64,000 nucleotides of DNA from an uncultured Alphaproteobacteria bacterium. GTDB lineage: Bacteria > Pseudomonadota > Alphaproteobacteria > HIMB59 > GCA-002718135. This document shows positions 1 through 64,000 of this stretch, one piece after another. Positions within the stretch are counted from its first letter, which is position 1, and every line of letters begins with the position of its first letter. Below the pieces are notes generated by a model. That model did no database searches. It was not told the origin of the DNA and saw nothing but the letters and a program-made list of their open reading frames with translations. A program made the translations under genes and the position numbers. Location of the stretch: NCBI GenBank assembly GCA_902582755.1, contig CACHSZ010000002.1, forward strand, positions 80,151 to 144,150, in the 5' to 3' direction.

Positions 1-1134
1 GAATTTTTACAAACAGGTGATGATAATTTTAATTGGTCTTTACCTGAAGATGAATGGCAAGCAATCTCACTAAGCTATACATCAGGCACAACTGGTAAAC
101 CAAAAGGCGTTGTGTATCACCACCGTGGATCATATTTAATGTCAACAGGAAGTGTTACGGCATGGAACATGCCTAATAAATTGACATTTCTTTATACGGT
201 TCCAATGTTCCACTGTAACGGATGGGGTTATCCTTGGACAGCTGCTTTAATACATGCAAAGATTATTTGCTGCAGATACATTGTTGCAAAAGATATTTAT
301 AACTTAATAGATAAATATAAAGTAACTCATTTTGGAGGTGCTCCTATAGTTTTAAGTTTAATTGCTAACGCAGATGAGAAAGATAAAAAAGAAATAAATC
401 ATAAAGTATATGTATTAACTGCTGGGGCTCCACCAACGAGTGCAATTCTTGAAAAGATGGATAACTTAGGTTTTGAAGTTATGCATGTATATGGGTTAAC
501 CGAAACATATGGTCATATCCTTCAATGCGCTTGGAATGAAGAATGGGAATCACAATCAAAATCTAAAAAAGCTGATATTAAAGCAAGACAAGGTGTTCGT
601 TATCCAAATACTGAAGAAGTTTGTGTTGCAGATCCAGAGACCTATGAAAAAGTTCCAATGGATGGAGAAACCATGGGAGAGATTTTAATTCGAGGTAATG
701 TTGTAATGAAAGGATATTACAAAAATAAAGAGGCGACTGAAACATCCATGAAAAAAGGATGGTTTCACTCTGGTGATTTGGCCGTTGTCTATCCTGATGG
801 ATATATTCAAATAAAAGATAGATCGAAAGATATTATAATTTCTGGTGGAGAAAATATTTCATCTGTGGAAGTGGAAAATGTTGTTGCAAAACATCCAGCT
901 GTTTCCTTGGTTGCTGTAGTCGCTAAACCAGATGAGAAGTGGGGTGAAACACCTTGTGCTTTTGTAGAATTAGCACCTGGAAAAAATGCCACAGAGGATG
1001 ATATAATTCAGTTTTGTAAAGAAAATATGGCTGGATTTAAAAGGCCAAAGCATGTAATCTTCGGTGAATTACCAAAAACTTCAACTGGGAAGATACAAAA
1101 GTTTGAATTAAGAACAAAAGCAAAGGAGTTATAA
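1..1134 (+). CDS. AMP-forming acyl-CoA synthetase/ligase, 5'-truncated by the window edge
   Basis: Frame 1 is open from base 1 (EFLQTGDDNFNW...), so the ORF-track ATG at 112 is internal. Adenylate-forming motifs are present: SYTSGTTGKPKGV, YGLTE, GWFHSGD, STGKIQK. The MFHCNGWGYPW box is typical of short/medium-chain ligases. Confidence 0.9.
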   Translation, partial: EFLQTGDDNFNWSLPEDEWQAISLSYTSGTTGKPKGVVYHHRGSYLMSTGSVTAWNMPNKLTFLYTVPMFHCNGWGYPWTAALIHAKIICCRYIVAKDIYNLIDKYKVTHFGGAPIVLSLIANADEKDKKEINHKVYVLTAGAPPTSAILEKMDNLGFEVMHVYGLTETYGHILQCAWNEEWESQSKSKKADIKARQGVRYPNTEEVCVADPETYEKVPMDGETMGEILIRGNVVMKGYYKNKEATETSMKKGWFHSGDLAVVYPDGYIQIKDRSKDIIISGGENISSVEVENVVAKHPAVSLVAVVAKPDEKWGETPCAFVELAPGKNATEDDIIQFCKENMAGFKRPKHVIFGELPKTSTGKIQKFELRTKAKEL

Positions 1135-2445
1135 ATGGATCCAAAAACTTATAAATTTGACACACTTAGTCTACATGCTGGTTATCAACCGGGTAAAAAT
1201 GCTGGCTCAAGACAAGTACCAATTTATCAAACAACTTCATACATGTTTGATGATGTTGACCATGCAGCAGCACTTTTTAATCTAGAAAGAGGTGGTCATA
1301 TTTATAGTCGTATGTCTAATCCGACTGTTCAAGTTCTAGAGGAAAGAGTTTGTGCACTAGAAGGTGGAACAGCTGCTCTTGCAACTGCTTCTGGAATGAG
1401 TGCAATATTTTTAACTATTATGACTTTGTGTAATGCCGGTGATCATATGGTTGTATCTTCGCAATTATACGGAGGGACGGTAAATTTATTTAGATTAACA
1501 CTTCCTAAGTTTGGAATTAAAACAACTTTTGTAAAACCAAGGGATACTGAAGGTTTCAAAAAAGCAATTAAACCAAACACTAAAGGAATTTTTGGTGAGC
1601 TTGTTGGTAATCCAGGTAATGAATTAATGAACATGCCTGAAGTATCAAAAATTGCAAAAGAAGCTGGCATTCCACTTATTATTGATAGTACTTATCAAAC
1701 TCCATATTTATGCCGACCTTTTGAACACGGTGCTGACCTTGTAGTTCACTCATTAACTAAGTGGATGAGTGGTAATGGTTCTTCTATGGCAGGTATTTTA
1801 GTTGAAGGTGGAACATTTGATTGGATGCAAAATGATAAGTTTCCATCAATGACTGAACCTTATGAAGGTTATCACGGATTATCATTTGCAGAAGAATTTG
1901 GTCCAACAGCATTTACTATGATGGCAAGAGCTGAAGGAATGAGAGATATGGGACCTTGTTTAGCACCTCAAAATGCTTGGAATATTTTACATGGACTTGA
2001 AACTCTTTCGCTTCGTATGGAAAAACATTGTTCTAATGCTCTGAAGATGGTTGAATACTTATCAAATCATGAAAGTGTTGCTTGGGTATCTCATGCAAGT
2101 GCACCTGGTCATCCAGATAAGGAACTTGCAGAAAAAATTCTTCCTAAGGGAACTGGTTCAATGATTGCCTTTGGAATTAAAGGTGGAAAAGAAGCAGGTG
2201 CTGCGTTTATTAATAATGTTAAACTTGCATCTCATTTAGCTAATGTAGGTGATGCGAGAACATTAGTTATTCATCCGGCATCAGCAACTCACTCACAAAT
2301 GGATGAGGCAACTTTGAAATTTGCTGGATTATCTCATGATATGATTAGATTATCTGTTGGCTTAGAAGACTTTGAAGATATTGTAAACGATTTCGAAGAT
2401 GGATTCAGAGCTGCAAAAAAACCTCGTTTAGTTGCAAACAAATAA
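1135..2445 (+). CDS. metY: O-acetylhomoserine sulfhydrylase (PLP-dependent Cys/Met metabolism family)
   Basis: 436 aa. N-terminus reads FDTLSLHAG...SRQVPIYQTTSY. The PLP-lysine context is HSLTKWMSGNG and the C-terminus reads RLSVGLED. The start abuts the upstream stop (TAA|ATG). Confidence 0.88.
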   Translation: MDPKTYKFDTLSLHAGYQPGKNAGSRQVPIYQTTSYMFDDVDHAAALFNLERGGHIYSRMSNPTVQVLEERVCALEGGTAALATASGMSAIFLTIMTLCNAGDHMVVSSQLYGGTVNLFRLTLPKFGIKTTFVKPRDTEGFKKAIKPNTKGIFGELVGNPGNELMNMPEVSKIAKEAGIPLIIDSTYQTPYLCRPFEHGADLVVHSLTKWMSGNGSSMAGILVEGGTFDWMQNDKFPSMTEPYEGYHGLSFAEEFGPTAFTMMARAEGMRDMGPCLAPQNAWNILHGLETLSLRMEKHCSNALKMVEYLSNHESVAWVSHASAPGHPDKELAEKILPKGTGSMIAFGIKGGKEAGAAFINNVKLASHLANVGDARTLVIHPASATHSQMDEATLKFAGLSHDMIRLSVGLEDFEDIVNDFEDGFRAAKKPRLVANK

Positions 2446-3261
2446 ATGAAGTTTAAAGTTCGCGGAATTGATACGTTTGCCTCCACTGGAGGCAGACCTT
2501 TTGATAAAAATAAACCTCTTATAATCTTCGTTCACGGTAGTGGACTAAGTCACATGGTTTGGGTTTTACAAACGCGCTACTTTGCATTTCGTGGATACAG
2601 CGTTTTAGCCGTTGATCTACCAGGTCACGGACTTTCTTCTGGCGAAAGTTTAAAAACTATTGAAGAAATGGGAAACTGGGTTGGCGATGTAATTGGAGCA
2701 GTTGGATGTAAAGAAGCTTCTCTAGTTGGACATTCTCAAGGATGCCTTGTAACAATGGAATGTGTTGCTCAACACCCAGAAAAAATTAAAACGTTAACTC
2801 TTATGGGTGGTGCATCTGCTATTCCGATGAATCCAGAATTATTAAAGCTAGCTGAAGAGAGTAATCCTAAGGCTGTTGATCTTATGATGGATTTTGCGCA
2901 TGGTCCTGCAGGACATTTTGGAGGTCATCCTGTTCCAGGTTTATATCACCTAAATGTTGGCTCCATGATTGTTCAAAATAAAGAAATTAAAGATACTTTA
3001 GGTGTCGATTTTAGAGCATGTGATAATTATAAAAATGGACCTGAGGTTGCTAAGAAATTGGATTTACCTACTCTTTCTATATTAGGTGCACAAGACAGAA
3101 TGTGCCGTTTAAAAGATGGAAAAATTCTTGCTGATTATATTAAAGGATCGGAAGTAAAGATCATTGAAGATTGTGGGCATATGATGCTCTTAGAAGAAGC
3201 TGATCAAACATTAGAAATTCTAAAGAAGTTCATAGCTGAACATTATCCTTTACCTAGTTAG
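2446..3261 (+). CDS. alpha/beta-fold hydrolase
   Basis: 271 aa. Oxyanion-region HGSG, nucleophile elbow GHSQGC and a C-terminal CGH histidine. The start abuts the metY stop. Confidence 0.8.
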   Translation: MKFKVRGIDTFASTGGRPFDKNKPLIIFVHGSGLSHMVWVLQTRYFAFRGYSVLAVDLPGHGLSSGESLKTIEEMGNWVGDVIGAVGCKEASLVGHSQGCLVTMECVAQHPEKIKTLTLMGGASAIPMNPELLKLAEESNPKAVDLMMDFAHGPAGHFGGHPVPGLYHLNVGSMIVQNKEIKDTLGVDFRACDNYKNGPEVAKKLDLPTLSILGAQDRMCRLKDGKILADYIKGSEVKIIEDCGHMMLLEEADQTLEILKKFIAEHYPLPS

Positions 3262-3299
3262 TAAATTTTAAAAATTTTTAATAATTAATATTTCTGCTA

Positions 3300-3482
3300 T
3301 TATTGATTTTCTTCTTTATCAGGTCTTGTAAGTTCTTCGAGTTTACGCATTTCCTCTTCCATTTTAAGCTTTTCTTGCTCTTCACGTTTTCTTTTGCGTT
3401 CCTCAGCTTTCATTTTAAGCTTAAGCTCTTTCTGCATTTTGCGGTCTCCCGCTCTTGATTTGTGATTAAAATGGATTCCCAT
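3300..3482 (-). CDS. small Lys/Glu-rich hypothetical protein (predicted coiled coil)
   Basis: 60-aa ORF that fills an otherwise empty gap. The composition (KELKLKMKAEERKRKREEQEKLKMEEEMRKLEE) could also arise by chance in AT-rich DNA. Confidence 0.35.
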   Translation of the reverse strand: MGIHFNHKSRAGDRKMQKELKLKMKAEERKRKREEQEKLKMEEEMRKLEELTRPDKEENQ

Positions 3483-3532
3483 AATGTGCGAGTATATACT
3501 AAAAATTTAATGATTTATCTAGACTCTAAATT

Positions 3533-3727
3533 TTAATTTCTGGCTAGCCAGACAATAACGACAAAGACAAATATAGCTATAGCTTGAAAAAGCACTCTTA
3601 AACGCATTAGCTTATTACTATGATTTTTATTAAGTTTGCCATTTACAGCCATTGCTATGACCCCAATAATCACGACTGCTAGAGTTGCAGCCATAAATAA
3701 AACTAGCACTATTTGCATTGTACCCAT
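3533..3727 (-). CDS. HIG1-domain / twin-transmembrane-helix small protein
   Basis: Two hydrophobic helices flank the motif SNKLMRLRVLFQ, which matches the (S/Q)xxMRxRVxxQ box of HIG_1_N proteins. I place the start at the internal Met (MGTMQIV...) to avoid overlapping the divergent gene; the track start is 3787. Confidence 0.7.
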   Translation of the reverse strand: MGTMQIVLVLFMAATLAVVIIGVIAMAVNGKLNKNHSNKLMRLRVLFQAIAIFVFVVIVWLARN

Positions 3728-3755
3728 ATATCTATCTATATAAAACTTTTCTTGA

Positions 3756-4460
3756 ATGAAGCAAGAATTCATACATAAGGTCAGCATGGACGATATATTA
3801 TTAGGCCCATCAATATCAAAACACGATAATCCTAAAAAATTAATGGTAATGCTTCATGGTTATGGCGATAATGCTGCTAATTTTATTCATTTAGCAGAAC
3901 CTTTAGACCAAGATGAATGGGGAATGCACTATGTAGCTTTAAATGCACCAAGTATTATGCCCGGCAATCCAATGGGTTATCAATGGTTTGATTTATATCT
4001 GAACGGTGTTTATATTTCTGAAGTTGGTCCTAAAGAATTTGAAAATGTTAGAAATTTAATAAATGAAAATGTTAAAAAAATTTCTAATACAATATCTCTT
4101 CTTACAAATGATTTAAATATTGAGATGAGTGATTGTTTTGTCATGGGCTTTTCCCAAGGAGGAATAATGGCGTTTGAATTGGGTCAATCTCTTAATAAAA
4201 AATTAGCTGGCATAGCAATTATTTCTTCAAGAATAATTTCAAGAGAATTTGTTCCTAAAAATTCATTTTTAGAAACACCAATATTTATTTCACATGGTGG
4301 ACTAGATAATGTTCTGCCTGTTTCGAATTTTAATCAATCAGTTGAAATCCTAAAAAATTATAATTTTAAATTTGAATCTCACCTTTTACCAAATGATGAG
4401 CATACTATGTCGCAAGAAACAATAACTTTATTCAAAAATTTTATTAAAAAAAATATTTAA
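3756..4460 (+). CDS. phospholipase/carboxylesterase-family serine hydrolase
   Basis: LHGYGDNAANF, nucleophile elbow GFSQGG, and a late HGGLD...H triad context. An alternative start is ATG 3786. Confidence 0.8.
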   Translation: MKQEFIHKVSMDDILLGPSISKHDNPKKLMVMLHGYGDNAANFIHLAEPLDQDEWGMHYVALNAPSIMPGNPMGYQWFDLYLNGVYISEVGPKEFENVRNLINENVKKISNTISLLTNDLNIEMSDCFVMGFSQGGIMAFELGQSLNKKLAGIAIISSRIISREFVPKNSFLETPIFISHGGLDNVLPVSNFNQSVEILKNYNFKFESHLLPNDEHTMSQETITLFKNFIKKNI

Positions 4461-4524
4461 AGTAATCGAATCTTAATATTATATTACTATTTGTATAATA
4501 TGACTTGGGTGAGTAGAAAATAAA

Positions 4525-5079
4525 ATGAGTGCTGCAGAAAATCCAGCTTTGGTTCTTAATGCTGATTTTCGGCCTCTATCTTATTACCCTCTTTCCTTAT
4601 GTTCATGGCAAGACGCCATCAAAGCCGTTTTTCTTGAAAGAGTTTCAGTAATTGAAAATTATGAGCATGAGGTACATTCTCCAAATCTTACATTTAAGTT
4701 ACCAAGTGTAATTGCTTTAAAAGATTATGTAACACCTCAACGAAGACCCGCTTTTACTCGTTTTAACGTTTTTTTGAGAGATAATTTTACTTGTCAGTAT
4801 TGTACTAATCGTTTTCCCGCAAATGAACTAACATTTGATCATTTAGTTCCTAAATGTCTGAATGGAAAAACCACTTGGGAAAATGTTGTGTCTGCATGCA
4901 CATCTTGTAATTTAAAAAAAGGACGAAAATTAATTCACAATACAGATATGAAACTTTTTAAAAAACCTCTTCGACCATCGTCAATTCAATTACAAAATAA
5001 TGGTAGGAATTTCCCCCCTAATTTTTTGCATGAAACTTGGAGAGATTATTTATACTGGGATACAGAATTAGAAAATTAA
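4525..5079 (+). CDS. HNH endonuclease-domain protein
   Basis: The CQYC...FDHLVP...N...CTSCNLKKG arrangement shows the HNH/zinc-finger signature. Confidence 0.8.
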   Translation: MSAAENPALVLNADFRPLSYYPLSLCSWQDAIKAVFLERVSVIENYEHEVHSPNLTFKLPSVIALKDYVTPQRRPAFTRFNVFLRDNFTCQYCTNRFPANELTFDHLVPKCLNGKTTWENVVSACTSCNLKKGRKLIHNTDMKLFKKPLRPSSIQLQNNGRNFPPNFLHETWRDYLYWDTELEN

Positions 5080-5645
5080 ATTTTCTTTGATATAGCGATT
5101 GCTGTTTTACATCCAAGCTCTATTACCTTTGACATAATTTTATATCCTGGCGCGTTTTCCGCATCATGTTCTATTCCAATATCGTGATGTTCAAGTTCAT
5201 CATCTCTAAATTTGGAAATTGTTTTTTTTAAATCTTTGTGATCATCTCCTAAGAGCTCTAATTGTTCTTGATAATGTTCACCGATTACTTTTTCAACAGC
5301 TACAGTACATGCCATGGCAGCTTTTTCACCCATTAAGGCAGTGGATGCTCCAAGCGCATATCCTGCAACATTCCACAAAGGGAGGAGAGCAGTTGGTCTG
5401 ACCCTATGTTCCAATATTAACTCGTTAAATTTATCAATATGCTCTTGTTCTTGGTCAGCCATATGCTGAATTGTTTTTCCAAGCTTTGAGCTTTTCCCAA
5501 AAATTGCTATTTGGCCGTCATATATTTTAGTTGCACCATATTCACCAGCATGATCGACTCTTATGATTTCTTCTAATATCTCTCTATGAGTACTTCTATT
5601 TGACGAGGATTTTTTTTTAGATGTTTTTTTCTTTTTTATAGCCAT
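5076..5645 (-). CDS. coq7: demethoxyubiquinone hydroxylase (Coq7 family, di-iron carboxylate)
   Basis: RVDHAGEYGA plus two ExxH boxes (EQEHIDKF, ELEHHD). The start is placed at MAIKKKK...; the track start 5669 lies deeper inside the upstream gene. Confidence 0.85.
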   Translation of the reverse strand: MAIKKKKTSKKKSSSNRSTHREILEEIIRVDHAGEYGATKIYDGQIAIFGKSSKLGKTIQHMADQEQEHIDKFNELILEHRVRPTALLPLWNVAGYALGASTALMGEKAAMACTVAVEKVIGEHYQEQLELLGDDHKDLKKTISKFRDDELEHHDIGIEHDAENAPGYKIMSKVIELGCKTAIAISKKI

Positions 5646-6111
5646 AGTATCTAAATAAATAAATAGCATTAAAAATAAAAATAACTAGTAAAACAAGCGT
5701 ATTAATTGAAGCAGCAGAAATTCCAAAAAAACTCCAAACTACTTCATCGCAACTGATCACTTGCTTTGATAATATCTGCGCTTTAAGGTCTGTAGCATTT
5801 TCACTGTTTGTTAGCATCGCTGAACAACCTGCTGGTCCCCTAAGAATTTTATTTTCAACTCCAACATGCCATATTGAATAAAAAAGTCCGTAAACTGATA
5901 CAAATTGAATTACTACAAAAAGCCAAATTTTATTTAAATTTTTTAATAAAAATATGAAAACTAAACATATTAAAATTAAATAATAAGGATGTCTTTGCTT
6001 TAAACATAATTCACACGGCTGAAGATTGAAAATATATTCTGCAACTAATGCTGATGATATTGAGAAAAACGAAATTACAAATAAAAGCTTGGTCCAATTA
6101 CGAATTATCAT
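5617..6111 (-). CDS. dsbB: disulfide bond formation protein, DsbB family
   Basis: Four predicted TM helices. CELC (CxxC) lies in the first loop and a second Cys pair (GCS...ISC) in the second loop. Confidence 0.75.
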   Translation of the reverse strand: MIIRNWTKLLFVISFFSISSALVAEYIFNLQPCELCLKQRHPYYLILICLVFIFLLKNLNKIWLFVVIQFVSVYGLFYSIWHVGVENKILRGPAGCSAMLTNSENATDLKAQILSKQVISCDEVVWSFFGISAASINTLVLLVIFIFNAIYLFRYYGYKKEKNI

Positions 6112-6692
6112 ATAAATCTAATTATAAAAACACTTCCAACAAGTAAAATAAAAAACACAATAGTTAAAATATTAAAATATTTATCAATAATTAACTTAAT
6201 TTTTTCACCAAAAAAATACAGAAGTATTGCTATCAAATAAAATCTTAATCCTCGTCCAATAATAGAAATAATAATAAATAAAAAAATATTTAGTCCAAAT
6301 ACACCACTCGCAATTGTAATAAACTTATATGGAAAGGGCGTTATACCTGCGCCTAAAACAATTAAAATACCAAATTCTTTGTAGTAATTTTCAAAAATAC
6401 TAAAGGAATTCTCTAGATGATAAAACTCAACAATATAAATACCTAATGAATTATAAAAAAAATATCCTATTGCATATCCTAGTATTCCACCAAGAACAGA
6501 AGAGATGGTGCAGATCAATGCATAAAATAAGGCTCTTGCTTTAGAAGCTAAAACCATTGGTATTAGAACTATATCAGGTGGAATTGGAAAAAATGAACTC
6601 TCTACAAATGAAATTAAACTTAAATACCACTTTGCATTTTTGTGCTCAGCTTTTTTTAATGTCCAATCATATATATTTCTAAGAAAATTCAT
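6108..6692 (-). CDS. DedA/SNARE-associated family membrane protein
   Basis: ESSFFPIPPD motif in a polytopic membrane protein. The start is set at MNFLRNIY (6692) because the track start 6737 runs into the tRNA gene. Confidence 0.8.
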   Translation of the reverse strand: MNFLRNIYDWTLKKAEHKNAKWYLSLISFVESSFFPIPPDIVLIPMVLASKARALFYALICTISSVLGGILGYAIGYFFYNSLGIYIVEFYHLENSFSIFENYYKEFGILIVLGAGITPFPYKFITIASGVFGLNIFLFIIISIIGRGLRFYLIAILLYFFGEKIKLIIDKYFNILTIVFFILLVGSVFIIRFI

Positions 6693-6704
6693 CACAATTA
6701 ATCT

Positions 6705-6789
6705 TGGTAGGAGTAGAGGGAATCGAACCCACACCACCGAAGTGACCGGATTTTGAATCCGGCGCGTCTACCAGTTCCGCCATACTCCC
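6705..6789 (-). tRNA. tRNA-Leu (anticodon CAA), CCA encoded
   Basis: The reverse complement folds as GGGAGTA-TG-GCG-GAACTGGTAGA-CGC-G-CCGGA-TTCAAAA-TCCGG-TCACTTCGGTGGT-GTGGG-TTCGATT-CCCTC-TACTCCT-A-CCA. It has a 7-bp acceptor stem, a CAA anticodon, a long variable arm (class II) and a T-loop. Confidence 0.9.
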
Positions 6790-6941
6790 CTTAAATTTTT
6801 CATAATATTACTCGGTTTTAATAGCTAAGTCTATTAAGTTATAGGCCATTTTTAGAATGATAGGGTATCTATAAGGAATCTAAAATTTTATAAAAATATA
6901 GTTTAATTAAATAAGAGATTTTTATATTATCTTTTAAAGAT

Positions 6942-7625
6942 ATGTATTTAAAATTTATATTTATAATATTGTTTTTTATCACTTCAAAACTGATGGCTGA
7001 AGATACTATCCAAAGTAACTTTGCAAACTTAAAAAAACTATTAGATAGTAAAACTATTACAATAGAGCAGTTTAATAATGGTATAGATAAATTGTTAACT
7101 ACCTCTGAAGAATATAAAAGTTTAAAAGAATTATTCAAAAACAATGTTATTAATGAAAAAGATTACTTAGATATTTTGGAAAATTTAATTTTTGAAGGTG
7201 AAGACTTAGTTGAAAAGAGTAATATAGTTACAAATCAAGAATCTAAAGAATTAAATAAAGAAATTGAATTATCATTAATAATTACCCAGGTTGGACAGAA
7301 AGTTCCCTTATCATTAAATGCAAAAGTTGATAGCGAAGAAAGATTATCATTATTGATTAATGAAAACAAAGTTGAACAAATCATTATAAAAGAAAATTCA
7401 AATAATTTCTTTAGCGTTGATAATATTAAATCATTTAAAAATCTTAAGATAAATTTTGATAATCAGAAAAAATTGAAAGGTAAAGGTAGAATTGCTGTAA
7501 AATCTTTTCCTGATGCTAATTTAGTTATGTGGTGGGATATTGATCTTTCAAATGAGAATCCAATAGGAGAAATTAATATTGAAATTCCCGGCAAAGGACC
7601 TCAAATAAAATTAAAACCAAACTAA
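6942..7625 (+). CDS. hypothetical secreted protein
   Basis: 227 aa. N-terminal signal-peptide-like segment MYLKFIFIILFFITSKLMA|ED. Lys/Asn/Glu-rich with no recognisable domain. Confidence 0.5.
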   Translation: MYLKFIFIILFFITSKLMAEDTIQSNFANLKKLLDSKTITIEQFNNGIDKLLTTSEEYKSLKELFKNNVINEKDYLDILENLIFEGEDLVEKSNIVTNQESKELNKEIELSLIITQVGQKVPLSLNAKVDSEERLSLLINENKVEQIIIKENSNNFFSVDNIKSFKNLKINFDNQKKLKGKGRIAVKSFPDANLVMWWDIDLSNENPIGEINIEIPGKGPQIKLKPN

Positions 7626-7686
7626 AATACAAAATTTTTAAAAAAGATAACGTGCAAATAATTTTTTTAAGTATTTTAAATTTAGG

Positions 7687-8289
7687 CTATCTTTTCAAAT
7701 TAAATTTTGAAGTTACTGTTGTGTATTCACTGTATCCCATTCTGGCAATATAACGCATTGATACACTATCTACTCTATTATTTTTGATAAATTTATCATT
7801 TATAAAAATTCCAATTACTTCTCCAATAATCATTGTAGAAATTTTTTTTGAGTTTGATTTAAGCGTAATTGTTTTTACTAATTTACATTCTAAATTTACA
7901 GGACTATCTTTAACAGAGGGTGCGTTAACAAGTTTGGATTTTTTCTTTTTTAAATTAGATAAAATAAATTCATCTTCATTTGGTTTAAAATCCTTGGAAG
8001 ATATGTTCATTTGATTCCGAAAATCTGAAGTAACAAAATTTACAACAAATTCTTTTGTAGATAAAATATTTGATAATGAATCTTTATATTTTCCATGAGA
8101 TGGACTACCATTTGAACAAAACATAATTTGAGGAGGTTCATCTGCTACAGCGTTAAAGTATGAATATGGTGCTAAGTTTGATAATCCATCTTTACTAATT
8201 GAAGATATCCATCCAATTGGTCTTGGAAAAACAAGTGATTTAAATGGATCTATTTTAAATGGATTTCCCTTTTTTGGTTCATAAAACAT
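7687..8289 (-). CDS. flavin reductase-like (FMN-binding split-barrel) protein
   Basis: PRPIGWISS...NLAPYSYFN pattern typical of the flavin reductase-like domain. Confidence 0.8.
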   Translation of the reverse strand: MFYEPKKGNPFKIDPFKSLVFPRPIGWISSISKDGLSNLAPYSYFNAVADEPPQIMFCSNGSPSHGKYKDSLSNILSTKEFVVNFVTSDFRNQMNISSKDFKPNEDEFILSNLKKKKSKLVNAPSVKDSPVNLECKLVKTITLKSNSKKISTMIIGEVIGIFINDKFIKNNRVDSVSMRYIARMGYSEYTTVTSKFNLKR

Positions 8290-8298
8290 TATATATTT

Positions 8299-8712
8299 TT
8301 ATGTATACGAATTAGCATATTCTTTTATTTTCTCTAACATTGAGTAAACTCCATTTCTTCTTCCTGGAGTTAAAAGAGTATCAAGTTCTAAAACATTTAA
8401 CATGCTAAAATCAGAATTTTTAATCTCAGAGGGATTTCTATCTCCATAAATATCACATAGAATTGTAACCATGCCCTTTGATATAAATGCATCTGAGTCA
8501 TAATAAAATGAAAGTTTATTTTCATTTAATTGAGGCACTAACCAAACTTGTGCTTGACATCCTGAGACTTTAAAAGAATCATTCCTATATTCTTCAGGAA
8601 AATTTTTAGCATTTTTCGCCTGATCAATTAAAAACTTATACTTATCCATTCCATCATCAAAAAGATCTAGACTCTCTTTGTAGTAATTTATTTTTTCTTC
8701 TATTGTTTTCAT
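8299..8712 (-). CDS. sufE: SufE-like cysteine desulfuration (sulfur acceptor) protein
   Basis: 137 aa with the conserved FKVSGCQAQVWL active-site cysteine context. Confidence 0.85.
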   Translation of the reverse strand: MKTIEEKINYYKESLDLFDDGMDKYKFLIDQAKNAKNFPEEYRNDSFKVSGCQAQVWLVPQLNENKLSFYYDSDAFISKGMVTILCDIYGDRNPSEIKNSDFSMLNVLELDTLLTPGRRNGVYSMLEKIKEYANSYT

Positions 8713-9758
8713 GACATAAACTTCCTTAGTACTTTAGCAGAATCTTCTGGCAATACATCCATTATGAAAACACCAGCCATTGACTCAGAACCTGCTAATA
8801 TTTTTGGTTTATCACCGTGTCGTAAAGGTGGATAAAACTCAACGTGAAAATGAAAATGACTATCATCTAATTCAGGTGAAGCATGTAAACCCATTATATA
8901 CGGACATCTTTTATTGAGAAAAGTATCATAACCTTTCACTACTTTTCGAATACATTTAGAAAAATCTTCAATTTGCTTATCATTAAATTTCCATGGTCCT
9001 TCAATTTGAATTTTTGGTATTATCCATATCTCATAAGCATATCTAGCAAAGGGCGGTACGGCAGCAATAAAATTGTCATTTTGATATACATAATATTTTT
9101 CTTCTAGCTGCTTCATAATTTTAATTAAAAAATTCTCTTTTTTAAATGCTCTTATTTCTTTTTCTATTACTGGAGGAATAAAGGGATATGCATAAATTTG
9201 ACCATGTGGGTGATGAAGTGTAACACCACATTCTTCGCCTCTATTTTCAAAAGGGAGAATATATTTAACATCTGTTTTTTTTAGTAATTCAATGTATCTA
9301 TCAATCCAAACTTTAGTCAATAATTCTATTCTCTCTAAAGGCATTTCAGAAATAGTATCCAGATGTTCTGGTGAATACACAACTACCTCGCATTCTCCTT
9401 TCGAAGGTTTACTTAAAATATTTTCTAAAAATATATCTTCTCCCTGCGAATTAAAACTAGCCCATCGATTTGGAAAGACAGCAACCTCGAAATCTGAAAA
9501 TGGAATTTCAGTTGGATAATTTAAGTTTGCTCCTGGACAAAGAGGACAATATTCTTTTGGTGGAAATGAAGTTCTATCTTTTCTTCCTGCAGAGTAAGTA
9601 ACCCATTCCTCTCTTGAAGGATTCCATCGCATATGGGGTTTTGGAATTTCTGTTATCTCAAGTTGTTGGCTAGGGGTTTCTATGTGTTCTTTATAACCAT
9701 AAAGATAAAGTTCTTTTTGGTCATTTCTTACAAAAATTCTTTTATGTACTTGATTCAC
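8709..9758 (-). CDS. galT: galactose-1-phosphate uridylyltransferase (HIT superfamily, GalT type)
   Basis: Zinc site CPLCPG and active-site HHPHGQIY (HxHxQ). Overlaps sufE by 4 nt. Confidence 0.85.
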   Translation of the reverse strand: MNQVHKRIFVRNDQKELYLYGYKEHIETPSQQLEITEIPKPHMRWNPSREEWVTYSAGRKDRTSFPPKEYCPLCPGANLNYPTEIPFSDFEVAVFPNRWASFNSQGEDIFLENILSKPSKGECEVVVYSPEHLDTISEMPLERIELLTKVWIDRYIELLKKTDVKYILPFENRGEECGVTLHHPHGQIYAYPFIPPVIEKEIRAFKKENFLIKIMKQLEEKYYVYQNDNFIAAVPPFARYAYEIWIIPKIQIEGPWKFNDKQIEDFSKCIRKVVKGYDTFLNKRCPYIMGLHASPELDDSHFHFHVEFYPPLRHGDKPKILAGSESMAGVFIMDVLPEDSAKVLRKFMS

Positions 9759-10725
9759 TAATTTTTTCTTCCCATTTAATTGATGAATTAATAATTTCGT
9801 TTAGATCATTATATTTTGGTCTCCAATCAATATGTTTTAATATTTTTGAATTATCTGCAATTAATTTTTCAACATCACCATCTCTTCTATTTGAAAATTT
9901 ATAATTTATTTTATTTTGTGAGATTTTATTTGCAGTATTTATAACATCCAAAACACTAAAACCGTTTCCATAACCACAATTAAATAAATTAGATTCTGAA
10001 CCTTTTAATAAATATTTTGCTACTTCTAAATGGATATCAGCAAGATCGGAGACATGAACATAGTCTCTTATAGCTGTACCATCAGGAGTATTATAATCAT
10101 TGCCAAATATTTCAATATGATCTCTTTTACCTAAAACAACCTCAGATAAAATTTTAATTAAATGTGTCGATCTTTTAGATATTTGTCCTGATCTTAATTT
10201 TTTATCAGCACCTGCAACATTAAAGTATCGTAATATTATAAATTTGAAGTCATCCTTATTTTCAATTAAAAAATTTTCTGTTTTTATTTTAGATTCAGCA
10301 TATGGATTTTGAGGATTTAAATTTGTATTTTCATCAATTAATTTATTTTCACTTAGTAATCCGTATGCGGCAGCTGTTGAAGAAAAAACTATTTTATTTA
10401 ATCCATTATTTTTACAAGTTACAAATAATTTAGTTGCATTTTCAGTATTATTATCAAAATATTTCTGAGGATTTTTGACAGATTCCTCAACTTGAATAAA
10501 ACCGGCAAAGTGCATTAAAATATCAAACTTACTAGATTTTATTATCTTCGAAATTATTTTATCATCATTAATATTACATTTTGTAAAATATGCATTTTTA
10601 GGAATGAGACTTTCATTTCCAGTAGATAAATCATCAATAATATGAACATTGTGACCAGCATCCAGAAGAGAAAGAGCTGCATGACTTCCTATATATCCAG
10701 CTCCACCAGTTAAAAGAAAATTCAT
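9742..10725 (-). CDS. galE: UDP-glucose 4-epimerase
   Basis: Rossmann motif LLTGGAGYIGSH, catalytic YAESK (YxxxK), and the size of an extended SDR. Confidence 0.88.
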   Translation of the reverse strand: MNFLLTGGAGYIGSHAALSLLDAGHNVHIIDDLSTGNESLIPKNAYFTKCNINDDKIISKIIKSSKFDILMHFAGFIQVEESVKNPQKYFDNNTENATKLFVTCKNNGLNKIVFSSTAAAYGLLSENKLIDENTNLNPQNPYAESKIKTENFLIENKDDFKFIILRYFNVAGADKKLRSGQISKRSTHLIKILSEVVLGKRDHIEIFGNDYNTPDGTAIRDYVHVSDLADIHLEVAKYLLKGSESNLFNCGYGNGFSVLDVINTANKISQNKINYKFSNRRDGDVEKLIADNSKILKHIDWRPKYNDLNEIINSSIKWEEKISESST

Positions 10726-10862
10726 ATATGTATCTAATAAATTATTATTTATTAATTTAAAATTGATATATTTTGTAAATGACTACTATTATGAACTTCT
10801 TTATTTATTGAATTCAAAATAAAGTCTGTTAATGCTAAAAAAAAGACATATCATACTGACAT

Positions 10863-11600
10863 ATGAGATTAGATAAAAAAAATATAATAGTTACAGCAGC
10901 TGCACAAGGTATTGGAAGAGCAACAGCCATTAAATTTGCAAATGAGGGAGCTAAGGTTTTAGCAACTGATATTAATGAAGATAAACTTAAAGAATTAAAA
11001 AATGAGAATGAAAGTATCCAAACTATAAAATTAGATTCAACAAATAAAAATGATGTTGCAACCTTTTGCGCCTCTGTAGATAAGGTTGATGTTTTATTTC
11101 ATGCTGTAGGTTTTGTTCACCATGGAACAATTCTTGATTGTGATGAAAATGAATTTTTACGATCAATCAATGTCAATATATTTTCTGCATATTTAATGAC
11201 GTACAACCTTTTACCAAAAATGTTGAAAGCAAAGAAAGGTAATATAGTTATTGTTTCTTCTGCTGCATCTAGTGTTAAAGGTGTACCTAATAGGTTTATC
11301 TATGGAACTACAAAAGCAGCATTAAATGGTTTTGTTAAAGCTGTAGCTATTGATCATATAAAAGAGGGAATTCGCTGTAATGCCATTTTGCCAGGAACTG
11401 TTGAAACACCTTCTTGGGAAGGTAGAGTTAATATGGCCGATGATCCTGTTAAGGCAAGATCAGACTTTATAGCACGACAGGCTATGGGTAGATTGGCACA
11501 ACCAGAAGAGATAGCATCGCTTGCAACTTACTTAGCTAGTGACGAATCAGATTTTGTTACTGGAACATTAAATTTAATTGATGGAGGATGGACTTTATAA
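10863..11600 (+). CDS. short-chain dehydrogenase/reductase (classical SDR)
   Basis: VTAAAQGIG cofactor motif, catalytic YGTTK (YxxxK), 245 aa. Confidence 0.85.
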   Translation: MRLDKKNIIVTAAAQGIGRATAIKFANEGAKVLATDINEDKLKELKNENESIQTIKLDSTNKNDVATFCASVDKVDVLFHAVGFVHHGTILDCDENEFLRSINVNIFSAYLMTYNLLPKMLKAKKGNIVIVSSAASSVKGVPNRFIYGTTKAALNGFVKAVAIDHIKEGIRCNAILPGTVETPSWEGRVNMADDPVKARSDFIARQAMGRLAQPEEIASLATYLASDESDFVTGTLNLIDGGWTL

Positions 11601-12448
11601 TGAAAACTTTAAGATACAGAATTGGAAATGAAGTTAAGCCAGGAATACTTGATCAAGAAGGGAATATCCGTGATGTATCATCTCTTGTCATGGATTGGGA
11701 TAATAAAAATGTAACTATTGACAAATTGAATGAAGTGAAAAAAATTGATCCTACATCTTTACCTCTAGTTGAAAACAGTGATGGATATGCACCTTGTGTT
11801 CGTAAAGAAAGTATAGGAAAATTTATTTGTATCGGCCTAAATTATTCTGATCATGCTGAAGAAACAGGCCAGAAAGTTCCACCTGAACCAATTATTTTTG
11901 CAAAAGCAACAAGTGCCGTTATTGGACCAAACGATGATGTTGAGATTCCAAAAAAATCAGTAAAATCTGACTGGGAAGTTGAGCTTGGTGTTATTATTGG
12001 AAAAGAAGCAAAATATATTTCTGAGAGCGAATCACAATCTCATATTGCTGGATACTGTGTCATCAATGATCTCAGCGAAAGAGAATTTCAAATAGAACAT
12101 TCCGGTCAATGGGTTAAAGGAAAGTCTTGTGACACATTTGGTCCAATCGGACCATATTTGGTTACTACCGATGAAGTACCAGAACCTCAAAACTTAAAAA
12201 TGTGGCTTGATGTAAATGGTAAAAGAATGCAAGATGGATCAACAAGCACAATGGTTTACGGAGTAAACTTTTTAATAAGTTATTTAAGTCAATTCATGTC
12301 ATTACAACCTGGAGATATCATCTCAACAGGCACACCGCCAGGAGTTGGAATGGGAATGAAACCACAAGTATTTTTAAAAGCAGGTGATGTAATGAAACTT
12401 GGTATTGAGGGTTTGGGAGAACAAACTCAAAAAACTATTCAGGCGTAA
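11600..12448 (+). CDS. fumarylacetoacetate hydrolase (FAH)-family hydrolase
   Basis: GLNYSDHAEE, WEVELGVIIG and GTPPGVG motifs. I prefer ATG 11600 (TAATG coupling, GGAGGA upstream) over the track start 11588. Confidence 0.85.
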   Translation: MKTLRYRIGNEVKPGILDQEGNIRDVSSLVMDWDNKNVTIDKLNEVKKIDPTSLPLVENSDGYAPCVRKESIGKFICIGLNYSDHAEETGQKVPPEPIIFAKATSAVIGPNDDVEIPKKSVKSDWEVELGVIIGKEAKYISESESQSHIAGYCVINDLSEREFQIEHSGQWVKGKSCDTFGPIGPYLVTTDEVPEPQNLKMWLDVNGKRMQDGSTSTMVYGVNFLISYLSQFMSLQPGDIISTGTPPGVGMGMKPQVFLKAGDVMKLGIEGLGEQTQKTIQA

Positions 12449-13602
12449 TGTTTGGCAATATTAATAATTGTCATAATGTTAAAGATTTTAGAAACTTAGC
12501 AAAAAAAAGACTGCCTAGTCCAATATTCCATTACATCGATGGTGCTGCTGATGATGAGATAACTTATAAAAGAAATACAGATGCCTATGAGCAATGTGAC
12601 TTGATTCCAAATGTATTAAGTGGCGTTGATAAAGTTGATATGTCAACTACTGTAATGGGACAAAAGTTAGATATGCCTTTGTATTGTGCACCAACTGCTC
12701 TTCAAAGATTGTTTCATCATGAAGGTGAAATTGGAGTTGCAAAAGCTGCAGAAAAATTTGGAACAATGTTTGGAATTTCTTCTTTAGGGACTGCTAGCAT
12801 TGAAGAAATATCAAATTTAGTCAAAACACCAAAATTATTTCAACTTTATGTTCACAAAGACAAAGGTTTGAACAAAGCTCTTATAGAAAGATGTAAAGAA
12901 TCAAATTTTGAAGCAATGGCTGTGACTGTAGATACTGCTGTTGGAGGAAACCGTGAACGAGATTTGTATACAGGTTTTACAATTCCAATGAAGTTAAAAC
13001 TTAATAGTGTCTTAAGTTTTATGCTCCACCCAAAATGGGCAGTAGATTATTTTATAAAACCAAAATGGGAATTAAGTAATCTAAAGGATCACATTAATGA
13101 AGGCACAACAGTAATGACAACCATAGGAGATTACTTCACAAAAATGCTTGATAATTCCATGAGTTGGAAAGATGTAGAAAATATTAATAAAGAGTGGGGA
13201 CGACATTTTGCAATTAAAGGGGTGATGTCCGTAGACGATGCAAAAAAAGCTGTAGATGTAGGTGCGTCAGCCATAATGGTTTCAAATCATGGAGGTCGAC
13301 AATTAGATGGCTCTAGATCACCATTTGATCAACTAGCTGAAATTGTTGATGCTGTTGGAGATAAAATAGATGTAATTTGCGAAGGAGGAATCAGAAGAGG
13401 TACTCATGTTTTAAAAGCACTGTCACTTGGTGCAAAAGCTTGTTCTGGTGGAAGAATGTATTTATATGCTTTAGCAGCAGGAGGTCAAAAAGGTGTTGAA
13501 AAAAGTTTATCTAATTTACGTAATGAAATTGAACGAGATATGAAATTAATGGGAGTTTCTAACGTAAAAGAACTAACAAGAAAAAATCTCAAATTCAGAT
13601 AA
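12448..13602 (+). CDS. FMN-dependent alpha-hydroxy acid dehydrogenase (L-lactate dehydrogenase/glycolate oxidase type)
   Basis: 384 aa with the SNHGGRQLD signature and TIM-barrel FMN_dh features. TAATG overlap with the upstream gene. Confidence 0.85.
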   Translation: MFGNINNCHNVKDFRNLAKKRLPSPIFHYIDGAADDEITYKRNTDAYEQCDLIPNVLSGVDKVDMSTTVMGQKLDMPLYCAPTALQRLFHHEGEIGVAKAAEKFGTMFGISSLGTASIEEISNLVKTPKLFQLYVHKDKGLNKALIERCKESNFEAMAVTVDTAVGGNRERDLYTGFTIPMKLKLNSVLSFMLHPKWAVDYFIKPKWELSNLKDHINEGTTVMTTIGDYFTKMLDNSMSWKDVENINKEWGRHFAIKGVMSVDDAKKAVDVGASAIMVSNHGGRQLDGSRSPFDQLAEIVDAVGDKIDVICEGGIRRGTHVLKALSLGAKACSGGRMYLYALAAGGQKGVEKSLSNLRNEIERDMKLMGVSNVKELTRKNLKFR

Positions 13603-13662
13603 ATCAACAACTTTCTTAAAAAAAATATTTATTCTAATTCAATTTTATTTTACAAATTTTTT

Positions 13663-13983
13663 ATGAATGATGAAATTGAACCAATCCTAGTTGGTGAAAC
13701 TGATGATATTGAAGTTGGAACTGTGGAGAGTTTTGAACATGACGATTTTAATTACGCGGTCTATCATTTAGAGCCAGGATTTTTTTGTACACAAGGAAAC
13801 TGTAATTGCGAGGAGAAAGCACCTTTAAGTGAATCTGAAATTGAAGGAGAAGAGTTAGAGTGTGTTGGTTGTGGTAATACTTATAGTATTGTTTCGGGTG
13901 ATTGTATTAGTGATCCTGAATTAGAGGGCCTTAAGATCTTTGACATCTCCGAAGAGGATGGAAATATTTACTTAAATATCTAA
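13663..13983 (+). CDS. acidic Cys-rich protein with Rieske-fold-like pattern (all-Cys variant)
   Basis: 106 aa. C47-N-C49-x17-C67-V-G-C70 reproduces the spacing of the Rieske CxH-x(15-17)-CxxH motif with both His replaced by Cys. The flanking pattern (LxCxxCGxxYxxxxGxxxxxP...LKxFxxxxxxGxIY) is Rieske-ferredoxin-like. Confidence 0.5.
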   Translation: MNDEIEPILVGETDDIEVGTVESFEHDDFNYAVYHLEPGFFCTQGNCNCEEKAPLSESEIEGEELECVGCGNTYSIVSGDCISDPELEGLKIFDISEEDGNIYLNI

Positions 13984-14945
13984 CTTATAATATTAAGATT
14001 TATAATATTATTTTTGTTTAAATTTTTACTTTTAGTTAAAAAATCAAAAACATTTTCACACGACTCTACAGACATCCTTTTTCTGCATTCTAGAGTTAAA
14101 GCAGCATTATGTGGTGTCAACAAAGTATTACTTAAAGAAAATAGTTTATGTTTTTCTATTGGTGGCTCTTTTTCAAATACATCAACACCAGCTCCAAAGA
14201 TTTTTTTATTTTTTAACGCTTCATATAAGGCATCTTCATTAATTATACCACCTCTTGCTGTATTAATTAAAATCATATTAGATTTAAAGGTTTCAAATTG
14301 ATCAAAAGAAATCAAATTTTTAGTTTCTTCATTTAAAGGTAAATGGATACTTACATAATCAGCAATCTTAAAACCTTCTTCTTTATTGATTGGAATACAT
14401 TTATTATTTTTTATTTCTTCATCTGAAAGAAATGGATCATGAACATAAATTTCCATTTCAAACCCACTACATCTTTTTGCTAGAGCTTTTCCTATTCGAC
14501 CAAAACCAAGAATTAAAATTTTTTTATTATAGAGTTCAAAGTAGTCGGGTAGATTTCCCTTTTCTTGAAATTTACCTAATTTAACTAATCTATCTGATTC
14601 AAAAATATTTTTTGTTAAACAAAGCATCATTGTCATTACATGTTCAGCTACGCTGGTCGCATTTGCTTTTCCAGTAATGGCCATAGCTATTTTATTATTA
14701 TTTAAATATTGAGTATCCACATTGTCATAGCCAACACCGTGTCTAGCAACAATTTTTAGATTCTTTGCTTTTGAGAGAATATTTTTATTTAGTTCTGCCG
14801 TTCTTACGACAATACCATCCACATCTTTTAATTTTTCTATTAGATGATATTCATCACTATTATTAGTGACAAAGTATTCAATATTATTTTTATCAAATAT
14901 CTCATATCCACTAGGATGAATTTCACCAACAACCCCAACTTTCAT
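13980..14945 (-). CDS. D-isomer-specific 2-hydroxyacid dehydrogenase (phosphoglycerate dehydrogenase-like)
   Basis: NAD motif GFGRIGKALAKR with catalytic R/E/H contexts NTARGGII, DVFEKEP and TPHNAA. Confidence 0.85.
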   Translation of the reverse strand: MKVGVVGEIHPSGYEIFDKNNIEYFVTNNSDEYHLIEKLKDVDGIVVRTAELNKNILSKAKNLKIVARHGVGYDNVDTQYLNNNKIAMAITGKANATSVAEHVMTMMLCLTKNIFESDRLVKLGKFQEKGNLPDYFELYNKKILILGFGRIGKALAKRCSGFEMEIYVHDPFLSDEEIKNNKCIPINKEEGFKIADYVSIHLPLNEETKNLISFDQFETFKSNMILINTARGGIINEDALYEALKNKKIFGAGVDVFEKEPPIEKHKLFSLSNTLLTPHNAALTLECRKRMSVESCENVFDFLTKSKNLNKNNIINLNIIS

Positions 14946-15045
14946 GAATAATTTTATATTCTAAAATATTAGAAAAATAAATTGTTTAACTCTTTAAATT
15001 ATTTTTTTATTATAATAGTATGTATTTTTTTTGTGAAAGGAACAT

Positions 15046-16890
15046 ATGAAAACAGTTAGAATGTCATGTTCACATGCATTAATTAAATATTTAACTATGC
15101 AAAAAATTTTAATTAATGGAAAAAAAGAACCACTATTTCCAGGTGCTTTCGGTATTTATGGCCATGGTAATGTTGCTTGTATTGGACAAGCTATGGAAGA
15201 ATATCAAAATGAACTTCCTGGATACAGAGGTCATCATGAACAAAATATGGCACTAACAGGTATTGCATATGCTCGTGCCAAAAGAAGACAACAAATATTT
15301 GTAGCAACTTCATCTGTTGGACCTGGTTCTACTAATATGGTTACAGCTGCTGCAGTTGCTTTAAGTAATAGACTTCCAATTTTACTTTTACCAGGTGATA
15401 CATTTTCTAGTCGTTTTCCGGATCCTGTTTTACAACAAGTAGAACATTTTAATTCTCCCTCAGAAACTCAAAATGATTCATTTAAATCTGTATCAAGATA
15501 TTTTGATCGAATTACTAGGCCTGAACAAATTTTAACATCTTTACCTCAGGCAATTAATGTAATGCTTGATCCTGCAGACTGTGGCCCAGCAGTAATTTCT
15601 ATGTCTCAAGATGTTCAAGGAGAAGCCTATGATTATCCTGAAATCTTTTTTGAAGAAAAAATTCATGAAATTAGAAGAATTCATCCTGATCCAAATCAAA
15701 TACAAAAGGCAGCTGATAAATTAAAAAAATCTAAACAACCAATCATTATTTCAGGTGGAGGTGTTTTATATTCAGAAGCAGAAAAGGAAATTTCAGTTTT
15801 TGCAAAAAAACATAATATTCCTGTAACAGCAACCGTGATGGGTATTGGTTGTATGAAAAAAGATGATCCCTATTATATAAGTGCAATTGGATGTTTAGGA
15901 GAAGGCTCATCTAATAACCTTGCTACTGATACAGATTTAGCACTAGCTGTGGGAACAAAGTTAGGAGACTTTACAACTGGCTCTTGGACTAATTTTGAAA
16001 ATGAAAATTTTCAACTCGTATCAATAAATACTTCACGATTTGATACTACAAAACATCGCGCAACTCCTGTTGTAAGTGATGCAAAAATTGGACTTCAAGA
16101 ATTATCAAAGGCATTAGGAGATTGGAAAGCACCAGATAATTGGTACCAGCGTTCAATTGATGAAAGAAATAAATGGGATGAATATGTTACCAAAGAAAGT
16201 GGACCAACAAACCAAGAATTACCATCATATGCTCATGCTGTAGGTGCAGTTTACAGAAACTCAGATCCATCAGATATTGTAGTAACTGCAGCTGGAGGGT
16301 TAGTTGGCGAAGTGGTTCAAATATGGAAACCTAAAGAACTAAATACTTTTGAAACTGAATGGGGTTTTAGTTGCATGAGTTATGAAATATCAGGCGCACT
16401 TGGAATCAAAATGGCAAAACCTGAACAAGATGTAATTGTATTTGTAGGTGATGGTTCATATCTCTTACAAAATAGCGATATCTACAGTTCAGTTTTATAT
16501 GATAAAAAATTAATTATAGTTGTTTGTGATAATGGCGGTCACATGGTTATTAATAGATTGCAACTAGCAAAAGGTGGAAATGAATATCTTTGTAATCTCA
16601 ATGCAGCTAGGGCGACAAATGTACAGTTTGTAGATTTTGAGGCTCACGCAAAAAGTATGGGGGCAAATGGTGAGACTGTTAAATCCATTTCAGAGTTAGA
16701 GGCTGCTTTCAAAAGAGCAAAAGAATCAGACAAAACATATGTTATTTCTATGAAAACAGATGGGTATGAATGGTTAGAAGGGACAGCTTTCTGGGAAAGT
16801 CCAACACTTGAAGTAGATAATACCGAAGGTAAGAAATCAGCTCTTAATGAATTTTTAGAAGGAAAAAATAAACAACGTAAGGGTGTATAA
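15046..16890 (+). CDS. iolD: thiamine-diphosphate enzyme, IolD-like (3D-(3,5/4)-trihydroxycyclohexane-1,2-dione acylhydrolase family)
   Basis: 614 aa. N-terminal HALIKYL...FGIYGHGNV region. TPP motif GDGSYLL...CDNGG. The size and N-terminus fit IolD better than acetolactate synthase; an HMM search is needed to confirm the subfamily. Confidence 0.78.
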   Translation: MKTVRMSCSHALIKYLTMQKILINGKKEPLFPGAFGIYGHGNVACIGQAMEEYQNELPGYRGHHEQNMALTGIAYARAKRRQQIFVATSSVGPGSTNMVTAAAVALSNRLPILLLPGDTFSSRFPDPVLQQVEHFNSPSETQNDSFKSVSRYFDRITRPEQILTSLPQAINVMLDPADCGPAVISMSQDVQGEAYDYPEIFFEEKIHEIRRIHPDPNQIQKAADKLKKSKQPIIISGGGVLYSEAEKEISVFAKKHNIPVTATVMGIGCMKKDDPYYISAIGCLGEGSSNNLATDTDLALAVGTKLGDFTTGSWTNFENENFQLVSINTSRFDTTKHRATPVVSDAKIGLQELSKALGDWKAPDNWYQRSIDERNKWDEYVTKESGPTNQELPSYAHAVGAVYRNSDPSDIVVTAAGGLVGEVVQIWKPKELNTFETEWGFSCMSYEISGALGIKMAKPEQDVIVFVGDGSYLLQNSDIYSSVLYDKKLIIVVCDNGGHMVINRLQLAKGGNEYLCNLNAARATNVQFVDFEAHAKSMGANGETVKSISELEAAFKRAKESDKTYVISMKTDGYEWLEGTAFWESPTLEVDNTEGKKSALNEFLEGKNKQRKGV

Positions 16891-16919
16891 AAAAAATCTT
16901 CTTCTAAATTAAACATTGT

Positions 16920-17948
16920 ATGAGTCAAAACAAGCCTATAATTTTATTAGATCCATACCCAAGAACAATGGAGCTACTTTTTTCTAAAGAAAATTTACAA
17001 TATTTAAAAAAAAATTTTAAACTCATTACTGCTCCAAACAAAAATAAAAATAATTTTTATGAAAAAAACTTACCAAAGGCAGATTATATTTTTGGGCAAC
17101 CCAATTTACCTACATCTTTAATTTCTCAATCAACAAAACTTAAAGCAATATTTAATGTTGAAAGCAATTTTATGGACAATATGGATTACGATTATTGTTT
17201 TAGAAAAGGAATACATGTTTTAGCAACATCGCCTGTGTTTGCGCAACCTGTTGCTGAAATGGCAATGGGCCTTACTTTATCTATAGCCAGAAGTATTCAT
17301 ATCGCTCACTCAGACTTTATTTCAAAAAAAGAAAAATATGGTGGCGCGATAAGTCAGAATAATTTTTTAATAAAAAATAAAATATTTGGTTTAATTGGAT
17401 TTGGTGATTTAGCTAAATCACTTACTCCTATACTCAAAGCATTCTCTAATAATATCATTGCTTATGATCCTTGGGTTCCCAATAAAGAAATTGAAAAATT
17501 TGATGTTAACCCTACCAGTTTAAATTCATTACTCAAAAATGCTGACATAATTTATGTATTAGCTTCCATTACTTCCTCTAATGAATCTATGATTAATTCT
17601 TCTAAACTTAAATTAATAAAAGATGGATCAGTCTTTGTATTAATGAGTAGAGCAGCCATAATAAATTTTGATGATTTTTTTAATTTTTTAAAAAATAGAA
17701 ATGTGTTTGCTGCCATTGATGTTTTTCCACAAGAACCATTTCCTAAAAATCATAAATTAAGAAAACTCAAAAATGTAATTTTTTCACCGCATAGGGCTGG
17801 TGCATTAGACAGTGCGTTTAAAGAGATGGGTGAATTAGTAATTCAAGATTTAAAACTTATTTCAAAAGGCTTACCTCCGAAATTATGTAAAAAAGCTGAA
17901 AGAGAAACTGTTAAATATTTACGATCAAAACCAGTTGATATTAATTAA
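16920..17948 (+). CDS. D-2-hydroxyacid dehydrogenase-family NAD-binding protein
   Basis: GLIGFGDLAKS dinucleotide motif with R/E/H contexts SRAAII, DVFPQEP and SPHRAG. Confidence 0.75.
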   Translation: MSQNKPIILLDPYPRTMELLFSKENLQYLKKNFKLITAPNKNKNNFYEKNLPKADYIFGQPNLPTSLISQSTKLKAIFNVESNFMDNMDYDYCFRKGIHVLATSPVFAQPVAEMAMGLTLSIARSIHIAHSDFISKKEKYGGAISQNNFLIKNKIFGLIGFGDLAKSLTPILKAFSNNIIAYDPWVPNKEIEKFDVNPTSLNSLLKNADIIYVLASITSSNESMINSSKLKLIKDGSVFVLMSRAAIINFDDFFNFLKNRNVFAAIDVFPQEPFPKNHKLRKLKNVIFSPHRAGALDSAFKEMGELVIQDLKLISKGLPPKLCKKAERETVKYLRSKPVDIN

Positions 17949-17969
17949 AATTTATTTAAAAACACACTT

Positions 17970-18716
17970 ATGTCAGATAATTTAGTACTAGAAGCAAAAT
18001 CAGTTTCAAAATTTTTTGGTACTATTACAGCTCTTCAAAATGTAGATCTTCATTTAAATAAAGGCGAGGTACTTGGTGTCGTCGGCGATAACGGTGCTGG
18101 GAAATCTACATTAATGAAAGTTTTATCGGGACTATATAAGCCAAGTGAAGGTTCACTTTTTTTTGATCAAGAAAAGGTAACTTTAAATAGTCCCAGAGAC
18201 TCCCAAAATTTGGGTTTAGAAATGGTCTATCAGGATTTAGCACTAGCTGGGAATCTCCCTATCGGTGATAATATTTTTTTAGGAAGAGAACCAACAAGAA
18301 AAGTTGGTCCTTTTAATTTTTTAGATCATAAAAAAAGAAAACAATTAACGGAAGAGCATCTTTCAAAACTAAAAATAAACGTAAAGAGTGCTGATCAAAA
18401 GGTTGAAGAATTATCTGGTGGACAAAGACAAGCTGTTGCAATTGCTAGAGCTACAGCTTTTAATGCAAAAATTGTATTGATGGATGAACCAACAGCAGCA
18501 CTTGCTGTTAAGGAAGTTGGGAAAGTTTTAGATTTAATTTTAAATCTTAAAAAGTTAGGTGTTAGTGTAATAGTAATTAGTCACCGAATGGATGATATTT
18601 TTACTGTTTGTGATCGTGTAATGGCACTTTTTCAAGGAACAAACTTCGCTGAATCAGAATTAAAAAACACTTCAAGAGACGAAGTGATTGGATGGATCAT
18701 GGGGAAAAAAGATTAA
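17970..18716 (+). CDS. ABC transporter ATP-binding protein (CUT2 sugar type, single NBD)
   Basis: Walker A GDNGAGKST, signature LSGGQRQ, Walker B VLMDEPT. 248 aa. Confidence 0.9.
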   Translation: MSDNLVLEAKSVSKFFGTITALQNVDLHLNKGEVLGVVGDNGAGKSTLMKVLSGLYKPSEGSLFFDQEKVTLNSPRDSQNLGLEMVYQDLALAGNLPIGDNIFLGREPTRKVGPFNFLDHKKRKQLTEEHLSKLKINVKSADQKVEELSGGQRQAVAIARATAFNAKIVLMDEPTAALAVKEVGKVLDLILNLKKLGVSVIVISHRMDDIFTVCDRVMALFQGTNFAESELKNTSRDEVIGWIMGKKD

Positions 18717-19723
18717 TGGATAAGAATCAAGAATCTTTGTTTGTCAGACTTATTCCTTTTTTTGAAAGATATGGGATCTTATTACTTATTCTAATAATGA
18801 TTGCTGTCTTGCATTTGTTGCAACCTGATGTGTTTTTATCATGGAGAAATGTAACAAATATTTTTAAACAAGTTTCTTGGCAGTCTATGTTAGCACTTGG
18901 TGTCTTCATGGTAATAGTTACAGCAGGAATAGATTTATCAGTCGGCTCAATTATTATGTTATCATTAATGGGACTTGCTATTGCTTCAAAAGCAGGAATG
19001 CCTTGGTACGTGGTTATGTTAGTTGCACCAGCAATTGGATTTTTGTGCGGTATGTTTAATGGTATTGGCATTACCTTACTTCGAATGCCTCATCCGTTTA
19101 TTATGACTTTAGGAACGCTGTACATATTTAGAGGAATTGGAAACCTTATTTCTGGAGGAGTGCCAATAACAGGTTTTGCTGAACAGATAAGAGTTATCGG
19201 AAATGGTAAAATTAAACTGGATGTTTTTTTTGGAGAAGGGGCGCGAGAGTACATTCCTACAAGTTTAATTTTAATGATTGTTATATTCTTTATCTTTTGG
19301 GTTTTTTTAAACCATACACGAATAGGTAAATGGATTTATGCGATTGGTGGTAACCCTGGAGCAGCAAGAGCAGCAGGTATAAATGTCGATCGTATTTTAA
19401 TCGTAGTTTACACCCTTTGTGGTTTCTTGGCTGGTATTGGAGGTTTAATTTTAGCTGGAAGAACAAATTCTGCTTACCCAAATGCTGGTTTACAATCTGA
19501 GTTAGATGCGATTGCAGCAGTCATTATAGGTGGTGCAAGCTTCTTTGGGGGCAGAGGAACCGTTTTAGGTGTGTTTGCTGGAGTCATGATTATGGGCATA
19601 CTCCGAAATGGTCTAAATTTAATGAATGTTAGTGTTTTTTGGCAACAAGTTCTTATTGGGTCAATTATTATTTTGGCTGTTTATATTGATGTTCTTAGAA
19701 GACAGCTTGCGACCAGAACATAA
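18716..19723 (+). CDS. ABC sugar transporter permease (RbsC/BPD_transp_2 type)
   Basis: About 10 hydrophobic segments and a GGxSFFGGRGT motif. The start is set at ATG 18716 (TAATG overlap); track start 18692 lies inside the ATPase gene. Confidence 0.88.
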   Translation: MDKNQESLFVRLIPFFERYGILLLILIMIAVLHLLQPDVFLSWRNVTNIFKQVSWQSMLALGVFMVIVTAGIDLSVGSIIMLSLMGLAIASKAGMPWYVVMLVAPAIGFLCGMFNGIGITLLRMPHPFIMTLGTLYIFRGIGNLISGGVPITGFAEQIRVIGNGKIKLDVFFGEGAREYIPTSLILMIVIFFIFWVFLNHTRIGKWIYAIGGNPGAARAAGINVDRILIVVYTLCGFLAGIGGLILAGRTNSAYPNAGLQSELDAIAAVIIGGASFFGGRGTVLGVFAGVMIMGILRNGLNLMNVSVFWQQVLIGSIIILAVYIDVLRRQLATRT

Positions 19724-19811
19724 TATTAAAAAATAACAACTTTCTGACAAACAGTCACTTGATTAGATTTCATTTTTGATTAATGATTAAAAAAAAATTT
19801 TAGGAGGAAAA

Positions 19812-20729
19812 ATGAAATTTTTTATTTCTTTAATTACTACTTCTATATTGTTTTTTTCAGGTAGTCTGCTTGCAGGCTCACATGCAAAAACAATAATGCT
19901 AAGTACTAAAGGACCAGGTGCTGGAAACCCTTTTTGGGCTTCAGTTGAAGCTGGTGCTAAAGATGCTGCTGAAGAGTTTGGTGTAAACCTAATCATTCTT
20001 TCACCACCACAAGAAAGTGATGTTATGGCTCAGGTAGCTCAAATTGAAGACCAAATTGCAAAAGGTGTAGACGGTATTGCGATTGCACCAACTGACCCTA
20101 ACGCAGTTGCACCAATTCTTGATGATGCAATGGCTTCAGGTGTTCCAGTTGTATACATTGATACTAATGGAATTAATGAAGGTGTAACTTTCATTGGTAC
20201 AAACAATATCAATGGTGCTGCTTTAGCTGCTCAATACATTTGTGATAATGTTCCAAGTGGTTCTGATGTTGCAATTCTTCAAGGAATGATAACTCAAACT
20301 ACTGGTCAGCACAGAGCTGAAGGATCTAGCAAAGGTCTTAAAGCATGTGGTATGAACGTTGTTGCTGAACTTCCAGCTAACTGGGATACTGCACAAGGTA
20401 TGTCAGTAACGGAAGATATCATCACTGGTAACCCAAATCTAAAAGCAATCTTTGCTTCTAATGATAATATGGGTCTAGGCGCTATCCAAGCATTAAAAAA
20501 TGCGGATATGCTAGATGATGTTGTAGTTGTTGGATTTGATGCTAACCCTGATGCTGCTGCAAGTGTAATGGCTGGTGAAATGTCAGCAACTATTGCTCAA
20601 TTCTCATACAATATGGGATACATGGGTGTAGAAAATGCACTTAAATTAGCTAATGGTGAGAGTATTCCAGATAACATCGATACTGGAACTGTATTAGTTA
20701 CTAAAGAAAACGCTGCAGACTTTATGTAA
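19812..20729 (+). CDS. periplasmic sugar-binding protein (type I PBP, RbsB-like)
   Basis: Signal peptide MKFFISLITTSILFFSGSLLAGSHA. Motifs GVDGIAIAP and VVGFD. A strong AGGAGG Shine-Dalgarno lies upstream. Confidence 0.88.
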   Translation: MKFFISLITTSILFFSGSLLAGSHAKTIMLSTKGPGAGNPFWASVEAGAKDAAEEFGVNLIILSPPQESDVMAQVAQIEDQIAKGVDGIAIAPTDPNAVAPILDDAMASGVPVVYIDTNGINEGVTFIGTNNINGAALAAQYICDNVPSGSDVAILQGMITQTTGQHRAEGSSKGLKACGMNVVAELPANWDTAQGMSVTEDIITGNPNLKAIFASNDNMGLGAIQALKNADMLDDVVVVGFDANPDAAASVMAGEMSATIAQFSYNMGYMGVENALKLANGESIPDNIDTGTVLVTKENAADFM

Positions 20730-20754
20730 GTCAAAGCTAAAACTTATTTTAAAG

Positions 20755-20782
20755 GGCCGTAGTTATTACGGCCTTTTTTTTT
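20755..20782 (+). terminator. rho-independent terminator after the binding-protein gene
   Basis: GGCCGTA-gttat-TACGGCC hairpin followed by a run of 9 T. Confidence 0.75.
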
Positions 20783-20821
20783 ACTATTCCATCTTTTACA
20801 ATTGATTTATAGAAACAAATT

Positions 20822-21973
20822 ATGAAAAATATTGGACTAATTGGTTGTGGTAATATTGCAGAAACTTATTTTAGAGCTCAGGAATATTTTAATAATATAA
20901 ATTTTGTAGCTTGTGCTGATATCAATTTAGATGCAGCTAAAAAAACAGCTGAGCAGTACAATATTGCAGCTCTATCAGTTGATGAAATATTAAATGACAA
21001 AAATGTAGACATTATTCTTAATCTCACAATCCCTCAAGCGCACTATGAAATATCGAAAAGAGCTCTTGAGGCAAACAAACATGTTTATTGTGAAAAACCA
21101 ATGAGTGTTAAATTTGATGATGCAAAAGAATTATTAAATTTAGCAAAAAAAAATAGCTTATATATTGGTAATGCCCCTGATACTTTTTTAGGAGGAGGAG
21201 GACAGCTTACTAGAAATTTAATTGATAATAATGATATTGGACAAGTTCTTACCGGGAATTTTATTTTTGCTTTTCCAGGTGTTCAAGATTTTCACCCAAG
21301 TCCTGAGTCTTGGTTTCAAGAAGGAGGAGGGCCTGTAATAGATATGGGTCCATATTTTTTTACAACACTTGTTAATCTTCTAGGTCCTGTAAAAAATATA
21401 CGAGGAAGAGGAGCAAAATTTTTTGATAAAAGAGAATACAAAGCTGGTCCAAAAAAAGGAGAAACCTTTAATGTTGATATCCCAACTTCTTATATGTTTA
21501 ATATTGAGTTTCAAAATAAAGCTATCATTCAAGGTTTCATTTCATTTGATGTTTTAAATCATAAACGTAATCATATGGAACTTTATGGAACGAAAGGTTC
21601 AATAGTAGTGCCTGATCCAAATATGTTTGGTGGTCCTGTATCTATATCTGGTGAGTTTGGATCTGAATGGAAAGATATCAGTGTCGAAGATAAACCCCTT
21701 GGAAAAACAAATATAGTTAACCATAGCGGTAGAAGTAATGAAGCGCCTGAACAAGCAAACTATAGGGGTATTGGCCTTGCTGAAATGATTGATGCAATAG
21801 AAAATAATAGAATGCATAGATGTAATGGAGAACTTGCTCTTCACGTTTTGGATGTCATCGAGTGTGCCATGATTTCTTCAATTTATAAAGTGGAGGTTGA
21901 ACTTCGCTCCTCATGCGTGAAGCCTGAACCCATGCATGATGATTTCATAAGGCAAATCCTTAAAAAAATATAA
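20822..21973 (+). CDS. Gfo/Idh/MocA-family NAD(P) oxidoreductase
   Basis: N-terminal Rossmann motif GLIGCGNIA and the EKP motif (CEKPMS). Clear paralog of 37028-38170. Confidence 0.85.
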   Translation: MKNIGLIGCGNIAETYFRAQEYFNNINFVACADINLDAAKKTAEQYNIAALSVDEILNDKNVDIILNLTIPQAHYEISKRALEANKHVYCEKPMSVKFDDAKELLNLAKKNSLYIGNAPDTFLGGGGQLTRNLIDNNDIGQVLTGNFIFAFPGVQDFHPSPESWFQEGGGPVIDMGPYFFTTLVNLLGPVKNIRGRGAKFFDKREYKAGPKKGETFNVDIPTSYMFNIEFQNKAIIQGFISFDVLNHKRNHMELYGTKGSIVVPDPNMFGGPVSISGEFGSEWKDISVEDKPLGKTNIVNHSGRSNEAPEQANYRGIGLAEMIDAIENNRMHRCNGELALHVLDVIECAMISSIYKVEVELRSSCVKPEPMHDDFIRQILKKI

Positions 21974-22084
21974 ATTTTACTAAGCTACTGATCAGTGCGA
22001 TAATTTTACTACCTAATTCCCAATATTTCTCCTTGTTTTACATACCTATTCTTGTTAGGAAAAAATTATTTATAGGAGGAATGC

Positions 22085-23050
22085 ATGAAAAAAATTGCTT
22101 CAATTATTCTTGCCTCTGTAGCGCTTTTTGCTACTTCAGCGAAGGCAGAATACAAATTTAACTTCGTAATGCACAGTGATACGAACAATGCTTTCTGGGC
22201 AGCTGTTCATAAAGGTTTTAAAGATGCTTGTGCACAAATTAATGCTGATTGCCAAATGTTAACTCTTTCAGGTGATGGAGATCAACAAGAGCAATTACAA
22301 AACTTAGAGTCTTCAATAGCTCAAGGTGTTGATGGTATCGTAACTACAATTACTAACCCAACTATCTTTGATGCTGCAGTTGATGAAGCATTAGCTGCTG
22401 GTATTCCAGTAATTACAGCTAATACTGATGATCCAGAAGGTGCTGCTGGTAGTAACAGACTAGCATATGTTGGACAAGACTTAGAAGCAGCTGGTTATGA
22501 ATTAACAGCTAATCTTTCTGAAATGTTTCCTGATGGAGATATTCACGTTTTAATCGGTGTTGCAGACATGAACCAATCATGGGCATACACTAGAGGAAAC
22601 GGTATTGCACGTTTCATGGAAGATTACAAAGCGGCTAACCCTGATAGAAAAGTAACTTATGAGAAAATCGAGTCAGGTCTAGATCTTTCAACTGTTGGAA
22701 ACAGAGTGGCAGCTTATGTTCAAGCTAACCCAAATACAACTGCATATCTTGATGTAGGTTTCTGGGAAGCTGGTGCGGCTGCAGCAGTAAGAAACTTAGG
22801 TTATGGACCTGGTGAAATTCTTCTTGCTGGTTTCGACTTAGTTGACGTAGTTTTCGAAGAAATGGACAAAGGTTATGTTCAACTAACAGTTGACCAACAG
22901 CCATACTACCAAGGTTACATGTCAGTTCACCAATTATACTTAATGAACAAGTATGGTTTAAGTGCACTAGATATCAATACTGGTAAAGCTATGATTGGTC
23001 CTGATGATGTTGAAACAATCAGATCATTCAAAGGAATGTCAGTTAGATAA
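22085..23050 (+). CDS. periplasmic sugar-binding protein (type I PBP)
   Basis: Signal peptide MKKIASIILASVALFATSAKA. Contains GVDGIV and LAGFD. AGGAGGA Shine-Dalgarno upstream. Confidence 0.85.
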   Translation: MKKIASIILASVALFATSAKAEYKFNFVMHSDTNNAFWAAVHKGFKDACAQINADCQMLTLSGDGDQQEQLQNLESSIAQGVDGIVTTITNPTIFDAAVDEALAAGIPVITANTDDPEGAAGSNRLAYVGQDLEAAGYELTANLSEMFPDGDIHVLIGVADMNQSWAYTRGNGIARFMEDYKAANPDRKVTYEKIESGLDLSTVGNRVAAYVQANPNTTAYLDVGFWEAGAAAAVRNLGYGPGEILLAGFDLVDVVFEEMDKGYVQLTVDQQPYYQGYMSVHQLYLMNKYGLSALDINTGKAMIGPDDVETIRSFKGMSVR

Positions 23051-23059
23051 ATATCTTAA

Positions 23060-23091
23060 CCAGGCTCTTTAAATAGAGCCTGGTTTTTTTT
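23060..23091 (+). terminator. intra-operon hairpin/terminator between the binding-protein and permease genes
   Basis: CCAGGCTCT-ttaaat-AGAGCCTGG (9 bp) followed by 8 T. Confidence 0.75.
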
Positions 23092-23105
23092 AAAATAAAA
23101 AAAAT

Positions 23106-24086
23106 ATGAGTAAAAATTATAGTCTTAGAAGTTTATTAGTAAGACCAGAAGTAGCAACTTTCTTAATGTTTCTAGCAATAATGATCGGATTTTATATTGC
23201 TAATGAAAGATTTTTAGATGCAAGAAATATAAGAATAGTTATGGGTATTACACCCGAATATATTATTGTTGCTATTGGGATTGCAATATTAATGATCTCA
23301 GGTGAATTTGATTTATCTGTAGGCTCTGTTTTTGCATTAGTCCCGATGACTATTGTGCAAATGGTGCATCAAGGGATACCACCTTGGTTCGCTATTTTTC
23401 TAGGATTAATGATTGGTATTATTGTTGGTTTTGTTAATGGATTTATTACCTTAAGATTTGGAATTCCTTCTTTCATAGCAACTCTTGGAATGCTCTATAT
23501 TGCTAGAAGTCTTACAACTGTAGCTACTGCAGGATTTCCACCACCATTTCCTCATATTTTACCAAATGAGTTATTCGTTTATCAATTTGAGTTATTTAGA
23601 GCTTCCTTGTACTGGGCTCTTTTAGTTGCCGTAGTTTTAGGTGTTATGCTTCACAGAAGTAATGTTGGTAATTGGATCTATGCAACTGGCGGAGATCAAA
23701 ACGCTGCATCTTCAATGGGAATAAAGACTGGAAACGTTAAAATGTTTTGTTTCATCTTATGTGGTTTCTTAGCTGGCTTTGCTGGAATGATTCAAACATT
23801 TAGATTGGAAGCACCATTACCATCTCAAGGATACTTATTAGAACTAGAGTCAATTGCTGCAGCAGTTATTGGTGGCGTCAGTTTATTTGGAGGTATCGGA
23901 ACAGTTTTTGGTGCCGTTATTGGCGCAATACTAATCAGGTTTTTAGAAAGTGGAATCATTATGGCTAGAATAGATGCTGAATGGTTTAGAGCAGGTTTAG
24001 GTTCTTTAATTATTATAGCCGTCGTGTTTAATACTTATATAAGTAGAAGAGCGACGCGAATTGGTCAAAACAAGGCAAAGGATTAA
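23106..24086 (+). CDS. ABC sugar transporter permease (RbsC type)
   Basis: Polytopic membrane protein with GGVSLFGGIGT motif. Homologous to 18716-19723. Confidence 0.88.
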   Translation: MSKNYSLRSLLVRPEVATFLMFLAIMIGFYIANERFLDARNIRIVMGITPEYIIVAIGIAILMISGEFDLSVGSVFALVPMTIVQMVHQGIPPWFAIFLGLMIGIIVGFVNGFITLRFGIPSFIATLGMLYIARSLTTVATAGFPPPFPHILPNELFVYQFELFRASLYWALLVAVVLGVMLHRSNVGNWIYATGGDQNAASSMGIKTGNVKMFCFILCGFLAGFAGMIQTFRLEAPLPSQGYLLELESIAAAVIGGVSLFGGIGTVFGAVIGAILIRFLESGIIMARIDAEWFRAGLGSLIIIAVVFNTYISRRATRIGQNKAKD

Positions 24087-24088
24087 AG

Positions 24089-24826
24089 ATGGAAGATATA
24101 ATAGTTTGTGAGGGTTTAAACAAATACTATTCAGGAGTTCATGCTTTAAAAGATTTAAGCTTAAAGATAAAAAAAGACTCTGTTGTTGGTCTTATTGGAG
24201 ACAATGGTGCTGGTAAATCAACATTAATTAAAATTTTATCTGGAGCACATCAACCTGATTCAGGTCATATATATTTTGAAGGTAATAAGGTTAAATTTAA
24301 ATCTACAAAAGAAGCAATGAATTTAGGCATTGAAACAATTTATCAGTATTCAGCTTTGATCCCTGAAATGTCTATTGCAAGAAATATTTTTATTGGACGT
24401 GAACAAACTCAATATAATGTTGGCAATTTTGGTTTGATGAAAACTAAAACCATGCAGGACGATGCTATGAAAGCATTAACAGATGTAGAATTGCATCTTC
24501 GATCTCCAGATACACCAGTTAACCAATTATCTGGAGGGGAAAGACAAGGTGTTGTCATTGCAAGAGCAATGTATTTTAAATCAAAAGTTTTAATATTAGA
24601 CGAACCAACAAACCACCTATCAGTAAAAGAAACAAATAAAGTACTAAGGTTTGTAGAAGGATTAAAAAGCCAAGGCGTAACATCAATATTTATTACTCAC
24701 AACTTGAGTCATGTGTATCCAATTGCTGATCATTTATGTGTAATGGCAAGAGGTGAAAAAATTGCTGATTTGGATAAAAAGGATACAACAATAGATCATC
24801 TCACTGATTTATTAGTAAATGGATAA
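24089..24826 (+). CDS. ABC transporter ATP-binding protein (CUT2 type, single NBD)
   Basis: Walker A GDNGAGKST, signature LSGGERQ, Walker B LILDEPT. Confidence 0.9.
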   Translation: MEDIIVCEGLNKYYSGVHALKDLSLKIKKDSVVGLIGDNGAGKSTLIKILSGAHQPDSGHIYFEGNKVKFKSTKEAMNLGIETIYQYSALIPEMSIARNIFIGREQTQYNVGNFGLMKTKTMQDDAMKALTDVELHLRSPDTPVNQLSGGERQGVVIARAMYFKSKVLILDEPTNHLSVKETNKVLRFVEGLKSQGVTSIFITHNLSHVYPIADHLCVMARGEKIADLDKKDTTIDHLTDLLVNG

Positions 24827-24840
24827 TTTTGGGAGGAATT

Positions 24841-25776
24841 ATGATTAGTGATGCGCAAATAAAACAATATAACCAAGAAGGTTATACGATCGTTGAAAAT
24901 GTTTTTAGTATGGATGAGTTAAATCCAATATTAAATGAATTTGAAGAAATTGTTGATGATTTTGCAGAAAAAGCTTTTCAAGCTGGAAAAATTACAAACA
25001 AACATGATGATAAAGATGTTTTTAAAAGACTAGCTGCTCTCGAAAGAGATTTTAAAGGTTCTTCAGTTTTAATTCATCATAGAGGTGAATTAAAACCAGC
25101 ACTTGCTAACTTATGGGGATCAAAAAAACTTTTAGATATGGTTGAAAATTGGGTTGGCAAAGATATTTCTGGTCATCCAGTTTGGAATATTAGATCTAAA
25201 ACACCTCAGACAGCTAGGATGACAGTTCCATGGCACCAAGATTCTGCTTATTTAAAAGATGGAGCAGAAAAAACCACTCAGCCTGCTGCGTGGATTCCAT
25301 TTCTTGATGTAAATAAACATAATGGATGCATGCAAGTTGTTCCTGGGGGACATAGACCTGAAAGAGTTTTGAATCATAAATTAGAAAAGAAAGATGGTTC
25401 AGTAAAAGATTCTTGGTATTTATTTATTGAAGACAAAGATATTCCAGAGGAGAAAGTTGTTACTTGTGAAATGAAGGCTGGTTCAGTTTTATTTTTACAT
25501 CAATTAGTTCCTCATCGATCACTTGAAAATTTATCTGAGGATGTAAGATGGAGTGTTGACCTAAGATTTCAAAATCCAAAAGATGAAGCTGGTTTTCATA
25601 CTGGTTTGGTTGATCCAATCATAATGAGAAAATCAGAAGACCCAAGCTATACAGCTGATTGGGATTCTTGGTTTAAAGGTTATGAAGAAGAACACACTAA
25701 ATTTAGAGGGACTTCAAAAAAAGACCAATTTGACTCCACAGTTGATGGGTCATGGTTAGATCGTTGGGATAATTAA
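24841..25776 (+). CDS. PhyH-family Fe(II)/2-oxoglutarate dioxygenase
   Basis: YNQEGYTIVENVF N-terminus, HxD triad WHQDSAY, NGCMQVVPGGH, and distal His in LVPHRS. The track TTG start at 24829 is actually the GGGAGGA Shine-Dalgarno; the ATG is at 24841. Confidence 0.8.
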   Translation: MISDAQIKQYNQEGYTIVENVFSMDELNPILNEFEEIVDDFAEKAFQAGKITNKHDDKDVFKRLAALERDFKGSSVLIHHRGELKPALANLWGSKKLLDMVENWVGKDISGHPVWNIRSKTPQTARMTVPWHQDSAYLKDGAEKTTQPAAWIPFLDVNKHNGCMQVVPGGHRPERVLNHKLEKKDGSVKDSWYLFIEDKDIPEEKVVTCEMKAGSVLFLHQLVPHRSLENLSEDVRWSVDLRFQNPKDEAGFHTGLVDPIIMRKSEDPSYTADWDSWFKGYEEEHTKFRGTSKKDQFDSTVDGSWLDRWDN

Positions 25777-25790
25777 TTTAATTATCAAGC

Positions 25791-26774
25791 ATGGAAGTTA
25801 ATCTCGATGATTGGTACAGACCAGAAGTCGACAGAAAAAAATTAAAAACCTTAAGTAAAAGAAGAGATCTACCTGGACTAATCCATTTCTTTTTTTATTT
25901 TTTATCTTTATTTGCATCAGGTTATCTAGCGTACCTAACTTTAGGAACTTGGTGGACATATTTGTTCTTTTTTATTTACGGTACAATTTACGCTTTTAGT
26001 GTAGCGAACTGGCACGAAACTGTTCATCGAACTGCTTTTAAGACACGTTGGATAAATGAATTTTTTTATCACATCAGTTCTTTCATGTGTGATTTTGAAG
26101 GATTTAGATGGCGTTGGAGTCATACTTTTCATCACTCAAAAACAATGCAAACTGAAGATGATTATGACCACGAAATACAAGTCTCAAGACCAATAGAACT
26201 ACTTGCATTTTTCTTAAATTTTATTCCTTTAACAGATTTATTATATCCACATAAATTAATTAAATTCGAAGTCTTAAAACATGCGTTTGGAAAATTTACT
26301 CCAGTTATTGATATAACTGCTCCAAAAGAAGAAAAGAAAAAAATTCTTTGGAACTCAAGATTGTATGTCTTTATTTGGGTATTAGTAATTGTATACTCTT
26401 TTTACATAGGTTCTTTCTTACCAATAATTTATATTATTTTACCAACTTATATTGGGAAACCAATTTGGTTTGCAGTTAATGTAACTCAACATCTGGCAGC
26501 AAAAGTTGACACAAAGGATCATCGTCTCAGCACATATTCTGTGAGAATTAATCCAGTTCTAAGTTTCCTATATTGGCACATGGAATACCATTTAGAACAT
26601 CATATGTTTCCAATGGTACCATCATATAATTTGAAGAAATTAAGAAAAGAAATTGATAACGAGTTGCCGAAGCCATTCACCAGTCTCTATGATTTTTATA
26701 AAAAAGTTTTACCAGCAGTTATTGCCTTAGCAACTGATCAAAATAAATATTATAAAGTAAATTTAAATAACTAA
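25791..26774 (+). CDS. membrane fatty-acid-desaturase/hydroxylase-family di-iron protein
   Basis: Three His boxes, HETVH (Hx3H), HTFHH (Hx2HH) and HLEHH (Hx2HH), plus several TM helices. Confidence 0.8.
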   Translation: MEVNLDDWYRPEVDRKKLKTLSKRRDLPGLIHFFFYFLSLFASGYLAYLTLGTWWTYLFFFIYGTIYAFSVANWHETVHRTAFKTRWINEFFYHISSFMCDFEGFRWRWSHTFHHSKTMQTEDDYDHEIQVSRPIELLAFFLNFIPLTDLLYPHKLIKFEVLKHAFGKFTPVIDITAPKEEKKKILWNSRLYVFIWVLVIVYSFYIGSFLPIIYIILPTYIGKPIWFAVNVTQHLAAKVDTKDHRLSTYSVRINPVLSFLYWHMEYHLEHHMFPMVPSYNLKKLRKEIDNELPKPFTSLYDFYKKVLPAVIALATDQNKYYKVNLNN

Positions 26775-26776
26775 AT

Positions 26777-27202
26777 TTACCAGGAACCAGAATTCTCCAT
26801 TGATTTCCAAGGTTCTTGTTCTGGTAAAGATTCTCCTTCTTGTAAGATTTCAATAGAAATCCCATCAGGTGATCGCACAAATGCCATATGTCCATCACGA
26901 GGAGGTCTGTTAATTGTAACACCATTGTCCATTAATTTTTGACACACATCATAAATATTACTAACACTATAAGCTAGATGACCAAAGTTTCTGCCACCAG
27001 AATATTTTTCTGGATCCCAGTTATAGGTTAATTCTAATAAACCAGTTTTTTCATCACTATTTTCAGCAGCTAAAAAAATTAGTGTAAATTTTCCTTTTTC
27101 GTTTTCAATTCTTCTAACTTCTTTTAGACCAAGTTTATTACAATAAAAATCAAGTGAAGCATCGACATTTTCAACCCTAACCATTGTGTGTAAATATTTC
27201 AT
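26777..27202 (-). CDS. gloA: lactoylglutathione lyase (glyoxalase I)
   Basis: HTMVRVENVDASLDFY N-terminus, ELTYNW and GHLAY. VOC-fold size (141 aa). Confidence 0.88.
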   Translation of the reverse strand: MKYLHTMVRVENVDASLDFYCNKLGLKEVRRIENEKGKFTLIFLAAENSDEKTGLLELTYNWDPEKYSGGRNFGHLAYSVSNIYDVCQKLMDNGVTINRPPRDGHMAFVRSPDGISIEILQEGESLPEQEPWKSMENSGSW

Positions 27203-27422
27203 TGAGAATAATTAACACTATAAATTATTTTTTTTCAATTATTATTTTATTTAAAAAATCCGAAAAAATTAATTTTAATAATTAATTCATTGATGAGTAT
27301 TAAAAAATGTAATTATTGCCAATAAATATCATTATTTTAAAAAATTTTAGATCTTAAAAATATTGTATAAATTTCTATATCCGCTAGATTAAATTCATTA
27401 TTTAAACATATTGGGAGGAAAA

Positions 27423-28718
27423 ATGAATATTTTAAATTTTGTAATTAAGAAAATTTACCTAATTACTTTATCTTTTTTTCTATCATTTGGTTTTATATCA
27501 AGCAGCTATGCGATTGATATAACGATTTGGGATTTAAGTGGTAGAAATGGTCAGGATGAATTTTATGATAATCTTAACAAGGAATACAAAAAAATTAATC
27601 CTGATGTAAATATAATTTTACAAACATTTGAAAATGAAGCTTACAAAACTCAAATTCAAGTAGCCTTAAATGGTAATGATGGACCGGATGTATTTTTTAA
27701 CTGGTTTGGAGAAGATAGTGCTCGTTTAGCAAGAGCGGGATTAGCATTAGATATCACTCCTTACGCAAATGTTGAGGGTGGCTACGGTAATTACATAAGT
27801 GAAGGATTATCAAATACAACAGCTGTTAATGGTAAAATATATGGAGTTCCAAATACTTCAGTATCAAAATATTTTCACTATGACCCTGCTTTTTTTGAAG
27901 CAAATAGTTTGGAAGTTCCAAAAACATTTGATGATTTATTAAATCTTTGTAAAGACATCAGAGCAATTGATTCCTCAATTGTTCCATGGCCTCTAGGAAA
28001 CTCAGAAAGATGGAAGCTTAATCACGTTATAACTATGTTAAACCAAAGAGTTGTAGGTGAAGAAAATACTGCGGCAGATTATAACTTATCTGCATCAGAA
28101 GATGAGTTATTTACTAACCCAGCGTATGTTGAGGCTTGGCAAAAAGTTGTAGATCTGCAAGATGCAGGTTGTTTCCAAGATGCTCCAAACGCTACACATC
28201 CAGATCTAACAAGATCAATGTTTGCATCACAAATTTCACCAATGATTTATTGTGGTACATGGTGTGGAGGTATCTTTAATGGTGAAGGTTTTTCTGACTT
28301 TAGCTATTTTAGATTCCCAGAAGTAGTTGGTGGTGCTGGTGCAGCAACTGTAGGTTTCTTAGTTCCATCAGGTATGATGGTATCAGCAAAAACACCTCAT
28401 CCAGAAATTGCAGCACATGTTGCCTCGTTTATGGTTTCAGATGATATGGCATTGCAAGCAGCTGAACTAATGGGTTTCATGCCTTCTAATCCAACAAAAA
28501 TTGGCGAAATGAGTAATCCAACTCATTGGTTTAATTTTTATGTTAATGATATTGCAGACAAAACAGGTCATGTAAATGTTTTGGATGTTTTATTAGAAGC
28601 TAATGTTTCAAATGCTTATCTTGATATGGGTACTGAAATTCTAAATAGAACGAAGACTCCACAAGAAGCTATGGATTTTATTAGGCAGGTTGCTTTAGAA
28701 GCTAAAGCAGCGATGTAA
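27423..28718 (+). CDS. ABC transporter extracellular solute-binding protein, family 1 (CUT1 sugar type)
   Basis: Signal-peptide-like N-terminus ending SSSYA. About 430 aa, the size and composition of MalE/UgpB-type binding proteins. The track TTG at 27411 lies in the GGGAGGA Shine-Dalgarno; the ATG is at 27423. Confidence 0.85.
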   Translation: MNILNFVIKKIYLITLSFFLSFGFISSSYAIDITIWDLSGRNGQDEFYDNLNKEYKKINPDVNIILQTFENEAYKTQIQVALNGNDGPDVFFNWFGEDSARLARAGLALDITPYANVEGGYGNYISEGLSNTTAVNGKIYGVPNTSVSKYFHYDPAFFEANSLEVPKTFDDLLNLCKDIRAIDSSIVPWPLGNSERWKLNHVITMLNQRVVGEENTAADYNLSASEDELFTNPAYVEAWQKVVDLQDAGCFQDAPNATHPDLTRSMFASQISPMIYCGTWCGGIFNGEGFSDFSYFRFPEVVGGAGAATVGFLVPSGMMVSAKTPHPEIAAHVASFMVSDDMALQAAELMGFMPSNPTKIGEMSNPTHWFNFYVNDIADKTGHVNVLDVLLEANVSNAYLDMGTEILNRTKTPQEAMDFIRQVALEAKAAM

Positions 28719-28728
28719 ATATTTTATT

Positions 28729-28762
28729 AATTTCGGCTATTTCTTAATAGCCGAAATTTTTT
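28729..28762 (+). terminator. intra-operon hairpin/terminator after the binding-protein gene
   Basis: 13-bp stem AATTTCGGCTATT / AATAGCCGAAATT with loop tctt, running into a T-rich tract that ends at the permease ATG. Confidence 0.7.
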
Positions 28763-29668
28763 ATGAACAAAAATAATACACAAACAAATATTTTTTCTTT
28801 GTCAAATGACAAAGTATCAGCCACTATACTTCTTGTACCGGCTTTAATATTTTGTACGATTTTTATCTTTATTCCTGCCATTGGTACAATTGTAGGATCA
28901 TTTTATAGCTACAGCCTTACCTCAATGAACAATTGGAAATGGGTTGGCTTTGGGAATTACGTTCAAGCAACGCAGGATGAATATTTTTGGGTAGCGTTGA
29001 AAAATAACTTTATAATAGTTTTTGCTTCTATTGTTCTTCAGGTAGGTGTTGGAACAATTTTAGCAGCAATTCTTGATCGAGGAATAAAATATGGAAGGGT
29101 AATTTTTCGAACCATAATATTTACTCCAATGGTCATATCATCAGTTGCAGTGAGTTTAATTTGGTTAATAATCTATGACCCAAATGTTGGTATATTAAAT
29201 GCTATCTTTAAATCTATTGGTTTATCAACACCGTCTAAGGGGTGGTTAGGAGATCCTAATATTTCAATTTGGATGATAATGATAACAGCTGCATGGCAAA
29301 ATACAGGGTTTATGATGGTCTTAATTCTTGCTGGTCTGCAAGGAGTTTCTAAAGAGGTGTATGATGCAGCTGAAATAGATGGTGCAACTGGAGTTAAAGC
29401 TTTTTGGTATATTACGCTTCCAATGATTAGAAATGTTTTGATTGTTGCAATTTTGATAACAACCATAGGGGCATTTAAAGTTTTTGAATTTATTTTTGTA
29501 TTTACTCAAGGAGGGCCATCCAATGCAACTCAAGTTTTAGGTACTTACATTTATTTACAAGCATTCAATTTGCTACATATGGGATATGCTAATGCATTAT
29601 CCGTAATACTTCTTTTAATCGCATTATTTTTGGGATGGTTACAACTTAAATCCAGCAGGAAAGCTTAA
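28763..29668 (+). CDS. ABC sugar transporter permease (MalF/UgpA type)
   Basis: Six TM segments. EAA-loop region EVYDAAEIDGATGVKAFWYITLP. Confidence 0.88.
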   Translation: MNKNNTQTNIFSLSNDKVSATILLVPALIFCTIFIFIPAIGTIVGSFYSYSLTSMNNWKWVGFGNYVQATQDEYFWVALKNNFIIVFASIVLQVGVGTILAAILDRGIKYGRVIFRTIIFTPMVISSVAVSLIWLIIYDPNVGILNAIFKSIGLSTPSKGWLGDPNISIWMIMITAAWQNTGFMMVLILAGLQGVSKEVYDAAEIDGATGVKAFWYITLPMIRNVLIVAILITTIGAFKVFEFIFVFTQGGPSNATQVLGTYIYLQAFNLLHMGYANALSVILLLIALFLGWLQLKSSRKA

Positions 29669-30486
29669 TGAGTAGATTTAAAATAGCAAACATAATAGCT
29701 TATGGTTTTGTAACACTGTTTAGTATTTATGTTTTAATGCCAATTTTAGTAATGGTATTAACAACATTTAAATCTAAAAGAGAAATTTTTTTAGAACCTT
29801 TAGGATTGCCTGGTCAATTTGGCTTATCTTCATTTGAAAGAGCTCTAACTGTAGGGCTTGGCAGTTTCATGTTAAATTCTTTTATTGTATCTTTTTTTGC
29901 TGTTTTTTTAATTGTTACCATTTCAGGAATGGCAGCGTATGTACTATCAAGAATTGATTTTAAAATTAATAAATATGTTTATTTACTAATAGTAGCAGGT
30001 TTTGCAATTCCACCTGCTGCAGTGCTTGTTCCTTTATATACGATGGTTTCAAACTTAAATTTATTAAACAGTTTATTTGGGGTTATCATGCCTCTAACTG
30101 CATTTGGTATTCCTTTTACTGTTATACTTTTTTATGCTTTCTTTTTAGACTTTCCAAAAGAAGTAGAAGAGGCAGCTACTATTGATGGTTGTACAAAACT
30201 TCAAATTTTTTTTAGAATTATTGTACCTCTTTCTGGACCAGTCATTGCAAGTGCTGCAATCTTCCAAACTGTTTGGATTTGGAATGAATTTTTATTAGCA
30301 TTAATAATGCTAACTTCAGACGACTTCAAAACTTTGCCTATAGGTCTTTTAAAACTAAGAGGAGAGTGGGCATCTGATTGGGGGGCGATTATGGCAGGAC
30401 TTACAATAGCCGTAATTCCTGTGTTAATAGTATTCCTAATATTCCAAAAGTATTTTGTTAGATCATTGGCAGGGTTAGGAAAATAG
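29668..30486 (+). CDS. ABC sugar transporter permease (MalG/UgpE type)
   Basis: EAA loop EVEEAATIDGCTKLQIFFRIIVP. TAATG overlap with the preceding permease. Confidence 0.88.
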   Translation: MSRFKIANIIAYGFVTLFSIYVLMPILVMVLTTFKSKREIFLEPLGLPGQFGLSSFERALTVGLGSFMLNSFIVSFFAVFLIVTISGMAAYVLSRIDFKINKYVYLLIVAGFAIPPAAVLVPLYTMVSNLNLLNSLFGVIMPLTAFGIPFTVILFYAFFLDFPKEVEEAATIDGCTKLQIFFRIIVPLSGPVIASAAIFQTVWIWNEFLLALIMLTSDDFKTLPIGLLKLRGEWASDWGAIMAGLTIAVIPVLIVFLIFQKYFVRSLAGLGK

Positions 30487-30500
30487 TATAGGTTTATTTT

Positions 30501-30779
30501 ATGGCAAAAAGACAAAAGGTTTTAGTTCTCTATTTAAAGTTTCCTAGTTTAGAGGCTGAAGTCATTTCTTGGGCTACTTTTGATGGTACAGGAAAAAAAC
30601 TACATATGACTGGTGATAGTGATGAGCCCCCTTATCCAACAGGTCTTGATGCACTATTAGATGGTTGGAGATTATTTCAATCGAGCCAAGCTATTCCAGA
30701 ATATCCAGGTCAAGAATTTAGAACATCATATTTAAAACATGAGTTCTTTTTTGAAAAATTAGAAGAAGGAGATTTTTAG
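30501..30779 (+). CDS. hypothetical 92-aa protein
   Basis: ORF packed between the permease (14-nt gap) and the dioxygenase (1-nt gap). Non-repetitive, mixed composition. No domain recognised. Confidence 0.5.
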   Translation: MAKRQKVLVLYLKFPSLEAEVISWATFDGTGKKLHMTGDSDEPPYPTGLDALLDGWRLFQSSQAIPEYPGQEFRTSYLKHEFFFEKLEEGDF

Positions 30780-30780
30780 T

Positions 30781-31701
30781 ATGCCAAAATTATTAACTAC
30801 AGAACAAATGGCAGAATTTGCCAGCAGTGGATGTCTATTTTTTGAGGAACTAATTGATGAACAAACTAATAAAGAATTTTTAGACGATATTGGTCATACC
30901 AGTGTAGAAAATGTTGAGAGTGTTCAAACATATTTTGATAATATAAAGTCAACTAGCAGCATTCCAAGAATACCAGCTGGAACTCCACTTAAAGACTCGT
31001 ATCCTAAGAATTCACCTCTTGAAAAAATTTTAAAAAATGAGGTTGTAGATGGAGCAATAAAAAGCTTAGTTGGATCTAATCCACTTGTAGATCACCAGGC
31101 TCTTCATTTAACTTTTCCAACTAAATATTTCAAAGGAGCCAATCAAAGACAAATGTCTCAACAAAATCATCAGGATAGCACTATTGATCCAAGATCTACA
31201 TTTGACATTCAGGTTTTCTATTTTCCAACCGAGGTAACAAAAGAAATGGGAGGTACAAGATATCATCCTGGAACTCATTTACGAGTTGTTAATGAGTTTG
31301 GTATTGCAAAATATCAGAATATTAAAGGCCAAAAGAGTATTGTTTGTAAACCAGGCACAGTTGGAATATTTCATAACGGATTGTGGCATGGCGCAGGTGT
31401 GAATTTCTCTGAAGAAATTAGATATATGTTTAAAGTAAGGTTACAACCAACAGAGAAACAAGAATTATTATGGGATCCAGAAAAAAAATATCAGCCCTTA
31501 CCAAATAGAGCACTTTATTGGTCTGATGAAGTTAAGGAAGTAACCATCAATGATATTTTAATGAGGTCCTATCCTTGGCAAGAAGCAGATACAAATAGAC
31601 TTGATAAAATAAATGTTGTCAAGTTTTGGAGGTTATTAACTGGTCACAAGAAAATGGATGTTGACTATTGGCTTACAAGAATTGAAAACGAATTATATTA
31701 A
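30781..31701 (+). CDS. PhyH-like Fe(II)/2-oxoglutarate dioxygenase (divergent)
   Basis: LTTEQMAEFASSGCLFF N-terminus, HxD in NHQDSTID, GGTRYHPGTH, and distal His in GLWHGAGVN. Confidence 0.7.
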   Translation: MPKLLTTEQMAEFASSGCLFFEELIDEQTNKEFLDDIGHTSVENVESVQTYFDNIKSTSSIPRIPAGTPLKDSYPKNSPLEKILKNEVVDGAIKSLVGSNPLVDHQALHLTFPTKYFKGANQRQMSQQNHQDSTIDPRSTFDIQVFYFPTEVTKEMGGTRYHPGTHLRVVNEFGIAKYQNIKGQKSIVCKPGTVGIFHNGLWHGAGVNFSEEIRYMFKVRLQPTEKQELLWDPEKKYQPLPNRALYWSDEVKEVTINDILMRSYPWQEADTNRLDKINVVKFWRLLTGHKKMDVDYWLTRIENELY

Positions 31702-33206
31702 TTGAAATTTCTTTCATCACCTTTAAATGGAACAACATCACATGTTTCTTGGTACCATGAAAGCATTTTTTCTTTTAAGTTTTTAAGCTCTAATGCATAT
31801 TGTGGATCGTCAATAACATTATTAATTTCTCCAGGATCTTCAATTAAATTATAAAGTTCATCTTTTTCGTAAGCTCTTTTTATATATTTAAATTTTTTAT
31901 TTCTGCACATTGTTGCTTTGGTGTGCATTAAAATTTCATCCTCTTTACTTTGTAAGTTTACTCTTGGAAAATATAAGCCATGGGGTAAATTTAAACTTTG
32001 ACTTTCATTTGCTTGTCTCTCTAATCTAAGCCTGCCACCTTCTGTAAATACTTCTTCTCTATGATTATCAGTTTTCTGTTCTATAAAATTTTTAATACTT
32101 TTGCCAAAATGCCAATATGAAGGATTGATATTACTGTAATCATATATTGTCCCAGCAATATCAATTAATTCTATCATTGTGTCACTTATACCATTTAATG
32201 TATTTTTACTTTTTGGTGGTTTAATTACAAGAGGTACATTCGTAAGACAATCCTGAAAAGTATTTTGTGTTTTTTCCACCAAATTGTAATCACCTGTAAA
32301 GTCACCATGATCAGATAAAAAAATTATTAAAGTATCGTCATACAAATTACTTTCTTTAAGTTGATTGACTAAAAGTCCAAATTGATAGTCTACTCTTGAA
32401 CACATACCAAGATATACCGCTCGCAATTCATTCCAACGTTCATCAGTCCAATCTTGCATTCTTTGTCCATCCATTATTCCTTTTAAAAGACTTGGCTTGT
32501 CCTCCCATGTTTTGTATTGATATCTGTTAGGTATCAAATTTCTATCAATTGAAGAGAACCATGGATCCTCAACACAGTAAGGGGGATGCGGATAACCAAG
32601 TGGTAGAAATAAACAGAATGGTTTTTCTTTTTTATAATCTTTTATGAAATCTAATGCTCCATAAACCATGGACCAATCATCATCAAAATAAATATCCTTA
32701 TCTTTTTTATCTAATTTTCCTTTAAAGAAACTATAATAATTATCTCCATCTTTAGGCCCTCTCCATGATAGATCTCCACCATGTGTACCTGGTTGTTGAG
32801 TGTAATTCCATTTTTTAAAATCTCTATCAGTTGGTTCAAAATAAATATCACAATGATTACGATATCCTTCCTGACCTGCTATTAAATCATTTTTTCCACC
32901 CCACCAAATAAAGAAATCATCATCTTTTAGCTCTGATAAAATACTAGAGTCACCCTGATCTGTATGTAACATATAATGCATTGTTCTATGACCATGAACA
33001 TGTGGATACCATCCAGTCATAAATGAACAACGACTTGGTGTACAAACTGTTGCTTGGCAAAAAGCATTCTTAAATGCAATTGCATCTTCTTTAATAATAT
33101 TATCTAAATTAGGAGTTTTTGCACCTGGATATTCTAGATATCCGAGCATATCTCCTCTCCACTGATCGGGGTTAAAAATAACAATATTCGGTTTTTTCTG
33201 GTTCAT
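31698..33206 (-). CDS. Cys-type sulfatase (S1 / alkaline-phosphatase superfamily), no signal peptide
   Basis: Formylglycine motif CTPSRCSFMTGWYP. Metal ligands are present in NPDQWRGD and LSDHGDF. The catalytic fold starts at about residue 6 (PNIVIFNPDQ). Confidence 0.88.
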   Translation of the reverse strand: MNQKKPNIVIFNPDQWRGDMLGYLEYPGAKTPNLDNIIKEDAIAFKNAFCQATVCTPSRCSFMTGWYPHVHGHRTMHYMLHTDQGDSSILSELKDDDFFIWWGGKNDLIAGQEGYRNHCDIYFEPTDRDFKKWNYTQQPGTHGGDLSWRGPKDGDNYYSFFKGKLDKKDKDIYFDDDWSMVYGALDFIKDYKKEKPFCLFLPLGYPHPPYCVEDPWFSSIDRNLIPNRYQYKTWEDKPSLLKGIMDGQRMQDWTDERWNELRAVYLGMCSRVDYQFGLLVNQLKESNLYDDTLIIFLSDHGDFTGDYNLVEKTQNTFQDCLTNVPLVIKPPKSKNTLNGISDTMIELIDIAGTIYDYSNINPSYWHFGKSIKNFIEQKTDNHREEVFTEGGRLRLERQANESQSLNLPHGLYFPRVNLQSKEDEILMHTKATMCRNKKFKYIKRAYEKDELYNLIEDPGEINNVIDDPQYALELKNLKEKMLSWYQETCDVVPFKGDERNFN

Positions 33207-33286
33207 GTATCCCTAAAATTCAGTTGACAATTTACCAGAAAAATTCATGTTAAAACAATAATATTAACAAATTTCTGGGAGGAAAA

Positions 33287-34537
33287 ATGAGATTAATAAA
33301 ATTATTTTTAAGTGTCATTTTTTTGTTAGGGATATCATTTAACGCCAATGCAGTAACAATCAAATGGCTTGGATTGGCACAAGATGACTCTGCGCATAAA
33401 GAAGACATTGATGCAGCAATTGCTGATTGGGAAGCAAAAACTGGCCATGAAGTTAAGTGGCAGTATATGGCTGGTCCAGACTTAAAACTAAAATTACCTA
33501 CAATGTTGCAAAGTGACGATGCTCCACATTTATTTTACAGTTGGGGTGGAGGAGTTATGTTTGATCAAGCTGATGCTGGATTTTTACAAGACATTTCTGC
33601 TTTAGTTCCAGATAGTTATTTAGAAAATTTAAGTCCTGCAGCAGCAGATGCTTTTACATACAAAGGTGAAAGAGTTGGTCTGCCAAATTTATTTAACCAA
33701 GTAGTATTTTGGTACAACAAAGATTTAACTGAAAAAGCAGGAGTTGATCCTTCAAAGGTTGTTATGTGGAACGATCTTCTAGAAGTAGTAAAAGATATAA
33801 AAGATGCTGGCATAACACCAATTTGTGTTGGTGGTAAAAATAAATGGCCTATTCATTTCTATTGGACACTACTCCATGTAAGAAATGGAGGCAAGGCAGC
33901 TTTCTTTGACGCTTTAGAAAATGGCGGATGGGATAGAGAAGAATACATTAAATCTGGATATGAATTCCAACAGCTTGTTGACCTTGAGCCTTTTCAAGAT
34001 GGTTTTATGGCAGTTGAATATGGTGATGCTTCAGCAGCATTTGGTAATGGAGAGTGTGCTCTTCACCTAATGGGAAGTTGGGATTACAATGGTGCTAAAA
34101 GAAGAAGTACTTCTGGGGAAGGAATTCCTGATGATAGAATGGGAACATTCCAATTTCCTATGACTGAAAATGGAAAAGGAAATCCTTCAGATACACTTGG
34201 TGGAATTAATGGATGGTTAGTTTCTAAAAATGCACCAAAAGAAGCAGTCGATTTCTTAATGCATTATATCTCAATGAAATATCAATCAATGGGAGCAAAA
34301 AGTGGAGCGTATATGCCTATTTATAAAGGAGCTGAAACAGAAATGGGTAACAGATTCTTTAAACAGCAAGCGCTTAATGTTGCAAACTCAACCTTCCATT
34401 CTATTTTCTGGGATCAATATCTTGGAAGAGATATTGGTGAGGTTGTAAACGATGTTTCAGTTGAACTAGCAACTAAAGACATCACTCCAGAAGAAGCTTG
34501 TCAAAGAGTACAAGAGGCTTGGGAGTTTAATCAATAA
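33287..34537 (+). CDS. ABC transporter extracellular solute-binding protein, family 1 (CUT1 sugar type)
   Basis: Signal peptide MRLIKLFLSVIFLLGISFNANA. 416 aa. GGGAGGA Shine-Dalgarno upstream. Confidence 0.85.
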   Translation: MRLIKLFLSVIFLLGISFNANAVTIKWLGLAQDDSAHKEDIDAAIADWEAKTGHEVKWQYMAGPDLKLKLPTMLQSDDAPHLFYSWGGGVMFDQADAGFLQDISALVPDSYLENLSPAAADAFTYKGERVGLPNLFNQVVFWYNKDLTEKAGVDPSKVVMWNDLLEVVKDIKDAGITPICVGGKNKWPIHFYWTLLHVRNGGKAAFFDALENGGWDREEYIKSGYEFQQLVDLEPFQDGFMAVEYGDASAAFGNGECALHLMGSWDYNGAKRRSTSGEGIPDDRMGTFQFPMTENGKGNPSDTLGGINGWLVSKNAPKEAVDFLMHYISMKYQSMGAKSGAYMPIYKGAETEMGNRFFKQQALNVANSTFHSIFWDQYLGRDIGEVVNDVSVELATKDITPEEACQRVQEAWEFNQ

Positions 34538-34546
34538 ATATCAATT

Positions 34547-34572
34547 AGAGGGGCAAATAATTTTGCCCCTCT
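34547..34572 (+). terminator. GC-rich hairpin after the binding-protein gene (attenuator or mRNA stabiliser; T-run displaced)
   Basis: 11-bp stem AGAGGGGCAAA-taat-TTTGCCCCTCT. The nearest T-run starts about 12 nt downstream, so it is not a textbook terminator. Confidence 0.5.
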
Positions 34573-34594
34573 CTATAAAAGTTATTTTTTTTGA

Positions 34595-35491
34595 ATGATA
34601 AAGAAAAACATCACATCTGCATTTGTTGAAAAATATTCCACAATAATCATTTTTTTAGTTCCAGCATTAACTTTATTTACTGTTTTTGTTGTTATGCCAA
34701 TTTTTGAAGCAGCTTATTTTAGTTTCTATCGGTGGAATGGAATGGGACCACCAGAAAAATATGTTGGATTTAAAAATTATGCTTTTTTATTTAAAAACGG
34801 AATTTTTTTAAATGCTCTGAAAAATAATTTTTGGATTATTTTTGTCTCACTCTTTATCCAATTACCCTTTGCGTTATTTCTAGCTCTTTTTTTAGCAAAT
34901 AATTTTAGGGGAGCAGCTATATTTAGAAGTTTATTTTTCTTACCATATATTTTAGCTGAAATTGTTGCCAGTTTGATTTGGGTTTATATTTACAAAGGAG
35001 ATTATGGATTAGTTGGTGCAATTTGGGGTTTGTTTGGAGCTGATGCGCCTTGGATTACTGCAGATAAAGAGTGGGCATTGACAGCTATACTAATAGTTGT
35101 CGTTTGGAAATATTTTGGAATACATATGATGATTATGATTTCAGGTCTTCAAGGTATATCTAAAGAAGTAATTGAAGCTGCAAAAATTGATGGTGCTGGA
35201 CCAGTAACAACTGCTTTAAGAATAAAAATTCCGATTTTGTGGCCAACAATTACTCTATCTATATTTCTTTCAACGCTCGGAAGTTTACAGCTATTTGATT
35301 TAATTATGCCTTTAACAATGGGAGGTCCATCAAATGTTACTCACTCAATGGTTACTTATTTGTACGATTTTGGTGTTGGAAGAATGAGACTTGGTTTTGG
35401 AAGTGCCATTAGTGTGGTAATTTTTATAATATGTTTTGTTGTTGCTTTAATTTATCAAACAACAATTTTAAAAGATAAAGGATATAACTAA
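34595..35491 (+). CDS. ABC sugar transporter permease (MalF/UgpA type)
   Basis: EAA loop EVIEAAKIDGAGPVTTALRIKIP. Six TM segments. Confidence 0.88.
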   Translation: MIKKNITSAFVEKYSTIIIFLVPALTLFTVFVVMPIFEAAYFSFYRWNGMGPPEKYVGFKNYAFLFKNGIFLNALKNNFWIIFVSLFIQLPFALFLALFLANNFRGAAIFRSLFFLPYILAEIVASLIWVYIYKGDYGLVGAIWGLFGADAPWITADKEWALTAILIVVVWKYFGIHMMIMISGLQGISKEVIEAAKIDGAGPVTTALRIKIPILWPTITLSIFLSTLGSLQLFDLIMPLTMGGPSNVTHSMVTYLYDFGVGRMRLGFGSAISVVIFIICFVVALIYQTTILKDKGYN

Positions 35492-36315
35492 TGCAATCAA
35501 AATTATCAAAATTTTATATGTATCTTTTCTTAACTTTCTTAGCAGGAATAATTTTAGTACCTTTATACTTAACTTTTATAAGTAGCTTTAAAACTTTAGG
35601 TGATTTAAGTTCTAATGTTATTGGATTGCCAAGAGAGTGGATTTTATCAAATTATACAGATGTTTTTGGTATGGAATATTTTTGGTCATTTGCCTGGAAT
35701 TCACTTGTATACGGAGTCTTAACAACAGTGTTAACTTTAATTTGTGCATCTATGGCAGCATTCGTATTCGCTCATATTAGATTTTTTGGAAATAGATTTT
35801 TATTTAATTATTTGTTGATTGGGTTAATGTTCCCTTTTGCCTCTGCAATCATTCCTTTATTTCTAAAGGTAAGAGATTTTGGATTACTTGGAACTTATTG
35901 GGCAGTAGTTTTACCTCAAATTGCATTTGGTCTTGGTTTTGCTATTTTACTTTTTAGAGGTTTTTTCAAACAAATACCACCAGAATTATTTGATGCCGCA
36001 TACGTTGATGGTTGTAATTATTCAAATTTCTTTTTCCGAATAACTATCCCGCTATCTGTTCCAATTTTCTCTACTGTAGCAGTTGTAACTTTTGTAACAA
36101 GCTGGAATAATTATCTACTTCCATTAATTATGGTTAGTAATGAGGAGTTATACCCTTGGCCTATGGGTATAATGTTTTTTAGAGGTGAGTATGACACAGA
36201 TTGGTCAATGGTTCTAACTTACGTTTCTTTAACATTGATACCTGCAATAGTATTTTTTCTTTTAGCTCAAAAATACATCATTGCTGGACTTACTGGTGGA
36301 GCAGTAAAAGAGTAA
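35491..36315 (+). CDS. ABC sugar transporter permease (MalG/UgpE type)
   Basis: EAA loop ELFDAAYVDGCNYSNFFFRITIP. TAATG overlap upstream. Confidence 0.88.
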   Translation: MQSKLSKFYMYLFLTFLAGIILVPLYLTFISSFKTLGDLSSNVIGLPREWILSNYTDVFGMEYFWSFAWNSLVYGVLTTVLTLICASMAAFVFAHIRFFGNRFLFNYLLIGLMFPFASAIIPLFLKVRDFGLLGTYWAVVLPQIAFGLGFAILLFRGFFKQIPPELFDAAYVDGCNYSNFFFRITIPLSVPIFSTVAVVTFVTSWNNYLLPLIMVSNEELYPWPMGIMFFRGEYDTDWSMVLTYVSLTLIPAIVFFLLAQKYIIAGLTGGAVKE

Positions 36316-37028
36316 TGCTGAAAGAAAATGAAGTAAAATTCTATAATCAAAATGGTTATTTAATTTTAAAGGATAAATTGGACAAGGAGACATTGTCAGA
36401 CTTAAAAAATTCAACGACTCAACTGATAGAAGAATTTAAAAAAAACCAATCAACTTTTATAAGAGATAAAAATAGAAATATATCTAAGCATGGTAAAATG
36501 TTTTTATCTAATCGTTGTGAAGATTTTCCTTTGATGGAAAAATTCACTAAGGGTAATTTTGTTAAATCTATTTGTAGGTCAATATTAGGTGAAAAAATTT
36601 ACTTATTTAATGAACAAGTAGTAAATAAGGAGCCACAAACTGAAAGTAAATTTGCGTGGCATCAAGATTCTGGTTATGTAGGACATGATCATAAGGTATA
36701 TCTATCTATTTGGATTGCTTTATGTGATACAAATGAAAATAATGGAGCATTAAGAATATTGCCAATAAATCTAGAAAGAGAAGCTAAGATTGAAGAACAT
36801 GTTTGGTCCGAACAATCATCAGATTTAAGTATGAAAGTTCAGGAAGAGAAGTCAATTTCGTGTACAATTGAGGAAGGTGGATTAGTCTTATTTTCGAGTA
36901 GAACACCTCATGCTTCTTTTCCAAATAAATCAAACAAAAACAGACCAGCATATTTATGTCAGTACTCATCTGAGCCAATTATACCTCCGCCCGGTTCAAA
37001 TAAAAAATTTAGAGCAGAGTTAATTTAA
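36315..37028 (+). CDS. PhyH-family Fe(II)/2-oxoglutarate dioxygenase
   Basis: FYNQNGYLILKD N-terminus, HxD in WHQDSGYV, and distal His in TPHASFPN. The start is at ATG 36315 (TAATG overlap); the track start 36201 lies inside the permease gene. Confidence 0.8.
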   Translation: MLKENEVKFYNQNGYLILKDKLDKETLSDLKNSTTQLIEEFKKNQSTFIRDKNRNISKHGKMFLSNRCEDFPLMEKFTKGNFVKSICRSILGEKIYLFNEQVVNKEPQTESKFAWHQDSGYVGHDHKVYLSIWIALCDTNENNGALRILPINLEREAKIEEHVWSEQSSDLSMKVQEEKSISCTIEEGGLVLFSSRTPHASFPNKSNKNRPAYLCQYSSEPIIPPPGSNKKFRAELI

Positions 37029-38170
37029 TGAAAGTTGGAATTATAGGATGTGGAAATATAGCAGATATATATTTTAAAAATTCTCAAAAATATTTTAATA
37101 ATTTTGACATCATTGCATGTGCAGATATTAAAGAAGATGCATCTGTTCATTATTCCAAACTTTATGGAGTTGAAAATTTATCAGTGGATAAATTATTAAA
37201 TCATAGTGAAATAGAATTAATTATTAATTTAACAATTCCTGACGTCCACTTTGAAGTTTCGCAATCAATTCTTCAAGCTGGAAAGCATTCATACTCTGAA
37301 AAACCTCTTTCAATTGAATTTAACCACGGAAAGCAATTGTTAGATTTATCGAAAGAGAAAAATTTGTATTTAGGTTGTGCGCCTGATACATTTCTGGGAG
37401 CAGGTATTCAAGAATCAAAGAAAATTCTAGAAAATAACATAATTGGAAATATTAATATGGGAAGTATTGCAATGGGCGTTGCGGGTCACGAAATATGGCA
37501 TCCTAATCCAGACTTTTACTATAAGTATGGTGGAGGACCAGTATTGGATATGGGCCCATACTATTTTACAGCATTAGTCAATTTATTAGGTCCTGCAAAA
37601 TCTGTCTATTCTCAATCTAGAACAGTTTATAAAAAAAGAATTATTGGAAGTGGTAGCAGAAAAGACGAAGAAGTAATTGTAGATATTCCAACTACTCTAG
37701 TTTCTCAAATTGAGTTTCAAAATGGAGCGCTTATAGATTCTTTTTTCTCTTTTGATACATGGAAGCATAATAAAAACCATATTGAACTTTATGGAGATAA
37801 GGGTTCAATAAATATTCCAGATCCCAATACTTTTGGCGGCTTAATAAATGTTTGCACATCAAAAAATGGAGAATGGGAAACTATAGAAACTGATAAAAAT
37901 AATTTAGGAAAGATCAATATCCACAATAGTAAAAAAACAAATGAAAATCCTGGAATTGCCAATTACAGAGGAATTGGTGTTAGTGAGATGGTTGATTCTA
38001 TAAATAACAAAAGACTAAACAGGTGCAGTGGTGAATTAAGTTTACATGTTTTAGATATATTAGATACAATTATTAAATCTTCTGAAAAGGATAAAAAATT
38101 ACAATTAAGAAGTTCTATTAATGAAGTTAGTTACTTTGCTGAGGGTGAAATAAGTAAATTATTAAATTGA
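37028..38170 (+). CDS. Gfo/Idh/MocA-family oxidoreductase (ThuB-like by context)
   Basis: GIIGCGNIA Rossmann motif and SEKP motif. Paralog of 20822-21973. Directly followed by a ThuA-like gene. Confidence 0.85.
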   Translation: MKVGIIGCGNIADIYFKNSQKYFNNFDIIACADIKEDASVHYSKLYGVENLSVDKLLNHSEIELIINLTIPDVHFEVSQSILQAGKHSYSEKPLSIEFNHGKQLLDLSKEKNLYLGCAPDTFLGAGIQESKKILENNIIGNINMGSIAMGVAGHEIWHPNPDFYYKYGGGPVLDMGPYYFTALVNLLGPAKSVYSQSRTVYKKRIIGSGSRKDEEVIVDIPTTLVSQIEFQNGALIDSFFSFDTWKHNKNHIELYGDKGSINIPDPNTFGGLINVCTSKNGEWETIETDKNNLGKINIHNSKKTNENPGIANYRGIGVSEMVDSINNKRLNRCSGELSLHVLDILDTIIKSSEKDKKLQLRSSINEVSYFAEGEISKLLN

Positions 38171-38180
38171 AAGGAATAAA

Positions 38181-38894
38181 ATGAAAAAAGCTTTAATAGT
38201 TTATGGAGGTTGGCCAGGACATGAGCCAGAGAAATGTACTGAAATAATTAAAGGCATGCTGGAACCTGAAGGATATGAGGTAAGAGCAGAATATCAAACT
38301 TCTGCATTTGCAGAAGATTATGTTCACGAAATGGATTTGCTTATACCTATAGTGACTATGGCCTTTCATTTTGATCCAAGAGGAGAAATAAAAAAAACCG
38401 CTGTTAACAATGTTATTAAAGCTGTTCATAATGGATGCGGTCTTGCTGGTCATCACGGTGGAATGTGTGATGCATTTAGACAATCAATTGATTGGCAGTT
38501 TTTAACAGGAGGTCAATGGGTAAGTCACCCAAATGGTATTCATGATTATAAAGTAAATATAACAAAAAAAGATGATCCAATCATGGAAGGTATTGAAGAT
38601 TTTGATTATCATTCAGAGCAATATTACATGCATGTGGATCCATTAAATGAAGTTTTAGCAACGACGACATTTAAAGGTAACGAAGTTTGGAAGCTTGAAC
38701 AAGAACCTGGTTCATCAAGTGGTGACGCATATACAACAGAATGGTTAAAAGGTGTAGAAATGCCAGTTGCTTGGAAAAGACGAATTGGGAAAGGTAAAAT
38801 TTTTTATATCTCTCTTGGTCATTTTGCACATGAATTAAACCATCCACAAATGAATAAAATTTATAAACGTGGTTTACTTTGGGCATCAAGATAG
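38181..38894 (+). CDS. ThuA-like (trehalose-utilisation domain) protein
   Basis: ALIVYGGWPGHEP N-terminus, HHGG, WVSHP, and C-terminal GKGKIFYISLGH typical of the ThuA domain. Confidence 0.8.
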   Translation: MKKALIVYGGWPGHEPEKCTEIIKGMLEPEGYEVRAEYQTSAFAEDYVHEMDLLIPIVTMAFHFDPRGEIKKTAVNNVIKAVHNGCGLAGHHGGMCDAFRQSIDWQFLTGGQWVSHPNGIHDYKVNITKKDDPIMEGIEDFDYHSEQYYMHVDPLNEVLATTTFKGNEVWKLEQEPGSSSGDAYTTEWLKGVEMPVAWKRRIGKGKIFYISLGHFAHELNHPQMNKIYKRGLLWASR

Positions 38895-38917
38895 AGTAAT
38901 ATAATATAGGAAATCGT

Positions 38918-40231
38918 ATGACAGAATACTTTAGTAAAATACCAGAGATTAAATTTGAAGGCGAAGAAAGCACAAATCCATTTGCTTTTAAATTTTACGA
39001 TGAAAATAAAAAAGTTTTAGGCAAGTCTATGAAAGAGCATTTAAGGTTTGCTACTTGTTATTGGCATACATTTACTTGGCCTGGCCTTGATCCATTTGGT
39101 GGTCAAACATTTGATAGACCGTGGATGCAAGCAGGTGATGAAATGAAAATGGCTGAAATGAAACTTGATGCTGCATTTGATTTTTTCACTAAAATAAAAA
39201 CACCCTTTTTCTGCTTTCACGATAGAGACATTTCTCCTGAAGGTTCGAATTATGCTCAGACACAAAAAAATTTCTTTCATATTATAGACATAATGGAACA
39301 AAAAATTAATGAATCAGGAATGAAATTACTTTGGGGAACAGCAAATGCTTTTTCTCATAAAAGATATATGAGTGGAGCTTCGACTAATCCAGACCCAGAA
39401 GTTTTTGCATATAAAGCTGCACAAGTAAAAGATTGTATGGATGCAACGATGAGATTGGGTGGTCAAAACTACGTTCTTTGGGGTGGAAGAGAAGGATACG
39501 AAACAATTCTTAATACTGATATGACTAAGGAAACAGCTAATCTTCAAAGATTTTTAGAATTAGTTGTTAATTATAAACACAAGATAGGATTTAAAGGTCA
39601 AATTTTATTGGAACCAAAACCTCATGAACCAACTAAACATCAATATGATTTTGACTCTGCCACTTGCTTAGCGTTTTTACGAAAGGCAGGTTTAGAAAAT
39701 GAGATTAAATTAAATGTTGAAGTTAATCATGCAACTTTATCTGGTCATAATTTTGAACATGAAATTGCTTATGCAACTTCAAACAGTGCCTTAGGAAGTA
39801 TTGATATTAATAGGGGTGATACTTTAATAGGTTGGGATACGGATCAATTCCCAAATAATCCTGCAGACTTAATTATGTCATTTTATTTTATTTTTAAGAA
39901 TGGCGGCTTAGGTCAAGGAGGCATGAACTTTGATGCAAAAATAAGAAGACAATCTATTGATGCTGAAGATTTATTTCATGCTCACATTGGGGGTATGGAT
40001 GTATGTGCAAAAACACTTATTGCTGTTGAAAAATTAATGAATGATAATGTTATTCCTAAGTTTATTGAAGATAGATATGAAGACTGGGATAAAAATTTGG
40101 GTCAGTTTATTCATAATAAAGATACTGGATTAGATGATATAAATAAAAAAGTAATCGATGATAATATTGAACCAGAACCTCGTTCAGGAAGACAAGAATA
40201 TCTGGAAAACATCTTAAATAAATATTTGTAG
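38918..40231 (+). CDS. xylA: xylose isomerase (class II)
   Basis: 437 aa. FEGEESTNPFAFKFYD N-terminus, FCFHDRD, LWGGREGY, LLEPKPHEPTKHQYDFD, VNHATLSGH. Confidence 0.92.
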   Translation: MTEYFSKIPEIKFEGEESTNPFAFKFYDENKKVLGKSMKEHLRFATCYWHTFTWPGLDPFGGQTFDRPWMQAGDEMKMAEMKLDAAFDFFTKIKTPFFCFHDRDISPEGSNYAQTQKNFFHIIDIMEQKINESGMKLLWGTANAFSHKRYMSGASTNPDPEVFAYKAAQVKDCMDATMRLGGQNYVLWGGREGYETILNTDMTKETANLQRFLELVVNYKHKIGFKGQILLEPKPHEPTKHQYDFDSATCLAFLRKAGLENEIKLNVEVNHATLSGHNFEHEIAYATSNSALGSIDINRGDTLIGWDTDQFPNNPADLIMSFYFIFKNGGLGQGGMNFDAKIRRQSIDAEDLFHAHIGGMDVCAKTLIAVEKLMNDNVIPKFIEDRYEDWDKNLGQFIHNKDTGLDDINKKVIDDNIEPEPRSGRQEYLENILNKYL

Positions 40232-40273
40232 TTACTGGCCATAAGTTTCTATACTAATTGATTTATAAATATT

Positions 40274-41203
40274 ATGAAAATTTATAAATTAGACACAGAA
40301 TCAGAGTTTGAAAAATTAAACCTTTGTCTCGCAATAGGTAATTTTGATGGAATACATAAAGGACATCAAGAAATAATAAATAAAATTAAAGAGATTGCAT
40401 CAAACAATAATTTATTGTCTTCTATAATGAGTTTTAATCCTCATCCTCGTGTTTACTTTAATCAAATTAATGAGCCTTTTAATATTTATACTCAAAGTGA
40501 TAAAATAAATTTTCTTGAACGATTGGGTTTAGATACATTTATAGATTTTTCTTTTGATAACAATCTATCAATATTATCAGCTGATGATTTTGTAACTAAA
40601 ATTCTTATTGATAAATTAAATATTAAATACTTAGTTATAGGTAGTGACTTTAAGTTTGGAAAAGACAGAAAAGGTAATTTTAAAACATTAGAAAAATATG
40701 CTGAAAAAAATAATTTTAATATTCATTTAATCGATCCTATTATGCTTGCAGATAAATCGGATAAATATTCATCTTCAATAATTCGATCACAAATAAAAGA
40801 TGGTTATATGGAAGATGTTACAGAGTCTTTAGGCAGGCCCTGGCATATGCATGGAAAAATAATTAAAGGTGATAAAAGAGCTAGAGAAATCAATTTTCCG
40901 ACTGCTAATATTATACCAGATCAACATATATTACCAAAAAGAGGTGTTTATTGTGTAGAAGTGCTTTTAGAAGGTAAAAAATACAAAGGTGTTTCAAATT
41001 TTGGTTTAAGACCAACAGTCGATGGAAGCAAACTCCTTCTTGAGACACATATGTTTAATTTTAGTGAAGAAATATATGGTAAAGAATTGACTGTTGAATT
41101 CCTTACATTTATTAGGTCTGAACAAAAATTTAATAATTTTGAAGAACTAACCAAGCAAATCAATAAAGATATAAATAAAGCAAAAGAATATCACCAATTA
41201 TAA
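40274..41203 (+). CDS. ribF: bifunctional riboflavin kinase / FMN adenylyltransferase
   Basis: GNFDGIHKGH nucleotidyltransferase motif, and a kinase domain with INFPTANI and ETHMFNF. Confidence 0.92.
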   Translation: MKIYKLDTESEFEKLNLCLAIGNFDGIHKGHQEIINKIKEIASNNNLLSSIMSFNPHPRVYFNQINEPFNIYTQSDKINFLERLGLDTFIDFSFDNNLSILSADDFVTKILIDKLNIKYLVIGSDFKFGKDRKGNFKTLEKYAEKNNFNIHLIDPIMLADKSDKYSSSIIRSQIKDGYMEDVTESLGRPWHMHGKIIKGDKRAREINFPTANIIPDQHILPKRGVYCVEVLLEGKKYKGVSNFGLRPTVDGSKLLLETHMFNFSEEIYGKELTVEFLTFIRSEQKFNNFEELTKQINKDINKAKEYHQL

Positions 41204-43977
41204 TGGAATATAAAGATACAATTTTTCTTCCCAAAACATCTTTTGAAATGAGAGCTAATCTACCATCAAAAGAACCTGCAATAATAGAGGAGTGGGATAA
41301 AAAAAATATTTTTAAAAAGCTAAGAGATAAATCCAAAGGTAGAGAAAAATTTGTTCTTCATGATGGACCACCATATGCAAATGGACATATTCATATGGGG
41401 ACAGCTCTTAATAAAATTTTAAAAGATGTCATTGTGCGAACACAACAAATGGCTGGAAAAGACTCTATTTATGTTCCTGGATGGGATTGTCACGGTTTAC
41501 CAATTGAATGGAAAATAGAGGAGGAGTATAGAAAAAAAGGAAAGAACAAGGATGATGTTCCAACTGTTCAATTTAGAAATGAGTGTAGAGAGTTTGCAGA
41601 AAAATGGATCGATATACAAAAAAAAGAATTTAGACGACTTGGTGTTGAAGGGGATTGGGAAAATCCATATCTTACAATGTCCAATCAAGCAGAAGCACAA
41701 ATTGTTCGAGAGCTTGGAAAATTTTTACTTGATGAAAGTTTGTATAAAGGAGCAAAACCAGTTCTCTGGTCCGTTGTAGAAAAGACAGCTCTAGCTGATG
41801 CCGAAGTTGAATATGAAGATCATACGTCCAACACTATATATGTTAAATTTTTAATTAAAAATTCTACCGATAAAGATTTAATTGATTCTAATATTGTTAT
41901 TTGGACTACAACTCCTTGGACGATTCCAGGTAACCGAGCTCTGGCTTATGGTAAAAAATTAGATTATTCACTTATTGTTGTTGAAGAATTAGAAGAAAAT
42001 AGTTTAGTCAAAAAAAATGATAAATTAATATTTGCTTCAGAACTTCTAGAAAATGTAACCAAAGAAATTGGAATTAAACAATTTAGTACAAAAAAGAAAT
42101 TTAAAGGAGATAATTTATCTACTTGCGAATGTGAGCATCCATTTAAACAATTGGGTTATGATTTTATTGTAAAACCATTTCATGGGGATTTTGTTAACTT
42201 AGAACAGGGAACAGGAGTTGTACATATAGCTCCTGGACACGGAGATGACGATTATGTTTTAGGGATAGAAAATAATGTTGATATTATCCAGACAGTTCAA
42301 GATGATGGAAAGTATAATCAACATGCTGTTGGTTTTGAAGGTGAACATATTTATAAAGTGGATCACAAAATTGCAGATAAATTAGAAGAATTTTCAAAAT
42401 TATTATTTAAAGGGACGCTTCGTCATAGCTACCCACATTCATGGAGGTCTAAAGCTCCTCTTATTTATAGAAATACTCCACAATGGTTCATTTCCATGGA
42501 AAAAAATAATTTAAGAGACATTGCTCTTAAATCAATTGATGAAACTATTTTCTATCCTCCTCAAGGCCAAACAAGACTTAGATCAATGATTGAAACTAGA
42601 CCAGATTGGTGTGTATCTAGACAAAGAGTGTGGGGTGTACCTTTACCATTATTTGTAAGTAAAAAAACGGGTCAACCTTTAAGAGATGAAAATATTATCA
42701 ATAGAATAGCAGATATTTATGAAAAAGAAGGTAGCAATACGTGGTTTACCGAAGATCCACAAAGGTTTTTAGGGGATGAATATTCACTTGAAGATTATGA
42801 GCAGGTTAAAGATGTAGTTGAAGTATGGTTTGATAGTGGTTCTACACATGCTTTTTGTCTAGAACAAAGAGAAGATTTGAAATGGCCTGCATCGATGTAC
42901 TTAGAAGGAAGTGATCAACACAGAGGATGGTTTCATTCATCTCTTTTAGAATCTTCTGGTACAAGAGGAAAAGCCCCATATGAAAGCGTTTTAACTCACG
43001 GTTTTGTTGTTGATGGAAGAGGTCGTAAAATGTCTAAATCTTTAGGTAATGTCATTTCTCCTGATGATATTTTAAAAAAATATGGAGTAGATATTTTAAG
43101 ATTATGGGTAGTGGCTTCCGATTATTATGATGATCTGAAGCTAGATAATGCTATCCTTCAATCACAAGCTGAGTCTTATAGAAGAATAAGAAATACCTTT
43201 CGTTTTTTAATTGGCAATTTAAATGATTTTACTAAAGAGGAAGCTATTGATGAGAGTGAGTTTCCAGAGTTAGAAAAATATCTACTTCATCGATTGTGGG
43301 AAGTTGATCAAACTGTACAAAGATGTGTGAAGACTTTTAATTTTCATTTGATGTTTACTACACTTTTAAATTTTTGCTCAAGTGATCTTTCAGCTTTTTA
43401 TTTTGATATCAGAAAAGACACTATATACTGTGATAGTAAACAGTCCATTAAAAGAAGATCTACTAGAACACTATTAAATATAATATTTAATCATTTAGTA
43501 AGGTGGTTTGCACCATCTATCTCTTTCACTACTGAAGAAGCATGGAAAGCTATGGGAAATACTGAAAGTATACACCTACAAGATTTTTTACAATGTAAAA
43601 ATGAATATGAAGATAATCAATTAAATGAAAAATGGAATTTAATTAAAAATATTAGAAAAGTTGCTACTGGATCAATTGAGAAAATTAGAGAAGAAAAAAT
43701 TATACGTTCAAGTTTAGAAGCTCATTTGGACATTTATATTTCTAAAGAAAGTTTTGATAAAGTTAATGAAGTTATGTTTGATGAAATTACTATTACTTCA
43801 TCATTTAAATTGCATATACTAGATGAAAATAGCCAAGGTTTTTCAATAGATGATATTGAAAATGTAAAAGTGCAGGCATCTAAGGTGAGTGGCCAAAAAT
43901 GTCAAAGATGTTGGAAATATGAAAAAGAATTAATAAAAAATGAAATTTGCAATCGTTGTAATGATGCAATAAGTTAA
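41203..43977 (+). CDS. ileS: isoleucyl-tRNA synthetase
   Basis: 924 aa. PYANGHIHMGTA (HIGH), KMSKSLGN (KMSKS), and a C-terminal Cys4 finger CQRCW...CNRC. Confidence 0.95.
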   Translation: MEYKDTIFLPKTSFEMRANLPSKEPAIIEEWDKKNIFKKLRDKSKGREKFVLHDGPPYANGHIHMGTALNKILKDVIVRTQQMAGKDSIYVPGWDCHGLPIEWKIEEEYRKKGKNKDDVPTVQFRNECREFAEKWIDIQKKEFRRLGVEGDWENPYLTMSNQAEAQIVRELGKFLLDESLYKGAKPVLWSVVEKTALADAEVEYEDHTSNTIYVKFLIKNSTDKDLIDSNIVIWTTTPWTIPGNRALAYGKKLDYSLIVVEELEENSLVKKNDKLIFASELLENVTKEIGIKQFSTKKKFKGDNLSTCECEHPFKQLGYDFIVKPFHGDFVNLEQGTGVVHIAPGHGDDDYVLGIENNVDIIQTVQDDGKYNQHAVGFEGEHIYKVDHKIADKLEEFSKLLFKGTLRHSYPHSWRSKAPLIYRNTPQWFISMEKNNLRDIALKSIDETIFYPPQGQTRLRSMIETRPDWCVSRQRVWGVPLPLFVSKKTGQPLRDENIINRIADIYEKEGSNTWFTEDPQRFLGDEYSLEDYEQVKDVVEVWFDSGSTHAFCLEQREDLKWPASMYLEGSDQHRGWFHSSLLESSGTRGKAPYESVLTHGFVVDGRGRKMSKSLGNVISPDDILKKYGVDILRLWVVASDYYDDLKLDNAILQSQAESYRRIRNTFRFLIGNLNDFTKEEAIDESEFPELEKYLLHRLWEVDQTVQRCVKTFNFHLMFTTLLNFCSSDLSAFYFDIRKDTIYCDSKQSIKRRSTRTLLNIIFNHLVRWFAPSISFTTEEAWKAMGNTESIHLQDFLQCKNEYEDNQLNEKWNLIKNIRKVATGSIEKIREEKIIRSSLEAHLDIYISKESFDKVNEVMFDEITITSSFKLHILDENSQGFSIDDIENVKVQASKVSGQKCQRCWKYEKELIKNEICNRCNDAIS

Positions 43978-44430
43978 GTGATTAAGATAGCTATACTAGT
44001 ATCATTAATTTTTTTTGATCTTCTAACTAAGTATTTAATTCAAAATAATTTGTTTTTAAATCAATCAATAAAAATCAATGAATATTTTGATTTAGTTTAT
44101 GTTCAGAACTTTGGAGTTTCTTTTGGTTTATTTTCAGGTTATGTTTCGCATTGGATATTAATATTTATAGCCTTAATAGTTGTTATATTAATTTTTTATT
44201 TATTTATTAAATCAGATAAACAACTTGAAAAACTGGCTTATTTTTTTGTTATAATTGGGGCTTTATCAAATATTATTGATAGATTGATAAATAGTTATGT
44301 TGTTGACTTTATCTTACTACATTATGAAAATTTTTATTGGCCAGCATTTAATTTAGCAGATATCTATATTACAATTGGAATTATCATGTTAATAATAAGT
44401 TTTTTTATAAAATCAAAAACAGCAAAATGA
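43978..44430 (+). CDS. lspA: lipoprotein signal peptidase (signal peptidase II)
   Basis: GTG start abutting the ileS stop. Motifs NFGVSFG and FNLADIYITIG, with four TM segments. Confidence 0.88.
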   Translation: MIKIAILVSLIFFDLLTKYLIQNNLFLNQSIKINEYFDLVYVQNFGVSFGLFSGYVSHWILIFIALIVVILIFYLFIKSDKQLEKLAYFFVIIGALSNIIDRLINSYVVDFILLHYENFYWPAFNLADIYITIGIIMLIISFFIKSKTAK

Positions 44431-44927
44431 AAAAAGTTATTTTTGTAACAATCATTTCCTCAATTTTTCTATCTTCTTGTAATACTATTAGAAGTAGTGC
44501 CGGTGTAGAAAGAAAAGTAATAGATGAATATAATGTAGTTGAAAATCCTCCATTAGTAATTCCACCAAATTTTAATTTACTACCACCTGATCAAATTGAA
44601 TCAAAAGATATTGATGATACCGATAGTGAGCTTGCAAAGGAAATTCTCTTTGGCCTGGATGAAGAAAGTGATGAAACATCTTCTGAAAATTCTGTTATCG
44701 ACAATATTTTAAAAGAAACTGAAGCAGATCAAGTAGATAATAGTATCAGAGAAGATCTTGATGGAAACTCAGAAGATGAAATAAGCCAAGATAATACAGA
44801 TGTTGAAAGCGAAAATATAGAAGAGCCAAAAAAGAAGAAAAGATTTTTCTTTTTCAACAGTAAAAAAGAAAATGAAGATGACGAAGAAGGTGAGTCTAAA
44901 AAGAAGAAAAGATTTTTCTTCTTTTAA
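44427..44927 (+). CDS. acidic lipoprotein with duplicated KKKKRFFFF C-terminus
   Basis: Lipobox FLSSC|N, a PPLVIPPNFNLLPP segment, an Asp/Glu-rich body and two KKKKRFFFF units. ATGA overlap with lspA. Confidence 0.7.
   Translation: MKKVIFVTIISSIFLSSCNTIRSSAGVERKVIDEYNVVENPPLVIPPNFNLLPPDQIESKDIDDTDSELAKEILFGLDEESDETSSENSVIDNILKETEADQVDNSIREDLDGNSEDEISQDNTDVESENIEEPKKKKRFFFFNSKKENEDDEEGESKKKKRFFFF
44828..44924 (+). repeat. two copies of an approximately 27-nt direct repeat inside the lipoprotein gene
   Basis: AAAAAGAAGAAAAGATTTTTCTT(T/C)TTT occurs at 44828-44854 and 44898-44924, each encoding KKKKRFFFF. Confidence 0.7.
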
Positions 44928-44935
44928 TTTTATAA

Positions 44936-46135
44936 ATGGAAATAAAATTCTTTAATTCAAATTTTGACAAAATCACTCAAAATAAAGATACTGATCAAAG
45001 TATAACTAATTTAATAGAAAAACTTCCTTCTCTGAATATTGTTTCAGATAAAAATTTATTAGAAGAAACTATAAAAATTTCAAATCAATTTAAAGAGAAA
45101 AAGGAAAAAATAATTGTATTTGGTACAGGAGGTTCAAATTTAGGAGCTAGAGCATTAAATAATATTATTTCCAATAATAAAATTATCTTAGAATTTTATG
45201 ATAATGTTGACCCTATTAATTTTGAAAAAAATTTTCAAAATATTAATTTTGAGCTAACTGGGTTCTTGGTTATTTCAAAATCGGGTACTACACCAGAGAC
45301 ATTATCTCAATTTTCATGTCTCTATCAAAAGGCAATAGAAGCTAACAAAGTTGAAGATTTTTTTTCAAATACTCTAATCATAACTGAATTTAAAGAATCA
45401 CCACTTTTTAAAATTGCAAAAGATAATAATTGTTTACTATTAGAGCATCATAAAGATGTTGGGGGCAGATATTCTATATTTACCAATGTTGGTATAGTTC
45501 CTGCAATCATTTCTGGATTAAATATAGATGCACTTTTTGGTGGAGCATCTGAAGTAATTAATAATATTGATAATTATAAACCGTACGATCTTGGAAGATA
45601 TTTAACTCAAAAAGAAAATGTAAAATTTACTAATAATGTTTTAATGACATATTCTGATTCACTTTATTTTTTTGGAAAATGGTATCTGCAACTTTGGGCA
45701 GAAAGTATTGGAAAAAATAATAAAGGTATTACAGCAATTCATTCAGTAGGGACCACTGATCAGCATAGTCAATTACAACTCTATTTAGATGGACCTAAAG
45801 ATAAATACTTCACCTTTATAACTACAGATCATTCAAATAAAGGTATAAAAATTAATAATAGTATGTTTGAAGGTACTGCTATTGACTATTTTAAAGATAA
45901 AACAATGGGAGATTTAATGGAAGCTGAACAGCGTGCAACCATTGAAACTTTTAAATTAAATAATTTTAGTTTTAGAGAAATCTATATTCCCAAAATAGAT
46001 GAACAAAACTTAGGTAAATTATTATCGTTTAGTATAATAGAAACAATTGCTTCCTGTATGTATTTAGATGTTGATCCTTTTGATCAACCTGCTGTTGAAC
46101 AGGGTAAAAAACTAACTAAAACTTATTTAAGATAA
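44936..46135 (+). CDS. pgi: glucose-6-phosphate isomerase (short form)
   Basis: FGTGGSNLGARAL, ISKSGTTPET, and the PGI signature DVGGRYSIF. Confidence 0.85.
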   Translation: MEIKFFNSNFDKITQNKDTDQSITNLIEKLPSLNIVSDKNLLEETIKISNQFKEKKEKIIVFGTGGSNLGARALNNIISNNKIILEFYDNVDPINFEKNFQNINFELTGFLVISKSGTTPETLSQFSCLYQKAIEANKVEDFFSNTLIITEFKESPLFKIAKDNNCLLLEHHKDVGGRYSIFTNVGIVPAIISGLNIDALFGGASEVINNIDNYKPYDLGRYLTQKENVKFTNNVLMTYSDSLYFFGKWYLQLWAESIGKNNKGITAIHSVGTTDQHSQLQLYLDGPKDKYFTFITTDHSNKGIKINNSMFEGTAIDYFKDKTMGDLMEAEQRATIETFKLNNFSFREIYIPKIDEQNLGKLLSFSIIETIASCMYLDVDPFDQPAVEQGKKLTKTYLR

Positions 46136-46687
46136 TTTAAAAAAATAAATTATTGTTTTACCATAAGTTTTTTTTTGAAGCAGATTTAAATTTTCTGGCA
46201 CAATAATATTATCTTTCACACTAGTTTCCAAACCAATCAAAGTATTACCTTTAATTTTATTTGATAAACTTTCTAAAAGTTTTGTTAAATTATATTTTGC
46301 ATATGGTGGATCAATATAAATAACTGAAATATTTTGAAATTCTATTTCTAATTTAGAATTAATCAGGTCTTCATCATAAATTTTAAATTGATTATTTTTA
46401 CAAATACCTAAACAATTTTTTCTTAAAATATTAATAACCTCAATATTATTCTCAAAAAAAATTACCTCACTTATACCTCTAGAAATTGCTTCTAAACCCA
46501 TTGTGCCAATACCTGCGAAAAGATCTAAAAAAATTTTATTTTTATATAATTCAATAGAATTTTTGATTGCATAACTTTCAATAATTGAAAAAAAAGCCTC
46601 TCTTTTTAGAGAAGAAGTTGGTCTTACAAAATCATTAATGCTAGCTAATTTTTTTTGCTTAAACTTTCCTCCTGTAATCCGTATCAT
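46127..46687 (-). CDS. rsmD: 16S rRNA (guanine966-N2)-methyltransferase
   Basis: SAM motif DLFAGIGTMGLEAISRG and the DPPY box. Confidence 0.85.
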   Translation of the reverse strand: MIRITGGKFKQKKLASINDFVRPTSSLKREAFFSIIESYAIKNSIELYKNKIFLDLFAGIGTMGLEAISRGISEVIFFENNIEVINILRKNCLGICKNNQFKIYDEDLINSKLEIEFQNISVIYIDPPYAKYNLTKLLESLSNKIKGNTLIGLETSVKDNIIVPENLNLLQKKTYGKTIIYFFKLS

Positions 46688-47376
46688 TTTCTAATTGAAT
46701 TTAATTTTTGAAATTGTCCTTCTTTGAGTCTACCGAGCTTATAAGGGCCATATCCAATTCTTATTAATTTAACTATATTCCATGAAAAATAATTACAAAT
46801 ATTTCTAATTTCTCTATTTTTTCCTTCTTTAAGTTTAAAAATTAACCAACTATGATTTTTTAATTTTTTTTCAAAGGCAACTTTAATCTTTTTATAACTT
46901 ATTTCTTTAATTGTAATGCCTTTATTTATTTTTTGTAAATCAGTATTTTGTATATTGCTATTTATACAAACTTTATAAATCCGCTCAATGTTTGAAGATG
47001 GATGTTCTAAATATCTTGAATAATCACCATTATTAGTTAGTAAGATCAATCCTTCACTCATATAATCCAATCTTCCAACACTTATCAATTTGCCGATATT
47101 TTTTGGTAATAAATCAAATATTTTTTTTCTACCTAAGTTATCTTTTGTACTACAAATATATTTAATTGGTTTGTATAACTTCCACACTTCAACTTCATTT
47201 ATTTTTTTAACAATTTTATTATTAACTTTAATAACATCCAAATCACTCACTTTATGACTTGGATGAACACATAGTTGATTATTAATTTTAATTTTTTTTT
47301 CAACAATTAATTTTTCTGCATCTCTTCGTGAACAAATTCCAGCACTTGATAGATATTTTGAAATTCTAATATTCAC
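46684..47376 (-). CDS. pseudouridine synthase, RsuA/RluB family, with S4 domain
   Basis: N-terminal S4-like RISKYLSSAGICSRRDAEKLI and catalytic GRLDYMSEGLILLTNNG. Confidence 0.85.
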   Translation of the reverse strand: MNIRISKYLSSAGICSRRDAEKLIVEKKIKINNQLCVHPSHKVSDLDVIKVNNKIVKKINEVEVWKLYKPIKYICSTKDNLGRKKIFDLLPKNIGKLISVGRLDYMSEGLILLTNNGDYSRYLEHPSSNIERIYKVCINSNIQNTDLQKINKGITIKEISYKKIKVAFEKKLKNHSWLIFKLKEGKNREIRNICNYFSWNIVKLIRIGYGPYKLGRLKEGQFQKLNSIRK

Positions 47377-48071
47377 TTTGCTTCATTAATAAAATTTTTT
47401 ATTATTTTTATATCATATTTTGTAATTAAAAATTCAGGATGCCATTGTAAGCCAATGCACCATTTGTGTTTTTTGTGCTCTATTCCTTCAATAATACCAT
47501 CATTGGCTGTGCATGAAACATTCAAGTCTTTACCAATTTTTTTCACTGACTGATGATGTGCACTATTAACTTTAATTTTTTGACTTCCACATATTGTATG
47601 TAATTGAGTATTTTTTGAAATATTAACAATATGACTAGTTTGATTTCTTGGATTTACTTGTTCATGGTTTATCGGATCTCTATTTAAATCTTGTATTAAT
47701 GTTCCACCACATGCAACATTAATAAGTTGTGCACCACCACAAATTCCCAATATAGGTTTGTTATATTTAAAAAAATTATTGAAAATATTTATTTCAAAAT
47801 TTGTTCTCTTATTTTTAATATTTTTAGATTGAGTGTTACTTGCTTTATATAATTTTGGATTAATATCAAAATCTCCTCCAGTAATAATTAAACCATCAAT
47901 TAAATGACAAAAATCATCAATATATTTTTTTTCGTGCAACAGAGGAAACGGAATAGCATTAAATTTTGTTAAGGAAGTTAAGTAATTTTCCCTCAATGCA
48001 TACCATGGAAATTTTGAGTATGTTTTCTTTTTTTCACTATCAAGAGTTATTCCAATAATTGGTTTTTTCAT
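47373..48071 (-). CDS. class I glutamine amidotransferase-like peptidase C26 (gamma-glutamyl-GABA hydrolase type)
   Basis: Nucleophile elbow GICGGAQL, NSAHHQ, and LQWHPE. Confidence 0.8.
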   Translation of the reverse strand: MKKPIIGITLDSEKKKTYSKFPWYALRENYLTSLTKFNAIPFPLLHEKKYIDDFCHLIDGLIITGGDFDINPKLYKASNTQSKNIKNKRTNFEINIFNNFFKYNKPILGICGGAQLINVACGGTLIQDLNRDPINHEQVNPRNQTSHIVNISKNTQLHTICGSQKIKVNSAHHQSVKKIGKDLNVSCTANDGIIEGIEHKKHKWCIGLQWHPEFLITKYDIKIIKNFINEAK

Positions 48072-48111
48072 TATAATTCAATTATAATGTACAACATAAG
48101 TGTGTTCCAGA

Positions 48112-48567
48112 ATGAACGTTGATTTTTTTATGAAAGAAGCAATTATTGAAGCAGACAAAGCTTATAATTTAAATGAGGTTCCAGTTGGGGGAATACTTGT
48201 CGATAATACAACGAATAAGATTGTAACCAGAAGCTACAATACAGTAAATAAAGATAAAAATGCTATTAAACATTGTGAATTAAATCTAATTCAAGAAACT
48301 TGCGAAAGATTAAAGCTGAAATATTTAGAGGATATGACATTATTTGTTACCTTGGAACCATGCACTATGTGCGTTAGTGCAATAAGTGAGGTACATATTA
48401 AAGATGTATATTTTGGGGCTTATGATGAAAAAAATGGAGGAATTGAAAAACTTCGAGTTGCTTTTCAAAGACAAAATATATTTATGCCAAATATTTATGG
48501 TGGCATTATGGAAAAAGAATGTAGTTATTTATTAAAAAAATTTTTTAAAAATAAAAGTGATAGATAA
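48112..48567 (+). CDS. tadA: tRNA-specific adenosine deaminase
   Basis: HCELNLI (H[AC]E) and PCTMC (PCxxC) zinc motifs. Start uncertain (GTG 48100, ATG 48112 or ATG 48130). Confidence 0.85.
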   Translation: MNVDFFMKEAIIEADKAYNLNEVPVGGILVDNTTNKIVTRSYNTVNKDKNAIKHCELNLIQETCERLKLKYLEDMTLFVTLEPCTMCVSAISEVHIKDVYFGAYDEKNGGIEKLRVAFQRQNIFMPNIYGGIMEKECSYLLKKFFKNKSDR

Positions 48568-49888
48568 AATTAATATACCAGAATTTGAGGTTTCAGAATT
48601 TAACCAAGCTTTTAAAGAAGTAATTGAGTCCAATTTTAATTATGTAAGAATTAAAGGAGAAATTTCTGAAGTTAAAACTGCAACAAGAGGTCAAATCTAT
48701 TTAACACTTAAAGACGAGGATTCTATTTTAAGTGGAGTTATCTGGGATCAGAAAAAAAAATATTTAGATATAAATCCAGAAATAGGACTAGAAATAATAG
48801 CAACTGGCAGAATCACCACTTGGTCTCGCTATAAAACTACTTACCAAATAGATATTGATAAAATTGAAATTGCAGGAGAGGGGGCACTTTTAAAACTTAT
48901 TGAAGAAAGAAAAAAAAGACTTCAAAAAAAAGGCTATTTTGATGAGGATAAAAAAATCCCATTACCTTTTTTGCCTGAGAGATTAGGTATTATTACCTCT
49001 CCCACTGGCTCTGTAGTACATGACATAATTAATAGGGTGAATGATCGTTTTCCAATGCCATTAGATATATGGCCTGTTTCTGTTCAGGGTGTTGACGCAG
49101 CAGATAGCATTATAAATGCTATTGAAGGTTTCAATAAACTTAAATCTAGTAAACCAGATATTCTTATTGTTGCTAGAGGTGGAGGTAGTACTGAAGATTT
49201 AATGGCATTTAATGATGAAAATCTTGCAACAAGTGTTTTTGAATCAAAGATACCAATTATTTCAGCAATAGGTCATGAAACAGATACAACAATTATTGAT
49301 TTAGTATCAGATTTGAGAGCTTCTACACCAACTGCAGCAGCTGAAAAAGCTACCCCAGTTAGATTTGAATTAATAGAAAAAATTAAAAATTTACAACTTA
49401 GATTAAGCACAAAAGTAAATTCACAAATTCAATCCAAAAAAGAAAATTATGAATATTTAAATAAATTTCTCAAATCTCCAAGCTTGATAGTTAATAATTA
49501 TAAGGAAAAGCTTTTAGATGATTTTAAAAATTTAACATTATCAATTGAAAACAAATTTAGTATATCAAAATTGAATCTTGTTAACCTGGGAAAATCTATT
49601 ATTGCACCAGATTCATCAATAAATTTAAAACAAACAAAGATTAACAATCTTTCAAAAAATCTTAATTTGAATATAGCCAATAATTACAAAGATAAGCTTG
49701 AAAAATATAAGTCTAATATAAGATTGCTCAATTCAAATTCTATTTCTTCAAATCTTAAAAAAGGATACTCAATTTTGATGGATAAAAAGAAAATTGTTAA
49801 GACAAGTAAAAAAATTACTACTGACGATCAATTATCAGTGAAACTTATTGATGGTACAATTGATATAAAAGTAACAAAAATTAACTAA
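48557..49888 (+). CDS. xseA: exodeoxyribonuclease VII large subunit
   Basis: GTG start, N-terminal OB-fold region VRIKGEISEV, and ARGGGSTEDL. Confidence 0.88.
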   Translation: MIDKINIPEFEVSEFNQAFKEVIESNFNYVRIKGEISEVKTATRGQIYLTLKDEDSILSGVIWDQKKKYLDINPEIGLEIIATGRITTWSRYKTTYQIDIDKIEIAGEGALLKLIEERKKRLQKKGYFDEDKKIPLPFLPERLGIITSPTGSVVHDIINRVNDRFPMPLDIWPVSVQGVDAADSIINAIEGFNKLKSSKPDILIVARGGGSTEDLMAFNDENLATSVFESKIPIISAIGHETDTTIIDLVSDLRASTPTAAAEKATPVRFELIEKIKNLQLRLSTKVNSQIQSKKENYEYLNKFLKSPSLIVNNYKEKLLDDFKNLTLSIENKFSISKLNLVNLGKSIIAPDSSINLKQTKINNLSKNLNLNIANNYKDKLEKYKSNIRLLNSNSISSNLKKGYSILMDKKKIVKTSKKITTDDQLSVKLIDGTIDIKVTKIN

Positions 49889-50744
49889 ATCTTTTATGCT
49901 GCCAGAACCATTGACTGGGCTCTGCTTTAATCCACTGTTCAACCTTATTATGAATTTCTTCCATCATCTGAGTATCATTAATTCCTAAATTATTATGATA
50001 AATTGGTTCTAAAAACGTAAGCTCAATATTTCCATTATCAATTCTTTTATTTTGTATTGGAATTATTGGTAAGTTATATTTTCTAGCTATTTTTAAAAAA
50101 CCTGTTTGCGTTTTAACTTTTTTATTAAAAAACATTACTTCTTCTCCTGAGGAGTCTTTTTGATCTATTAATAATACAATTGATAAAGAATTATTAATTG
50201 CATCAACAACATCTTTGGCACTTTTCTTACCCTTGGGAGTGTAAAAGCTATTTTTAGAAACAAGTGAACTTTGTCTAATATTAAGTATTAGTTTATCAAT
50301 AAAATTATTGTTTATATGCCTATAAATACCACCAATATTAATTCCAATTCTATCTAAACCTGGAACTAATACTTCCCAATTAGATTGATGAATACTAATA
50401 AAAATTGCTTGTTTTCTATTTTTAATAAAATCTTCTATATTTTCTAGATTGATATATTTTATTTTATTTTTAATAAAAATATCATTTAATCTGAGAAGTT
50501 CACAAATTGTAATTCCAAGATTATTCCAACTTTTTTTAATAATTTTTTGTATTTCTTCATCTTTAAGATTTGGGAAAACATACTTACAATTATTTATAGC
50601 TGTTTTGTTGGCTCGTGAAAATTTACCAAAAGTGCTAAATAAAAATGATGAAACTTTCAAAGATAGATTGAGTGGTAAAATTTTATATAAAAAATAAATA
50701 AAAATAAATCCAATATACTGTAAAAAGTAAATTATTTGCTTCAT
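49881..50744 (-). CDS. lpxL: lipid A biosynthesis (lauroyl/late) acyltransferase
   Basis: N-terminal TM helix and the HX4E acyltransferase motif HQSNWE. Sits within the lipid A gene cluster. Confidence 0.8.
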   Translation of the reverse strand: MKQIIYFLQYIGFIFIYFLYKILPLNLSLKVSSFLFSTFGKFSRANKTAINNCKYVFPNLKDEEIQKIIKKSWNNLGITICELLRLNDIFIKNKIKYINLENIEDFIKNRKQAIFISIHQSNWEVLVPGLDRIGINIGGIYRHINNNFIDKLILNIRQSSLVSKNSFYTPKGKKSAKDVVDAINNSLSIVLLIDQKDSSGEEVMFFNKKVKTQTGFLKIARKYNLPIIPIQNKRIDNGNIELTFLEPIYHNNLGINDTQMMEEIHNKVEQWIKAEPSQWFWQHKRFS

Positions 50745-51739
50745 ATTGCTAAATCATTAATTTTATTTTCTAGTACATTGCTTAAAATTTCTTTTAGTAA
50801 ATTTTCATCTTCAAATTTGATTTCACCATTAAGAGTGCTGACTAAAGAACGATATGATTTTGGTATTCTTACAAAATCTTTTTTTGTAGTAACCAATACA
50901 GATTTAGTAAGATTAGCATTTTCTGCAAGATTTAACATGTCATTTTCATCAAATATATGATGATCTGGATAGCTAATTTTTTTTTCTAAAATAGCACCTT
51001 GTTCACTTAGTGAATTATAAAATTTTTCAGGATAAGCAATGCCTGCAAAAGCTGTCACTTTTTGATTTTTATAAATTTTATTATCTGTACTAATTTGAAA
51101 CTTTGCATGAATAACCGGAACAGTACTAGGAATTTTATCTTTAACATCTTGAGCAATTTCACCAATTACAATTACTAAATTTGCTCTAGAAATACCTCTT
51201 GATATGCTTTCCCTAAGAGGTCCAGATGGAATCACTCTTTTATTTCCAAATCCTTGTTCACCATTAATTACTATAATTGAAAAATCTTTCTGAAGAGTTG
51301 GATTTTGAAAGCCATCATCCATAATTATACAGTCAGCACCTTTTTCTTTAGCTAAAATAAAGGATTTATTTCTATCCTGTCCAATCCAAGTTGGAGCAAC
51401 TTCAGCTAGCAACAGGGATTCATCTCCAACACTTTTTGCCGAATGCCACTCTTTAACGAGAACATTAGATGTTTCAACTCCTCCATAACCCTTTGAAACA
51501 AAGTGAGGATTATATCCATTAAGTTTTAATAAATTTCCAATTTTTAACGCAACAGGTGTTTTACCAGCACCTCCCACCACTATATTGCCAATACAAATCA
51601 CAGGAATTCCAGAAGATATTTTTCTGCTTACAAAATTTCTTATTTTTGTTCCAAATCTAAATAGTAATGAGAGTGGGTATAAAGAATTAGATAAATATGT
51701 ATCATTTTTTTTATACCAAAATTTAGGAGCTTTAAGCAT
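50741..51739 (-). CDS. lpxK: tetraacyldisaccharide 4'-kinase
   Basis: P-loop GNIVVGGAGKTP. I prefer the start MLKAPKFWY (51739), one nt after the waaA stop; the track start is 51787. Confidence 0.85.
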   Translation of the reverse strand: MLKAPKFWYKKNDTYLSNSLYPLSLLFRFGTKIRNFVSRKISSGIPVICIGNIVVGGAGKTPVALKIGNLLKLNGYNPHFVSKGYGGVETSNVLVKEWHSAKSVGDESLLLAEVAPTWIGQDRNKSFILAKEKGADCIIMDDGFQNPTLQKDFSIIVINGEQGFGNKRVIPSGPLRESISRGISRANLVIVIGEIAQDVKDKIPSTVPVIHAKFQISTDNKIYKNQKVTAFAGIAYPEKFYNSLSEQGAILEKKISYPDHHIFDENDMLNLAENANLTKSVLVTTKKDFVRIPKSYRSLVSTLNGEIKFEDENLLKEILSNVLENKINDLAI

Positions 51740-51740
51740 T

Positions 51741-52961
51741 TTAATTAATGTATTTTTCGATGTCTTTGAAAAGCTTTTCTTTTTCAAAGAAAGATCTATT
51801 AGAAAACTTTAGTGCACTTGCTTGAATTTTTTTTATTTCCAAATTATTATTTAGTAGTTCTTTCATCTTTATATCAATATCTTCATACTTATTTACCATT
51901 ATACATGATTTCGCTTTTACCATATCTTCATAAATATTAGTCCAATTATCAACATAATTACCGCTAATAATAGCACATCCATAACTTGCAGGCTCTATAG
52001 GATTATGCCCGCCAATATTTTTTAAAAAAGAACCACCTAAAATAACTAAATTGCTAATTTTAAAATATTGATCTAATTTTCCAAAACTATCAATTATTAC
52101 GATATTATTTTCTTCAAATTCTTTTTTTGATTCTAAAGAAATATTAAATCCTTCTTTATTTAATTCTCGCTTAATTGTACTAATTCTTTCTGGATGCCTT
52201 GGTGCAAGATAAATTTTTAAATTAAATTCACGAATTGTTTTTTTAATACATTTAATTATCTCTTTTTCCTCATTAGAATGAGTACTTGCAATCATGATTG
52301 TATTTGATTGATCTTTATTTATTATAGAATTATTTTTATTATTAGCTAATTTTAAATTTCCAATATAGCCAATTTGTAAGTTTGTTAATTCTTGAATTCT
52401 TTTTTTGTCATTTATGCTTTGTGCGAAAATTTTATTAAAACTCATTAATGAATTTCTGTAGAAATTTTTTGTACTTTTCCATTTTTTAAAAGATGTTGGA
52501 GAAATCCTTGCATTTAAATATAAACAACTGATATTTTTAACTCTAATTTTATTAAGCATATTTGGCCAAATATCTGACTCTATCCATAGAATTAGATTTG
52601 GTTTCCAAAAGTTTAAAAATCTTGAACACCACAGAGATACATCAAATGGGATGTACTGATGGATAATTTTATTTTTATAAAACTCTTCAATATATTTTGC
52701 TGAAGATTTTGTTGTTGTAGTAACTAAAATATCAAATACTTTATGATATCGTTCTATAATTAAATCTGAAGATTTAAATTCGCCAATACTTGCAGCATGT
52801 ATCCATAAAGTTTTTTTCTTAGTATTTTTTTTTACCGTTGGTTTTCCAAACCTTTCAATAAATCTTAGCCTATCCTCTTTTTTTCTATAAATACGAATAA
52901 ATATATTAAAAATAATTAATGGTATGAGAAGAGTACTGAGTATTTGATATATTCTAAACAT
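51741..52961 (-). CDS. waaA: 3-deoxy-D-manno-octulosonic acid (Kdo) transferase
   Basis: 406 aa. N-terminal anchor helix, WIHAASIGE, and GGSF...GGHNPIEP motifs. Confidence 0.85.
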   Translation of the reverse strand: MFRIYQILSTLLIPLIIFNIFIRIYRKKEDRLRFIERFGKPTVKKNTKKKTLWIHAASIGEFKSSDLIIERYHKVFDILVTTTTKSSAKYIEEFYKNKIIHQYIPFDVSLWCSRFLNFWKPNLILWIESDIWPNMLNKIRVKNISCLYLNARISPTSFKKWKSTKNFYRNSLMSFNKIFAQSINDKKRIQELTNLQIGYIGNLKLANNKNNSIINKDQSNTIMIASTHSNEEKEIIKCIKKTIREFNLKIYLAPRHPERISTIKRELNKEGFNISLESKKEFEENNIVIIDSFGKLDQYFKISNLVILGGSFLKNIGGHNPIEPASYGCAIISGNYVDNWTNIYEDMVKAKSCIMVNKYEDIDIKMKELLNNNLEIKKIQASALKFSNRSFFEKEKLFKDIEKYIN

Positions 52962-53625
52962 TTAGATTTTTTTCTGCTGATTCTATGCAATCATTAATTT
53001 TTTCTTCCAAGAAATTTTTATATCTATCTAAATCATCATCTTTAGTAGAAGAAGGAATAATAATTGGCTCACCCCAAACAAATCTACATTTTGAAAATGG
53101 ATATGTTATTAAAAATGAGTCCCAAGATTTAAGTTTAAGATTTTTATTTGAGGCAAAACCAAGTGGTATTATTGGGACTTGAGAATGAATTGCAATTTTT
53201 ATAATTCCTTCTGAGACTTTTTTATTTGGTCCTCTTGGTCCATCAGGAGTAATACCAATATAATTTCTATCTTTTAAAATTTTAAATACTTTCCTTAATG
53301 AGGGTGATTTATTTTTTGACATTATAGAAACATTTTTTAAATTAAAATGACTTGCAATATATGCACCAAATCGACCATCACTATGGCTAGATGCTAACAT
53401 ATTTAACACAGCTTTACTTTTCCATACATGTCCTATCATCATCAATTGACCATGCCAAAATGCTAAAATAAATGGTTTATTCTCTCTCCACAATTTTTCT
53501 GGTAATTCAGAGTTTATAATCTGTATTTTAGAAGTGTAACATACGAATAAGATATATAGGTAAACTATAAATGCCAAAATTTTTTGAGATATAGAAAATT
53601 TAAAAATTTTTTTTTTAAAACTCAT
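52954..53625 (-). CDS. DUF374-type lysophospholipid acyltransferase-like protein
   Basis: Conserved position between msbA and waaA. Contains the FWHGQLMM and ITPDGPRGP motifs. Confidence 0.7.
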   Translation of the reverse strand: MSFKKKIFKFSISQKILAFIVYLYILFVCYTSKIQIINSELPEKLWRENKPFILAFWHGQLMMIGHVWKSKAVLNMLASSHSDGRFGAYIASHFNLKNVSIMSKNKSPSLRKVFKILKDRNYIGITPDGPRGPNKKVSEGIIKIAIHSQVPIIPLGFASNKNLKLKSWDSFLITYPFSKCRFVWGEPIIIPSSTKDDDLDRYKNFLEEKINDCIESAEKNLNV

Positions 53626-55363
53626 CTTCCAACTGTTCTCTTAGTTGTAATTTTTTATAAATTGTTGATTTTGAAATTAACTCTTCGTGCTTTCCCTGAC
53701 TTTCAATTTTGCCTTTATCTAAAACGTAGATAATGTCTGCATCTTCTATTGTACTTAATCTATGTGCAATTATTAATTTGGTTTTATTATTCATAAGACT
53801 ATTGATTGTTTCATGAATTTTATTTTCAGTTATGTTATCTAAAGAAGATGTAGCTTCATCCATAATTAAAAGTGGCGCATCTTTTATTAGAGCTCGGGCA
53901 ATAGCAATTCTTTGTCGTTGTCCACCTGATAATTTTATGCCGTTTTCTCCTATAACAGTATGTAGTTTTTGTTCTAATTCTTCTGAAAAACTATCCACTC
54001 CAGCATTTTTAGCAACTAAAATTATCTCTTCATCACTTGCTTTTAAGTTTCCATATTTAATATTATTAAATATACTCTCGTTGAATAAAATCGTTTCTTG
54101 CGTAACTATTGAAACACAATTTCTTACATCTGTTAGATCTAATTCTTTTATATCTTTAGAATTTATTAATATAGAGCCTGAATAATTGTCATATAATCGC
54201 AAAATTATATTAGCTATTGTCGATTTACCAGAACCAGATAAGCCAACTAATGCAACTTTTTTTCCTTTTGGTATCGTTAAATTTATTTTATCAAGCACTA
54301 AATTGTCATTATATGCAAACGAAACATTTTTAAAAACAATGTCTCCATTTAGGTCTATGGTTTTTTCTGTAGAAATATTTTCCATATTATTTTCACTTGT
54401 ATCTAAAAGTTTAAAAATTCTCTCAGCTCCAGCTAATCCTTCCTGGACACTAATATTTAAATTTCCAAGAGCTTTTACTGGTTGATAAGCCAGAAGAAGG
54501 CTTACTAAAAAACTCATAAATTGACCTGTTGTCATACTTTCATTTAAGACAAAAACTCCCCCAGCGTAAATTGAAAGTGCTACTGCTAAACTTCCAATAA
54601 ATTCCATTAAAGGACTTAAGCGATTGCTAATAAAAGCAGATTTTGTAAAATATTTTTCAATAAAACTTATTGTTTCAAAAGCTCTTTGTTTTTCATAGTT
54701 TTCTCGTGAGTATGCTTTTACTTGTCTAATACCCTTAATACTCTCTGCTAATACATTAGAAAAAACTGCTATTTCGTTTTGGATAGTGTAAGTAATTTTT
54801 CTTATACTCTTTCCAATTTTCCTTATGGGCCAGATTGCTAAAGGAAATGCAAAAAAAGCAAAAAGAGTTAGAGTCCAGCTTTGGTAAAACATATTACCTA
54901 GTAAAAAAATGATAACTAAGACATCTTTTATAATTCCTGTTACAGATTTAACTATTGCAAGTCTTAAGTAGTAAGTATCATTTATAAGTCTTGAAATTAA
55001 ATTACCTGATTTAGAGTCATTGTAAAATTTCATATTCAAATACATTAGTTTTTCAAACATCTGAGTTTGAAGTTTTGCAATAATTGAATGTGCAACTTTA
55101 CTCATTTGATACGAGTGAGTATATGTTGCCAATCCTTTACAGAGAGTCACTATAATAATTGCAATTGGAATTAAAAATAACATTTCTTTATTTCCTTTGA
55201 TTAAAACTTCATCAAGTGCAGGTCTTACTAACCAAGCATGCAAACCTGTTGCTGCTGCTGATATAACCATCATAAATAAAGCTAATATTATTTTGAGTTT
55301 ATGACTCATTAAATATTGAAAAACTATTCTTGAAGTAACTGACTGTTTTTTATCTGAAGACAT
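53615..55363 (-). CDS. msbA: lipid A export ABC transporter (fused permease/ATPase)
   Basis: Six-TM domain plus Walker A GLSGSGKST, signature LSGGQRQR and Walker B LLIMDEATS. Confidence 0.88.
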   Translation of the reverse strand: MSSDKKQSVTSRIVFQYLMSHKLKIILALFMMVISAAATGLHAWLVRPALDEVLIKGNKEMLFLIPIAIIIVTLCKGLATYTHSYQMSKVAHSIIAKLQTQMFEKLMYLNMKFYNDSKSGNLISRLINDTYYLRLAIVKSVTGIIKDVLVIIFLLGNMFYQSWTLTLFAFFAFPLAIWPIRKIGKSIRKITYTIQNEIAVFSNVLAESIKGIRQVKAYSRENYEKQRAFETISFIEKYFTKSAFISNRLSPLMEFIGSLAVALSIYAGGVFVLNESMTTGQFMSFLVSLLLAYQPVKALGNLNISVQEGLAGAERIFKLLDTSENNMENISTEKTIDLNGDIVFKNVSFAYNDNLVLDKINLTIPKGKKVALVGLSGSGKSTIANIILRLYDNYSGSILINSKDIKELDLTDVRNCVSIVTQETILFNESIFNNIKYGNLKASDEEIILVAKNAGVDSFSEELEQKLHTVIGENGIKLSGGQRQRIAIARALIKDAPLLIMDEATSSLDNITENKIHETINSLMNNKTKLIIAHRLSTIEDADIIYVLDKGKIESQGKHEELISKSTIYKKLQLREQLEDEF

Positions 55364-56226
55364 TAAAAACTTTGTAAAAGTAAAAATAACATAATTGCAA
55401 AAAAATTATTTTGTCTGAAATAATAATTTGAGCTTAACGGTGATGTTATATCCCATTTCTGAATTGCTATATACGTACAAATTGCGATAGTGGCTATAAT
55501 AATTGAACTAAGTAAAAAATTTGAGGAATTCCATACAAAATAAGACAATATAATTAGGATAATAAGATAACATGTTTGAACAAATCTTTTACCATTTTTA
55601 TCAAAATAAACTGCAGTAGATTTGATTTTATTTAAAACATCATCTGCTCTATCTTGGTAGGCATAAATCGTATCATATGCCAATGTCCAAAAAATACATA
55701 CAAAATACAATAAAAGATAATCAAATGTAATTTGTTTATTGAATTGCATTGAAACTATTAGCACACCCCAACTAAAAATAATTCCAAGGAATAGCTGTGG
55801 GAAGTAAGTTATTCTTTTCATAAAAGGATATAAAATTACAAATGGCAAACTTAACAAACCCAATAAAATTGATTTAAAGTTAAATTCGAGAAGAATGAAA
55901 AAACTAATTATTAATAATATAATTAATAATAATATGGATTCAGTAATAGAAATTTTTTTGGATGCTAAAGGTCTAAATTTGGTACGTGTAACTTTTTGAT
56001 CAAAATCAATATCGATGATGTCATTAATTATACAACCTGCACTTCTCATTAAAAAAGAACCAATTAAAAAAAGTAAATACCAAAATAATAGTTTAGAAGT
56101 TTCTATTTCTAGTAACGCTAAACCAAACCAGCAAGGCCACATTAATAGAAGGAAACCAATTGGTTTGTTAAGTCTTATTAACTCACAGTAATCAAATATT
56201 TTTTTTACAACTAAGTTATCCCACAT
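55363..56226 (-). CDS. ubiA: 4-hydroxybenzoate polyprenyltransferase
   Basis: NDIIDIDFD (NDxxDxxxD) and a second Asp-rich box YAYQDRADD. Polytopic membrane protein. Confidence 0.88.
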   Translation of the reverse strand: MWDNLVVKKIFDYCELIRLNKPIGFLLLMWPCWFGLALLEIETSKLLFWYLLFLIGSFLMRSAGCIINDIIDIDFDQKVTRTKFRPLASKKISITESILLLIILLIISFFILLEFNFKSILLGLLSLPFVILYPFMKRITYFPQLFLGIIFSWGVLIVSMQFNKQITFDYLLLYFVCIFWTLAYDTIYAYQDRADDVLNKIKSTAVYFDKNGKRFVQTCYLIILIILSYFVWNSSNFLLSSIIIATIAICTYIAIQKWDITSPLSSNYYFRQNNFFAIMLFLLLQSF

Positions 56227-56261
56227 ATATGAATATAATGTTATAATTCTAAACTATTGTA

Positions 56262-56993
56262 ATGAAAATGTCCAAAACACGATTATTTGTAACAAAAAAA
56301 TTATCATCCAATATTTTAATTTATATAAAAAATAAGCAGCACCACTTTTTGAAAAATGTTCTTAGAATCAAAAAAGAAGATAACATAAATTTATTTGATG
56401 GTTTGACAGGTGAATGGTTATCTAAAGTAATTTCTATCAATAGAGATAACATTGTTTTACAAATACAAAACAAATTGAGAGAGATTCCTCAAGAGTCTGA
56501 TTTATGGCTAATATTTGCACCAATCAAATCTTATAGAATGAATATCACCATTCAAAAAGCTACCGAGCTTGGTATCTCTAGATTTATTCCAATTTTGACA
56601 GAATATACAAATCAATCAAAAATAAATTTTAAAAATTTCGAATTAAATATCATTGAAGCATCAGAACAATCTGACAGATTGTCCATTCCATCTTTAGATA
56701 AAACAATTAAACTAGATGATTTAGTTAATAATTTTCCATCTGATAGAGGGTTAGTTTTTTGTAATGAAGGAGATGAAAATTTACCAACTATTTACAATGC
56801 ATTAATCAAAGAAACAGAAAAATATAAAAAATGGGCTGTCATTATTGGACCTGAAGGTGGTTTTTCTGAAAAGGAACGAAGAACCATCTCATCTTTGTCT
56901 TCATGCATATCTGTCTCTTTGGGAAAAAGAATTCTACGATCAGACACCGCAACAACAGCAGCAATTTTTTCTATTCAATCGGTTATTGAATAA
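56262..56993 (+). CDS. rsmE: 16S rRNA (uracil1498-N3)-methyltransferase
   Basis: HHFLKNVLRIKKED N-terminal PUA-like region and C-terminal IIGPEGGFSEKE...LGKRILRSDTA. Confidence 0.85.
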   Translation: MKMSKTRLFVTKKLSSNILIYIKNKQHHFLKNVLRIKKEDNINLFDGLTGEWLSKVISINRDNIVLQIQNKLREIPQESDLWLIFAPIKSYRMNITIQKATELGISRFIPILTEYTNQSKINFKNFELNIIEASEQSDRLSIPSLDKTIKLDDLVNNFPSDRGLVFCNEGDENLPTIYNALIKETEKYKKWAVIIGPEGGFSEKERRTISSLSSCISVSLGKRILRSDTATTAAIFSIQSVIE

Positions 56994-57091
56994 ATTATAA
57001 TGAGCGACAACCTGTCCTAGAATTTTGCCTCTAAATCACTGGTTAATTTACTGAATAATTTATTTATTAGTGTATACAATAACTAATTAAG

Positions 57092-59501
<2,410 letters not shown>

Positions 59502-59506
59502 TTTTA

Positions 59507-60427
59507 GTGGATGCTAAATCCTTAGAAGCTGGTTATAGCAATAATTTTCTTTTAAGAAAATTCAAAGGTTATTACGAACTAATGAAACCAAGAGTTATGT
59601 CCTTGGTTATCTTTACAGCATTTGTTGGAATGTTTTTGGCACCAGGGCAGATAACATTTCTAAACAGTTTTCTAGTAATTGTTGCTATTGCATTAGGAGC
59701 TGGTTCTTCAGCAGCAATCAATATGTGGTTTGATGAAGATATTGATAAAACTATGGAAAGAACAAAATTAAGACCAATTCCACTTGGAATAGTTTCAAAA
59801 AATGAGGCACTAGTTGTAGGAATATTAACAGGTACTATTTCTTTAATTTTGATGCAATGGTTCTCAAATTCATTAGCAACAAGTTTACTTCTTTTTACAA
59901 TTCTTTTTTATGTATTTATTTATACATTTTGGCTTAAACGAACAACTTCATTAAACATAGTTATTGGAGGCGCAGCCGGAGCAATTCCTCCAATTATTGG
60001 ATGGACTGCAGTTGTTCCAGAATTAAGTTTTTTACCAATTAGTTTATTTATAATTATATTTTTCTGGACCCCACCGCATTTTTGGGCCTTATCAGTTTAT
60101 AGATATAATGATTATAAAAACGCGAACGTGCCTATGTTACCAAATGTAAGTAGTATTGATGATACAAAAAAACAGATTGTTTATTATGCTGTAATATTAA
60201 TTTTATCGAGTTATCTTCCATACTTAGATAGTAAAGTTGGAATAATATACCTAACTATTGTTACTATATTAAATTTATTATTATTTAATAGTTCGCTAAA
60301 GTTAAAAAAATCTAAAGAAAAAAAATCAATACCAAATTCTGAAGGATTAAAATTTTTTGCTATTTCAATCCTTTACCTATTCAGTTTATTTTCAGCATTG
60401 TTGATTGATCATGTGGTATTAAGATGA
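59507..60427 (+). CDS. ctaB: protoheme IX farnesyltransferase (heme O synthase)
   Basis: GTG start, YYELMKPRV, a UbiA-family Asp-rich box NMWFDEDIDKTMERT, and PPHFWAL. Confidence 0.9.
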   Translation: MDAKSLEAGYSNNFLLRKFKGYYELMKPRVMSLVIFTAFVGMFLAPGQITFLNSFLVIVAIALGAGSSAAINMWFDEDIDKTMERTKLRPIPLGIVSKNEALVVGILTGTISLILMQWFSNSLATSLLLFTILFYVFIYTFWLKRTTSLNIVIGGAAGAIPPIIGWTAVVPELSFLPISLFIIIFFWTPPHFWALSVYRYNDYKNANVPMLPNVSSIDDTKKQIVYYAVILILSSYLPYLDSKVGIIYLTIVTILNLLLFNSSLKLKKSKEKKSIPNSEGLKFFAISILYLFSLFSALLIDHVVLR

Positions 60428-60531
60428 AAAATAGAAGAAGAAAAAATATTATAACTCTAATTATTTTACTTTGTATAGTTGCATTTTTTTATTTATGGAC
60501 TCTGTTTAAGGCTAATATTTTTGGAGTATAA
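60424..60531 (+). CDS. 35-aa single-TM protein between ctaB and ctaG (not in the ORF track)
   Basis: MKNRRRKNIITLIILLCIVAFFYLWTLFKANIFGV. Its ATG overlaps the ctaB stop (ATGA) and its TAA overlaps the ctaG ATG (TAATG). It has a positive-inside N-terminus plus one hydrophobic helix. Confidence 0.45.
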   Translation: MKNRRRKNIITLIILLCIVAFFYLWTLFKANIFGV

Positions 60532-61046
60532 TGACTAATACTAGAACAGCTTTAGGACTATCATTAATTGTTTTAACAATGATTACTTTAGTTGCGTTTT
60601 CGGTACCGTTATATGACTTATTTTGTCGTGTTACTGGTTATGGCGGTAAGACAAGTACATCTGAGTTCCTTTCATCATCAATTTTAGAAAGAGATATTAA
60701 TCTTAAATTTAATGCTGATGTTAATGATAGTATAAATTGGACTTTTACTGCACCAGAAAATATTAAATTTAAAGTCGGTGAAAATAAACTTGTTAATTAC
60801 AAAGCTACTAATCAATCTGACGTAGAAACAATCGGAACTGCGACATTTAATGTTCTACCAGAAAAGGTTGGTCCATATTTTATTAAAACACAGTGTTTCT
60901 GTTTCGAAAAGCAGGCTTTGAAACCTGGAGAAACAGTTGAAATGCCTGTTGTGTTTTATATAGACCCTTCAATTAACGAAGATCCAACAATGAAAGATGT
61001 TGAAGAGATAACGTTGTCATATACCTTTTTTAAATATATAGAATAA
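60531..61046 (+). CDS. ctaG: cytochrome c oxidase copper-insertion protein CtaG/Cox11
   Basis: N-terminal anchor, LYDLFCRVTGYGG, and the copper-binding CFCF motif (KTQCFCFEKQ). Confidence 0.9.
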   Translation: MTNTRTALGLSLIVLTMITLVAFSVPLYDLFCRVTGYGGKTSTSEFLSSSILERDINLKFNADVNDSINWTFTAPENIKFKVGENKLVNYKATNQSDVETIGTATFNVLPEKVGPYFIKTQCFCFEKQALKPGETVEMPVVFYIDPSINEDPTMKDVEEITLSYTFFKYIE

Positions 61047-61049
61047 TCA

Positions 61050-61895
61050 ATGGCTAATAAATCAACAACAGGGCAGAAACATCCATATCATTTAGTTGAT
61101 CCAAGCCCACTTCCATTTTTATCATCAATAGCTGGTCTTGCAATGGCTGCTGGTCTTGTATTTTATATGCATTATGGAACTTCTTGGCTCCTCATTCTAG
61201 GCACTATTGGTTTACTAACTATTATGTTTCTATGGTGGAGAGATGTAATCAAAGAGTCAACTTTTCAAAAGGTTCACACACCTGTCGTAGAACTTGGATT
61301 AAGATATGGAATGGCGCTTTTTATTGCTTCAGAAGTTATGTTCTTTGTTGCTTTTTTCTGGGCTTTTTTTGATGCAAGTTTAACACCTAAATTACCTATA
61401 GAAGAATTTTCAGAAACTTTTGATAGTAATGGTGCAGTTGGAATTTGGCCACCAGAAGGTATTAAAACCTTTGATCCACTTGATGTGCCTTTTTTAAATA
61501 CATTAATATTATTAATGTCAGGTACTACTTGTACATGGGCTCACCATGCTGTTAGAGAAGGACATAGAGATCAAGCCATTCAGGCATTATGGTGCACTGT
61601 TGGTCTTGGAATTTTCTTCTCATTTATGCAGGGTGTAGAATATTATGAGGCAGCTCATCATTATTTTAGTTTTACTGATGGAATATATCCATCAGTATTT
61701 TATATGGCTACTGGTTTTCATGGATTTCATGTAATGGTTGGAACAGCATTCTTAGCTGTTTGTTTGTATCGTGTTTACAAAAATCATTTTACCCCAGACA
61801 GACATTTCGGTTTAGAAGCAGCAGCATGGTACTGGCACTTTGTTGACGTAGTTTGGCTGTTCTTGTTTGTCTGCGTTTATGTTTGGGGTGCATAA
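61050..61895 (+). CDS. coxC: cytochrome c oxidase subunit III
   Basis: HPYHLVDPSP N-terminus, GFHGFHV, and AAWYWHFVDVVWLFLF. Confidence 0.93.
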   Translation: MANKSTTGQKHPYHLVDPSPLPFLSSIAGLAMAAGLVFYMHYGTSWLLILGTIGLLTIMFLWWRDVIKESTFQKVHTPVVELGLRYGMALFIASEVMFFVAFFWAFFDASLTPKLPIEEFSETFDSNGAVGIWPPEGIKTFDPLDVPFLNTLILLMSGTTCTWAHHAVREGHRDQAIQALWCTVGLGIFFSFMQGVEYYEAAHHYFSFTDGIYPSVFYMATGFHGFHVMVGTAFLAVCLYRVYKNHFTPDRHFGLEAAAWYWHFVDVVWLFLFVCVYVWGA

Positions 61896-62585
61896 ATTAA
61901 AAACTTTCCAGTAAAATTTTTTATATTCAGTTCATTTTGTGTTGCACTGACAATATTTTTAGGAATTTGGCAATTGCAAAGACTGGAATGGAAAGAAAAA
62001 ATTATAGCTGAATTTAATGAACTAAAAAACCAAAAACCACTGTCACTATCAATGGGAAAAATGAAGTATCCAAACATTGATGAGTTTACTAAAGTTATCA
62101 CTTTAGGAACTGTTGACAGAAGTAAAAAAATTTTTTTCCCGGCTGAAACATTGAATGGGATTTCTGGTGTTAGAATAGCCAGTTTATTGTCAGATAATCA
62201 TGGTAATAATTATTTAATTGATGAAGGTTGGTTTGAGCAAAGTAGATATGATTATTTTAAAGACAATAATGAAATAATAAATGCTGAAATTCTAGGATAC
62301 ATCCGATATCCAACTCAAAAAAAGATGTTTACTCCCGAGAATTCTATCTCTTCAAATGAATGGTATTATTATGATTTGGAGCAAATTCAAACTTTCTTAA
62401 ATGTTAAGATCAATCAGAAATTTTTTATTAGAAATATGAGCAATTATGCAGAGAATTTCTTAATACCATCATCTCAAAATCATAATTTTTCAAATAATCA
62501 TTTGCAGTATGCAATTACATGGTTTTTGATGAGTTTTTCTTTTTTGATTATTTTTATAATTTATTTATTTAGGAAGAAAAAATGA
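61896..62585 (+). CDS. surf1: SURF1-family cytochrome oxidase assembly protein (start codon unresolved)
   Basis: LGIWQLQRLEWK box, C-terminal NNHLQYAITWF plus a TM helix. The conserved N-terminal helix lies upstream of the track start (TTG 61974). The 5' boundary is given as the first sense codon after the coxC stop. Confidence 0.8.
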   Translation: MKNFPVKFFIFSSFCVALTIFLGIWQLQRLEWKEKIIAEFNELKNQKPLSLSMGKMKYPNIDEFTKVITLGTVDRSKKIFFPAETLNGISGVRIASLLSDNHGNNYLIDEGWFEQSRYDYFKDNNEIINAEILGYIRYPTQKKMFTPENSISSNEWYYYDLEQIQTFLNVKINQKFFIRNMSNYAENFLIPSSQNHNFSNNHLQYAITWFLMSFSFLIIFIIYLFRKKK

Positions 62586-64000
62586 AAACATATTTAAAAC
62601 TTAAAGAGATCTTTAATGAAGCTTCATTGACATCAGATATTGCAGGTATTTTACACTGGGATATGGCAACAATGATGCCGAGCAGCTCACGAGATCAAAG
62701 ATCAGATCAATTAGCCTATTTATCAAAACTTAGTCATAGTAAAATTTCATCTTCTGAAGTTGGTGATTTAATTGAAGACTCAAAGAATCTTAATCTAAAT
62801 AACAGTGATCAGAAAAACTTAAATGAAATGGATAGAGAATATAAATTAGCTTCTGCTATTCCAACGGAGCTTGTAGAAAAAATTTCAAAATCTTCAGCTA
62901 AATGTGAAGGTGTTTGGCAAGATGCAAGGGAAAAGTCAGATTTTAATTTAGTAAAAAAAGATTTAGAAGAACTTATAAATTTAACAAAAGAAGAAGCAAA
63001 TATTTTAGGGGAAACTTTTAAAGTTTCTCCTTATGAAGCACTAATAAATAAATTTGAACCTTCTTCAGAAGAAAATAAAATATCTGAAGTATTTGATGAT
63101 TTACAAAAATTTCTTACACCACTTATTGATAAAATTATTGATAAGCAAAAAAAAGAAGAAACATTTCAATTTGAAACAAGTATTGATGAAGAAATGCAGA
63201 AAAATATTTCTGAATATATAATGAAACAAATAGGTTTTGATTTTACAAGAGGAAGACTTGATAAAAGCGTCCACCCTTTTTGTGGAGGATCTACAAATGA
63301 TGTTAGAATTACAACAAGATATAATAATGAAAATCCATTTTCATCTTTAGATGGTGTTATGCATGAAACTGGACATGCATTATATGAGCTAAACCTACCA
63401 AAAGATTGGATACATCAGCCAGCAGGCAAATCTAGAGGGATGGCCATGCATGAAAGTCAATCACTATTAATTGAAATGCAAATCACTAGATCTTTAGCTT
63501 TTAAAAAATTTTTATCTAATACTTTAAATAAAAAATTTAATATTAAAGATAAAGCTACAAACCCAGACAATCTTTACAAATTAGGTACTCGAGTAAATAA
63601 ATCTTTTATAAGAGTTGAGTCGGATGAAGTAACCTATCCCTTGCATATTATTTTAAGATTTAATTTAGAAAGAAAAATTTTTAACAATGAAATAAATATT
63701 GCAGATATCCGAGATGCTTGGAATGATGAATTTAATAGATTATTTAATTTATCGATAAATAAAGACACTGATGGATGTCTACAAGATATTCATTGGTTTG
63801 CTGGATTATTTGGATACTTTCCAACATATTCATTAGGAGCACTCACTGCTGCTCAATTTGCGTCTCAATTGAGAACTGATCAAAAGGAATTAGATAATGA
63901 AATAGAAAATGGTGAATTTTCAAATTTAGTAAATTGGCTTAAAAAAAATATCCATGAAAAAGCTAGTTTTTTTTCAACTAATGAGGTTTTAGAACAGGTT
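62582..64000 (+). CDS. carboxypeptidase Taq-type (M32) metallopeptidase, 3'-truncated by the window edge
   Basis: Open frame from ATG 62582 (ATGA overlap with surf1) to the window end. Absent from the ORF track because it has no stop codon. Motifs: VHPFCGG, DVRITTRY, HEXXH as HETGHALYE, HESQS, IRVESDE. Confidence 0.88.
   Translation, partial: MKTYLKLKEIFNEASLTSDIAGILHWDMATMMPSSSRDQRSDQLAYLSKLSHSKISSSEVGDLIEDSKNLNLNNSDQKNLNEMDREYKLASAIPTELVEKISKSSAKCEGVWQDAREKSDFNLVKKDLEELINLTKEEANILGETFKVSPYEALINKFEPSSEENKISEVFDDLQKFLTPLIDKIIDKQKKEETFQFETSIDEEMQKNISEYIMKQIGFDFTRGRLDKSVHPFCGGSTNDVRITTRYNNENPFSSLDGVMHETGHALYELNLPKDWIHQPAGKSRGMAMHESQSLLIEMQITRSLAFKKFLSNTLNKKFNIKDKATNPDNLYKLGTRVNKSFIRVESDEVTYPLHIILRFNLERKIFNNEINIADIRDAWNDEFNRLFNLSINKDTDGCLQDIHWFAGLFGYFPTYSLGALTAAQFASQLRTDQKELDNEIENGEFSNLVNWLKKNIHEKASFFSTNEVLEQV

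Follow-up and report, generated by a model that had tools for sequence, protein, structure and literature searches.

The surf1 gene of SAR11 most likely begins at a rare ATT codon that abuts the stop codon of coxC

The surf1 gene of SAR11 most likely begins at a rare ATT codon that directly adjoins the stop of coxC, the gene ahead of it. In the window analysed here (the whole 64,000-nt stretch of alphaproteobacterial DNA) the genes are ordered coxA-ctaB-ctaG-coxC-surf1, and the coxC-surf1 junction reads GTT TGG GGT GCA TAA (61893-95) ATT (61896-98) AAA AAC TTT CCA GTA AAA. As an earlier note on this DNA had stated, the coxC TAA is followed, in the same frame, by surf1 sequence that contains no ATG, GTG or TTG until position 61974. 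The features concerned are:

61050..61895, forward strand: coxC, with TAA as its stop; the product is cytochrome c oxidase subunit III (281 aa)
61885..61890, forward strand: GGGGTG, a Shine-Dalgarno-like G-run formed by TGG GGT G at the end of coxC and separated from the ATT by 5 nt
61893..61895, forward strand: coxC stop codon TAA, directly abutting ATT 61896
61896..61898, forward strand: ATT, where surf1 is proposed to start (as AUU), from comparative evidence
61896..62585, forward strand: full-length surf1 coding sequence, 229 codons plus TGA, from the Pfam SURF1 match and AlphaFold2
61905..61970, forward strand: TM1, residues 4-25, FPVKFFIFSSFCVALTIFLGIW, a Kyte-Doolittle hydropathy peak
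61959..61994, forward strand: LGxWQxxRxxWK box, residues 22-33
61974..61976, forward strand: TTG used as start by gene callers, an internal Leu27 codon within the invariant box
62502..62570, forward strand: TM2, about residues 203-225, from hydropathy and the modelled helix 202-228

The surf1 frame, which is that of coxC, stays open from ATT 61896 to the stop codon TGA at 62583-85. According to the list of open reading frames its first ATG, GTG or TTG is TTG 61974, from which the product is 203 aa long, and a separate scan found none before W25. The start-less 5′ stretch of 26 codons is the longest of any real gene in the window, as judged from every stop-to-stop frame with 100 codons or more. 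Apart from surf1, the ten window genes whose start-less stretches are longest gave no evidence of non-canonical starts; their Pfam domains all begin after the first canonical start, so that the start-less stretches of these genes are not needed.

The ATT-started product matches the Pfam SURF1 family (PF02104) with E = 2e-31 and 110.4 bits, against a cut-off of 23.4 bits, the match covering residues 14-213 of the protein and positions 2-204 of the 205 in the profile. Because the match starts at profile position 2, the part that precedes TTG 61974 is SURF1 by homology too. AlphaFold2 modelled this protein with a mean pLDDT of 90.4 and a pTM of 0.79, as a helix (residues 4-45), a beta-rich middle part and a second helix (residues 202-228); TM1 was modelled within the first helix, with pLDDT 95-96 at residues 11-30, and the hydropathy peaks lie at residues 3-28 and 203-227. 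A sequence search found no solved SURF1 structures and a fold search returned only Tetrahymena complex IV chains, the best of these solved-structure matches having a TM-score of 0.63. In the box that follows TM1, which is thought to sit beside the heme a site, the columns L22, G23, W25, Q26, L27, R29, L30 and K33 are invariant among 43 SURF1 sequences, and TM2 is preceded by an NNHLQYAITWF motif with the conserved His202, the invariant columns before TM2 being N201, H202, Q204, Y205, T208, W209 and F210. Moreover, diversity at the three codon positions is 0.173/0.135/0.300 in TM1 versus 0.177/0.107/0.288 in the rest of surf1. This comparison of codon positions shows the TM1 codons to behave as translated sequence under purifying selection, evolving like the remainder of surf1, and together with the Pfam homology from residue 14 it bears out the previous claim that TM1 is real coding sequence. 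Members of the SURF1 family have one TM helix on either side of a large extracytoplasmic domain (PMC9145763), a layout that the window SURF1 attains only with a translation start at or near 61896. Its family membership and gene order suggest a role in heme a binding and in the maturation of oxidase subunit I.

The gene callers all choose an internal start (P0001 to P0037; PGAP entry MDC2978219.1, 212 aa), and TTG is a legitimate start codon. It could therefore be argued that translation begins at TTG 61974, CTG 61947 or ATA 61923, leaving TM1 truncated or absent, or else that the gene is decaying. However, none of these codons is conserved: TTG is found in 52 of 91 relatives (the others having TTA, CTT, CTA, ATA, CTC or TTC), CTG in 56/91 as a merely variable Leu codon, and ATA in 4/91. 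Across the relatives, the earliest canonical start varies in position between 15 codons ahead of W25 and 151 codons past it. That is, in the sequences compared, canonical start codons at surf1 are scattered, without conservation. Furthermore, the 26 codons upstream of the TTG share the purifying-selection pattern of the rest of surf1, a start at TTG 61974 would cut the LGxWQxxR box, which is invariant, as well as the modelled helix of residues 4-45, and the surf1 frame is intact at 93 of 94 loci, which argues against decay. An internal start or a decaying gene is thus quite unlikely. TTG 61974 can be dismissed as the true start, as had been maintained before, and the ATA and CTG codons, which had also been put forward as possible initiators, lose their appeal as well.

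The codon at 61896 was followed through 94 type-A junctions, 62 of them unique, taken from single-cell genomes and metagenomes of SAR11 generated in many projects, and through 91 distinct surf1 genes with a minimum pairwise protein identity of 44%. In all 94 junctions the coxC stop codon is directly followed by ATT, with both genes in one frame and a single stop between them, and codon 1 is ATT in every one of the 91 genes; codons 2 and 3 vary. By comparison, nine other conserved Ile columns each use all of ATT, ATA and ATC, and only three of the 47 fully conserved degenerate columns in the 91 genes have an invariant codon. ATG, a single T-to-G change away, occurs at codon 1 in none of the 91. 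Judged from this alignment, ATT is fixed at the nucleotide level beyond what the amino acid needs, across a deep clade, and ATT 61896 stands as the likeliest start, in line with the first of the possibilities raised previously; another constraint at the nucleotide level, e.g. the context of coxC termination, could in principle underlie the invariance. With the ATT start the W of the WQLQR box is residue 25, versus residues 23-26 in canonically started alphaproteobacterial SURF1 proteins. The suggestion that ATT is a sequencing or assembly error, the true codon being ATG or a base being missing nearby, has nothing in its favour but prior plausibility for one genome. The identical ATT recurs in single-cell assemblies and metagenome contigs, 94 independent ones in all, and a base-call error is excluded by about 90 independent assemblies.

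The earlier note had also asked whether the two genes always share a frame. They do so in the 94 type-A junctions but not in type-B relatives, where surf1 is in the +1 frame relative to coxC, nor in a lineage with a 1-nt insertion. In this last sub-lineage (three samples) surf1 is read from an ATG inside coxC and the N-terminal helix is kept, which shows TM1 to be required and places the start at the coxC-surf1 junction. The in-frame arrangement is paraphyletic to the canonical-start lineages, the A1+A2 clade being recovered in 3/100 bootstraps.

The single stop between two genes in one frame, found at 94/94 type-A junctions, would suit an occasional readthrough of the coxC TAA, yielding a CoxIII-SURF1 fusion that supplies the SURF1 function. 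Yet the stop is TAA, the least leaky stop codon, in 61 of the 62 unique junctions (TAG in the other one). The coxC product matches the COX3 family of Pfam with E = 5.7e-98 over positions 1-257 of the 258 in the profile, and its alignments with COX3 chains of known structure span the whole length, for example residues 2-261 of the 261 in bovine 1v54_C; it has seven hydrophobic segments, and its C-terminus is the end of the last one. In COX3 structures the C-terminus is on the periplasmic or intermembrane-space side. TM1 of SURF1, for its part, must run from the cytoplasm to the periplasm (topology from PMC9145763), so that a fusion would invert SURF1. Moreover, the COX3 and SURF1 domains are combined in none of the best 120 homologues, and the different frames of coxC and surf1 in the type-B and 1-nt-insertion lineages imply that SURF1 works as a separate protein. 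Fixation of ATT would not be expected for an Ile in an internal linker either. Readthrough, proposed previously as one of the ways to express TM1, is therefore highly improbable.

A further alternative, absent from the earlier note, is a programmed −1 frameshift, in which translation would begin in the +1 frame, at ATG 61879 or GTG 61888 where that frame overlaps the last part of coxC, and would slip back by one base on the A-run (UUA AAA AC, 61897-61904) to give MFGVHKLKNFPV.... The frame in question is:

61879..61914, forward strand: short +1-frame ORF, ATG TTT GGG GTG CAT AAA TTA AAA ACT TTC CAG TAA (MFGVHKLKTFQ*)

Its product corresponds to the N-termini of the type-B relatives (...FGVHKN...), and the distance from ATG to AAC is 23 nt, versus 24 nt in the ATG-started lineage, so that a −1 shift would restore the register. 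The in-phase AAAA is preceded, at a distance of 8 nt, by a G-rich SD-like element, an arrangement loosely like that of dnaX, and an in-phase homopolymer occurs in 48 of 63 unique junctions. Like −1 frameshifting in dnaX and IS elements, the junction thus combines a G-rich SD-like element ahead of an A-run with two overlapping frames, but unlike them it has no canonical heptamer, no clade-wide slip site and no stimulatory structure. That is, the window itself contains no canonical heptamer, and the 20/63 unique junctions that do have one differ in its sequence and position; in 9/63 both an XXXYYYZ heptamer and an in-phase NNNN run are missing, and no slip site common to the clade emerged from the in-phase heptamers and homopolymers of all unique junctions. 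Stimulatory RNA structure at the junction was not significant (z = +0.79 for 61866-61935 and z = −1.19 for 61899-61998). Furthermore, the +1-frame ORF ends two codons past the coxC stop at L047, L048 and L092, the ATG and GTG sites are both missing in 4/62 unique junctions, and a frameshift would leave the strict invariance of ATT unexplained. With no conserved slip site and with its ATG and GTG unconserved, a −1 frameshift from the +1 frame was rejected as very unlikely.

We therefore favour initiation at the AUU itself: surf1 probably starts at AUU 61896-98 as a separate cistron, coupled to coxC termination and aided by the SD-like run. The initiator tRNA would decode this AUU as fMet, giving a 229-aa SURF1 (MKNFPVKFF...) made up of a short Lys-containing cytoplasmic N-terminus, TM1, the periplasmic domain and TM2. 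Since the AUU abuts the coxC stop (UAA AUU) and GGGGNG lies 5 nt upstream, initiation would probably combine SD-guided de novo initiation with re-initiation by ribosomes that have only just finished coxC. TGGGG is invariant in the 62 unique junctions, with T, C or A as the sixth base, and GGGGNG is found 5 nt upstream throughout; a core SD is present in 15 of 61 genes of the window. As the Trp-Gly codons of coxC demand the G-run, selection for a role as SD cannot be told from coding constraint here, and the motif was dropped as independent support for the ATT start. Juxtaposed stop-start pairs are strongly SD dependent, the infC AUU lying 3 nt past the thrS stop (PMC3592434). AUU, which starts infC and pcnB in E. 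coli, initiates at 1-2% of the level of AUG, i.e. poorly (10.1101/063800), and such a weak start would hold the amount of SURF1 well below that of CoxIII. The use of this AUU, its coupling to coxC and the low expression are what we infer from the junction and its relatives. More tentatively, UAA-AUU may be a selected device by which SURF1 is made almost only through re-initiation after coxC, at a low, fixed SURF1:CoxIII ratio that is possibly sensitive to IF3, and which has been kept since before the major SAR11 subclades split; we regard this extended version as possible but doubtful.

The surf1 AUU is best explained as a new case, deeply conserved, of a rare type of start known from infC, pcnB and Borrelia pncA. 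The closest parallel is E. coli infC, encoding IF3, which likewise has a conserved AUU right after the stop of the upstream operon gene (thrS; UAA GGU AUU), and for both weak starts a combination of de novo initiation and re-initiation is assumed (PMC3592434). The gap between stop and AUU is 3 nt in infC and 0 nt in surf1, however, and the infC start is experimentally proven whereas the surf1 AUU is proposed from sequence comparison. Moreover, it is through its AUU that infC senses IF3 for autoregulation; for SURF1, an oxidase assembly factor, no comparable logic is apparent. E. coli pcnB also has an AUU start, which holds its expression low, but in other phyla this start alternates between AUG, GUG and UUG (10.1101/063800), in contrast with the ATT of surf1, which is invariant in every sampled in-frame relative. 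In Borrelia burgdorferi, pncA (BBE22) starts with AUU and its database entries are truncated, the listed protein being without a required N-terminal part (PMC13398362); that start was validated in a single species, through genetic and biochemical work and a crystal structure, while the surf1 case is built on comparison spanning an order-level clade. Paracoccus denitrificans Surf1c and the canonical alphaproteobacterial SURF1 proteins share with the window SURF1 the family, the two-TM architecture, the linkage to cox II/III and the conserved boxes, but those genes (P0094 to P0120) start with ATG.

All database versions of this SURF1 that were found, the PGAP entry included, are N-terminally truncated, with 177-213 aa instead of 229. 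The clusters with truncated SURF1 hold more than 1,300 member sequences, and in a collection of 15 billion proteins none of five exact ATT-started sequences was present, the calls there being truncated only. Most likely owing to a rare ATT start directly after the coxC stop, the automatic annotations checked all lose the first membrane helix. A search of the literature for Pelagibacter SURF1 or non-canonical starts found nothing relevant. SAR11 bacteria, which rank with the most abundant organisms of the ocean, depend for aerobic respiration on the aa3-type oxidase, in whose assembly SURF1 assists. The truncated entries lose TM1 and part of the box, and so mislead analyses of topology, structure and pangenomes. 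If surf1 does start at this codon, the very short list of deeply conserved AUU starts would gain one outside the translation machinery, and the junction may offer a natural system for asking why a streamlined genome maintains a weak start abutting a stop.

In the window, the end of coxC (cytochrome c oxidase subunit III) and the open frame of surf1 (a cytochrome oxidase assembly factor) abut as ...TAT GTT TGG GGT GCA TAA (61893-95) ATT (61896) AAA AAC TTT CCA GTA AAA TTT TTT ATA TTC, and all elements of the earlier note's sequence description were found in place.

61050-61895: coxC, complete subunit III gene (Pfam COX3, E = 5.7e-98, profile positions 1-257 of 258)

TAA 61893-95 represents the native CoxIII end, because the protein matches solved COX3 chains from one end to the other, e.g. 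bovine 1v54_C (residues 2-261 of 261), R. sphaeroides 1m56_C and P. denitrificans 1qle_C. The surf1 frame is open from ATT 61896 through to TGA 62583-85, and mechanical ORF finding places its first ATG, GTG or TTG at TTG 61974. Since the Pfam SURF1 match (E = 2e-31) starts at profile position 2 and takes in residues 14-213 of the product read from ATT, the 26 codons 5′ of TTG 61974 are homologous SURF1 sequence. The surf1 stop overlaps the next gene's start as a classic ATGA (62582-62585; ATG 62582-84, TGA 62583-85). Relatives L062-L070 carry a Peptidase_M32 carboxypeptidase gene next to surf1, and relatives L059 and L061 carry threonine synthase there instead, so that synteny past surf1 differs within SAR11.

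The window organism belongs to SAR11 (Pelagibacteraceae). A one-genome-per-species scan recovered 57 loci from marine single-cell genomes (73-97% identity), mostly close relatives; a metagenome scan and look-ups of individual database proteins added further SAR11 lineages down to ~50% identity, the deeper ones resting on metagenome contigs. In 94 loci, with 62 unique junction sequences between them, coxC and surf1 share a frame, and alignment of the junctions showed ATT directly 3′ of the coxC stop in all 94, with no exception. This contradicts a sequencing error and rules out the miscalled ATG that had been considered. In one single-cell genome (GCA_902630475.1; L064:1137-1200), surf1 opens TAA ATT ATT AAA as usual and a run of 9 T within the first membrane helix (TM1) shifts the frame by one base, which reflects either misassembly of the homopolymer or a genuine disruption in this cell. 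In another (L049:1501-1590), a 9-nt tandem duplication (TTTAGTTTA twice) within TM1 adds three residues (SLF), putting the W 27 codons from ATT instead of 24, with frame and ATT both retained. In several non-SAR11 marine relatives (~30% identity; L109, L118, L125, L126, L131, L134 and L139), surf1 likewise has an open frame that begins right behind the coxC stop and matches the coxC frame; the junction lies ~30-40 codons 5′ of the WQL box, and an ordinary ATG follows 2-3 codons later (e.g. TAA CCA CTA ATG AAA). In-frame abutment of coxC and surf1 is therefore common, and the SAR11 oddity is the start codon only.

Constraint on this codon was assessed in a codon alignment of 91 distinct complete surf1 genes (pairwise protein identity: minimum 44%, median 75%). 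Codon 1 is ATT in 91/91, while codons 2 and 3 take seven and nine forms, respectively. Each of the nine other columns with Ile conserved at >=90% uses all three Ile codons, the commonest making up ~43-89% per column, which argues that codon 1 is constrained as a nucleotide triplet and not as isoleucine. A fully conserved degenerate amino acid occurs in 47 columns; the codon is invariant in only three of these, and the two besides codon 1 are two-fold degenerate (AAT, TAT). Such invariance fits a start codon, and neither a readthrough linker residue nor an ordinary internal codon. Moreover, ATT has become ATG in none of the 91 genes, though one substitution would be enough, suggesting that the weak start is being preserved and not just tolerated.

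The canonical start codons, on the other hand, are not conserved: the position of the first ATG, GTG or TTG ranges, depending on the relative, between 15 codons upstream and 151 codons downstream of the Trp at residue 25. The TTG 61974 site is TTG in only 52/91 genes and lies within the invariant LGxWQxxRxxWK box, supporting the earlier note's view that it is not the true start. The two internal sites it had offered fare no better, ATA 61923 being ATA in 4/91 and CTG 61947 a variable Leu codon. Gene callers use whichever canonical codon a strain has, giving products of 177, 203, 208, 212, 213 or 217 aa; the short versions include PGAP entry MDC2978219.1 (212 aa) as well as a cluster with 1,349 members, and no ATT-started sequence is present in a collection of 15 billion proteins. 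The 90%-identity cluster of P0001, a truncated SURF1 call, also lists unrelated 437-aa MnmE-like proteins (P0122, P0125, P0127) annotated as 'tRNA modification GTPase', which appears to be a database clustering artefact.

The ATT-started SURF1 has 229 aa and two hydrophobic segments (residues 3-28 and 203-227). An AlphaFold2 model built on 43 homologues (mean pLDDT 90.4, pTM 0.79; residues 11-30, 95-96) comprises a beta-rich central domain flanked by helices at 4-45 and 202-228. Its best solved-structure matches are Tetrahymena complex IV chains (TM-score 0.63 over full length), given without chain names; this complex retains SURF1 as a subunit. The layout agrees with that of published Surf1, whose large extracytoplasmic domain has a TM segment at either end and whose residues for heme a binding lie close to the TM junctions (PMC9145763). 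Counted from ATT, the box Trp is residue 25, compared with 23-26 in ATG-started alphaproteobacterial SURF1, and a start at TTG 61974 (residue 27) would split both box and modelled helix. Nucleotide diversity by codon position is 0.173/0.135/0.300 in the TM1 region and 0.177/0.107/0.288 in the remainder of surf1; this equal third-position excess indicates that TM1 is translated, as coding sequence under purifying selection. Window surf1 is an ordinary family member in every feature tested, and only its start is unusual. A truncated protein or pseudogene is contradicted by the selection on TM1 together with the unconserved canonical starts.

Readthrough of the coxC TAA, giving a CoxIII-SURF1 fusion, had also been proposed. 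The stop is TAA in 61 of the 62 unique in-frame junctions (TAG in one), TAA being the tightest of the stop codons. The last of the seven hydrophobic segments in CoxIII runs to the C-terminus; this terminus lies on the periplasmic/IMS side in solved oxidases, so that a fused SURF1 TM1 would insert backwards. Furthermore, no COX3-SURF1 fusion occurs among the 120 best homologues, and a linker residue would not predict an invariant ATT triplet.

In another SAR11 group (P0038 to P0072; loci L062, L069), surf1 lies in the +1 frame and overlaps the coxC end, so the two genes do not always share a frame. The equivalent site has GTG or ATG (GGG GTG CAT AAA AAC...), yielding N-termini M(H/R)K(N/K)... 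A sub-lineage of the window's own group carries a 1-nt insertion just past ATT (TAA ATT TTC AAA C TTT CCT), shared by three metagenome contigs that are independent of one another and stem from different samples:

L058:124-200, 1-nt insertion lineage
L151:1201-1290, 1-nt insertion lineage
L152:1201-1290, 1-nt insertion lineage

Here surf1 is in the +1 frame with a canonical ATG within coxC, a 17-nt overlap and the product MFGADKFSNFPIKFF..., which retains the same N-terminal helix. Both cases show that SURF1 is a protein of its own, that it requires TM1 and that the junction is the proper place for its start.

The +1 frame also bears on an explanation that the earlier note did not consider, i.e. 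translation starting in a +1-frame ORF at the coxC end and slipping by -1 on an A-run into the SURF1 frame. The window contains such an ORF:

ATG 61879 ... GTG 61888 CAT AAA TTA AAA ACT TTC CAG TAA, short +1-frame ORF

It corresponds to the start region of the +1-frame group, and slipping back one base on the A-run would bring translation into the SURF1 register. However, the window junction has no X XXY YYZ heptamer, 9/63 unique junctions are without any in-phase slip-prone run, the +1-frame ORF ends two codons past the coxC stop in three junctions, both ATG and GTG are missing in 4/62 unique junctions, and there is no significant RNA structure downstream (z = +0.79 and -1.19).

A neighbour-joining (distance) tree of the SURF1 mature region (~240 columns, 100 bootstrap replicates) separated three groups that all reached 100% bootstrap support: A1 (the window's group), A2 (in-frame, ~50% identity) and B (+1-frame).

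Support for groupings in the SURF1 tree
A2 + B: 69 of 100 bootstrap replicates
A1 + B: 28 of 100 bootstrap replicates
A1 + A2: 3 of 100 bootstrap replicates

As A1 and A2 so rarely group together, the stop-ATT arrangement is tentatively paraphyletic. It would then probably be ancestral to the sampled SAR11 lineages, canonical starts having been regained by frame changes.

The comparative evidence, an invariant ATT where other Ile columns vary, makes decoding of AUU 61896-98 by the initiator tRNA the most likely mechanism; a start at this codon was the first option of the earlier note. The run GGGG(U/C/A)G at 61885-90 could pair with the anti-SD with a spacer of 5 nt, or 7 nt from the GGAGG-equivalent core; this motif is dictated by the coxC Trp-Gly codons, from which selection as an SD is not separable. 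In window ORFs of at least 150 codons, GGAG/GAGG/AGGA occurs 4-18 nt upstream of the first canonical start in only 15/61, and GGGG in 0/61. Because the genome makes so little use of SD motifs, the G-run before ATT stands out, though coxC-forced. AUU output in E. coli reporters is 1-2% of AUG (10.1101/063800). In another system it falls 6-8-fold below AUG; there, directly juxtaposed stop-start pairs were unusually SD-dependent and, at short gaps, re-initiating ribosomes gave about half of second-cistron initiation (PMC3592434). By analogy, surf1 may start by a mix of SD-guided and termination-coupled initiation, with little SURF1 made per CoxIII.

This genome does not generally resort to non-canonical starts: none is needed in the ten window genes with the next-longest start-less 5′ stretches, whose domains all begin after a canonical start. 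A Rieske-domain ORF (13603-13983) follows the stop of an FMN-dependent dehydrogenase gene (12409-13602) immediately and in the same frame, its first 20 codons lacking a canonical start; it needs no unusual start, because the Pfam domain begins at residue 28, after an ATG at codon 21.

Confirmed AUU starts are few, e.g. infC and pcnB in E. coli (10.1101/063800), and a literature search found no paper mentioning one in SAR11 or SURF1. Borrelia pncA has an AUU start and, like SAR11 surf1, truncated database entries (PMC13398362). In infC, AUU follows thrS as UAA GGU AUU (PMC3592434), whereas the stop-start gap in SAR11 surf1 is zero nucleotides. The putative SAR11 surf1 start is notable for this zero-nucleotide junction and for its depth of conservation, and a low SURF1 yield would plausibly suit an assembly factor.
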